Assembly (NCBI RefSeq): GCF_009914755.1
Contig: NC_060936.1
Length of the DNA stretch: 64,000 nt
From: the human T2T-CHM13v2.0 reference genome, Homo sapiens
Strand: one strand, 5' to 3'
The notes beneath the pieces are model-generated. The model was not told where the DNA came from. It made no database searches and was given only the letters and a program-made list of their open reading frames with translations. Below, piece after piece: positions 1-64,000 of the stretch (its first letter is position 1; each line of letters starts with the position of its first letter). A program made the position numbers and the translations under genes.

Positions 1-324
1 ATTAGCTAGATTAACCAAGAAAAGAGAGAAAAGTTTCAAATAAGCTCGATTAGAAATAAAACTGGAGACATTACAACTGACACTATAAATACAAATTATC
101 ATTCTAGACTACCATTAACACCTATACCCACAAACTAGAAAACCTAGAGGAAATGGATACATTTCTGGAAACATATAATTCTCCAAGATTCAATCAGGAA
201 GAACTAAAAATGCTGAACATACCAATAACAAGCAACAAGATTGAATCAGTAAAAAAAAAAATTGCCAACAACAGTAAAAAAGCTTAGGGCCAGATGGATT
301 CACAGTTGAATTCTACTGGACATT

Positions 325-867
325 TGTATTAGTCAAGGTTCTCTAGAGGGACACAACTAATAGGATAGATGCATATGTGAGTTTATTAGGAGAACTGACT
401 CACACGATCACAAGGTGAAGTCCCTCAATAGGCCATCTGCAAGCTGAGGAGCCAGGAACCCAGTCTGAGTCCCAAAACCTCAAAAGTAGGGAAGCTGAGA
501 GTGCAGCCTTCGGTCTGTGGCCAAAGGCCTGAAAGCCACTGACTAATCACTGGTGTAAGTCTAAGAGTCCAAAATCTAAAGAACTTGGAGTCTGAAGTTT
601 GAGGGCAGGAAGTATCCAGCACGGGAGAAAGATGGAGGCCAGTAGACTTAGCCAGTCTAGTCTTTCCATGTTCTTCTGCCTGCTTTTATTCTGACCATGC
701 TGGCAGCTGGTTAGATTGTGCCCATCTGGATTGAGGGTGGGTCTGCCTTTCCCAGTCCAGTGACTCAAATGTAAGTCTCCTTTATCAACACCCTCACAGA
801 CATACCCAGGAACAATACTTTGCATCCTTCAATCCAATCAAGTGGACACTCAATATTAACCATCACA
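325..867 (-). mobile_element. MLT2A (HERV-L family) solo LTR
   Basis: TG...CA termini; minus strand begins TGTGATGGTTAATATTGAGTGTCCACTTGATTGGATTGAAGG as in MLT2A; 5-bp TSD acatt at 320-324 and 868-872. Confidence 0.88.
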
Positions 868-1886
868 ACATTCAAAGATGAACTGGTATGAATCCTACTG
901 AAACTGTTCCTAAAGATTGAGAAAAAGAGAATTCTCCCCGAATCATTCTATGAAGCCAGCATCACCTTAATACCAAAACCAGGAAAGGACATTAACAAAA
1001 ATTAGAAAACTGCAGCCCAATATACCTGATGAACATAGATACAAAAATTGTTAACAAAATGCTAGCTAATTGAATCCAACAGCACATCAAAAAGATAATA
1101 CACCATGATTAAGTGAGTTTTATCCAGGGATGTGAGGATGGTTCAACATACACAAATCAATAACTGTGATACATCATAAAAACAGAATGAAAAACAAAAA
1201 TCATATGATCATCTCAATAGATGCAGAAAAATCATTCAATAAAATCCAGCATCCCTTTACAATAAAACCTCTTAAGAAACTAGGCATAGAAGTGACATAT
1301 CTCAAATTAATAAAAGCCATCTATGACAAACCCACAGACAACATCATACTGAATGGGGAAAAGTTGAAACCATTCCCCCTGATAACTGGAACACGGCAAG
1401 AATGCTCACTTTCACCACTTCTATTCGACATAGCACTGGAAGTTTTAGCCACAGCAATCAGGCAAGAGAAAGAAAAATAATGGGCATCCAAATTGGAGGA
1501 GAGTAAGTTAAACTATCACTGTCTGCCAATGATAGGATTGTATACCTAGAAAACCCTGAAGACTCCTCCAAAAGACTCCTAGATTTGTAAATATATTCAG
1601 TAAAGTCTCAAGTTACAAAAATCCATGTACTCAAATCAGTAACACTTCCATACACTAACAACAATGAAGGTGAACATCACATCAAGAATTCAATCCCTTT
1701 TACAACAGCTGCAAAAGATATAAATAAAAATAAAATACTTAGGAATAAACTTAACCAAATAAGTAAATGATCTCTACAAGGGTACTACAAAACACTGCTG
1801 AAGGAAACCACAGATGACACAGACAAATGGAAACACAGCCCATGTTCATAGATTGGAAGAAATAATATTGTGAAAATGACCATACT

Positions 1887-2238
<352 letters not shown>

Positions 2239-3146
2239 CTACCCAAAAAAACTACAGATTCAAAGCAATTCCCATCAAAATACCAACATTTTCTAATTTT
2301 CACAGAATTAGAAAATGCAATGCTAATATTCATATGGAATCAAAAAAGAGCTCAAATCACCAAAGAAATCCTAAACAAAAGGAAGAAATCTGAAGGCCTT
2401 ACATTACTGGACCTCAAGTTATACTAAAGAATATAGTTACCAAAACAGTATGGTACTGGTATAAAAGTAGGTACATAGACCATGGAATAGAATATAGAAC
2501 TCAGAAATAAAGCCAAATACTTACAACCCGCTGATCTTTAATAAAGCATACAAAAACATAAATTGAGGAAAGAACATCTTATTTAATAAATGGTGCTGGG
2601 GAAACTGGCTAGCCACATGTAGAAAAATGAAACTGGATCCCTCTCTCTCATCTTATACAAAAATCAACTCAAGATGGATCAAAGAATTAAATCTAAGACC
2701 CTGAAACCATAAAAATTCTAAAAGATAACCTTGGAAAAACTCTTCTGGTCATTGGCTTAGACAACAAATGCATGACTAAAACCCTACAAGCAAATGCAAC
2801 AAAACAAAAAATAAATAAATGGGACCTTCTTAATTTAAAAAGCTTCTGCACAGCAAAAGAACATCAAAGTAAACAGACAACACACAGAATGGGAGAAAAT
2901 ACTTGCAAACTATGCACCCAAAAAGAACCAATACCCAGAATCTACAAGGAACTCAAACAAATCAGCAAGAAAAAGCAAAAAATCATTTCAAAAGATGGGC
3001 AAATGACATGAATATACATTTCTCAAAAGATGTATAAATGGCCAACAAACAAATGAAATAAATGCTCAGCCTCACTAATCATCAGGGAAAAGAAAATTAA
3101 AACCACAATGAGATATCACCTTACTCCTGCAAGGATGGCCATTATT

Positions 3147-3234
3147 TTTATTTTTATTTTTTTTTGAGACGGAGTCTTGCTCTGTCGCCCAGGCTGGAGT
3201 GTAGTGGTGTAATCTCAGCTCACTGCAAGCTCTG
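3147..3234 (-). mobile_element. Severely 5'-truncated AluY-type insertion (about 88 bp including tail)
   Basis: Poly(T) plus Alu 3' end; 16-bp TSD aaggatggc(c/t)attatt at 3131-3146 and 3235-3250. Confidence 0.88.
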
Positions 3235-4400
3235 AAGGATGGCTATTATTAAAAAGTCAAGAAACAATAGATGTTGGCATGGATGTGGTGAGAAGGGAAC
3301 ACTTATACACTGCTGGCGGGAATGTAAATTAGCACAACCTCTATGAAAACAGTATGGAGATTCCTTAAAGAACTAAAAGTAGATCTTCCATTCAATCTAG
3401 CAATCCCACTACTATGTATCTACCCAAATGAAAAGAAGTCATTATATGAAAAGAACATGCACACATGTTTATCGCAGCCCAATTCACAATTGCAAAGATA
3501 TGGACCCAACCTGATGCCCATCGACCATTGAGTGGATGAAGAAAATGTGGCATATATACACCACAGAATACTACTCAGCCATAAAAAGGAATGAAATAAT
3601 GTCTTTTGCAGAAACTTGGATGGAGTTCTAAGTAAAGTAACTCAAGGATGGAAAAACAAACACCGTGTGTTCTCAATTACAAGCAGGAGCTAAGTTGTTT
3701 GTACACAAAGGCATACAGAGTGACATAATGGACTTTGGAGACTCAGAAGAGGGGTATGGGAGACAGGGTTGGATTTAAACACTACATATTGGACACAACA
3801 TACACTACTTGGGTGAGGAGTACACTAAAATCTCAGAATTCGCCACTATATAATTCATTCATGTAACCAAAATCCACTTGTACCCCAAAAGCTATTGAAA
3901 TAAAAATGAATAAATAAATTTAAAACACACATACATACTACCTTTTTTGAGTAATATATAGCATAGACTGTAAAAGAAATGTGTAGACATTAAAATTACA
4001 ATTTTGAATACTATGTAGAAAAATAAGGTTAACGGAAAAAAATAAAAATAAATGAAGAAAATTTTAGTATGCAATTATATAGCATACAAATTTCAAAAAG
4101 ATTAGCAGTTAAGTTATAAAAGTAAATACCATGTTAGGATGCTGGAATTATGAACAGCCTTTTTCTAACATTTTAACAATATTAATTGCTCTTAAGATTT
4201 ACAGAGAAAAGAACCTATTTTGTTTTTTCACAGATTTATTTCTGGAAAGGTAAATCTTTTGTCATTCTCAGCACTGTCATAAGAAACTTTTGTGTTTTAT
4301 TTGCTAAGGAAATAATTCAAATTTTAGTTCATGCTAAACTCTTAAATTTTCCTATAACAGAGGGAATAATCTTGGAGAAAAACAGAAAATCTCACTTCAC

Positions 4401-4480
4401 CTTTGTGAGATGTCTCTCAGTTGAAGGGAAACCCAACCTGACATCAGCGCCCCAGCATTTCTCTCGGCTCACTTAACTAT
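4401..4480 (-). ncRNA. Candidate 80-nt non-coding exon of a minus-strand transcript
   Basis: Minus strand reads gattttattttgctttctag|ATAGTTAAGTGAG...CACAAAG|gtgaagtgag: strong acceptor, GT donor (alternative GTGAGA 5 nt downstream); stops in all three frames. Confidence 0.45.
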
Positions 4481-4999
4481 CTAGAAAGCAAAATAAAATC
4501 ATGAAGACGAGGGAGCTGAAACATGTGTGAAATTATTAGAGCATCCGAATGTCAAGGGAAATAGTCATAAGTTGTAAGTACTTATGAGCCCAGCTAAAAG
4601 GAACTGCAAAAACTTCTGATGTTGCCCTCTACGAAAGCTCCAGAGACACCTTTATAGACAGAGAAGGATTTTGACAATAAATTGCAAGGAATAGCCACAT
4701 TAATTCTGAGAAAAATAAACAAGTCACTGAATTGTAGATATGACTAGGGTTTCTTATTCTTATGCACCGATGATAAAAATATTCAAACATGTCTCACCTT
4801 TTAGGCATAACAACATGAGTAAAATTTTAAAAATTAATTTAGTTTTTTTTGTGCAAGTATACCTGTAAATTAAAAAGTCAAAAAATTCTACAAGGATGAT
4901 CTTTAAAAACAGCACTCTTTTTGTCCTCATTTTCTCTTGCCAGAGGATTTATTTTTAGCTAAATCTTTTTATATTTAACCTCCTTATCTCTAAATAATT

Positions 5000-6110
5000 G
5001 CTCATAGTGAGATTTTAAAATTTTACTTCCAGTTTTAGGCACAATGTGAGTAAATAATGTCCTCCAGTCACCCCTCACACACACATTTGCCAACCCCCAA
5101 CCTCTGAATTTAGTTAAGATAAATATTCTATCAGTTTTACTTTACTATATTCATGATAGTCACAGCTGAACTGTGTTCTCTACCATGATTATTTTTGCTT
5201 TCCTGTACAATATTTTGTTTTCTCTATTTTTTGTCTCATTTGCTTAGCTTTCTAAGTACTTACCACTGATTTAACCCCTTTAGTCTGGCCAAAATGTGTA
5301 AACTTCTCCTTGATACCCTGAAACAATCAGTTACTGCGTTACTTTCATTTGTAAAAGAAATATGTTCGAGAACATCTTGACTCACATTTGAATGGTTGTC
5401 CTCTAAGCCTGATGCAACTTTCTTAGGAACTTCTCTCACTGATATTTTGAGCACTTTTTTTGTCCTCTTCTGTGTTGGAGTTCTGTTTTTTGCATGTCAT
5501 ATCTTCCCCTGGTTATAAATTGAAATTCTAGATAGGAAATAATTTTTTATGAGAATTATCAAACCATTGCTCCATTTCTAATTTCCAATGTGGCTATTGA
5601 GCTAGCTAATGCCATTCTAAGTGTTGAAATTTTGTTTGTTCTGTTCAGAAATTTTACAGTGATGAGTATCCCAGTGGTTCTACTTTCACGCAATGTGCTA
5701 TTTGGTCAGGGAAATCTCAATCTTGTAACTGATGTTCATTTCTACTTATTTTTTTAAATTATTGCTTTGGTTTTCTATTCTCTGCTTACTATTTTCTCTC
5801 TGTTGGTACTCCTACCATTCTGATGTTGGACATCCTGGACTGGTTCTTTGATTTTTTAATATTTTCTTTCTTGATGTTCATATTTTTTATCTTTGCCTCA
5901 TTTTCTGAAGATTTCCTCATCCTTCTCCTCCTACCCCTTTTTGAGTTTTTGATTTCCATAATATTTTTAATTTCTAAATTGAAATTATTTAATTTTAATT
6001 ATTTCTTTTTAACGTGAATCCTTCTATAGAATATTTTTTCTTATTTTATGGATATGGTATCTTTTATCTCTTTGAAAATATTCATAATATTTTAAATATG
6101 TTCTTCACAC
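5000..6110 (-). mobile_element. Highly decayed ancient L1 (L1M-type) fragment
   Basis: T-rich degenerate sequence with the texture of old antisense L1; boundaries approximate. Confidence 0.45.
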
Positions 6111-6134
6111 TTAAAATTCCTGATTTACTCTAAA

Positions 6135-6360
6135 GGCAATGTAATATAGTTATTGGCATAGGGTCCAGTAACTAAGTATTTGCATTCAAGTCCTGACTCC
6201 ACTACTTATTAGTTACGTGACCTTCGGAATGTTAACCTTTCAGTTCCTCAATTCCATTATGTATAAATACTATAAATGATAGGGTTGTTCTGAATATCAA
6301 ATGACTAACACATGTACTTAAAACAATGCGTGGGATAAGGTAAGCCCTATACGTATTGTG
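6135..6360 (+). mobile_element. MIR SINE remnant
   Basis: MIR core-like 'ttcaagtcctgactccactacttattagttacgtgacctt...cagttcctca'. Confidence 0.65.
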
Positions 6361-7876
6361 CTAAAAGACTAGTTTATTATTTGTTATTGTGCTTGTCAGT
6401 TTTAGAATCTGCCATTCAAAGATCATTTATTTAAATGTCTTGTGATCTGCAACTCTATGCTGTGATCTAGAGTGCTGATAAGATGACCAGAAACGGCATG
6501 ACAAGGGTCTTCCCATTTGTAGGCTTCACTATAGGCCATTGCGTTGGGGAACCCTGGCTGTCAATACCTTCATATTTTCAGTTTGTCAGATTACCTGCCT
6601 GAAGACTGCACATCTGTCTTCAGGTAAGAAGGCTAAGGATTTCAACCTTCGTTGTAAAATTATACTTAAAGTTTTCTATGTGGTATTTCCATCCACCACT
6701 TTGCTTTAAGCTTTTTGGTGAATAAACTCCATAGTGTTCAGTCTGGTGGGAATGAGCTAAGTTAGACTGAATTTTGCTGTCTAACTTTCCCTCTTAAATA
6801 AATTTTCTAATTTAGATTGTGTATCAGCTTTCCCTATCACTGGCTTCAGAACCATTTTCTTTGATCTGTTAAGTGAGTAACCACTTGACCACAACTTTCC
6901 AGCTTCCAATGTTTTTAATAGATGTGCTTTTACACCTTGTTATAAATGCCTTTGCTGTTTTTAAAATGGGATTTTACAGAAACTAAAGGTAAATGTGAGT
7001 GTTAAATGTACCATCTTTAACCAGAGCTGAAATGACTATTTAAGACAATAAGAAGCAATTATTAGGGAGAACAAAGTCTACTTATAAATAGACATTCAGC
7101 TCTATAAATTTCCTTTCCTTAACAAGCATTGATATTTTGGGAATAGCACTTCCGAATAACTGTACCCACTTAAAATTTCTCAATAAGAAAGCAGAAACAA
7201 AATCTTAAGCTCTGAATCTATAGCACAATGTTTATCCCTCTGCTTATCCTGCAATTTTCCCAATGCAGAAAAATTCCCAGTAGTGCAAGTTACAGCATCC
7301 ACCACCAAGCATTGCCTTCTTCACTTGTATTCAAGTGTGTAAACATACATGAGGTTGACTATGTATGAGGTGCTATTTACCAAAATTATTTTTGCCATCA
7401 TTCATGCAAACCAGCCCCCTTAAATGATTTTTAAGAAGGGAGATCTAATAGAACAGAGAGAAACATCATCTTTGGAAATGATGCAGAAAAGCTCAGCAAA
7501 AGAGAGTGAGAAAGTTGGAAAGAGCAGCAGCCAGAGCATCCATTTTTGTCACATATCATATGGAGAGAGAAGGCTTGCTGTCAGGCTTGTATTTGCTAAA
7601 AGCAACACTGTGCTTTTATACAAAATGTTCATTATGATAACGGTCACTTCAAGAAATGTCTTTTTTTTTTTTTTGCCTCACATCCCATTTTGGGGAAAAT
7701 AATTAAAGGCATTAACTCAAGAGTAGGTGTATTTCTTTGGTAAAATATGGTTTCAGCAATGTTAATACAGCAAGCTTAACTGTTCATTTATTCTATTGTT
7801 AATTTTTTAAAAAATTATAATTAAGAAGAAAGACCTTTTATTTCCTGTCTCTTTGATTATCACACTGTGGGGTTTT

Positions 7877-12317
<4,441 letters not shown>

Positions 12318-12667
12318 TAAACCATGTAAAACATTACTAAAACCTTACTTCATTTGGTACCATAGTGGCAACATAGTCTCTACTGCAGCAAATCATCTAG
12401 TGGAAATCTGTAGCCACTTGGGTATCAGACCATCAAACTTACTAAACATACAAGGTGATGACAGCTTCTGGAACAGAACATCTCAACACTGAGTCAACTG
12501 AGCTTAACCTCTGTTGAAACTCCCTCTGTCTATGACATGGGATAACAGATCCCAATGTCTCAAACAGTGTTAATATCAAAGGAACTCAGTGAAGGATTTA
12601 AGCCTATAAGGAATGCTAATGAGTGAAATATTTCTCCCCCTATTTTTATTATGTTCTGTAAGGTTAG

Positions 12668-13008
<341 letters not shown>

Positions 13009-14489
13009 TCAATAGTTGTTAGAATATACCTGCTCTGCAAATTTCTCTGGATTTAACAGAATAATTAAAATTTCTCTATTAAACTATTAAGGCAAATATA
13101 TATGCTATGTATATATATTTTTTGAGCAAAATAGTTGATCTTGTGAGACTGCCTGTATAGATTTACGAATTCTACAAAAAGCATGTGTCTCCACTATTCA
13201 AGACAACCTACACTTCTGACCAGTACATTAGGCCTTGATTTGAAGAGAAGTTTGGAATCTTAAAATTATGTCATCATTACAGAAAAATGAATTTAAATGA
13301 AAAATGAATTAAAAATGAATTTAAATGAATTTAAATCATCTTAGATAGCCAACAATGTTTATTATAAAAGATCAGAAACTTAAATCATTGATTTCCCATT
13401 ATTTTCTTTTCTTTAACTACATACAAGCTGTAAGACGGGAACATGCCCTTTTTGTCTAGCTGAACGATAAGAGCATACGTCACACACTGTGCCTATTCAA
13501 ATATGCACTCTCTGATAAAGATTGAAATTGTGGAGAATGTTAATGGAAAGCAGGCTCTCAAGTTCTTCTATAGAGGCTATTACTCGACGCAAATGAAAAA
13601 TGCAGAGCACAGTGCTCTGGGCTCTTTGGCCCATTCTGCTGAATTGAAAGGGAAAATTGAAAAGACTCAATTATTCTATTTATTATTTGATGAGTTTTTA
13701 TAATACAAAATGAATTTTGTGATTAATGAGGATTTTATGTGGACTGTACATACAAAACTTCATCTACACAAAGCAAATAGCATTATTTTCTGCCTAGCGA
13801 AGGTGAAAATGAAATGTAAAATAAAGTTGATTGACTTAAAGTTAATATATAAAAGGTAGCACTAGTTAATAAGAGTATTGATTAAAGATATAAGAAAAGA
13901 TGGTGACAATTTATCAAATATCCTTGTTCTAGGTCCTCAGGGTGGCTGCTTAATAAACACTTTTTCTTACAACTGATTCATATTTTCATATTACTCCTTG
14001 TTTCTTTTTTCTATGGACATATCAGAATCACATACCACCATTACCATTACAGTAATACATACTTACACAAAAAAATTAATTTGTAAATCTCTTAGTTTAT
14101 TTTAACATCTTAAATGGGATTAATCTTACAATAGAGGCAGGCACTAAAGGGTTGGGGATAAATATAATTAAAACACATCAACTGGAATTAATCAATTAAT
14201 TCAGGCAAAAAAATATTATTGAAAAATAGAGAAACATCTATAATCATTATGTTTTTAATCAATATAATATTAATTTTGGTAATAATTTAAAAATATCTTT
14301 AATCTTAGTGGATATGTAAAATGTTTTTTATAACCTGTTTCTATCAAACTCTTGTACGTCAGACAATCTTTATGATATATAAAATTGTAAAACAATTTTT
14401 TAAATCTTAGAAAAATGCTTGGTTTTTTTTTTGAATTTATTCTCTATTCCCCTTTACAAGGTTTTGTATCCTTCACATAAAGGCAACTT

Positions 14490-14541
14490 ACACACACACA
14501 TACACAAATGCACACACACGTGAACAAACACACACACACAC
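14490..14541. repeat. Imperfect (CA)n microsatellite
   Basis: Directly visible. Confidence 0.85.
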
Positions 14542-14824
14542 TTTCAATTCAATTCCTAGTACTGGGGAAGTGAAAAAAAATCCACACATAGTCTCTCCTC
14601 AGGCTTATGCAAAAATAATTACAAATTCTAATTCAAGACATGGCTTACTTTATATGCAACAACTTCTCTCTTTGTTTTCCTCTGGGACACAACACATAAA
14701 GTGATGACTAAGTCTCCAATGATCACACTTTTGCCCTCATGAGAATACCACATGAAGTGTATATGGTTCTGCAATGCACAAATCTTGGAAGTGAAAGGAA
14801 CACAAGGAAAATTATCCTACTTAC

Positions 14825-14894
14825 AGTAGAGTGCTTTAGGCATTTTCTTCTTTTCATTGACCCACAGAAAACTTTTCCTAATGCCAATTTGAGC
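14825..14894 (-). ncRNA. Candidate 70-nt exon of a minus-strand transcript
   Basis: Minus strand gttgatttcttgcatag|GCTCAAATTGG...CACTCTACT|gtaagtag: canonical acceptor and GTAAGT donor in unique-looking DNA. Confidence 0.35.
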
Positions 14895-16644
14895 CTATGC
14901 AAGAAATCAACAACCTTGTGAAATAAATGCCAATCTGTCTTACTCCATATCCACATATGACAAAATAAATGGACTCCAACCCAGCACAGGGTGGTCAACT
15001 TAACAATCAATCCAGTTGGCAATCAGATCAGTTGTCAAAGATAGATCGAGTTAAAACCATTAAATTCAAGAGATAATACACTGAATAATTCTATTATATC
15101 CTACTTAATTTTCATAGATATTTTTAATAGATGGGAACATAAAAATACAGTAATGCATTCTGTTTATTGATGGCAGAGAAAACAAAATTAAGAGTTGCAT
15201 TATTTCTGCTCACAAACAAGATCCTGCATAGTCCTAGAGAACATCCTAGAGTAAAGCTACAGTCTTCTCCTTGGAATGATATAATAGGGAACTAAAAATA
15301 TTTGCTGGACTAGTATTTTAAAGGAAAGTGCAAGATTCTAGATTTGAATTGAAAAAACAAAACAACTTGGCATATGTTTTTGCTCCAAATTTTTCACCTA
15401 TGTTTACAAAATAAATTATAGCACATCTCTAGATGTCAACTTTTCATAGTCAAGTGTAGTCTTGGCACTTCCCTCCCAAGATAATAAAAATTAATAGCAT
15501 TATGCTGAAATAATTTTGAACCCTCATAAGGAAGCTACTGAATATAGCTGAGTATTACTATTAATCATAGCTATGCTCCAAATCAACATAGTTGTACATT
15601 AAATTTAGCTTAGCCTGAAGTATTCTTGAAGATGTATTTAAACAATTACGTGATGCTTCTGTACAGTTATGTGGATGATACAACCCACATTTTCCAACTC
15701 AATCCCAGTGTTAAATATTATATTTTATTGTCAGTACATGCATTCTAAGCTTGAAAAATTTAGTCCCATTATATATTGGTAATATTCTTTGATTCATAAT
15801 ATTTATTTGTTGTATTCCAATTAAAATTTCCTCTTGCTGCTTTACTAACTACAATTTATACTTTATTAACATAATGATATACATATGTAAATACTATATT
15901 ATTTCCAAAATTTATAAGTATACATTGTATCCCTTTTTCCTAATTAGTCTAAAACTTAGCATAAACAATAAAAGAAAATAAAACAATATTTGTCAAACTT
16001 TCTTCCTGTTTGTAGTCATCAAATTACTATGAAATAAGTCAGTATTAGTCACTATAAGTACAAAATCAATTATTGCTCAGGGGACAAAGAGTTTTTCCCA
16101 CAACTAATATAAGTCACGTCTTCACACAGTAAATATCAGGAATGGAGTATGCAAAAACATGTAAATATTCATAATAATTTCAGTTTGCAATATCTGTTAC
16201 AGTTTAGAAAGTAATTTTGCATTTATTTTTTACATTTTATTAAGACAAACTCTATGAGGTTCCCATTTAAAAGAGTCAAAGGTGCTAAAGCAAGACCTAA
16301 ATGATGAGGTCTTGTCAATTCAGCCACGTCTGTCTGGTCCTTAGAAGAGAGATTGTGACTGAAATATTGGAAAAAACAGTCAAACAACCAACTTTTCGGA
16401 AAAAAATTTCCCCAAGCTGCTGTTTAATGATATCTTCCCCTTTGGTATTACTGGAAATTTAGAGTGCAATACATTAAAGGTACTCAAAAGTTAGACCAAA
16501 GAAAGTGAAATGAATGTTGAGGAAATAGACAATTCCGAACATAATTTAGTGGGGGTATTTCTCGACATATCTATACTTTGCCTGGTTGCTAGGAAGACAG
16601 AAAGATCAAGCCAACAGAAATAAATGTACTCTTCAAAAGGAGAG

Positions 16645-17155
16645 AGTAGTGGCTTTAAAACATGGCTATGAATTCTTTTTAACACTCTGTCCATCAAGAG
16701 ATAAGGTCTGTGCCACTTCTCCTTGAATCTGGGTGGGGTCGTGACGGCTTCAACCAAAAGAGTATGGTGAATGTAATACTATTTGACTTCTGAGGAAAGT
16801 TTGCATAAAACCATGCAGATTTTGTATTGTTTTACTGAAGCACTTGGAGTCTTGAGCTCCAAGTCTGAATATCTTGAATTCTCCATGCCATGAATTCTCC
16901 ATGCCCAAACCACCAGGAGAATCATCCAGACATGTTAGTGAAGAAGCCTCCAGATAAATCCAGCCTTCAGTCATTCAAGTCACTGCAGAATCTGGGTCTT
17001 CCCAGCTGTTGCCCAAACATTGTGGGGTAGAGAAAAACTATCCTTACTATCCCCTTTCTGAATTTCTGACTCACAGAACCCATGAGCATAAGAAAACAGT
17101 AGTTGTTTTGTGCTATAAGCTCTTGGGTAATTTGTTACAACAGTTAGAGATGACA
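16645..17155 (+). mobile_element. MLT1 (ERVL-MaLR) LTR, F/G/H-like
   Basis: MaLR motifs 'ccttgaatctgggtggg' and 'aatttctgactcacagaacccatgagc...tttgttacaacag'. Confidence 0.75.
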
Positions 17156-18660
17156 GATAAAATGGATAATTTTAACATGTGGGGATGGCTGACTAGAAGC
17201 AGCTATGATGTGGCTTTTATGGAGAGAAATGAAAAGGACGAGTAAATACAGGACCTTCAGTTGAAACATCCAGATACTTGCATTGGGACTAATCATAAAA
17301 ACAACTCAACCCATGGAGAACAGAGAAAAGCAAAGCAAAACGATGGGTCACCCAGGAGTGACACGGAGCCAAGGAAACCTCCTCACCCAGGCAAGCCGTG
17401 TGTGAATGTGTGACCTCGGTAAACCACGGTTCTCCCAGAGACCCTTTCAACCCTTGGGTCAGGAGATCCCCTCATGAACCCACTCCACCAGGGCCTTCAG
17501 TCGGACACACAGCGCAATGTGGAGTCTCAAGCAAAGCAGCCACTCAGGCATGTGGGGAGACCCAGAAGCATTACAAACTCTGGCTCCAGACTTCCCAGCA
17601 AAAGTAACTGCAACTTCAGCATAGCGGGAGGTTAGACCTTTGTACATACCCCTAGGAAAGAGGTTAAATCCAGGAGGCCAAACAGCGATGGTCTGCAGGC
17701 CCCACTTCCATGGCATATCACAGGATAAGACTTACTGGATTAGAATTCCAGCCAGTCACTAGAAACAGTGTTGCACTTACCCGGGACAAAGTTCCTGGGG
17801 GAAGGAATAGGCTGCCATCTTTGCTGTTTAGATGACTCAGCTGTTCCAACCTGTGGGCTTTGGAGAGTCCAAACCAACCAAGGGCTGAACGTATCCCCGA
17901 CCACAGCACAGCTGCTCTCCCAAAACGTGGCCAGACTGCTTCTTTAAGCAGGTCCTTGATCCATTTCTCTTCACTGAGCGGGACCTCCCAACCGGGGCCT
18001 CCAGCCGTCCCCACCAGTGTTCTCTAGCCAACAGAGATTTGGAAATTTCCTGGGATGGAGCTCCCAAAGAGAGAGGCAGGCTGCCATCTTTACTGTTTGG
18101 AAAACTTAGTCTTTCCAGCCTCCAGCCTTTCAAGAGCCCAAGGCAACCAGGAACAGAAGTGGTATCCCAGCAAACATGGCTGCTTGACAAAAGGATGTCC
18201 AGACAGCTTCTTTAAGAGGTTCCCTAATTCCATTCCTCCTGACTGAGTGAGACCTCCAAACCAGGGTCTTCAACCACTTCCTACAGGTGCATTCAGGTCA
18301 GCAACAGGTCCGTACCTCCCTGGCGCTCCCAGATGAAGGGGCAGGCTATCATATTTGCTGTTTCACAGCTTTCACACGTGATACCTCCAGGTACTGGAAA
18401 ATCGGAGATGACTAGGGACTGGAGTGGACCCCCAACAAACCGCAGCAGCCCTACTGAAGAGTGGCCAGGCTGTTAAAAGAAAAAAAACAAAAAATAGAAA
18501 GGTCAGCAACCTCAAAGATTGAAGGTAGATAAGCCCATAAAGATGAGAAAGAATCAGCACAAGACTGTTGAAAACTCAAAAAGCCAGAGTGCCCTCTTTC
18601 CACCAAATGACCACCTCACCTCTCCAGCAAGGGTTTAGAACTGGGCTGAGGCTGGAGATG

Positions 18661-18822
18661 GCTGGAAATGAGAAAATGGTCGGTTCATTCACTAACCACT
18701 GCTGGGGTGAGAAGTTGGCTGCTGAGATAAATGAGTGGAGCTTCTTTAGTACGATAAACAGTTTTTAGAATTCTGCTAGGATGTTATTGTCTGCTGCCGG
18801 GTTTGAACACTGTATAAAATGC
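18661..18822 (+). other. Non-L1 templated insertion in L1 ORF1: inverted copy of 50924-51086
   Basis: Reverse complement of 50924-51086 aligns end to end (by hand about 19 substitutions plus 4 gap bases in ~161 nt); shared peptide KLAAEINEWS in ORFs 18568-18768 and 50980-51210. Confidence 0.93.
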
Positions 18823-19617
18823 AAAGAAGCTAAAAATTGTGATAAAACACCGAAAGAGCTGACAGACAAAATAACCAGTATAGAGAAGAATGTAACCAAC
18901 CTGAAAGAGCTGAAAAACACAATACAAGAATTTCATAATGCAATCACAAGTATAAATAGCAAAATAGACCAAGTGAAAGAAAGAATCTCAGAGCATGAAG
19001 ATGGTGTTTCTGAAATAAGCCAGGCAGACAAGAATAGAGGAAAAATGAATGAAAACGAATGAAAAAAAATTTTTTTGTACAGGATTATGTAAAGAGATCA
19101 AATCTACGACTGATTGGTGTATCTGAAAGAGATGGAGAGAATAGAACTAATTTGAAAAACATATTTCAGGATATCATCCATGAGAAGTTCCCCAACCTAG
19201 CTAGACAGGTCAACTTCAAATTCCAGAAATGCAGAGAACCCCAGTCAGATACTCCATGAGAAGATCATCCCCAAGGCATATAATCAGATTCTGTAAGGTC
19301 AAAATCAAAGAAAAAAAATATTAGGACAGCTAGAGAGAAAGGCCAAGTCACCTACAAAGGGAAGCCCATCAGACTAACAGTAGACCTTTTAGCAGAAACC
19401 CTACAAGCCAGAAGAGATTGGGATAAAACATTCAGTATTCTTAAAGAAAAGAAATTCCAAGCCAGAATTTTATATCTGGCCAAACTAAGCTTCATAAGTG
19501 AAGAAGAAATAAAACCCTTTTCAGACAAGCAAATGCTGAGGGAATTCATTACCACCAGTCCTGCTTTACAAGAGCTCCTGAAGAAAGCACTAAATGTGGA
19601 AATGAAAGACCATTAGT

Positions 19618-19930
19618 GGCCAGGCACAGTGGCTCATGCCTATAATCCCAGCACTTTGGGAGGTCAAGGCAGGCAGATCACTTGAGGTCAGGAGTTTCAG
19701 ACCAGCCTGGCCAACATGGTGAAACCCCATCTCTACTAAAAATACAAAAATTAGCCGGGTGTGGTAGCAGATGCCTATAATCCCAGCTACTTGGGAGACT
19801 GAGGCAGGAGAATCACTTGAAGCCAAAAGGTGGAGGTTTCAGTGAGCTGAGATCACACCACTGCACTCCAGCCTGGGTGACGGAGTGAGAATCCATCTCA
19901 AAAAAAAAAAAAAAAAAAAAAGAAACAGAG
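19618..19930 (+). mobile_element. AluS (Sx/Sz-like) inserted at the end of L1 ORF1
   Basis: Alu dimer with poly-A; TSD aagaccattag at 19606-19616 and 19936-19946. Confidence 0.93.
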
Positions 19931-22900
19931 ACCATAAGACCATTAGCAGCCCCTACAAAAACACACTTAAGTACACAGACTAGTGAGACTATAAAGCAAT
20001 CACATAAACAAATCTGCAAAATAATCTGCTAACATCACGATGACAGGATCAAATCCATACATATCAATACTAACATTAAATGTAAATGAGCTAAATGCCC
20101 CAATAAAAAGACACAGAGTGGCAAGCTGGATAAGGAACCAAGACCCATTGCTATGCTATCTTCAAGAGACCCATCTCACATGCAATGACACATATAGGCT
20201 TAAAATAAAGAGATATAGAAAAATCTACCAAGCAAATGGAAAACAGAAAAAAGGAGGGGTTGCAATCTTAGTTTCTGACAAAACAGGCTTTAAACCAAAA
20301 AAGATCAGAAAAGACAAGGAAGGGCATTACATAATGATAAAATATTTAATTCAACAAGAAGAGCTAACTATCATATATATATATATGAACCCTACACAGG
20401 AGCAACCAGATTCATAAAGTAAGTTCTTAGAGACCTTCAAAGAGTCTTAGAATCCCACACAATAATCATGGGAGACTTTAACACTCCATTGAAAATATCA
20501 GACAAATCACCAAGGCAGAAAATTAACAAAGATATTCAGGACCTGAACTCAGCACTGGGTCAAATGGACCTGAGAGATATCTACAGAACCCTGCACCCCA
20601 AAACAATAGAATATACTTTCTTTCATTGCCAATTGGCACTTACTCAAAAATCAATCAATAATCAGAAGTAAAACACTCCTCAGCAAATGCAGAATAACTG
20701 AAATCATAACATACAGTCTATCAAATCACAGTGCAATCAAATTTAAAACTAAGAATAAGAAATTCATTCAAAACCATACAATTCCATAGAAATTGAATAA
20801 CCTGCCCCTGAATGACTTTTGGGTAAATAATGAAGTTTAGGCAGAAATCAAGACATTCTTTGAAACTTATGAGAACAAATATATAACATATCAGAATCTC
20901 TGGGACACAGCTAAGGCATTGATAAGTGGGAAATGTATAGCATTAAATGTCCACATCAAAAAGTTAGAAAGATCTCAAGTTAACAATCTAGCATCACAAC
21001 TAAAAGAACTAGAGAACCAAGGGCAAGCAAATCCCAAAGCTAGCAGAAGACAAGAGAGAAGATTCAAATAAACAGTATCAGAAATGATAAGGGGGATAAC
21101 ACCACTGACCCCACACAAATGCAAACAACCATCAGAGAATTATTATAAACACCTCTATGCACATAACCTAGAAAATCTAGAATAAATGGATAAATTCCTA
21201 GATGCACACACCCTCCCAAGACTGAACCAGGGAGAAATTGAATCCCCGAACAGACCAATAACGAGTTCTGAAATTGAGGTAGTAATAAATAGCCTACCAA
21301 CGAAAAACAAACAAACAAAAAAAGCCCAGGACCAGATGGGTTCACAGTTGAATTCTATCAGATGTAGAAGAAGAGCTGGTACTATTTCTACTGAAACTAT
21401 TCCAAAAACTTGAAAAGAAGAAACTATTTTCTAACTCATTCTATGAGGCAAGCATCATGGTGATACAAAAGCCTGGCAGAGATACAACAAAAAAAGAAAA
21501 TTTCAGGCCAATATCCTTGAGGAATATCAGTGCAAAAATCTTCAACAAAATACTGGCAAACTGAATCCAGCAGCACATCAAAAAGCTTATCCACAACGAT
21601 CAAGTAGGCTTCATCCCTGGAATGAAAGTTTGGTTCAACATATGCAAATCAATAAATGTGATTCATCATATAATCAGAACAAAAGGCAACAAGTACATGA
21701 CTAACTCGATAGGTACAGAAAAGACTTTCAATCAAATTCAACATCCTTCAGGTTAAAAACTCTCAATAAACTAGGTATTGAAGGAACATACCCCAAAATA
21801 ATAAGAGCCATGTATGACAAAACCACAGCCAGCATCATACTGAATGGGCAAAAGCTGGAAACATTCCCCTTGAAAACTTGCACAAGACAAATATGTGCTC
21901 TCTCACAACTCCTATTAAACATAGTATTGGAAGTTCTGGCCAGGGCAATCAGGTAAGAGAAATAAATAAAAGGAATTCAAATAGTAAGAGAGGAAGTCAA
22001 ACTATCTCTGTTTACAGATGACACAATCCTAAATCTAGAAAATCCCATCTTCTGAGCCCAAAGGTTTCTTAAACTGATAAGTGTCTTCAGCAAAGTCTCA
22101 GGATACAAATTCAATGTGCAAAAATTGCCAGCATTCCTATATACCAACAACAGTCAAGCCAAAAGCCAAATCCCAAACAAATCCCCATTCACAATTGCCA
22201 CAAAAAGTATAAAATACCTAGTAATACAGCTAAAAGCAAAGAGAAAGATCCCTACAAAGAGATCTATGAACCACTGCTCAGAAAAATCAGAGATGACACA
22301 AACAAATGGAAAAACATTCCATGTTCATGGATAGGAAAAACAAGTGTCATTAAAATGGCCATACTACCCAAAGCAATTTGTAGATTCAATTCTGTTCTCA
22401 TTAAACTACCATTGACATTCTTCACAGAACTAGAAAAAAATATATTTTAAAATTCATACAAAACCACAAAAAGAGCTTGAATAGCCAAGGCAATCCTAAG
22501 CAAAGAGAACAACATGATACCTGACTTCAAACTATACTGCAGGAGTACAGTAACCAAAACAGCATGGTAATGTTACAAAAACAGATACATAGGCCAGTGG
22601 AACAGAATCAAGAACATAGAAGTATGGCCACACACCTACAACTATCTTCAACAAACCAGACAAAAACAAACAACGGGGAAAGGATTCCCTATTCAATAAA
22701 TGGAGTTGGGATAACTGGCAAGCCATAGGCAGAAGATTGAACCTGCACCCCTTCCTTAGACTATATAGAAAAGTTAACTCAATGTTGGTTAGCAACTTAA
22801 ACATAAAGCCCAAAACTATAAAAAACCCTGGAAGACAGCCTAGGCAATACCATTTAGGACATAGGCATGGGCAAAGATTTTATAACAAAGACGTCAAAAG

Positions 22901-24204
22901 CAATTGCAACAAAACCAAAAATTGACAAATAGAATCTAATTAAAGAGCTTCTGCACAGCAAAAGGAACTAATAGAGTAAACAAACAACCTGCAGTATGGG
23001 AGAAATTTTTTGCAAACTGTGCATCTGACAAAAATCTAATATTTCGGCATCTATAAGGTACTTAAACAAATGTACAAGAAAAACACAACCCTATTAAAAA
23101 GTGGGTAAAAGACATGAACAGACACTTTTCAAAAGAAGATATACATCCAACCAACAATCTTATGAAAGAAAAGCTCAACATCACTGATCATTAGAGAAAT
23201 GCAAATCAAAACCATAATGAGATACCATCTAACACCAGTCAGAATGGCTACTAATAAGTCAAGAAATAACAGATGCCGGCAGAGAAAAGGGAACACTTAT
23301 ACACTGTTGATGGGAGTGCAAATTTGGTCAATCATTGTGGAAGACACTGTGGTGATTCCTTAGAGACCTTAAGACAAAAATATCGTTTGACCCAGTAATC
23401 CCGTTACTGGGTACACACCCAAAGAAATATAAATTATTCTATTATAAACATACATGCACACATATATTCATTGCAGCACTATTCACAATAGCAAAGACAT
23501 GGAATCAACCTAAATGCCCATCAATGATAGACTGGATAAAGAATATGTGGTACATACACACCATGGAATAATATTCAGCCATAAAAAAGGAACAAGATCA
23601 CATCCTTTGCAGGAACATGGATGGAACTGGAGATCAAAACTAATACAGGAACAGGAAACCAAATACTGTTCTCACTTATAAGTGGGAGCTAAATGATGAT
23701 AATACGTGAACACATACAGGGGAACAATACACACTGGGGCCTTTCAGAGGGTAGAGAGTGGGGGGAGGGAGAGGAGTGGGAAAAATAACTAATGGATACC
23801 AGGCTTAATACCTGGGTGATGAAATAATCTGTACAACAAACCCCCGTGACACAAGTTTACCTGTGTAACAAACCTGTACTTATTCCCCTGAACTTAAAAT
23901 GAAAGTTACAAAATAAATAAATAACAATAAAAAGCATTATAATTTTTTTTTAATTTTTACATACAGCAGGCCAGGGTTTTCAATCCCCTACTCCTTTTTA
24001 GGAATGAGGCTTTGGTGAGACAAATAGGAAAGAAGGAGCTCTGGCTTGCTTTACAATGAATAAAAGGATATCTAAAAGAGGCAGTCAAAACTAGCATAAT
24101 AAGGATTTTTCTTTTGTTTTATAGTTATTTCCCTCTGGAAAGTATGAAGGATCTAAATTTTTCCATCACACTCAAATATTGTAAGAACCAAAATGAGATA
24201 CCAC

Positions 24205-24322
24205 ATTTACCATGATGTCATTATTATACACTGTATGCCTGTATCAAAATGTCATGTACCCCATCAATATATACACCTATGAATGTACCTACACAATTAA
24301 AAATAAACTTTTTTTAAAAAAA
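24205..24322 (+). mobile_element. L1MA 3'-end fragment
   Basis: 'tgtatgcctgtatcaaaatgtcatgtaccccatcaatatatacacctat' is typical of the L1MA 3' end. Confidence 0.7.
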
Positions 24323-27300
24323 GAACAGGAATAATCTGTTGCCTCTTCTGCTGTAATATCACAGAGAAACAGAAGAACCTTGCCTATATCTTAAAGAATG
24401 CAGTCTGAATCCTTGGAAGCAGAGCATGGTGGTAGAAAAATTGAAAGAGAAACAGAGGGAAAGAGAGAGAGGAAGAACGAGACAAGAGACTCCAAGACAC
24501 CCCTCTGAGGTGGATGCCATTTGCACCAATACATGAGTCCAGGAAATTTTGGCACCCTGCTCTGGACTCATCTACTTCTGATTCCTTCTGGCAATAGTTA
24601 TGCCACCATTTGGGAGGTTATATTTCAGAAGGTTCACCTACTGCATTATTGGAAACAGTTTCAATAAATCATGGTTTTAAAAACTGTTAGCAAAGATATT
24701 GAAGTAGGATGGAAGAACAATGTGAGGATGCTGACATGAGTGAGGGGCTCACAAGGAATCAATCAGAGGAGTCACAACTGACAGCAGGGGGTAGTATTCC
24801 TGCAGCAACTTAGCACTCAACCCAGAGCAGAGGGCATGATAGAGAAAAGTAGAGTGAAACCTAGACTCAGAAATTACATATCTGCAAGTGCAGTTTTCTA
24901 ACACCTAGTTCAGTGCTTCCAGCCATCTGGAAACAAGAATAAAATGCCTGCAATTAACTAAACTGGGCTATATAGATACAAACAGGATATCTTGAGTTAA
25001 AAAAAAAATAGTGTAGGAATGGAAATTAAATTTAGTTGCTTATATCTTTGCTGTTATACAATCAGCAAAGAGGGGTTTCAACTTCGTTACTTAATTTTGG
25101 TGAGTTGAGAAACAGTAAAATATACAAAGAAATCACCTAAACTTCCAATCCAGTAGAGTGAGTGCTGTCAATTCTCAGAGAAAGTCACTGTTTTAGATTT
25201 TGTAGGCTTTGCTTATGTCCCCTTCATCAGTAGTTTATATTTCTTCCAGGGATTTCCTCTATTTATTTGTAATTTTAAAAATTCAGTTTTGAACTTTATC
25301 TGACCAGTCTCCTGCTACAAATAAAAGATAATATTTTCAAAATTTATTAATTTCAGCATACACACACATACACACACAAAACATGTCTCAACAATAAGAC
25401 CTAAAATAATTTGAAAGTTATAACTAAGCTAGAATGTATGGGGAAAAGACAGAAATAAAGGAGGAAAAAAAGACATTGTTTATTTGCATTTTAATAGAGT
25501 AAGAATCCCATTTTGAAAACTGCTGCAGTTTCATTTTAAACCAAGCCACTTTTGAATATACACGTTTCAGCATTTTTAAACACCTCTGTTTCCCATTAAA
25601 TCACTATGTACATTTAATTTCCTCAATTGAAACTCCACTGAGATAACAATATACAGAAAAAAGCATGAGCACTTTGTGCAATCACTGACAAATGTAATAG
25701 TACGCGTGTAGCATGTTCCATCTCAGTGCCCAGAAAAGTACCAAATCTGTCAAAATGATTCTTACTTTCCTAAACGAGCAGACTCTACTATACTACCTCA
25801 AGATGACTGCTAATATAACCATTTTTAAAAACAAAATTTTATTGTCATATATTTATTTTCCCCTTGGCTCTAAACCAAATGAATTTATTTAGTTTAAATA
25901 TTTTATTTTGTCCAGGGCCTTGTGAATCATATTGGACTTTCTAAAGAATGCCTATTGTACAGCAGGTTATTACTAAATATTTATAACTGGTAAAGTGAAG
26001 GAATTGTGGTATTCATTCACATAGGAAACAAAGTAAACAATTGAAACTGTTCAACTATTGTTTATATAAGGGGTTTATACTTTCTAATTTTAAATTAATG
26101 CCACTTATTCCTCTGTTTGGGAAACTAACTTTCACTAAAGTTAATTAGACATTAATGTATTATATTGAAAGATTATTCTGCTCATCGATAAAACTGATCC
26201 TAGCATGTTTTGATGCCTGCCACCGTAGAACTCATACATCTTGAAAATAACATTGTCAATTCTTAATTATCTAAAAATTAATCTTTCTTCTCCTCCTTCC
26301 CTCCTGTTTCAGAGAAGAAATTATCCCTAGTACTTTCCACATCTACTGTTTCTCTATTATTTTATCTCTTGCTGCCTCTCAGAGAAGCACTTCTCTAGTG
26401 AAAGATGTTATAAGAGTAGAAAGAGATTAACTTTCAGGATTAGACAGACCTAGTTCCAACTTTGATAGCTCATTGCTCCCTAATTCCTAGAACTGTGACC
26501 TTAGCCAAGTTACTCAACCATTACAAGTAGGAAAGGGTCTACAAAACTGTTTTCCCCATAGCATGGAAATTTAGCCAATGGTTAACCCTAGCCAAATGAC
26601 TTTTGCATGGTAAATTGCATCTGGACAGGGAGGAATTATAAATGTACAATAAATATTTTATGATACCATAGGTAAAGACTTTCATAAATGCAAAGGCTCT
26701 TATAACTAGCATCAGCCTTCCAAAAACTATACTTGTGGAGTTGCTACAAGAGCTGTTGACGTCTGTAGAACATGAGGCTTCAAAGTCAGGCCTATTTGCA
26801 TCTTCTTGATGTGAGTCTCATTTTCTAATCCCTGCACTATCTGCTGGACTGCTGCATGGACTCCCAGAGAAGAAAAATGTATGATGCTTCCCTGCTGGCA
26901 TTTTATGGCCCTATCATACATAGCCTTCAAAGGATTCTAGTATCAAATGTGGCCTATAATAGTCTTATAAGTCTGAATGTTTAGCTGAGCCTAAGAAGAT
27001 CCCCTGATGAGCAGCAGAGAGAGGTATTATAATATCCACCTCCTAATGACACTATAAGGATTAAACAACATTGTATATAAATACACACATAAAATGATTC
27101 CTACACATCCATGTTTCCACACATGTATAGTAAGAGAAAGCTCATTGCATTGGAGTTCAAGTACAATTATTATTTAAAATGTGTTTTTGTAATTTGTCAT
27201 GTCCATTTTCTCCTGGTAAATTGTAAATCTAATGAGGGCAGGAGTCATGAAGTGTTTCCAACTTCATACAGAGAATTGCTACATAATAAGTGTTCCATTT

Positions 27301-29361
27301 ATGTTTTTTCTTTCCTTGTTGGAGAGCCTCCAAACTGAGATCTGTGGAAAGCCAATTGCTTATAATTTTGATAAGTATTATTCAAAATGAGAAATAAAAA
27401 GACTCATTGGTGAGATAAATTTGGGAAACACTAGGTGATGCTAAACAGATTTTTTTTTCTTTTACAGTACGTCTTGCAATTCTCCAACATGAAATGCAGT
27501 GGGAGAACGAGACAAATACTTCACGTGCAATTTCACAACTCTCTTTTTTTAAGGGCCAACTTTTGAGATGGGTTTTGTGCAGATGACACTATAGGAAACA
27601 CTGCCAACACCTAAATATAGGTCCTCTTGGAGCTGTAATGTCCCTGGATAAAAACAGATGCATCTAATTATCTCATAAGAGAGGAGAATTGGAAAAGAAA
27701 GATTTAGTAAGTTTCCTAAGATCCTGCAAGTAATATTTCCCTATACAGCTTACCCTACTGTCAGTTGAAAATTGGTCATACAACTTGTTACAGCTTGTCT
27801 GTATTAAATCCCCACACTAATCACTCCTGATAACAAAATAAGATGAAGTAAAAAACATTGAGCATATATCCAAGAACCAGAAAGACCCCAGGGTTCTAAG
27901 TCCATGGAAGTGATCTTTTCTGGTCCTCACACATATAACCATTGGAATGTTGACTCTCCACAAAGATCAGATGAAATTTTGCATTGTATCTGCTTTCCCA
28001 GGACTCTCTTCAATCATTGGCCCTCAGTATGGTAATAACAAACCCACGATTTCCTTGTTTCTAAAGTGTTCTAATGTTTTCACATCTTGGAGGGGACTTG
28101 GATCTACCTCTCTCTAGCACTCATTTTCTTGTTTGGCTGTCCAACTCAACCACAGATTCCACAGCAAGAGGAACCACAGATTACTCATCACAACATCCTC
28201 AGCCCATAGAATATTCTTAGCAAACATTTTCTTAAATGACTAAATGAGTGAATGTGATGAGAATTTCAAAATGTGTAGAACTGACCAGAGCCAGGAATCC
28301 TGGAAAGTCCAGTATCTTTCTCTTTCTACAAAGAAATGGTGTGGGGAAGTGGGGCAAATATTTAATAAAATTCTGTCATTAACTGATATAGCCACAAAAG
28401 CATTTACTGAAAACTTAGGGCTATCTGATGATTCCTAGTATATTTCACTGGGCTTAACAAAAACTGTGTGGAGCCTTGACCATCTGGGATGTCATTACAT
28501 AAAGGTAAATAATTAAATATATAACTTTGTAAAGACTTCTTCAAGAATGTAATCCCTTTTCACTCAGAATAGAGCAATTCTGTTCTTTCTTATAATAGAA
28601 ACTAAAATCTCTGAGCCTCAGAAATCTTTTGGAAGAAATCTTTGGGAAAGGACACCTATAATAAAGATATCCTGGGGAAATAAGAGATGTTGTAAATTCA
28701 TAATTAGATTATAAAAGATGTAAAGCTTATTGATGCACTATATGACATATACCATCTAATTTTACTGACAAAATGAAAAACTGACCTTCTGTGAAGCGTT
28801 GAAGGAATTTTGCCCAGTTTGTATTTAGAAGAACAGAAGGGAAGGTCTAAGAAACATAAGGATGGGCTCCAAGGACAAAGTTTCTTTTTCCACTGTTAGT
28901 AAAAGGAAATCGGAAATGTGGTTTGAGATGATCAACACAGACATCTGATCTATAGGACTAGAAAAGATTCTTTCCACCCACAGTAGCTCCTAATCATCAT
29001 CTTACAAGCATGCCCTCCCATTCTAATATATCTTCCACATTCCAGTCTTGAATTGATGCAGATGATTTTGGTTACGAAGAAACCCAGCTCAAAGTAGATC
29101 AAACAGAAAAGGAGATACATATATGGCTTCCAGTAGCCCTCAAGATTTATATTCAGCCAACTTTCTCTTGAGGTTCCAAGAGATTGACAGCCTGGACCTG
29201 GATTAGATGCCCAACATATATCAATTAATTATAATCAGGAGAGCAAGTTCATATAAGAACATAGCAGTTCCCCTAGTGCCCACATAAATGGACTGAAGAG
29301 TTATTTCCAGAAAAAAACAAAGCTTTTCCCAGAAGAGTCATTATCAAACATGCAAGTCAGG

Positions 29362-29827
29362 CATCACAGACTGAATAACAACCCTCAAAGGTGTGCACAT
29401 CCTAATTCCTGAAACTTGTGAATATGCTGCCTTTTGTGGTAAAAGGGAAGGGGCTTTGCAGATGTGATTACTTCGAGGATCTTGAAATGAGAAGGTTGTG
29501 TTGGATTACTTGGGTACATCCATATAGTCACAACATCCTTATAAAATAAAGGAAGGAGGAGGATCAGACCCAGACGTTTAAAGAAGCTATGCTGCTGGCT
29601 TTGAAGATGGAACAAGGGACCATGAGCTAAGAAAGACAGCCTCCAGAAACTAGAAAAGGCAAGAAAACCAATTCTCTCTGAACCTCTAGGAGAAACACTG
29701 CCTGCTGGCATCTTAATTTTAGCCCAGAGAAACCCATTTTGGGCTCCTGTTCTCCAGAACTCTAGTATAATAGAGTTGTCTTGTTTTAAGCCACTAAGCT
29801 TAAAACAGCAATAGCAAACTAATACAC
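29362..29827 (+). mobile_element. MLT1D-like MaLR LTR
   Basis: 'cagactgaataac...cctaattcctgaaacttgtgaatatg...ctttgcagatgtgatta...gctggctttgaagatgga...aactaataca'. Confidence 0.85.
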
Positions 29828-29899
29828 AGAATGGTCACTATAATCCTGCTGCTTCTTAAAGCAAGAGACTTATGCCTGCTCCAGTCCCCCCAACCAACA

Positions 29900-30900
29900 C
29901 ACACTTGTTATCTTTAAAGAAAAATCTAAACTTAACATATCACCCTCCCCACTTTTAATTTACAACTTTGTGTAACGTGACTTCTAACCCCAGCCCTCTG
30001 AAACTGATCCCTAAGAGGCCATCAAAGGACTTCTTGGTGGAGAAATCATGTCTCTACTTCTCATTTTTTTTACATATGCATACACAGACACTTCATTTAT
30101 CAATTTTTTCTTGAAAATCTCTCCTCTACATTTTTGAGTTACTGGTCTCTCTTAATTCTCCTACTTTAAATTTATTTTGTTGTTTCTTCTTCTATTGGTC
30201 CTTTAAATACAAACTTCTTTTCCTCCATTGTATCATCTGTTCCTCCTCCATATACATAGGCACCCACATTTCAATCTTGTCTCTAATAATCAGTAATTGT
30301 ATGACACTGGTCAGATATTTTAGCATGACGGCATTCCCCAAATAACCATAACACCTGCATTATATGGTTGCTGAAGAATCAGACAAGGTAGAGAAAATAT
30401 CTACACATAGGACACTTTCAATACGTAGTCACTTTATTATTCCACTTTGTTTTTTTTTATCCCTTTATAGCTATCTTTCTCTAATTCTGCTCTTTCCAAT
30501 ATAATTCCAAACTGACTACATCTCCACCTAGATATCTTCATTGCTGTCTGTCTAAAATCCATCTTACTTCTCTCCCTCTTAGTCCCATACTCCTCCTCTG
30601 CACAGCTTTATAGCACCCTAACAGAATCATAAATGGTTATTCACCCTGACTAGAAAGTTAATAATTGCCTTCCAACTAGCTGTTTCTCAAAACCAGTTGA
30701 TCATGAAATATCTCAATTGACTTCTACATAGCATCCACAGTGCTATTTCCAAACATTTTCTATTTTCCTTAAGTTCTGAATCCCAGCCCTACGATTTTCA
30801 CTTTCTGTAATGATACTACTTTATAATTTGATTAGAGTTCTTCTGATATGAGCTACCTCATCTTGCTGCAAATTCATCTCAAGTTTCCTGAACATCTTCA
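29900..30900 (+). mobile_element. Decayed L2 region with an internal MIR fragment
   Basis: Pyrimidine-rich L2-like texture ('catctccacctagatatc'); boundaries approximate. Confidence 0.5.
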
Positions 30901-31001
30901 ATCACCTTTATCATTCTTCCTCTATCAGAGAAGGAAGAATCACCCTTCCTCTCCACCTACCTTTGAAAGATGAAAAATCTTATGGCAATTAAAAAAAAAT
31001 A

Positions 31002-31314
<313 letters not shown>

Positions 31315-31439
31315 TCAGGTTTAAGAGTCAAAGAGACCTGGATTCAATTCCAAGGTTTTTTTGGTTTTTGATTTTCTACTTATTAGTCACATGAACAACT
31401 TATTTTTCTCATTTTCCTCAACTGCAAAACAGGAGGAAA

Positions 31440-31590
31440 AAAAGATAAATGTTTGAGGGGATGGATACCACATTCTCCATGATGTGCTTATTTCACATTA
31501 CATGCCTGTATCAAAACCATCTTGTGTACCCTATAAACATATATACATCTACTATGTAACAACAAAAATTTTAAAAATAAAAAATAAGGG
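31440..31590 (+). mobile_element. L1MA 3'-end fragment
   Basis: 'gataaatgtttgaggggatggatacc...catgcctgtatcaaaacc'. Confidence 0.75.
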
Positions 31591-31981
31591 AAAAAATTAT
31601 CACCTCAAAATACTGAAGTGCTGATTTAGAATTTAAGAGCTTTAGAATGTGCCTTTGCCCTTTGCCCTATCCCATTCCCTCTTGGCAATGTCCTCATATT
31701 CTCTAGCAACTTGTCTCTCATCAAGAGATTTCTAACCTCAATCTCATCTTATTAAGTTGAAGTTAGTGTTTGAGACTAAATGCACATCTTCCAATCCAGA
31801 TTATCTATAAAATGTTTAATCATCATATGTGGGGTTGCCAGATTCCGCACATAAAAGTACAGAACACCCAGTTACATTTTGGTTTCAGATAACAATGAAT
31901 ATATTTTAGTACTTTTTTTAGTATATCATATGCAATATTGTTAATTAATTTTTTAATTTTCTGTTTGATGTTATTTCTCTT

Positions 31982-32385
31982 ATTTTTTTTTTTTTTTACT
32001 TTTCTTATTAGACTTTAAGTTCTGGGATACATGTGCAGAACGTGCAAGTTTGTTACATAGGTATACATGTGCCATGGTGGTTTGCTGCACTCATCAACCC
32101 ACCATCTACATTAGGTATTTCTCTTAATGCTAGGAGAAAAACCTAATTCCCTCCCCTAGTCCCCCACCCCCGACAGGCCCCGGTGTGTGATGTTCCCCTC
32201 CCTGCGTCCATGTGTTCTCATTGTTCAAGTCCCATTTATAAGTGAGAACATGCGTGTTTGGTTTTCCGTTCCTATATTAGTTTGCTGATAATGATAGTTT
32301 CCAGCTGCATTCATGTTCCTACAAAGGACATGAACTCATCCTTTTTCATGGCTGCATAGTATTCCATGGTGTATATGTGCCACAT
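31982..32385 (-). mobile_element. 5'-truncated L1PA (PA7/8-like) 3' end
   Basis: Poly(T) plus 'actttaagttctgggatacatgtgcagaacgtgcaagtttgttacataggt'. Confidence 0.9.
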
Positions 32386-32390
32386 TTGTT

Positions 32391-32692
32391 TGTTTGTTTA
32401 TTTATTTATTTTTGAGACGGCGTCTCCCTCTGTCTCCCAGGCTGGAGTGCAGTGGTGTGACCTCGGCTCACTCAAGCTCCGCCTCCCGGGTTCATGCCAT
32501 TCTCCTGCCTCAGCCTCCCGAGTAGCTGGGACTACATGCGCCTGCCACCAGGCCCAGCTAATTTTTTGTATTTTTAGTAGAGATGGGGTTTCACCGTGTT
32601 AGCCAAGATGGTCTCAATCTCCTGACCTCATGATTCGCCCGCCTCGGCCTCCCAAAGTGCTGGGATTACAGGCGTGAGCCACCACGCCCGGC
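32391..32692 (-). mobile_element. AluY
   Basis: Alu dimer; TSD cacatttgtt at 32381-32390 and 32693-32702. Confidence 0.92.
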
Positions 32693-35239
32693 ACATTTGT
32701 TTATTTAAAGTTAAAACTAAATCAGGCTTTCTGTATTCTATCTAGCAACCCTAAGAATATATCATATTAGAGATGAGATTTTAGAAAACCTGTCTTACTC
32801 CTTTACAGAAACTTAAATGGAATGTTGTAAAATTTAAATGAGCTATTGTATTCAAAGTACCCTGAACATAAATATTTATTAAATAGCTGCATTTACTATA
32901 ACTTTTGAAATTCTTATAAGTGCTTCTATTAACACTGACAAATATTAGTATTTTATAGATTATAAAATTGAGTCTCAGAAAGAATAGGTGACACTATGAA
33001 GGTCTTGCTGATATATAGTGGCAGAAGTTCATATTCTTTAACAGCCAAGCAGATGCTTTTCATTCAATTCCATTCTGCTGTTTCAGGTTACCTGCTATGA
33101 ACTGTAAAGGGTTCCAATTTGTGAAACATGTAGTGTTAATACAGATACTAGTGTCTTTGTCAATGCAACAATATAGTTTTTTTAAAAATAAATCTTCTCT
33201 ATTAGAAAGAATAAAAGAGAACAAGTAAAGAAAGGAGAGAAGGAAGGAAAGATGAAGAGAGGGAGAGAGAGAAGCAATACATTAAATTACAAATGGATCA
33301 CTTATCATTCTGGATTTTTTCAGTTGAATAAAGTTAAGGTTATGGTAGGTAATAAGGCATGAATCCACTTCTACTTCTGCAGTATGATTCATCTAACTGC
33401 AAAGTTTCCTATTTTCTTTACTCCTCTTCTGCCAGTAGATAACACACTCAAGATTTCTTATCAGTAGTCATTTTCATTACAATTGGTAAAATCAAGTATT
33501 TAAAATAAACAATACTCAGCCCATAGCTGGGAGAATTCAGCTCTAAGGAAACAAATTGCTGTTCTCCTGCTGCACGATGGAGTAATATGTATCTGATGAG
33601 GTTTTTCTATGCCTTCAGCTATGAGATACCACTAACAGGGCCATACTACTAAAGTGGACAGGAATAGAACAATACTCTTAAGATACCTCATATTATTAAA
33701 TTTTTTTTAAAAAAATTGGAATATATCTATCTTGTATAATCTATGACCCTCCGCACAATATTTTAAAACACACATTGTGCTGAAGAAACAAAATACAGAA
33801 AACTAGTTACATACAGATGAAGAAGTAATTAGAATCAAATGTACATTTGACTTTAGATACACAGAGACACATTAAGGATTTAAATTTATTTTTATTTTGA
33901 ATCAACAGTGTTAAACCTACTTATCATCTAAATGGATTCATGAGAAACCTGATTTTATAATCTAATCCTTGAAAAGTAGAGGGTCAATATTTATTTGGTT
34001 TTGAAACTAAATGGTTATAGCTATTGATTATAGCATAAAAGCTAAACTCTCCCAAAACACAAGTTGACTTGTACCTAGATAAAATTAGTAATTATTAAGG
34101 TGAAGAATAGCACACATTTGAATTAATGTTATCTACTATGTGATAGCCAACACTTAGTTTTCCTATTGCATATAAAGTTGTCACCTGCACAATCTTGATT
34201 CGAAATCAGTGGCAAATAAGTCTGTAGACTTACAATCTAATATATCTTAGAGTAATTCCTGTACTGCAGGGGTTACTCAGTGTCATCAGCAAAAATAAAG
34301 CCATTAAAGAAAAGTGCAACATTTTCAACATTTTCATTTTCAACAAACCTATCTTAAAAACTACTTCTAAATAACTGCCTCAATCACTTCTGATTGGCTA
34401 GCAGTAGGGTTTTCCCAATAGATTTTGGTTCTCACAGTGGCCCACACACTTGGATAAGTTTACCTTTTTATACTTTGTGGTTAGATTGCTAGAATGAAAA
34501 GAATTAGGGGGGCAAATATACTTTACCTCAATCAGAATTCTAGGTGCAACCTCCAGGAGACTTTTGTTAGCAACCAATTTGCTGCAGCCAAATCAGTCAT
34601 AAGCACTATGCAGGGAACTTTTCACAAGATGGGTTCACAGTAAGTGGGGACATTTTTGATGAGGAACCATTAGGGTAACTAGTGTCTGGTCAGCATCAAT
34701 GGGGACCCGGCTGATACAGTTAAGGGTAGTAACTTCCCTGGCAAACCTACCATAACCAGAGAACTATTTTATCCCAAATATCAGGCATTTCAACTAAACT
34801 CCTGAGTACAATTTGGAGACAAAGGACATAATTAAATATCCCCAAACATCACAATGGATGAACTACATTATAACTTAACAAAACAGTAAGTTGTTAACAA
34901 AGATACATATATTATCAACTAGTATACGTATAGAAATAATAGTGAGTCCAGTTTAACCAATCCCTGAGTTTCCAATATTTATTTTACAATGCCAGCCTAT
35001 ATTTTTAATGTTATAATATGAACCTATAACTAGTTATAAACTTCATATATAAATTCTAAATGTATAAAACCTAAATAAAATTATAAATTAAATACTAACC
35101 AAACTATAAAATCAATAATAAATTTTACATAATTAATTTAGCTATTGGTGTTATTTTACTAAGCAATTACTTTCAGCATATGACACATACTGTTACAGTG
35201 AAGATTCTAAATTTATAATATATATAAACTATTTTTTTA

Positions 35240-36170
<931 letters not shown>

Positions 36171-36321
36171 TTACATTTTTAATCCAGATTTCTTGTTTAC
36201 CTGATCCTGAAGCCCAACTGCCTAATATGAACTGATTATGTTTGTTGCTGACAAAAATAATCCCCGAAACAATGCTGACCATGGTGGTACTTATAAATCC
36301 TTGATTTTAATAGAGATCTTT

Positions 36322-36643
<322 letters not shown>

Positions 36644-37074
36644 TTAACATTTTATTGCCATTAATCCTAACCTCTGCCTATTTTTGGCCTCTCCATTAGC
36701 ATTGCATTAATGTATCGAAGAGACAAAGACATGTCTCAGTGTCTAATCAAGAAAACAAGTTGCCTTTTTTATCAGCCTGCATTCATTTGCAAAACATTCC
36801 CTTTCTCTGTTCTCTATTAATACTTACGTACTTCTTGTGCTGTTTCACAGGACAACATTTTCTTTCAGTACAATCTTAGATTTACCAGTTCCCCAAGGGG
36901 TGACAGTGATGCCCTGGTTACATTCCAGGGACATCGCTGAAAGTGGGGAGATGGTATTGTGCCCTGGTTATGGAACTAGCAAGCCTGCTTGTTCTGTCTT
37001 CTCCTGGGTTCTTCAGACAGCCACAATTTCCCCCATCATCAGCACTTCATTCTCCTTATTATCCACAACTTACC

Positions 37075-37108
37075 AGTTACTCCTGACTCAGATTCCCGCC
37101 AAGTACCC
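37075..37108 (-). other. Possible micro-exon or isolated strong splice donor
   Basis: Minus strand ...GAGTAACTG|gtaagttg; upstream acceptor (aatacaatag) is weak. Confidence 0.15.
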
Positions 37109-37247
37109 TATTGTATTTTGGACTATCATATTCTCCATTGTTTGAAGTAAAAAAGATAGCTTTGAAGCATACTTCTGTTAAGAAAAGTATCTCCCATACA
37201 AATCATTCTGATCTTTTCTAATCCCTCATTAAAAAAAGAGTAATTCA

Positions 37248-37568
<321 letters not shown>

Positions 37569-38429
37569 AGTAATTCAGGGTATAACTAGAGAAAAATATG
37601 GCAGAAAATAGGTACACTTATTCTCTTTGTAAGAGAGGATTTCTGATTTTAATCATAATGGGCAAAGTCAAATAAAAACATAACATTTAAAAGTAGCTTT
37701 ACATAAAGAATTGCGTACATATTATAAAGCAAACAAAAATAATATGTAATGCAGACAAAAATGTCTGCAACAAATGTGATAATTACCATTTTAAAATTAG
37801 TAAGGCTCTTCATAAAAACAGTTTATAAAATGAAAGCTGAAATAGCTAATGAAAGTTTGAAATGTTATTTAACATCAATATGAAAAAATGCTAATTAAAA
37901 TGAGATACCATTTTTACTAAATATTTTATAATTATTTATTAATTAAAATAATAATTTATTAATTATAAATATTAAAATATTTTATTATATATTATTAATG
38001 GAAGTAAATTGACAAAGCTTTTTGGAAAAGGACCTGGTAACATATATCAAGAGTCTTAATTGAAATTATGCCCACTAATTTTATTTTATAAAATCTATTC
38101 TTAAAATCGGTCTAAAATACTAAAAACAAAAATGCTGCAATAAAAACTGCTATTTATTAGCCATCCATTTGGTTAAGTCCTCTATCACATGTTTACAAGG
38201 GAAGTGTTAAAAGAAAAATAACAGATATTGTCATTCTCATTTTTAAAGAATTTTTCAGAGAGAAGTTGGGGGGTTATCCAGGATACCGTAACTAGTAAGT
38301 TTTGGAGCTCAGATTCAATGTCTGAGTTGCTTGTCTAACCGAACCATCATACCAATGGCATTTTTTAATACATGAAAATGTTCATATTATTTACAATGTG
38401 GAAAAACTGAAGATAACTTAAATATCTAC

Positions 38430-38954
38430 TGTAAACCAAAAATAGAATTCTAAGTCCCCCAACCATCTGAATGTACCTCCTCTTTGCCAAGGGTATTCCA
38501 AAGTTAACCTGAAACACTAGTCCTGCCCATGAAGGGAAGTGGAAGTTGAACATGGCTCATTATGATTAACATCAACACAGATCTTAAGACTGATAGAACA
38601 GACTCTTAAAATCTGATAAGTAACACTTACAATCTATTCTCTCTGCAGCCTGCTACCTGACAGCTTTATCTGCATGACAAAACCTTTGTCTCCAGAACCG
38701 CTTATTATAACCTACACATTCCTTTCTGTTGATTCCAGGTCTTCAGATAATAACTCAACCAACTGCCAATCAGAAAACCCCTGCATCCAGTTCTCCCGTC
38801 TTTCTGGACAAAACCAATATACATCTCACATATATTGATGTCTTATGACTCCCTAAAATGTATAAAATAAAGCTGTAGCCCGACCACCTTGGGCGCATGT
38901 CAGGACCTCCTGAGGCTGTGTCATGGACCTGTTTCAGATACTTTTTGGTTTACA
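38430..38954 (+). mobile_element. MER4-family (ERV1) solo LTR, copy 1
   Basis: TGTAAACCAAAAA...TTTTTGGTTTACA inverted termini; 4-bp TSD ctac (38426-38429 and 38955-38958). Confidence 0.88.
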
Positions 38955-39165
38955 CTACCAACAGAAACATGACTTTGAAAAATATAGATTATTCATACGA
39001 TTATTTTATTTTTCTAGACCCAAACTGGTTCCAAAATTATTTGCTATAGCTCTACATGGACTATTATGCATCTATTAAAAATTGGATTTATGAAAATTTA
39101 TGTGAACATGGGTAATGATCATGTTATAAAGTCCATTGAAAAGCACAAACCTGTAAATGTAATGA

Positions 39166-39330
39166 GTTAATATTTAATCAGATTAAATATTAACAAATCA
39201 TATTAAATACTAACAAATATTTAATATTTATATTTAATACTAACAAATATTTAATATTTATATTTAATACTAACAAATATTTAATATTTATATTTAATAT
39301 TAACAAATATTTAATATTTATATTTAATAA
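39166..39330. repeat. Perfect hairpin followed by an AT-rich 30-bp minisatellite (4 copies)
   Basis: gttaatatttaatc-a-gattaaatattaac (39166-39194), then taacaaatatttaatatttatatttaata(c/t/a) at 39211, 39241, 39271 and 39301. Confidence 0.95.
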
Positions 39331-39785
39331 ATATAATATGATTTACAGCTTTATAAAAAATATAAATAGCAATCAGTTAGGTAACAAATTATCTTGAGTA
39401 GAGGTAACAGCTCACTTCTAGCTGAGTTGCTCTAATTCTCCCCCAGGAATCCATTACTATCTCACCTCCTTTCTGTCTCGTCTCTTCTCTCCCTTACCTC
39501 CCTCACATACGCAGAAACTGAAATTTAAACTCCAAATTTTAACTATAATCTGCTTTCTTTTTTCTTAATAGATTGCTCCAGCGTGTATGTAATGAGAGAT
39601 CTTTGAACTAGTTTGTATATTTTGGTCATTGTGATTATAAGAGAGTAAGTGAAACAGCCTTCATTTGTATTTATTTTCTACTTCATTCTCACCTCATTAC
39701 TTATTTTCCCTCCCATATATAATTCTCTTTAAAAAGTACATATGTGGAGAGTGGACGTTGGAAAGAGAGAATATGATCTAGAAAG

Positions 39786-40985
39786 TATAAACCAAAAATA
39801 CAATTCTAAGCCCCCCAACCAACAGAATGGACTCCCCTCTCAGCCAAGGGGATCCCAAAAAAAACCCTGAAAGACTGGTTCAGGCCATGACAGGAAGAGA
39901 GGGGTGAGACATGCCTCATTATACCCTCCTTCCTTTGGAGTTCAGGCATAGCTGACCAGCATTAACATGAAAACAGAGATCTTAAGACTGACAAAGCGGA
40001 CTCTTTGTAGCAATAAGATACTAAGTTCCAACATGACTGGTACATTACATTACAGATAGCGGGCCCTGGGGAACATCAAAGTATTTTACCCTCCAAAATA
40101 TATTTGACATATTTTGAAATTGCCTTCCAAAGCTGTCTCTTGTGGGGGACATTTACATTCTGTAGAAAATCTCCTTCCCTTATTTGGTCTTTTCCAGAAA
40201 GTATGACACCTTTTAAGGTCCTATAAGATAGGGGTGCCCAACCCCCAGGGTCTGGTCTGTGGCCAGTTAGGAACTGGGCCACACAGCAGGAGGTGAGCAG
40301 CAGGCAAGCAGGCATTACCACCTGAGTTCCACCTCCTGTCTGATCAGCGACGGCATTAGATTCTCATAGGAGCATGAACCCTATTGTGAACTCCACATGC
40401 CAGGGATCTAGGTTGCACACTCCTTATGAGAATCTAATTCTTGATGATCTGAGGTAGAACAGTTTCATCCCAAAACCATCCCCGCATTGTCCATGGAAAA
40501 ATTGTCTATGAAACTGGTCCCTGATGACAACAAATTGGAAATTGCTGCTATAAGACATTCACATCTATTATTTCTGAGGCCTGCTACCCGGAAGACTTCA
40601 TCTACATGACAAGAACCTTGGCTTCCACAATCCTCTACCACCCTTACCTTAACTCAGGCTGACTTTAAATTTTCAAGCAGAGCTTAACTCTTTCAACCAA
40701 TTGCTAGTAAGGAAATCTTTGAATCCACCTATGAACTAGAAGTCCCCATTTTGAGATGTCCAACCCTTCCAAGCTGAACCAATGTATATCTTACATGTAT
40801 TGATTTTATGTCTTTGCCTGTAACTTCTGTCTCCCTAAAATGTATAAAACCAAACTGTAAACCAACCACCTTGGACACATATTCTCAGGACCTCCTGAGG
40901 CTGTATCATTGGCTATGGTCCTCAACCTTGGCAAAATAAACCTCTACATTGATTAAGACCTGTCTCAGATACTTTTTGGTTTACA
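39786..40985 (+). mobile_element. MER4-family solo LTR, copy 2 (longer variant), interrupted by MER1B
   Basis: tataaaccaaaaa...tttttggtttaca termini; 4-bp TSD aaag (39782-39785 and 40986-40989). Confidence 0.88.
40229..40547. mobile_element. MER1B (hAT-Charlie) DNA transposon
   Basis: 'aggggtgcccaacccc...ttaggaactgggccacacagcaggaggtgagc...gcattagattctcatagg'; 8-bp TSD ctataaga (40221-40228 and 40548-40555). Confidence 0.88.
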
Positions 40986-41139
40986 AAAGAAGTGCCTGAA
41001 AATATTAGTAGTTAAGTCAAAGTGTTGGAATATCAGTGATATGTTTTTCAATTTTTTTTTCCTAAAATAATCATGCCTCACTCTCATTTTCAGTAAAAAT
41101 AACATAGTTAATTAAAATAATTCATGATTTAAACAAAGT

Positions 41140-41380
41140 ACATAGTAGTGGAAACACTGAGTTCATTGAATACGGATCATCTTTAGCATTAATCCTAGGT
41201 TCCACCACAAACTAGCTATGTGGGGTTGGTAAATTACATAAATTCCATGAACCTCGGATTACTCACCTGAAAATTAAGTATCATACTTTTACCTTGCAGG
41301 GTTGATTAAAAGGCTGTAAATAAACCAAAGTGTGAAGCACTAAAATATGGGACAGAGTAGGTGCTCAACAAATGAGAGCT
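41140..41380 (+). mobile_element. MIR remnant
   Basis: MIR core and 3' end 'gtaggtgctcaacaaatg'. Confidence 0.65.
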
Positions 41381-41439
41381 GAAATTATATTCCTTGTCAT
41401 AAATGTTTTACTTTTTAATCATCCTTTTCACAACCTCTA

Positions 41440-41990
41440 GAGAGCAAGAGGCAGCTGTGGCTGGCATTATTCCACTCAGCAGGAAATCCATTTAAATACC
41501 TTTAACTCTTAAAATTTTCCAGCCCTACCTGTCTGCCTGCACTAATGATCCCCAGCAGTGGGAGACCTGCCTTTGATTTCTCCTGTGAGGCTCTGAACCC
41601 CAGTGCAGTGACTGGTTATGTTTCTCACTTTCCACCCTTCTCTTACATAACTTTGCTTAAAGTACCTTAATAACGTGTTGGAAAGTAAACTTAAACATTA
41701 GCCCAGGTAAACTCTGTTATCCTTGTGGCACATTCTTGCTAAGTCATTAAATGCTCTGGAGTAAATCCTCCTGCTCTGCAGTTTAATAGGGAGTCACTCA
41801 GAGCTGTGCAATCAATTATGTTCCTGCTCCCTGCTTCCCACTACAGAAAAGGATTGACAAATGACACACAGAGGCCTGGTTAGTGAAATGAGTCACTTTT
41901 CCCTTAACTGCAACTTAATCAGCATGGTAGTCCCAATGCTAATGAATATTAGTCCAACCAAATTTCAGCTGGAAGCAACCCAGAGAACTT
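41440..41990. promoter_or_regulatory. Candidate AP-1/ETS enhancer
   Basis: Unique-looking island between MIRs, with TGAGTCA (41889-41895), AP-1-like TAAGTCA and GGAGTCA, and ETS-like CAGGAAAT. Confidence 0.3.
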
Positions 41991-42404
41991 CTCCAAGGCA
42001 ATCATTTTGCAGATGAGAAAATTGAAGCCCAAAGAGTGAATGAACCAATGGGACATAGTAGGCACTGAATACAAGCTTGCTGAATGAATGAGCTTTCTAT
42101 GTCAGAGAGCTAGATAGTAATAGAAAAGGTTATACCTGATGTGTTTTAAGGGCTTGCTGTGTTTAGGCACTCTAAGTGCTTTATACGGGTTAGTTTAGGT
42201 AACCTTTGCTACACAGTGTTTTACAGGTAAGGAAATGTATGCATATAGTAGTTTAGTGACTCCATCAAAGCCACTTGGAAAACAAATGGTGGAGGTAGAT
42301 TTTGATCCTGAATAATCAGTCCCCAGAACAAACACTTAACAACCAGACCATACTGTCAGAACTCTAGTCCCGTATTTCCACCTAAAAAAACAAACAAAAA
42401 AATG

Positions 42405-43030
42405 TATCTTCAGTCTCTCCATTTCTCTCCACCATACTAATGAAGTTCAGCCACCATCCTCTCTCACCTGGATTCCTAAAACAACCTCCTAACTAGACCT
42501 ATCTCTAATCTTCTTCCTCTACCATCAGACTGATCCTTCAAAAAGACAAATTTAATCACAGCATTTTCTATGGTTAAAGCTTTGCAATGCTTCATTATTA
42601 TCCTTCTTTATTATCCTTGGTATATAATGCAGCTTTTCAATGGCCCATAGGATCCTTCATAATTGTTTTGCCCTCAAAGCTTATACACCAGCCATATTGA
42701 ACTTCTTTTACTTCCTACAAAGCAATGCTCTTTGTGACCTCCATTCTGGCCTACTCTTTGCCCTTGCTGGCTAACTACTATTAATTCCAGATTCCAGCGT
42801 AGACAATACATACTCAGAAAAGCATCTGCTCAGCCTCTCCCAAGTCTTAGATTGATGCCACTTTTTTTTTTTTTGTATGTGATTCTCTGGTAAATAACTG
42901 ATTATGCTACATTGAAGATTCTTGTTAAGTTCCCTGTTTCCCCCATTAAATTGTTAATCAAGGCTAGAATCAAGCTAAACTTGCCTTTTTATTGTTAGAT
43001 CCCATTTGCCTAGTAAGTTTGTTAACCTAA
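42405..43030 (+). mobile_element. L2 remnant
   Basis: 'ccaccatcctctctcacctggattcc...aacctcctaact' is an L2 hallmark. Confidence 0.65.
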
Positions 43031-43872
43031 GCGTACTTCAATTTCCTCAACTAAAATGGGATAAATGAAACTTTATTGAGTTAAACAAAGAAAGATACGT
43101 AAAGTACATAGTTTCCCACATATAGTAATGGCAAGAAATCCAGCTTTTCAATATACACAGCACGCTTTGTGAATTTCACTAGAAAGGGGGCATTGTGTTA
43201 AAGTTAGCTAAAATGGTATCAAATGTTTAAAATGAAATATAAATTTGGTTTCAAACAATGGCAAATAAAAGAAATGCTAAGATAAAGAATGAAGGAGAGA
43301 GGCAGCCAAGAGAAGAGGCAAAACATGGAGAAGCAAAGCAGGGATAAGAAGCCAGCCTTTCAGTACCCCTGCATGGTACAGTGTCATCCTGTACAGAGCC
43401 CCAAGGCCAGGTAAACCCATCCTGGCTTCCTGAGAGAAAGGAATTGCCTGGGTTGATTAAGAAGTTCATTGGCCATATTATTCCAACATAGAATATTCCA
43501 TATCATTTAGGACACCCTATCTAAATTCTGAAAAAAAAAAAAAATCTGCTTGCTAAACCTTGCTTTTGAAGACATTTTAGCCCACAACCAAAGACTTAAA
43601 CTTTACAAAAGATGTGTAAGTTAACACTGGTAAACTCATTTACATTAAAGTATCAATGAGATGTTTGGAAGTTTTTAGATTCTTCCCATTTTCTTTTCTC
43701 AAAGCAGATAGAGAGTAGGACAACTTGAATTACTCAAAAGTGGAAGTGTGTGGCTAAGTCATAATGGCTGAGGAGGGGGTAGGCAGAGATGTGGTTGGTG
43801 GGTACAGCAATCAACACAAGATACAAGTCAAAGGCTCCCCTAACTTAGCTCAGTTTTGTCATATGGCCTTCA

Positions 43873-44060
<188 letters not shown>

Positions 44061-44848
44061 AATTTGTCTCATTATACCTTAAATTCACAAAGTCCTGAAT
44101 CGTATGTTTTAGGGAAATGTGTATTCATTCAATGCAGGATCTCTTTTTCCAGAGGAATCCTTAATCCTGTCATTTGTGTACAAGGAAACTGCCCTCCAAG
44201 TCGCTAGCCACTATGATGTAAACTACAGCCCTGCCTATGTGGGTTGATGGCTCAACAAACACTGAGTTCACATTCACTTAGACCCCCATTTCTAGAAATT
44301 ACTCTCTTGTGCTCTCTGCCTACTTTTCTCACCCTTATTTTCTGATACTGACGCTGCTACTATCAGAGGGGTGTGAATTTTCTAATATGTTTTTAATTCA
44401 GACTTTTATGCCACCTAGCAACATTTTCAAAGAACACCTCTATCTCCTAGATAAAACAGTGAAAGAATACTTTCCTTTCACTTGCCAAGAATTACACTGT
44501 CCATAACTTTATGAGTTTCCAAATTAAGGAGCTGCTCCATCCACCTGAAAATCCATGCTTTTGTATGGACTCATTCTGTCTCCTCTCCAGAACAAAGAGT
44601 CTGTAGAGAACACAGTTCTCTTACAAAGAGAGCTGTACCACAGTGAGAGGTCTCTAGTGCAATAAACCACACCTGTAGTAGGTTTTCAGTATGTATATAG
44701 ACACACACACATATATATGTATGTATATATACTGTATGGTATGTATGTATATGTATATATGTGTGTAGTGAAATATATTAGAACTTTTTCCAGTGGTGGC
44801 TAGTAAGATAGGAGACAAACTTCTTGTGGTAATTTGATGTTGGAGTAC

Positions 44849-45186
44849 AGGTTGAGTGTACCATATTCCAAATACTCAGTATCAGGGTGCTTCAGATTTT
44901 TAATTTTTTTTCTAATTTGGAATATTTGCATATACATAAGGAGACATTTTGCAGACAAGATCCCAGTCTAAACACAAAATTCATTTGTGTTTCATATACA
45001 CTTACATGTAGCCTGAAGATATTTTTATATAATGTTTTTAATAATTTTGTGCAAGAAAAACAGTTTGTGCTGTGACTGTGACATGAGGTCAAGTTTGGAA
45101 TTTTCCACTTGTGGCATCATGTCAGCTCTCAAAGAGTTTCAGGTTTTGCAGCATTTGGATTCTGGATTTTTGGATTAGAGATGTCT
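44849..45186. mobile_element. Tigger4/MER46-family (TcMar) DNA transposon
   Basis: ta|caggttgagt terminus; 'ggaatatttgcatatacata...cccagtctaaacacaaaattcatttg...ggatttttggattag'. Confidence 0.78.
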
Positions 45187-46404
45187 TTCCCATACTAACT
45201 ATATGACAGACATTGTGCTAAGCTCTTCATATATATCCTCATTCAATCCTCATGACAACGTTGTAAGACAGTCATTGTTATTCCTCTTTTTCTATGTAGA
45301 AAAAGAGGTTCAGAGAATTTAACTGAATAGCCTAAGGTGACACAGAAGTACATGGCAAAATTCAATCCCTTCTCAATCTTCCCATGCCTTAAGATTGGTC
45401 CTAGCCTAAAACCACAGCACAAATTATCCACATTTAGGCTCCGAGTGAATTGTCACCATTATAGAGGCACCTAGTTTAGGACAAGTGCAAACACAAGTAA
45501 AAGCAAATAGAGGCCCTTGGTGATACAACCTAAACTCCAAAGGGATAAAGTCAAGTTTGACTATCCAGAAAGCACTTCAAACTATAAAGAATGTTCTTCT
45601 CTTTTAATGCCATGCTCATGCCAAGCTGCCAAGCAAGCATTTCTTTGCTTGAAGATATTATCAGTTTCCTGGAGTGTCTCAGTGCTTTCTGTACCCCTTG
45701 TACTCAGCAATTCCATGCCTTTAGCCTCCGATTTAATTTTTCTTTATTAAAATGCTCTTCAGACCCAAATATAATACCAAACAAAAATAGCTTTTTATTC
45801 CAGTTACAAAATAACTTCAGGCTAATACAAATATTCTTGTAGCTTTGTCTTGTTTTTATATAAAACGTTTTAGTTGAAAAACAATTTAGTCATTGACTTC
45901 CTCATATTCTCACTCCCAAAGCATATCCCAAATATTTATAACCTAGGATGTTACGTATTTACAGATTAAGTGTGATTTCAGGTACATTGAATAATGATCT
46001 CTCAGACATTTAAATTGATAGAAACAATAACTAAAAATATAAACTTCAAATTGCCCAAAGAGTACATAATAGACCTATTTTTCCTACATTTTATAAATAT
46101 GAATGAAAATAAATAGGTACTATCAACGTGAGACCATACATTTTAGGGATGAAAGTGAAAATAGAAAGTTGACCTTCTATACAATTAGAAATTTACATAG
46201 TATATTGCAGTACTTCTCAGACCTTTAAGTGCGTTTGAATTACATTGAGATCTTGTGAATTTTGAGATTTCATTTCAAGACACTGGGAGTAAAACTGAGA
46301 CTGCATTGCTAACAAACTCCCAGTTGCTGCTGCTGTTGCTAGTCCAGACACCACACTTTGAGGAGCCTGGTGGTTAAAGAAGTGGGATTTTCAACATACA
46401 GATA

Positions 46405-47372
46405 TAATTTCAACTTTTATTTTAGATTCAGCAGTTACATGTGCAGGTTTATTACATGAGTATATTGTATGATGCTGAGGTTTGGGGTATGATTGATTCC
46501 ATCCCCCAGGTAGTGAGTGTAGTACCCAATAGTTTTTCAATCCTTCTCCATCTCTGATCCTCCCCTTCTAGTAATCCTCAGTGCCTATTGTAACTATTCT
46601 TTATGTACGTTAGTACCCAATGTTTAGCTCCCACTTACAAGTGAGAACATATTTGGTTTTCTGTTCCTGAATTAATTGGCTTAGGATAATGGCCTTCAGT
46701 TCCATCCATGTTGCTTCAAAGGACATGATTTCATTATGTTTGATGGCTGCATAGTATTCCATGGTGTATGTGCCCCACGTTTTCTTTATTCAGTCCACCA
46801 TTGATAGGTACCTCTGTTGATTCCATGTCTTTGCTATTGTGAATAGCGCTTCAATAAACATGATATATTTTTGGTAGAATTATTTATTTTCTTGGAATAT
46901 ATACCCAGTAATGGCATTGCTGAGTCAAAGGATGTTCTGTTTTAAGGTCTTCAAGACATCTTCAAACTGCTTTCTACAGTGGCTGAACTAATTTACATTC
47001 CTACCAACAGTGTATGAGCATTCCCTTGTCTCGGTGAACTTGCCAGCATCTGTTGTTTTCCAACTTTTTAATAATGGTATCTCATTGTGGTTTTGATTTG
47101 CATTTCTCTGATGATTAGTGATGTTGAGCATTTCTTCATATTTTTCTTGGCCACTTGTATGTCTTCTTCTGAGAAGTGTTCATGTCTTTTGGACACTTTT
47201 TAATGGGGTTATTTGTGCCTGCTTTGAATTTTTTAAGTTCCGTATAGATTCTAGATATTAGACCTTTGTTGGATGCATAGTTTGCAATTTTTTTTTCCTA
47301 TTCTGTATGTTGTCTGTTTACTCTGCTGATAATTTCTTTTGCTTCACAGAAGGTCTTCACTTTAATTAGGTC
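46405..47372 (-). mobile_element. Old L1PA/L1PB 3' fragment
   Basis: 'acatgtgcaggtttattacatgagtatattgtatgatgctgaggtttgggg' followed by ORF2 C-terminal antisense sequence. Confidence 0.88.
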
Positions 47373-47708
47373 CCTCTAAGTTCCCGAAAGAAAGAAATGC
47401 CTCTTGAGTTAAATAACCTGGACTTGTATCTGAGCCTGCAAGTTAACAGACATGTGACCTTATGTGAGTTATTTAACCCTTTCTATGCTCAGTGTCATCT
47501 GTAAAGCAGGGGTAATCAGAGTGTTATTATCAAGACAATGTATGTGAATTATTTAACACAGTGCTTGGCACATATGGGGTACTTCGAAGCAGCAGCAGCA
47601 GCAGGAGAAGAATGGGTATCAGTAAAGAATTACTGTATTTTCTTTTAAGATGTCTGTTTAACTGGCACAGAGGGAAAATTCCTTAGCCTTACTGGAATAG
47701 TGGAATAC

Positions 47709-47739
47709 TGTGTGTGTGCGTGCGTGTGTGTGTGTGTGT
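47709..47739. repeat. (TG)n microsatellite
   Basis: Directly visible. Confidence 0.9.
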
Positions 47740-48149
47740 ATTCACTATTTCACAACTATTCAATATATATGCAGATATAATCACTATTTCACACATATGT
47801 AATTATATATATAACTGTATAGTCATAGAATCAACTCACATCTTTACATATTATATGTATCCCTGGCTTTTCTCAAAAATTAATGAGAGTAAATGAGATC
47901 AAGGTGAGCATCCTCAGGACCTAAAGAGGCAGTTATAAATGGGACATTCAATGCAAGCTTCTTGGCCAAGCCCAGAATCTTAGGGCTAACTCAAAAGCCA
48001 GAAGTTTCAGGGAAGTTCTGTGTTCATGAGACTGCTAACACACGACTGACTCTGCTACTGTAAGAGTGTTGCAAAGATTCAACTGCCAGTCAGAGGTCGT
48101 AAGCCCAGGACAATCTCACAGACAGAAATCAGCTAGTGATAATAAAAGA

Positions 48150-48930
48150 TTTTCAGGAGGAGTAAGAGCTAATTTGACTAGTAGGAAGAGAAAATCTTTT
48201 CAGACAAAGGAGATAGCCTGTGCAAAGGCCATGTGATGTGACAGAGCATGGTGGGGAAGAGACATTGAAAGAAGGCTAGTGTTGCTGAAAAGCACAAAGT
48301 GACACAGCATGAGATAAATGTAGATAATGGGGCAGTTGCCAGACCATGCTGGACTGGAGGCTAAACTAAGAAGGATTGGGTTGATTGTATGAGTACTTCT
48401 AAGTGTTAAGCAGACATTGACGTGATCCGATTTCAAAATATCACACTAGCTTCGGTATGACAAAAGCTCTGGGATGAGACAGAGTTGATACTCACCAGTT
48501 AGGAGACTGTAACAGTAGTTAAAGACAATGGTGGTAAAAGGAAAGGAAGGTGGTACATAGGCAGTGGAAATTATTAAGGGTTTTAAGCAGAAGAAGGTAA
48601 AGTTTTCATTGGACAAAGATGTGTGATAAATTGAAGTTGGCAATCCCAAAGTAAAACCAGTTCAAAGACTATGGTAAGAGTACCCCAAAATTTATGAAGG
48701 TCTGGAAAGGAGAGGCTGGTTGCTCCATTTCTCCTCTCAAATTATGAGAGGCTGGAAAGGAGAGGGTAGGTTTAATCAGTGTTTGGAAATTAGAATCTTT
48801 TTTTAAATCAAGTTTTTGGTGGCTCCTAGGATTCAGCAACATCAATAAAGGAAAGACATAGAGAAGCAGAAAGGGATTCAAAGAATGGGTATGAGGTACA
48901 AAACTGGCAACATGACTTAGTTGATACATT
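48150..48930 (-). mobile_element. L2 remnant
   Basis: Purine-rich 'agcctgtgcaaaggcc...ccagttaggagactgtaacagtag', typical of antisense L2. Confidence 0.6.
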
Positions 48931-49902
48931 TAATGGACTTTACAACTCAGCAGCCTAATGTTTGTCTTCCCTCAATCCTTCCACCTTCTTGCTAATAAAA
49001 GTTCAGAGTGGTACTGTTTCTCAACACAACACTATAAGCCAAAATAATACAATGCAAGTCTAATTTCCCAAATATTTTCATAAAGAAGGATTGTGTTCTG
49101 ATCAAGAGGTTCAGTGTTTAAAAGCCAGAATTCAGTCAACTATAACTATGTCTGACTGCACTATGTGAATAAAAACCATCTTGTCAAGACACATTGCCAG
49201 AGTCTGCAAACCAGACTGAATTGAGAGTAACACTGGTCATCACAGGGCTTAACCATCTGAGACCTTAAGCTTGAGAATCAAATCTTATGAACTGAAACAC
49301 ACTGGGAGTCAATAGGTCAATGTAGTGTTGCACTATTTGCTGTAATGGCACTAAGCAATCACACGGATGGATTGGCAGAGCAACATACGTATGAATCACT
49401 ATTGTAGAATCATCCTGAGTGTGTTTTTAGTTTGAACTCTTTAAGAATGAGCTAGAAGAGACACCAGGCAATGCCCCTAAAGGAGATGCTGTGATTTCCG
49501 AGTAGATAATGCCAAGTTGAGTGTCTCTTTATCTTCATCACAGAGAGCTAGATGGCAGTGCAGCTTGGGAAACTTCCAGGAGCACAGCTCACCCTCGAGG
49601 TTGAAGAGATCAGTGTGCCATAAGACAAAGAACGCAGACTTTGAAGCTAAACCATATAAACCTGATTTTGCACCTAATGCATTTCCTGGTTTCATGATCT
49701 TGAGAGAGAGTGCTGAACCACATTGTCACTTGCAAAATAATAATAATCGCTGATGGATAACATGATATGAGGATTAAATAAGCAATATTCAAAAAGCACA
49801 TGGAAAAGTGATAAGAAAATAGTATGGTGCTCATAAGTGTGTGCTTTTTTCCTTCATCTTTTTATAAATGGTTTGAGATTTTAGTGTACACAAAAATCCC
49901 CT

Positions 49903-50203
49903 GGGACTGGCCGTGGTAACTCACACCTGTAATTTCAGCACTTTGGGAGGCCAAGGCTGGAGAACTGCTTGAGGCCAGGACTTTGAGACCAGCCTGGGCA
50001 AAATAGCAAAACCTCGTCTCTACAAAAATCTTAAAAATTAGCTGGGTGTAGTGCATGCACTTGTAGTTCCAGCTACTCGGGAGGCTGAGGCAGGACGATC
50101 GCTAAAGCCCAGAAGCTCAAGTCTACAGTGAGCCATGATCCAGCCTGATGACAGAACGAGACCCTGCCACAAAACAAAGCAAAACAAACAAACCAAAACA
50201 AAA
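49903..50203 (+). mobile_element. AluJ
   Basis: Diverged Alu dimer with an internal deletion in the right arm and an (AAAAC)-like tail. Confidence 0.88.
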
Positions 50204-50601
50204 TCACATAGGGTGCATGTAATAATGCAGGTTCCTAGGCTCCACTTCTCAGTAATAAGTTATAGGTCTAGAGCACTACTCAAAAATATACATCCCAAAG
50301 CACCCCCAGTGACTGATGCAGTTCATACATAAACTATGTGTTGAGTCTCTTATAGGAAAACTGAGGCAATTATTTTAGAACACAAAGGAGGCACTTCTGG
50401 AACCACTACAAAAAAAAAAAAGCATTCAAGTTTGGTTCAAAACACACTATTAAAAAAAGGACTAAAAGGACTAAATGTTTCCAGAACGGTCCAGAACCTC
50501 AACAGGGAAGGAAAGTTCAACAGGAAAGTTCATTATCTAGGGCCAGGTATAGAATTTTCCTCAGAGAGCTAAATGTCACTGACATTGGAGACTATGTTCT
50601 A

Positions 50602-50609
50602 TGACGTCA
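50602..50609. promoter_or_regulatory. Full CRE palindrome TGACGTCA
   Basis: Exact motif, retaining its CpG in a CpG-poor window. Confidence 0.35.
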
Positions 50610-50972
50610 CCTCAGGTTTAAGACAAAATCATAGGTGATTGTCCTATGACCAAAATTTTTTTATTAAAAAAAGATTATCTCTCCTTTAAATGCAATGAAT
50701 GAACTTTCAGAAAAGTAAATAAAATATTTGAGAATGAGGATATATTTTTTCTGTCCAAATTAATCATTTCCTAGTTTTTTTAACCCTGATTTGCTACCTC
50801 ATAGTTTCTAAAGTATGAAGTCAGTTTTTCTCATTCCCTCCTCACTTAACATTTTCTTTGTTCAATTCTGTACAAAGAGCTCTTATTAAGAATGATGAGT
50901 CAATCCTTTCTGTACAAGATAAGGCATTTTATACAATGTTCAAACCCAGCAGCAAGTACAATGACATCCTAC

Positions 50973-51192
50973 CTGAATTCTAAAAACTGTTCATCTCGCT
51001 AAACGAGCTCCATTCATTTATCTCAGCAGCCAACTTCCCACTGCAGCAGTGGTTAGTAAGTGAACCGACTATTCTCATTCCCAGGCATTTTTTCCATTCA
51101 TCTTGCTCTTCAAAATGTGTGAATACATTAAATCGCTCAGTGTTGAGTGGTGGTAAATCACAGCTCTGCACGCCCGACTTCCACTGAAGCCG
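50973..51192 (-). ncRNA. Candidate non-coding exon (first or internal) of a minus-strand transcript
   Basis: Strong donor TTCAG|GTAGGA at 50973/50972; possible acceptor ttttcttgtcag at 51193; local CpG retention; no frame stays open through the donor from an ATG. Confidence 0.5.
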
Positions 51193-53585
51193 CTGACAAG
51201 AAAACCTCATAAGAGGAGATCACTTGATATAATAATCTTGTTCCAGATATGAGGTGGGGGGAGCCAGAGGCCATAAACGGGAGAAAAGGAGGAAAGGAAG
51301 AAGATGTGGCCATGCAGCACGAATCAAAAATGAACCAAAAAGAAAAAAAAGAAAAACTTTAAGCCCCTTCCTTTAAAATAGCTTTGGCATATAAAAGAAT
51401 GAGAAAACATTTCCTCCAAAGTCGCAGTCCTTTGGGGGCAAAACTAAACTGGGCTTTGTAAATAAGAATTTAGGACTTAGAAGATAAGTAGTTTGAAAAC
51501 TACTAATCATCACTTTCAAATCTGAGTAAACTTTCAAAGGGTTAAAAAAAAAAAACTCCAAACATTTCTCTATATTTAGGTCTTTTTAGGGCCTCAGATA
51601 GAAATCAAGGGACTAGTAATCAGTACTTTAAAGATTAAGTTCTAAGTGCCCCCAGACAATCAGAAAATGAAACTTTCTTCTCTGCGAAGCTTTATGATGT
51701 GACCTGAGTGCAATCAGCAAAGAACACAAAAGAATCATGACTGATTCTAAGTCATGACCAAATTTCAGAGGTACAGGGGGAAAGTAGGACCACAGAAAAG
51801 AGGAGACAGAAAACCATCAATCTATACATCTCAAAGCTTTTAATACACAATCTATTTCATCATATCTACAGTCTTTGTGGCTGCAAAATGTTGCCTCAAG
51901 CTTAAAATGACAAATAAGGAATGGTTTCTTTTTTTGCTTTCCAAATTTTATTTTTAATTGACAAATGATATTTATATATTAATATATTTACAGAGTATAA
52001 TGTAGTATACTGCATTATCTCATTTATATGTGGAATGGCTTAAGAATCAATGAAGGAATCCACTAAGGTTTCCCATAATTAGTTCTTATATAGTGCACTC
52101 TCTGCTAAAGTATATTTCTATGCATCTTTCCCCAATCATGTTTATTACTTACAATAAGGTTCACCTGTCTTCCTGCTTCCATAATAAAGTCTTTATTGTT
52201 TTTAAATTTTAGTCATTAAGAAATCCTTCTTATACAGGAGAGAAGACACGTCTGGAAAGTTTTTCACTTATTTCCCCTTGAAATATTCCTGAAATTTTTT
52301 GAATAAAATTCAATATTCATCCAACAAGAATTCATGGAGTAATAGAAACTCTGCTCCAGGCTCTCTGCTTTTATAGTTCGGAGCTGATTCCTTATGAAGA
52401 CAACCTGACACCATAGGCACATTCAGCTCTGCTCCCTAATGCTGAGGAATACTTGTCTGAAAGGTGCTTCCACCTGGAAGCTCTGGACACACCCTACGTT
52501 TTGAAAGGAATAGCTGCAGGTGGAAAGAACATGTTACATTTCATTTCTGCATATCACAGGTCTAAGTGTCTTATCTCCCACCACCATTAGGATTTTAAAG
52601 CCAATTGATGCACACTGTAAGTGTATTTCACCACCATCCCTAGGAAAATGTTTGTCCTATGTCTAAAAGTTTGAGCTTTCACAAGCCCAACTCTCGAGGT
52701 TCAGCAGCAAGCATTTTGCTATCTAGCCCATTTTGATCGTGTGTGCCAGATACGGTAACAAGGCCAAGTCGTTTTATGCCCGCCTTCCCCAGTTCCTCCT
52801 CATCCTTTTCATCCCATGTCTAATAACTGGGCTACAGTTGTCTCTAAGTCAAAGGCCCCCACATTGTCTTAACTTTTCATAACATTAAACACCAGTTTAA
52901 GCCACAAAGCTACCAACAATCTGTAACACCCAGCCTCCTTTCCTGCCCCTTCACCATAAACAAATATGTCTGTTCCATCATCATACTCCACCACCACTTA
53001 GAGTTCTGTGTCTAGAGCTCTGTTAGGGAGGCATATGGTTTCATACCTCTGGACTTTAGAATGTACTTTTATTTCTGTTTATGAGGCTAACTCCAGCACA
53101 TCCTTCAAAACTTAACTCAGGCATAGCATCTGCTGGAAGTTTTCCCAGATCCCTCCTACCCCAAGTCTTTCTCACCTCCATGCCCCAAAGATCTGCTGCG
53201 TACAGCCCTGGAGTAACTTTTCACTGTTCCTTCCCCAGTTTGTCACCCTTGAGGAGTTTGCCTCATTGATTTATGAGCATCTTGCCATTTTAGGAGCTCT
53301 TTCTATATCTGCTCCAAGGTTAGCACCTCTAATGTAGCATCTAATTCTTAAAAATCAGAGATAGAAATTATTTTTTCTCTTTGTCAAAAGGGAAAGCAAT
53401 CTCAAAAAAATTTGCTCAATGTCACACATCTCACATCTAGTAAATTGCAGACCAGAGATTACTGCTTCCATAGCTCTCAGTCTTCACCAGTTTGGAATAT
53501 TAGTTTTCTATCTTCAATCCTTTTCACCATATTTATGCCTTATTAGAGACTGAATAAATATTTGCTGACTTAAAAATAATGAATG

Positions 53586-53750
53586 CTCACAGGGCACAGT
53601 GGCACATGCCTGTAATCCCGGCTAGTCAGAGCCTGAGGTGACAGGATTCATTGAGTATCAAGAGTGTAGTATGCTATGATTGCACCAGTGACTAGACACT
53701 GCCCTCAAGCCTGGGCAACATAGCAAGACCCCCATCTCTAAAAAAGAAAA
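53586..53750 (+). mobile_element. Monomeric Alu (FRAM/FAM-like)
   Basis: Single diverged Alu arm with A tail. Confidence 0.8.
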
Positions 53751-55247
53751 TGACAAAAAAATTAGTGATTGAGTGACTGCATGGGGCCATGTCATATTAA
53801 TCTCCATAGTACTATCCTTGACAGCGCCACTCTGTTCATGACAAATTGGGTCTCTGGTTCACAGTCTCTCACTCCTTCAAACCTGCTATGATTCTGGGTT
53901 ACATTGAATACCCCATCCAATATCCTGGTGTCTCAGTTCTCCAAAGTCCTCCAATAGACCTCTCTACAGATATTCCCTATACATATCTTCATCCTCTTTC
54001 TCTGAGAACGGACTTTGGTGTGCAGGAATATCAGCCCTGGAAATCATGTTAACAGTATGTAACATTCCTTGGACAGTTGATTAGGCCCAAGCCACACCAG
54101 TCACATTCTGTCTCCCAAGATTTAGAATTGAGCTGGTCAATTGAACTGAGAAGTCTTTAAACTCCAGAGCTGTGAAGTGGCCTCTTTTGTTTCTGTGCAT
54201 GCCAAGTAGTGAAATCCAGTGTGCTGAGAAAGAAAATGAAGCAGATATATAGACACAGAAGCAGAAGAAAAAAACAGAATATCACTTGAATGATGATGGC
54301 TCTATATTTACTTTTATAGCATGATGGCTTAGTGCCAGACTGCCCTTGGGTTGGTTCCAGAACTTTATAAATAAATAAATTAATAAATATATATATATTA
54401 TATATATATATATTATGTGATATCTCCAATACATTTTCTTTGTTGTTTTGCTTGAGTTACTTGGAGAGTTTTAACTAAGATAATTCTTCATTTCCAGGTA
54501 CCTCTCTGACACTTTTTTTTAGTGGCATAATCCTTGGCAGCATCCCAAATAGCTCTACCTCCAACATCACTAAAGCCAACATTCCTTTTTTGACCTCACA
54601 CTTAAATTTTTCCAACTTAGTTTTTCAACTAATATCTCTATCTATTGTTCAGGCTCAATTAATTCTCCAGTTTATTGGCACCTCAACCTTCTCCCTATCC
54701 AAAAGCAAGCCATGTGTGTTCACTTACCCCCTCATTCATTTATAATCTTATCCTTTACACCCTCCACTTGTCAATACACTTAACTTCCTTGCCACTTTGA
54801 CCTGCTCTAGGACCATCTAAAAACCAGTCATCATCAGAAACAACCATAGCAACAATTTGGATTAATCCAGTTACCGTGCCTCTTCCACACCTGCACTTGG
54901 AAAGTTAAGCACGGGGAGAGAAATATCTCCTAGAAATTCATGGTCACTGACTTTTACTCCTGTTATATTTCTCCTATCAATTTGAAGTCTCTCACTTCAC
55001 GATAACTATCACAAACCTCTTTTCCCAAACATTGTATCATATTCCATCAACTCCCTAAGTCTTGGCATTATTTTTATATAATAATAACATTAATATTAAC
55101 CATAGTTTACATTTTATAGAGCTTCCATGTTAGGCACTTTTCCAACTGTTTTGCCTACAATGGCCCATTTACTATATGAGCTAAGTACCATCATTAATTA
55201 TATCTTACAGATAAATAAACTGAGGCACAAAAGAAGTAGCAGTGTCT

Positions 55248-55570
55248 GGCCAGACGTGGTGGCTCATGCCTGCAATCCTACCACTTTGGGAGGCCGAGAT
55301 GGGCAGATCACCTTAGGTCAGGAGTTCAAGATCAGCCTGGCCAATGTGGTAAAAACCCATCTCTACTAAAGATACAAAAAAATTAGCTGGGCGTGGTGGC
55401 AGGTGCCTGTAATCTCAGCTACTCAGGAGGCTGAGGCAGGAGAATCACTTGAGCTCATGAGCTGGAGGTTGCAGCGAGTGGAAATGTTGCCACTGCACTC
55501 CAGCCTGGGCAACAGAGTGAAACTTCGTCTCAAAAAAGAGAAAGAAAGAAAAGAAAAGAAAAGAAAAGAA

Positions 55571-55610
<40 letters not shown>

Positions 55611-55617
55611 GAAAAAG

Positions 55618-55684
<67 letters not shown>

Positions 55685-55687
55685 AAA
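55248..55687 (+). mobile_element. AluS with a ~155-bp (GAAA)n tail, inserted in a MIR
   Basis: Alu dimer; flanking direct repeat aagtagcag; MIR halves on both sides. Confidence 0.93.
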
Positions 55688-55688
55688 G
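55532..55688. repeat. Compound (GAAAA)n/(GAAA)n polypurine microsatellite
   Basis: Directly visible. Confidence 0.97.
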
Positions 55689-56725
55689 TAGCAGCAGCTA
55701 GTAAAAGGCAGAGGCAGGATTCAAATTCAGGCAGTCCAGCTCTAAAGAATCTGCTCTAATTTCATCCTGCCTCACATAAAAACATATAAACACCATTTTA
55801 TAGGAATTAACTCAATATCCCATCAACAAATCTATCTATATGCAAGGTGTTTGCCCTATCATTTCCTCCTCTCCTCCATCCCCCATATAGAACAATCTCC
55901 TTACCTATCTCTAAATTTCCATTTCTTTCTCCATCTCCGAAATCTTACTCTAGGTATTATACCATCTGTCTCCTGTGTCTAAACCCTAACATTCTAATTT
56001 GGGGGTCGGGAGTCCGATTTTTTATATTCCCAACATTTTATTATTTATTTTTGCTATTATATTTATAACAAGTAACAGATATTTCCTCACCCTGGTATCT
56101 CTTTATTGGTGTCACTTGTCACTTGCTTAAGGCTCACAAAAACATTTCTTTTCTCTCAAAAGGCATTATAATATTTTGAAGATTTGTTTTATTACTTCTG
56201 TGTCATCCATGATCCTTTCATCTCTTCATTTGTTTTGGTCTGTCTTTCATGACTAAGGTTCCTAAAGTGTTTTAGTTTCTCTTTGGCTGTGAGTTCATTC
56301 TTAAAGCACTGAAAAGCCAATGGAAATACCTTGTTTGCAGAAAGAGCTTTTCCAGTAAAGGGTGATCTGAGCTTTCGGTTTAAGGACTCCATTAGACATC
56401 AGAGTTGATTTAACTCCTAATTATGGATTGAATTGTATTTCCTGTCAACATTCATATGTGGAAGTCCTAACCCCCAGTACCACAGGATGTGCACTTATTT
56501 GGAAATAGAATTATTGCAGCTGTTACAAGTTCCTAACGGAGTAGGGTGGGCCCTTAATCCAACATGACTGGACACAGGGAGAACACCTTATGAAAAATAT
56601 GGCAGAGATCAGGGTGATGCTTCTATAAGCCAAGAATACCAAAGATTGCAGGCAGGCCACCAGAAACCAGGGGAAGGCATAGATCAGGTTCCCTCTCACC
56701 TCCCTCAGGAGGAATCAACCCTACT

Positions 56726-56728
<3 letters not shown>

Positions 56729-56774
<46 letters not shown>
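56729..56774. repeat. Uninterrupted (AT)23
   Basis: Directly visible. Confidence 0.97.
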
Positions 56775-57085
<311 letters not shown>

Positions 57086-57330
57086 TGATTTCAAATTTCT
57101 AGCCTCCACAACTGTGAGACAATGAATTTCTGTTGTTTAAGCCACTCAATTTGTGTTACTTTGTTATGGCAGCCCTAGCAAATTAATGTTCCACTTCTGA
57201 ATGCCCTCCAGGAAACTCTGTTCCTGGCTTCTCTCTTTTAGAAGCAGGGTGGAGAATACCTGCTGGGATGCCCACTCTTCAATATGGAAACCCTTAGTTC
57301 CCTTGTTTTTAGTCCTGTACTTCACCACTT

Positions 57331-57353
57331 ACACACACACACACACACACACC
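57331..57353. repeat. (AC)n microsatellite
   Basis: Directly visible. Confidence 0.9.
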
Positions 57354-57899
57354 CCTCCTGTTGTGTCAGGTGGCCTAATTTCTTCAGATTGAAAAGTCTG
57401 CTGGATGGCTGTGTGGGAGGGTGGTTCGCTTGCCTGTGCTGACTGGGGCAGTGGGTCAGCAACGCCAGGTGCTCCACACACAGATCTTCAAAATCCCTCT
57501 CCTTTTCTTCTTACACCTGCAGTTTATTTTTCATGGTACATGGTATCTCTAAAATATGAAGCTCTACCGAGCGTCTTGAGTCATTTCGGGGTACTAAAAT
57601 TACAACCATATTGGTATTTCCCTCTGCCATAACCTAGTTTGTAAATAAATTGCTTACCATTTCTCTGTCTGCTTCCAAAATTGTATTGTATTCTCATGAT
57701 TACCACTGTGAATGTATACCTTTCTTAGTCCCTTTATTCTTATTTAATCTGGTTATCTGTTAGAAGTGGAGTTAAGCATGGATGAACAATTTATCTTCCC
57801 TCAAAAAACTTTGCCAGCATTTAAATATGCTCCTAAATTTGCACCTCTTTTAATTCCACATTTCCCCTTAGCTATTGTTCTGTCAGCATCCTCCTCTTC

Positions 57900-58460
57900 A
57901 CAGATAAACTTTAAGAATTGTTTATACCGTACATCTCCATTTCACTACCAGCCTCTCAATCCTCACACCTCTCTCAGCTAGCTTCTGGCCCTATACCAGT
58001 TCCATGAGAAGTGCACAAATAATGTCTTCTAAGACTTCAGTGCCATTAAACCCTAAAGACACTCTTCAGTTGACCTCTCATCAGTATTGGCTAGATGGGC
58101 ATACTGTGACTTCTTATAATATTCTCAATCTTTGCCTCCTGTGACATTTCTTTATCCTAACTTGCCTACTATGTCCAAAGCTATGCCATTCAGCCTCCTG
58201 TGCCAACTGAGTTTCCTCTACCTGAACTTTAAATGCTGGGCTTCCCCAGGATCTCTCTGAGGCACAATTTTCTTTCAAGGCTACTTTCTTTGTGATTCAT
58301 TTCACTCCTGTGGTTCTATTCACCATCCATTCTCTCATGACTCTTAGATGTACTTCTCCAATTCAGACTAAGCCCGGGAGCTACTGACCCATGTATTCAA
58401 CTAACTCTTTAACATCTCCTTGTAGCTTTCTTATATGCATTTCAAGCTGAATATGTAAGT
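57900..58460 (+). mobile_element. L2 remnant
   Basis: Pyrimidine-rich L2-like motifs ('tgacctctcatcagtatt', 'atgactcttagatgtacttctcca'). Confidence 0.6.
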
Positions 58461-59336
58461 AACAAAATAAAAGGTAATATACCACAACCATGACATTAAA
58501 AAAAAAAAAAAACAGAAAAGCAGGAGTGCATAAAGGAAATAGCACAGGATTTGCTTGTGCTAAGATCTGGTAAGGACCAATACCTGAAGAAAATAGATAT
58601 TAGACAAGATATATGTTGAAAGACTAAGAGGTTCAGCATAGCTGTGATTATGCTAATAGAGAGGCATTTAGTGAGGGTTCTGGGCAGCAAGGAAGCCAAA
58701 TGATGGCACATCACAAGGTGGCAGAATGAAAAGCAGGACACTGGCCTGTGTCTTCACAACTTGTCCTGATGTTGGTCCTGATGATATATTTATTTATCAT
58801 GCTATCCATGTATAAAATGTTTGTATTTTTAACCCACTCATTTAGTATCATCAATCATCTCAAGCTACAGACATCTAGGAGTACAGACAGGGCCTATTTT
58901 GATATATACCCTTTATTCCACCAGCTAGAGTCCCCCAACTCACGACCGAAAGCCCCTATTCCTGTATGAAGGATGAAGATGGAATGGAAGGTCAGTAGAG
59001 ATTGAGAACTCCATGATGTCCCAGAAACTGTTTCTGTTCCTCGTAGGGATTCTTAATTTTCCTCACCAGTGAGATAGTACAAACTTTTCAGAAAAAAAGT
59101 ATGGGTACTTGGTGCCAACATTAATCTCCTACCAGTGTTATTGTGGAATAAACTATACTGATTTGTTCCAACAATCAACTTCCATTTCTTCTACAGGTAG
59201 TCTCATACTAGGGATGTATGTATTGAGCCTTTTGTTTTCTTTTCCCATAGCTGTGATCCCAAAGCGGTGAAAAATGCTTCTTCAGGACCACCAATCAGAT
59301 TATAATTTTTAGCAATTCCGTCATTCTGATAATTCT

Positions 59337-59934
<598 letters not shown>

Positions 59935-60329
59935 CAATAGTTTTAATTTCCTATGCCTCATTTTGGAATCAGTTTTTGAAACTTTTTCGCTTTATTTGGG
60001 ACGGGAATTCGGTTTCACAAGGGACCACAGGCTGTTACAGATCTCTACCTATTAGCTCTGCCTTTTTCCAAAAAACTGGTCTTTTTCCCAAGACTTCTAA
60101 CTCACCACATCCCCCTGTTCGGTCAGCAGGTTCAACTTGATTACAGAGCTTCTCTTTGGAGCTATCAGTGTACATCCTTCAGCAGATATTCAGAAACAGA
60201 ACCACTTTATGTTCCCATCTTAGAGATGATAAAACTGACACTTAGACTAGTGAAATTATTTCAGAAAATTCGTAAAGCTACTTAAATGAGGTACTCTCTA
60301 TAAAATGTTCAGCAGAGAATTATGCTTTT

Positions 60330-60900
60330 CACTTCCCCCACATCACACCTGGCCAAGCCAAGAATATCTCTCATCTAGATTCTTCCAATAGGCTCCTACT
60401 TGGTTCCCCCACAGCTCCTTCTTCTTTTTCACACACAGTTCAAATGACACTTTTAAAATATAGATTATGTCATTCCGCAGATCAAATTCTTCAATGGCTT
60501 CCATCTCATTCTGAGTAAAAACCAAAGTCCTGACAGTGTCCTCTAAAGCTCTATTTAATCTGGTCTTTATTATATCTCTCACTGTGTCTGAAACAGTTTT
60601 CCCCTCACTTGTCTCCCCCTACCATAGCGGCCTCCTTGCTGATCACAGAGTGCACCAAGTATGCAGCTACTGCAAGGCCCTTGCATTGTTCTCTGTGCCT
60701 GGACAGCCCCTCCTCCAGGCATTTGCTTCTCTCAGATCTCTGCTCCAGCATCACTTTTGTGGCTTGCTTAGCTGGCCAGTCTTAAATTGTAACCCTCCAT
60801 GGCTCCCCAAACTCCTATTTTATTTTCCTTCATAATTCTTTCACTATCTGATATACTCCATGTTTTACCCTATTTTGTTTATTGTGTGTCTTCTCATCCC
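60330..60900 (+). mobile_element. L2 3' remnant
   Basis: 'atcaaattcttcaatggcttccatctcattctgagtaaaaaccaaagtcctgac' is an L2 hallmark. Confidence 0.7.
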
Positions 60901-61699
60901 TTTCCCCACACACATAACACACACACACATCACATACATACACATCACACACAAGTAGAGCTTAAAAATATATGGCATTTTTATTTTTGTCATTGTTTTG
61001 TCACTATTATTTTTAATGCTATTGCTATTTGCATTAAACAGAGTGAGAACCCACTTCTTCTGATGTCCCCTCTCAGTGCCTTACCCAAAAATATTGTAGG
61101 TGAAAAGATAAAGAAGGAATAAAAAATTATAACAGTGAAAATGAACAATAAATAAGTAACCCCAAAGGCAACATAAGAGCTAATAATTTTTCCATCAAAT
61201 GTGCACTGAAACTATGAAAGATGCAGCAGAACTGTTAAAATATGTTCCATATCCTCCTGCATTATCTTCCAAAGTAGCATGGAGGCCAGTGATGCAAATA
61301 ATGATTCAGGTGTTGTTATCAGAGAACACGCATTACATGATTCAAGGTGCATGACTGCATGCTTGCTAAGAGTATTTGGGGAAGGCATTTCTTAAATCAT
61401 CAGAAGCTGTCTGGGAGGAAAAGTTTATAACTTCCTTTCTTAAAAGGAAATATCGAGCTTCCTTCCTAACATGGGACTGGAGAACATTAAACTTACATTC
61501 TCCTAGTAGCCAAAAAGTAACCCAAAAGTTGCATCTACTTAATTTTGAAGTTTTTGGGTTCATTCCCATGAACATGGTCATATTACGGTTTCCTCTAAAG
61601 ACAAACCACTCCATGCAAAATGAAATGTTATTAGCCACATGCCTACCGTATTTATGCTTCATGGGATATGTCAGACAACTGCCAAGCTCTTGTCCATAT

Positions 61700-61945
61700 C
61701 ACAACATACCCAGTGTAGGGAGCCCACAGCATTAGAATCAGACTTCAAGCTCTCTCTTGCACTCCTAGTTAAAGGAGCTTTGCAATGTTACTCAGCCCCA
61801 ATGAACCTTCATTTTCTTATCTCATGCAATGGCTATCAGTGCATTTTCCTCCTATGGTTGTTTTGAAGATTAAAGAGATGGTATATGTAAAGTTTCTGGC
61901 AGAGAGCCTAAAAAATAGCAGGTGCTTGATAAATGTTAATTTCGT
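61700..61945 (+). mobile_element. MIR remnant
   Basis: 3' end 'gttttgaagattaaagagatg...gcaggtgcttgataaatgtta'. Confidence 0.6.
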
Positions 61946-62606
61946 TTCAATTCCCCAGATGTCTCAAACCACGGGCCTCTTGCTCTGACTAGTTCATCTG
62001 TTCACTTAATCCATGTAAAGTATGTTACCCTTCACTGATAACAGAAAACATTTTTACTGAAAAATGATCTATACCAAGATAAGTGACATAATTAGTAGTA
62101 ATAGGGCATCTCAAATGCATCATAGAAGAGAAATTTTGAATCAGCTGAGACATAAGTAGCTATCTAACAACTTTACCTAAATGAGCCCAGAAAAAAGGAA
62201 ATAGACTCCAAAAGTTTTGTTAAGAGATTAAACAAGATTATTAAACAAAGTATAGTAGACAATTGTTTTTGCTACCTGATTCCTATCTACTCTTCTGTGG
62301 AAACTTTGTTTTGTGCAACCAACCTTGCCCCATTCTCACATTGTGCACCCAAAGTGTAGTGAATACCTTCCCTGGGCTGCAAGGATAGAGTATATATTTA
62401 GCCTAAGCTAAATCAGACAGCCTAGGCCACACTCAACCCATGTGTTCACATGCCATGTTTCGGAGACAGGAAATGGGACTTAATTAGAGGACCAGTTTTA
62501 AGCTCTCAGGCAAGAGATTACTCTCCTGCTTAATGAAAATGCTGAAACTCTAAGCGTAAAGGTACAAGTGGCCTCCGTGTAAGAGCCTTGGAAAGAAACC
62601 ATTCCA

Positions 62607-64000
<1,394 letters not shown>

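What the first reader, a model, noticed from the sequence alone, without database searches (positions are those of the whole stretch)
18661..18822. L1 ORF1 has captured an inverted ~160-bp copy of unique host sequence lying 32 kb away, with microhomology at both junctions
Seen: 18661-18822 is not L1. It is the reverse complement of 50924-51086 (about 19 substitutions plus 4 gap bases in ~161 nt by hand, about 86% identity). Established knowledge (from memory): old L1PA ORF1 runs ...GAGATGGCTGAAATGA[~65 nt]CCCAATGCAAAGAAGCTAAG.... Here that middle stretch is missing and replaced by the host copy. The junctions fall on shared sequence: left, L1 ggctg(g)aaatga versus donor cctgggaatga; right, aatgc. 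There is no poly-A and no TSD, so it is not an independent retro-insertion. The copy runs through the candidate splice donor into intron, so the template was unspliced RNA or DNA. Inference: the copy on the L1 sense strand equals the minus strand of the donor, the strand of the predicted host transcript. That is the orientation expected if the L1 reverse transcriptase jumped from L1 RNA onto the nascent host pre-mRNA and back during insertion. The alternative is a later microhomology-mediated or Pol-theta-type templated repair. Either way it would be a fossil record of an ancient contact between the two sites.
Basis: partly seen in the sequence, partly recalled or inferred. Interest (0 to 1): 0.85.

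Follow-up and report, generated by a model that had tools for sequence, protein, structure and literature searches.

The report
Nearby DNA patch inside old L1
An old, dead L1 retrotransposon on human chromosome 12 had 66 bases of its first gene replaced by an inverted 146-base copy of unique DNA lying 32 kb away, most likely a scar of error-prone DNA repair or replication, which is a known kind of mutation.

Summary
Window 18658-18822 (+) is the reverse complement of 51088-50924: 85% over 167 columns, E 2.5e-46. The whole T2T genome holds only these two copies.

The recipient is a full-length old L1 (17184 to about 23941, +). In related L1 copies 66 nt lie where this copy has 146 donor-only nt (18672-18817). 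Both joins sit on exact 5-nt microhomologies, AATGA and AATGC. The patch has no poly-A and no target-site duplication of its own.

Nothing I could test supports it. No transcript is annotated here, and the "splice donor" motif occurs at chance frequency. Known L1 chimeras carry the foreign part at the 5' end. Patch/donor divergence is somewhat lower than expected for co-insertion, though not decisively.

The cis-linked, inverted, microhomology-flanked replacement fits a DNA-level templated insertion best (MMBIR/FoSTeS or synthesis-dependent end joining). It is a new example of a known kind, of modest interest. Orthologous primate loci would settle the timing.

The parts
17184..23941 (+). Recipient: full-length old primate L1 (5'UTR, ORF1 from ATG 18543, ORF2, A-rich tail). 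Subfamily not determined.
   Evidence: 5' end: 35 of 39 non-self genome hits start at query position 135, which is window 17184. 3' end: 39 non-self hits end at window 23898-23941. ORF1 frame read.
18543..18666 (+). L1 ORF1 start up to the left join. It is already broken by an in-frame TAG at 18636-18638.
   Evidence: Translation. Alignment to relatives.
18667..18671 (+). Left microhomology AATGA, shared by the L1 relatives and the donor.
   Evidence: Rows. L1 relatives align up to 18671 (query 192 of a query starting at 18480).
18672..18817 (+). Donor-only patch of 146 nt. It is an inverted copy of 51074-50929 and replaces 66 nt of L1 ORF1.
   Evidence: core: 19 substitutions in 144 aligned positions, 4 gap columns. 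The interval is absent from 29 related L1 copies.
18818..18822 (+). Right microhomology AATGC, shared by the L1 relatives and the donor.
   Evidence: L1 relatives resume at 18818 (query 339).
50924..51079 (-). Donor template: unique non-repeat sequence. AATGA lies at 51079-51075 and AATGC at 50928-50924.
   Evidence: An 801-nt query around it finds only itself and the L1 patch in the genome.
19605..19934 (+). Alu inserted in the L1. It is unrelated to the patch and was left out of the divergence estimates.
   Evidence: Alu repeat families D1, D3, D5 and D7. L1 relatives stop at 19604 and resume at about 19935.
17150..17183 (+). Possible degenerate target-site duplication of the whole L1 (5' copy). 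The 3' copy lies at about 23921-23965.
   Evidence: Local alignment of 17150-17173 against 23921-23946, score 11; longest exact shared word ATAATTTT. Significance not tested.

Best explanation
This is a fossil templated insertion made at the DNA level inside an L1 that was already in place. Inferred steps: a break or a stalled fork arose in ORF1. A free 3' end annealed by the 5-nt microhomology AATGA to the plus strand 32 kb downstream on the same chromosome. About 150 nt were copied. The end then dissociated and re-annealed through AATGC to the L1, 66 nt further on. The result is a 66-nt deletion plus a 146-nt inverted copy, with the donor left intact. This is the signature of microhomology-mediated template switching (MMBIR/FoSTeS) or of synthesis-dependent microhomology-mediated end joining. 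The L1 is only the bystander in which it happened. Shown: the structure, donor uniqueness, donor-to-L1 direction, microhomologies and cis linkage. Inferred: that the template was DNA, and that the event came after L1 insertion.
For: (1) Structure: replacement of 66 nt by 146 nt, an exact 5-nt microhomology at each join, and no poly-A or TSD. By my own calculation (the usual (k+1)(1/4)^k(3/4)^2 expectation, not a tool result), 5 nt or more at one blunt join has P of about 0.005, and at both joins about 2e-5. (2) The donor is retained, unique and only 32 kb away in cis. A random donor within +/-32.3 kb of a 3.117-Gb genome (size) has P of about 2e-5, so the process depended on proximity. [quoted passage not shown] (3) The published MMB-TI signature is an insertion in inverted orientation to a nearby template, flanked by microhomologies, replacing reference sequence (PMC8421209, passages). 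(4) No transcript is needed, which fits a window with no annotated gene (hub annotation), no CpG island at the donor and no Rfam family. (5) Timing leans later than the L1. The L1's own lineage has JC 0.085-0.102 by star decomposition on 20-23 relatives and an ML terminal branch of 0.124. The patch/donor pair has JC 0.137 in total, about 0.068 per lineage. Transversions number 5 of 160 against about 10 expected from L1 b_tv of 0.031-0.033.
Against: Typical MMB-TIs and polymerase-theta templated insertions are shorter and use templates within about 100 bp; this limit is a search criterion in PMC8421209. A 146-nt copy from 32 kb away lies at the long end of the range. I did not find, in the papers read, a germline example of the same size and distance. 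The timing test does not reject co-insertion on all sites (P 0.20, 0.17 and 0.043 for the three L1 segments). The L1 age is an upper bound, because source-element diversity and residual CpG decay inflate it. If the donor were under constraint, nearly all 20 differences would lie on the patch side and would match the L1's own divergence. No outgroup was available to polarise the changes. Nothing in the sequence tells a DNA template from an unspliced RNA template.
Confidence: 0.5

Rival explanations
1. Co-insertional capture. During target-primed reverse transcription of this L1, ORF2p left the L1 RNA at AATGC and copied about 150 nt of an unspliced minus-strand host transcript tethered nearby. 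It then returned to the same L1 RNA 66 nt upstream at AATGA and went on to the 5' end.
For: The orientation is the one an RNA template on the minus strand would give. Such a transcript would run from the donor towards the L1 site, which would explain the cis linkage. ORF2p has template-jumping/switching activity in vitro (PMC10830420, passages). Double template switches are inferred for tripartite LINE chimeras (PMC2104539, abstract). The L1 is a canonical full-length insertion with an A-rich tail and a possible TSD. The all-sites divergence does not reject equal age (P 0.04-0.20). No progeny carry the patch, as expected for a copy dead on arrival.
Against: No transcript is annotated in the window or within 100 kb upstream (hub annotation). 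There is no CpG island. The splice-donor-like motif occurs at chance frequency (14 found, 17.25 expected). The ORF over the donor has no Pfam or PDB relative and is one of 25 ORFs of 76 aa or more in the window. The jumps described for ORF2p continue onto a new template after the first has been copied, whereas two mid-template switches are needed here. Catalogued human L1 chimeras with unique RNAs (17 loci) carry the foreign part at the 5' end (PMC11838501, section 25). This locus is not in the four readable supplementary tables of the published version, searched for coordinates beginning 6141-6152, i.e. 61.41-61.52 Mb. Those tables use hg38 coordinates, so an offset to T2T is a caveat. Non-CpG and transversion divergence is lower than co-insertion predicts (P 0.027-0.0045; 5 transversions against about 10).
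Confidence: 0.2
2. Later break repair with an RNA-derived patch (a class 2 templated sequence insertion). A double-strand break in the resident L1 was repaired by end joining with a cDNA, or directly with RNA, from a local transcript.
For: The features match class 2 TSIPs: no TSD, no poly-A, microdeletion, microhomology, and a size within the 73-414 bp range (median 191) reported for experimental TSIs (PMC5110952, passages). This reading is compatible with a patch younger than the L1.
Against: Experimental TSI donors map to distant regions on 18 of 24 chromosomes with no regional preference, and 'not from nearby genomic sequences'. Here the donor is 32 kb away in cis. As above, no transcript is known.
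Confidence: 0.15
3. Capture of a free double-stranded DNA fragment from the neighbourhood by microhomology-mediated end joining at a break in the L1. The fragment would be about 150 bp, which is nucleosome-sized.
For: The patch is 146 nt, or 156 nt with both microhomologies. Microhomology lies at both ends. Either orientation is equally likely under this model.
Against: The donor is intact in the same haplotype, so the fragment would have to come from a sister chromatid or homologue, or from over-replication. This reading has no specific support. It is hard to tell from the best explanation by sequence alone.
Confidence: 0.07
4. The 160-mer is a repeat, part of an L1 subfamily, or a chance likeness.
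For: None found.
Against: E 2.5e-46. The genome searches with 162 nt and 801 nt find only the two places. A 24-mer identical in both copies, searched with up to 3 mismatches, gives three further places (about 1.3 expected by my calculation). These share nothing beyond the 23-25 nt. None of 29 related L1 copies has the patch.
Confidence: 0.02

Closest known systems
MMBIR/FoSTeS templated insertions (MMB-TI; PMC8421209, PMC2621351)
   Same: A copy of a template that stays in place, inverted orientation, microhomology at both joins, local sequence replaced, and template in cis.
   Different: The template is 32 kb away, whereas MMBSearch looks within 100 bp. The insert is 146 nt, longer than most. 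The event is tens of millions of years old and is fixed in the reference.
Class 2 templated sequence insertion polymorphisms (Onozawa/Aplan; PMC5110952)
   Same: No TSD or poly-A, a microdeletion, microhomology, and a size within the 73-414 bp range.
   Different: TSI donors are distant or unlinked and RNA-derived. Here the donor is cis-linked at 32 kb and an RNA origin is not shown.
L1 chimeric retrocopies by RT template switching or RNA ligation (U6/L1; mRNA/L1; tripartite chimeras: PMC11838501, PMC2104539, PMC4476161)
   Same: Foreign unique sequence joined to L1 sequence in what would be the sense orientation of an RNA template. Double switches have been proposed.
   Different: In those cases the foreign part lies 5' of the L1 and the whole chimera is flanked by one TSD. 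Here the patch is internal, L1 sequence resumes on the other side, and the L1 runs to its canonical 5' end.
Short template-switch mutations in primate genomes (PMC5453318, PMC7954356; search listing and abstracts only)
   Same: A replication template switch that leaves an inverted local copy in place of the original bases, seen as a fixed evolutionary change.
   Different: Those events span tens of bases, with templates within the same few hundred bases.

Membership tests
MMBIR/FoSTeS-type templated insertion | The inserted sequence is a copy of a template that remains in place. | tested here: met
   Both copies are present and the donor is embedded in unique sequence.
MMBIR/FoSTeS-type templated insertion | Microhomology at both junctions. 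| tested here: met
   AATGA and AATGC, 5 nt each, are shared by the L1 relatives and the donor. Extension beyond 5 nt does not exceed chance.
MMBIR/FoSTeS-type templated insertion | Template nearby in cis, often inverted. | tested here: inconclusive
   The copy is inverted and on the same chromosome at 32 kb. This is far beyond the 100-bp criterion of MMBSearch but within the kb-to-Mb scale quoted for replicative switches (abstract of PMC7954356).
MMBIR/FoSTeS-type templated insertion | DNA template, copied by a DNA polymerase. | not testable with these tools
   The copy is colinear with genomic DNA. An unspliced RNA would give the same result.
Class 2 templated sequence insertion | No TSD, no poly-A; microdeletion and microhomology at the joins. 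| tested here: met
   Criteria taken from PMC5110952.
Class 2 templated sequence insertion | Patch derived from RNA of a distant locus. | tested here: not met
   The donor is 32 kb away in cis. No transcript is annotated (hub annotation). An RNA origin cannot be tested.
L1 chimeric retrocopy (RT template switch) | Foreign part at the 5' end of a (usually truncated) L1, with the whole flanked by one TSD. | tested here: not met
   The patch is internal. L1 sequence lies on both sides, and the L1 starts at the family's canonical 5' end.
L1 chimeric retrocopy (RT template switch) | Foreign part arrives at the same time as the L1. | tested here: inconclusive
   No other primate genome is on hand. 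The divergence test gives P 0.20-0.0045 against equal age, depending on site class.
L1 chimeric retrocopy (RT template switch) | Foreign part is a sense copy of a cellular RNA. | not testable with these tools
   No transcript data are available. No gene is annotated (hub annotation), and there is no Rfam match.
Independent retro-insertion (SINE, processed pseudogene) into the L1 | Poly-A tail and target-site duplication; nothing deleted. | tested here: not met
   There is no A-run or duplication at 18661-18822. 66 nt of L1 are missing.
Non-allelic gene conversion | Flanking homology between donor and recipient. | tested here: not met
   Similarity stops at the joins. Anchored extension scores are 0-5 across the four flanks (medians 0-2); null P is 0.21 for a score of 2 or more and 0.10 for 3 or more. 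The donor flanks are not L1.
Twin priming / L1 transduction | The inverted part is L1's own sequence, or the extra sequence lies at an L1 end and adjoins the source locus. | tested here: not met
   The patch is non-L1 and internal.

The most novel reading that the evidence does not exclude
The patch is a fossil of an L1 reverse transcriptase that, in the middle of copying its own RNA at the integration site, switched onto the 5' part of a nascent, unspliced host transcript tethered to the same chromatin stretch and then switched back. This would give an internal L1-host-L1 mosaic, a chimera type not in the catalogues I read. It would also record that an unannotated minus-strand transcript crossed this gene desert in the germline of an early anthropoid.
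Probability: 0.2. Interest if true: 0.6.

Novelty: new member of a known kind. Interest (0 to 1): 0.3.

Why it matters
As a single locus it matters little. It lies in a gene desert, in a dead L1, with no sign of function. Its value is as a clean, datable example: a unique donor, exact joins, and a recipient whose original sequence is known from hundreds of sister copies. It shows that templated patches of about 150 nt from tens of kb away became fixed in primate genomes.

L1 bodies make good detectors for such events, because any foreign stretch stands out against the family. A genome-wide scan of L1 interiors for non-L1 patches with cis donors could measure the size, distance and orientation spectrum of long-range template switching in the germline. 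It could also test whether patch orientation follows host transcription. That last test would separate DNA-templated from RNA-templated origins far better than this one case can.

Tried and rejected
(1) Extended homeology beside the joins. By eye, both joins seemed to have extra similarity on their left sides (for example ACATTGTA 3-4 nt before AATGC). That would have pointed to synthesis of the L1-sense strand and against first-strand cDNA synthesis. Anchored extension scores over 16 relatives were 0-5 (medians 2, 1.5, 2, 0). The null from 20,000 random pairs gives P 0.21 for a score of 2 or more and 0.10 for 3 or more. Not significant, so dropped.

(2) Known RNA families. Rfam at gathering thresholds gave 0 matches over the whole window.

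(3) Coding potential of the donor. A 76-aa ATG ORF (50980-51210, minus strand) spans it. It has no Pfam family at E up to 1 and no PDB sequence at E up to 10. It is one of 25 ORFs of 76 aa or more in the window. Treated as chance. I ran no further search on it.

(4) Splice-donor claim. MAGGTRRG has 14 matches in the window against 17.25 expected. The motif carries no weight.

(5) CpG island or promoter at the donor. GC is 0.35-0.45 around 50.9-51.3 kb, so there is no island.

(6) Other shared pieces between the two neighbourhoods, which would indicate a more complex rearrangement. Self-BLAST found none.

(7) More diverged copies in the genome. Three 24-mer near-matches proved to be chance.

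(8) Prior catalogue entry. The four readable supplementary tables of Law and Burns (Cell Genomics version) have no entry at chr12 61.41-61.52 Mb. Three PDF supplements could not be read, and the coordinates there are hg38.

(9) Earlier findings of this scan were not open to the session.

(10) L1 subfamily naming and orthologous primate loci could not be addressed. No Dfam and no other primate genome are on hand.

Full report
**The observation.** The stretch at 18661-18822 is indeed the reverse complement of the stretch near 51 kb. MAFFT aligns them cleanly, and similarity stops abruptly on both sides. A self-BLAST of the window gives 18658-18822 against 51088-50924: 85.0% over 167 columns, E 2.5e-46. 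Neither arm has any other match in the window.

**The recipient.** It is a full-length old L1 on the plus strand.
- With a query spanning the presumed 5' end, 35 of 39 non-self genome hits begin at the same base, window 17184.
- At the 3' end, 39 non-self hits stop at 23898-23941, in an A-rich tail.
- A degenerate target-site duplication is possible: 17150-17173 against 23921-23946, local score 11. I did not test its significance.
- ORF1 starts at 18543 and already has an in-frame TAG at codon 32, upstream of the patch.
- An Alu sits at about 19605-19934.
- I could not name the subfamily, because no Dfam is on hand.

**The replaced interval.** A 581-nt query across the site found 3748 first-look candidates, of which 40 were scored. 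Related L1 copies match window 18480-18671 and 18818-19060, with a gap in between. In the 29 loci fetched, the two flanks lie about 66 nt apart wherever both alignments reach the join. Sixteen of the 29 carry both sequence anchors, and 13 of those 16 have exactly 66 nt plus AATGC between them; the others have 50, 65 and 69. So 66 nt of ORF1 were replaced by 146 nt that exist only in the donor (18672-18817, equal to 51074-50929). The net change is +80 nt.

**The joins.** L1 relatives read ...GGCTGAAATGA|C... and ...CCCAATGC|AAGG.... The donor reads ...CTGGGAATGA|G... and ...TAAAATGC|CTTA.... Each join therefore lies in an exact 5-nt microhomology:
- AATGA at 18667-18671
- AATGC at 18818-18822

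By the usual expectation for blunt joins (my calculation, not a tool result), 5 nt or more at one join has P of about 0.005. Similarity beyond the 5 nt looked suggestive by eye but does not exceed chance. The patch has no poly-A and no duplication around it.

**The donor.** The whole T2T genome (3.117 Gb) holds only the two copies.
- The 162-nt patch finds itself and the donor at 85%.
- An 801-nt query centred on the donor finds itself and the patch.
- A 24-mer identical in both copies, searched with up to 3 mismatches, gives three more places. About 1.3 are expected by my calculation, and they share nothing beyond the 23-25 nt.

None of the 29 L1 relatives has the patch. The direction is therefore donor to L1, and no progeny L1 carries it. 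The word-based first look could miss copies well below 80% identity.

**Is the donor a transcript?** Nothing I could test says so.
- No gene is annotated in the window or within 100 kb upstream (hub annotation).
- Rfam finds nothing.
- GC is 0.35-0.45, with no CpG island.
- The 'splice donor' CAGGTAGG at 50975-50968 is one of 14 matches to MAGGTRRG, against 17.25 expected.
- A 76-aa ORF spans the donor, but it has no Pfam or PDB relative and is one of 25 such ORFs in the window.

This does not exclude an unannotated or extinct transcript.

**Timing.** No other primate genome is on hand, so I used divergence.
- Star decomposition of JC distances on three L1 pieces (181, 782 and 626 nt) used 20, 22 and 23 relatives of 28. 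L014 was dropped as a near-duplicate of L015, and rows with under 90% coverage or over-long spans were dropped.
- This L1's own branch is 0.085, 0.102 and 0.087 on the three pieces, and 0.084-0.098 at non-CpG sites.
- An ML tree on 14 relatives common to all pieces gives a terminal branch of 0.124.
- Co-insertion with neutral evolution predicts a patch/donor distance of about 0.17-0.20. The observed distance is 0.137 (20 of 160), and 0.100 at non-CpG sites (14 of 150).
- Binomial tests give P 0.20, 0.17 and 0.043 on all sites, and 0.027, 0.024 and 0.0045 at non-CpG sites. Transversions number 5 against about 10 expected.

The point estimate puts the patch at roughly 55-88% of the L1's age. Three caveats apply:
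- The L1 figure is an upper bound, because it includes source-element diversity and residual CpG decay.
- The patch sample is small.
- If the donor were constrained, all the changes would fall on the patch and would fit co-insertion.

I read this as a lean towards a later event, not a decision. With a recalled neutral rate of about 2.2e-9 per site per year, the figures correspond to about 31 Myr for the patch and 39-46 Myr for the L1.

**Mechanism.** Two facts need explaining. One is the microhomology at both joins. The other is a donor only 32 kb away in cis, which has P of about 2e-5 for a random genomic donor. Both are the hallmarks of template switching by a DNA 3' end at a break or collapsed fork.
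- The published MMB-TI signature is an insertion in inverted orientation to a nearby template, flanked by microhomologies and replacing the original sequence (PMC8421209, passages).
- The MMBIR model allows switches in either orientation and over long distances (PMC2621351, passages).

The present case is long (146 nt) and far (32 kb) for the small-scale class. I did not find a germline example of the same size and distance in what I read. That is why I give this reading 0.5 and not more.

**The RNA models.** Class 2 templated sequence insertions fit in size (73-414 bp), microdeletion, microhomology and lack of TSD or poly-A. Their donors, however, are distant and show no regional preference (PMC5110952, passages).

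- an unannotated minus-strand transcript;
- two mid-template switches, whereas the ORF2p jumps described continue onto a new template after the first has been copied (PMC10830420, passages);
- a return to the same L1 RNA.

Catalogued L1 chimeras with unique RNAs (17 loci) have the foreign part at the 5' end, mostly first exons in sense (PMC11838501, section 25). Double jumps are inferred for tripartite chimeras, but these join three different RNAs (PMC2104539, abstract). Experimental L1 expression does produce 'templated insertions' at insertion sites (PMC11702581, abstract passage), so an L1-linked origin is not far-fetched. This locus is not in the four readable supplementary tables of the published Law and Burns paper. 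Those tables use hg38 coordinates, and three PDF supplements could not be read.

**Verdict.** The event is a real, unique, microhomology-flanked templated replacement that records a contact between two sites 32 kb apart. The case for a reverse-transcriptase jump onto nascent RNA rests only on an orientation that a DNA template switch would produce half the time anyway. It is best filed as an old, fixed templated insertion of the MMBIR or templated-repair kind: a new member of a known class, in a non-functional setting. Interest is modest (0.3). The bold reading keeps about 0.2 probability and would be worth about 0.6 if comparative and transcript data bore it out.

Noticed in passing
window 7866-12309: A second L1 whose 3' part lies on the minus strand. 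Stretches 9712-10786 and 8218-8527 are inverted matches to 21370-22442 and 23282-23591 of the recipient L1. It is joined to a plus-oriented piece, 10929-12147, that corresponds to L1 positions 19502-21054. This is the layout of a 5'-inverted (twin-priming type) L1.
   Followed up: no
window 18667-18671 and 18818-18822: Both microhomologies of the patch share the core AATG (AATGA and AATGC). In L1 and in the donor alike, the exchanged segment is therefore bounded by a direct AATG repeat. This may be chance in AT-rich DNA, or a hint about the annealing step.
   Followed up: no
window 17809-18006 and 18078-18275: An internal direct repeat of about 200 nt (73% identity) in the L1 5'UTR. I did not check whether it is family-wide.
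   Followed up: no
window 19605-19934: A plus-strand Alu inserted in the recipient L1, between ORF1 and ORF2 sequence.
   Followed up: partly
window 50980-51210 (minus strand): A 76-aa ATG ORF spans the donor. It has no Pfam or PDB relative and is one of 25 ORFs of that size or larger in the window.
   Followed up: partly
window 39167-39329: An AT-rich tandem array with copies spaced 13-30 nt start to start.
   Followed up: no
loci L014 and L015 (G000 C23:153.72 Mb minus strand and 153.59 Mb plus strand): Two X-linked L1 copies give identical match statistics in opposite orientation, about 130 kb apart. They look like arms of a large inverted duplication.
   Followed up: no
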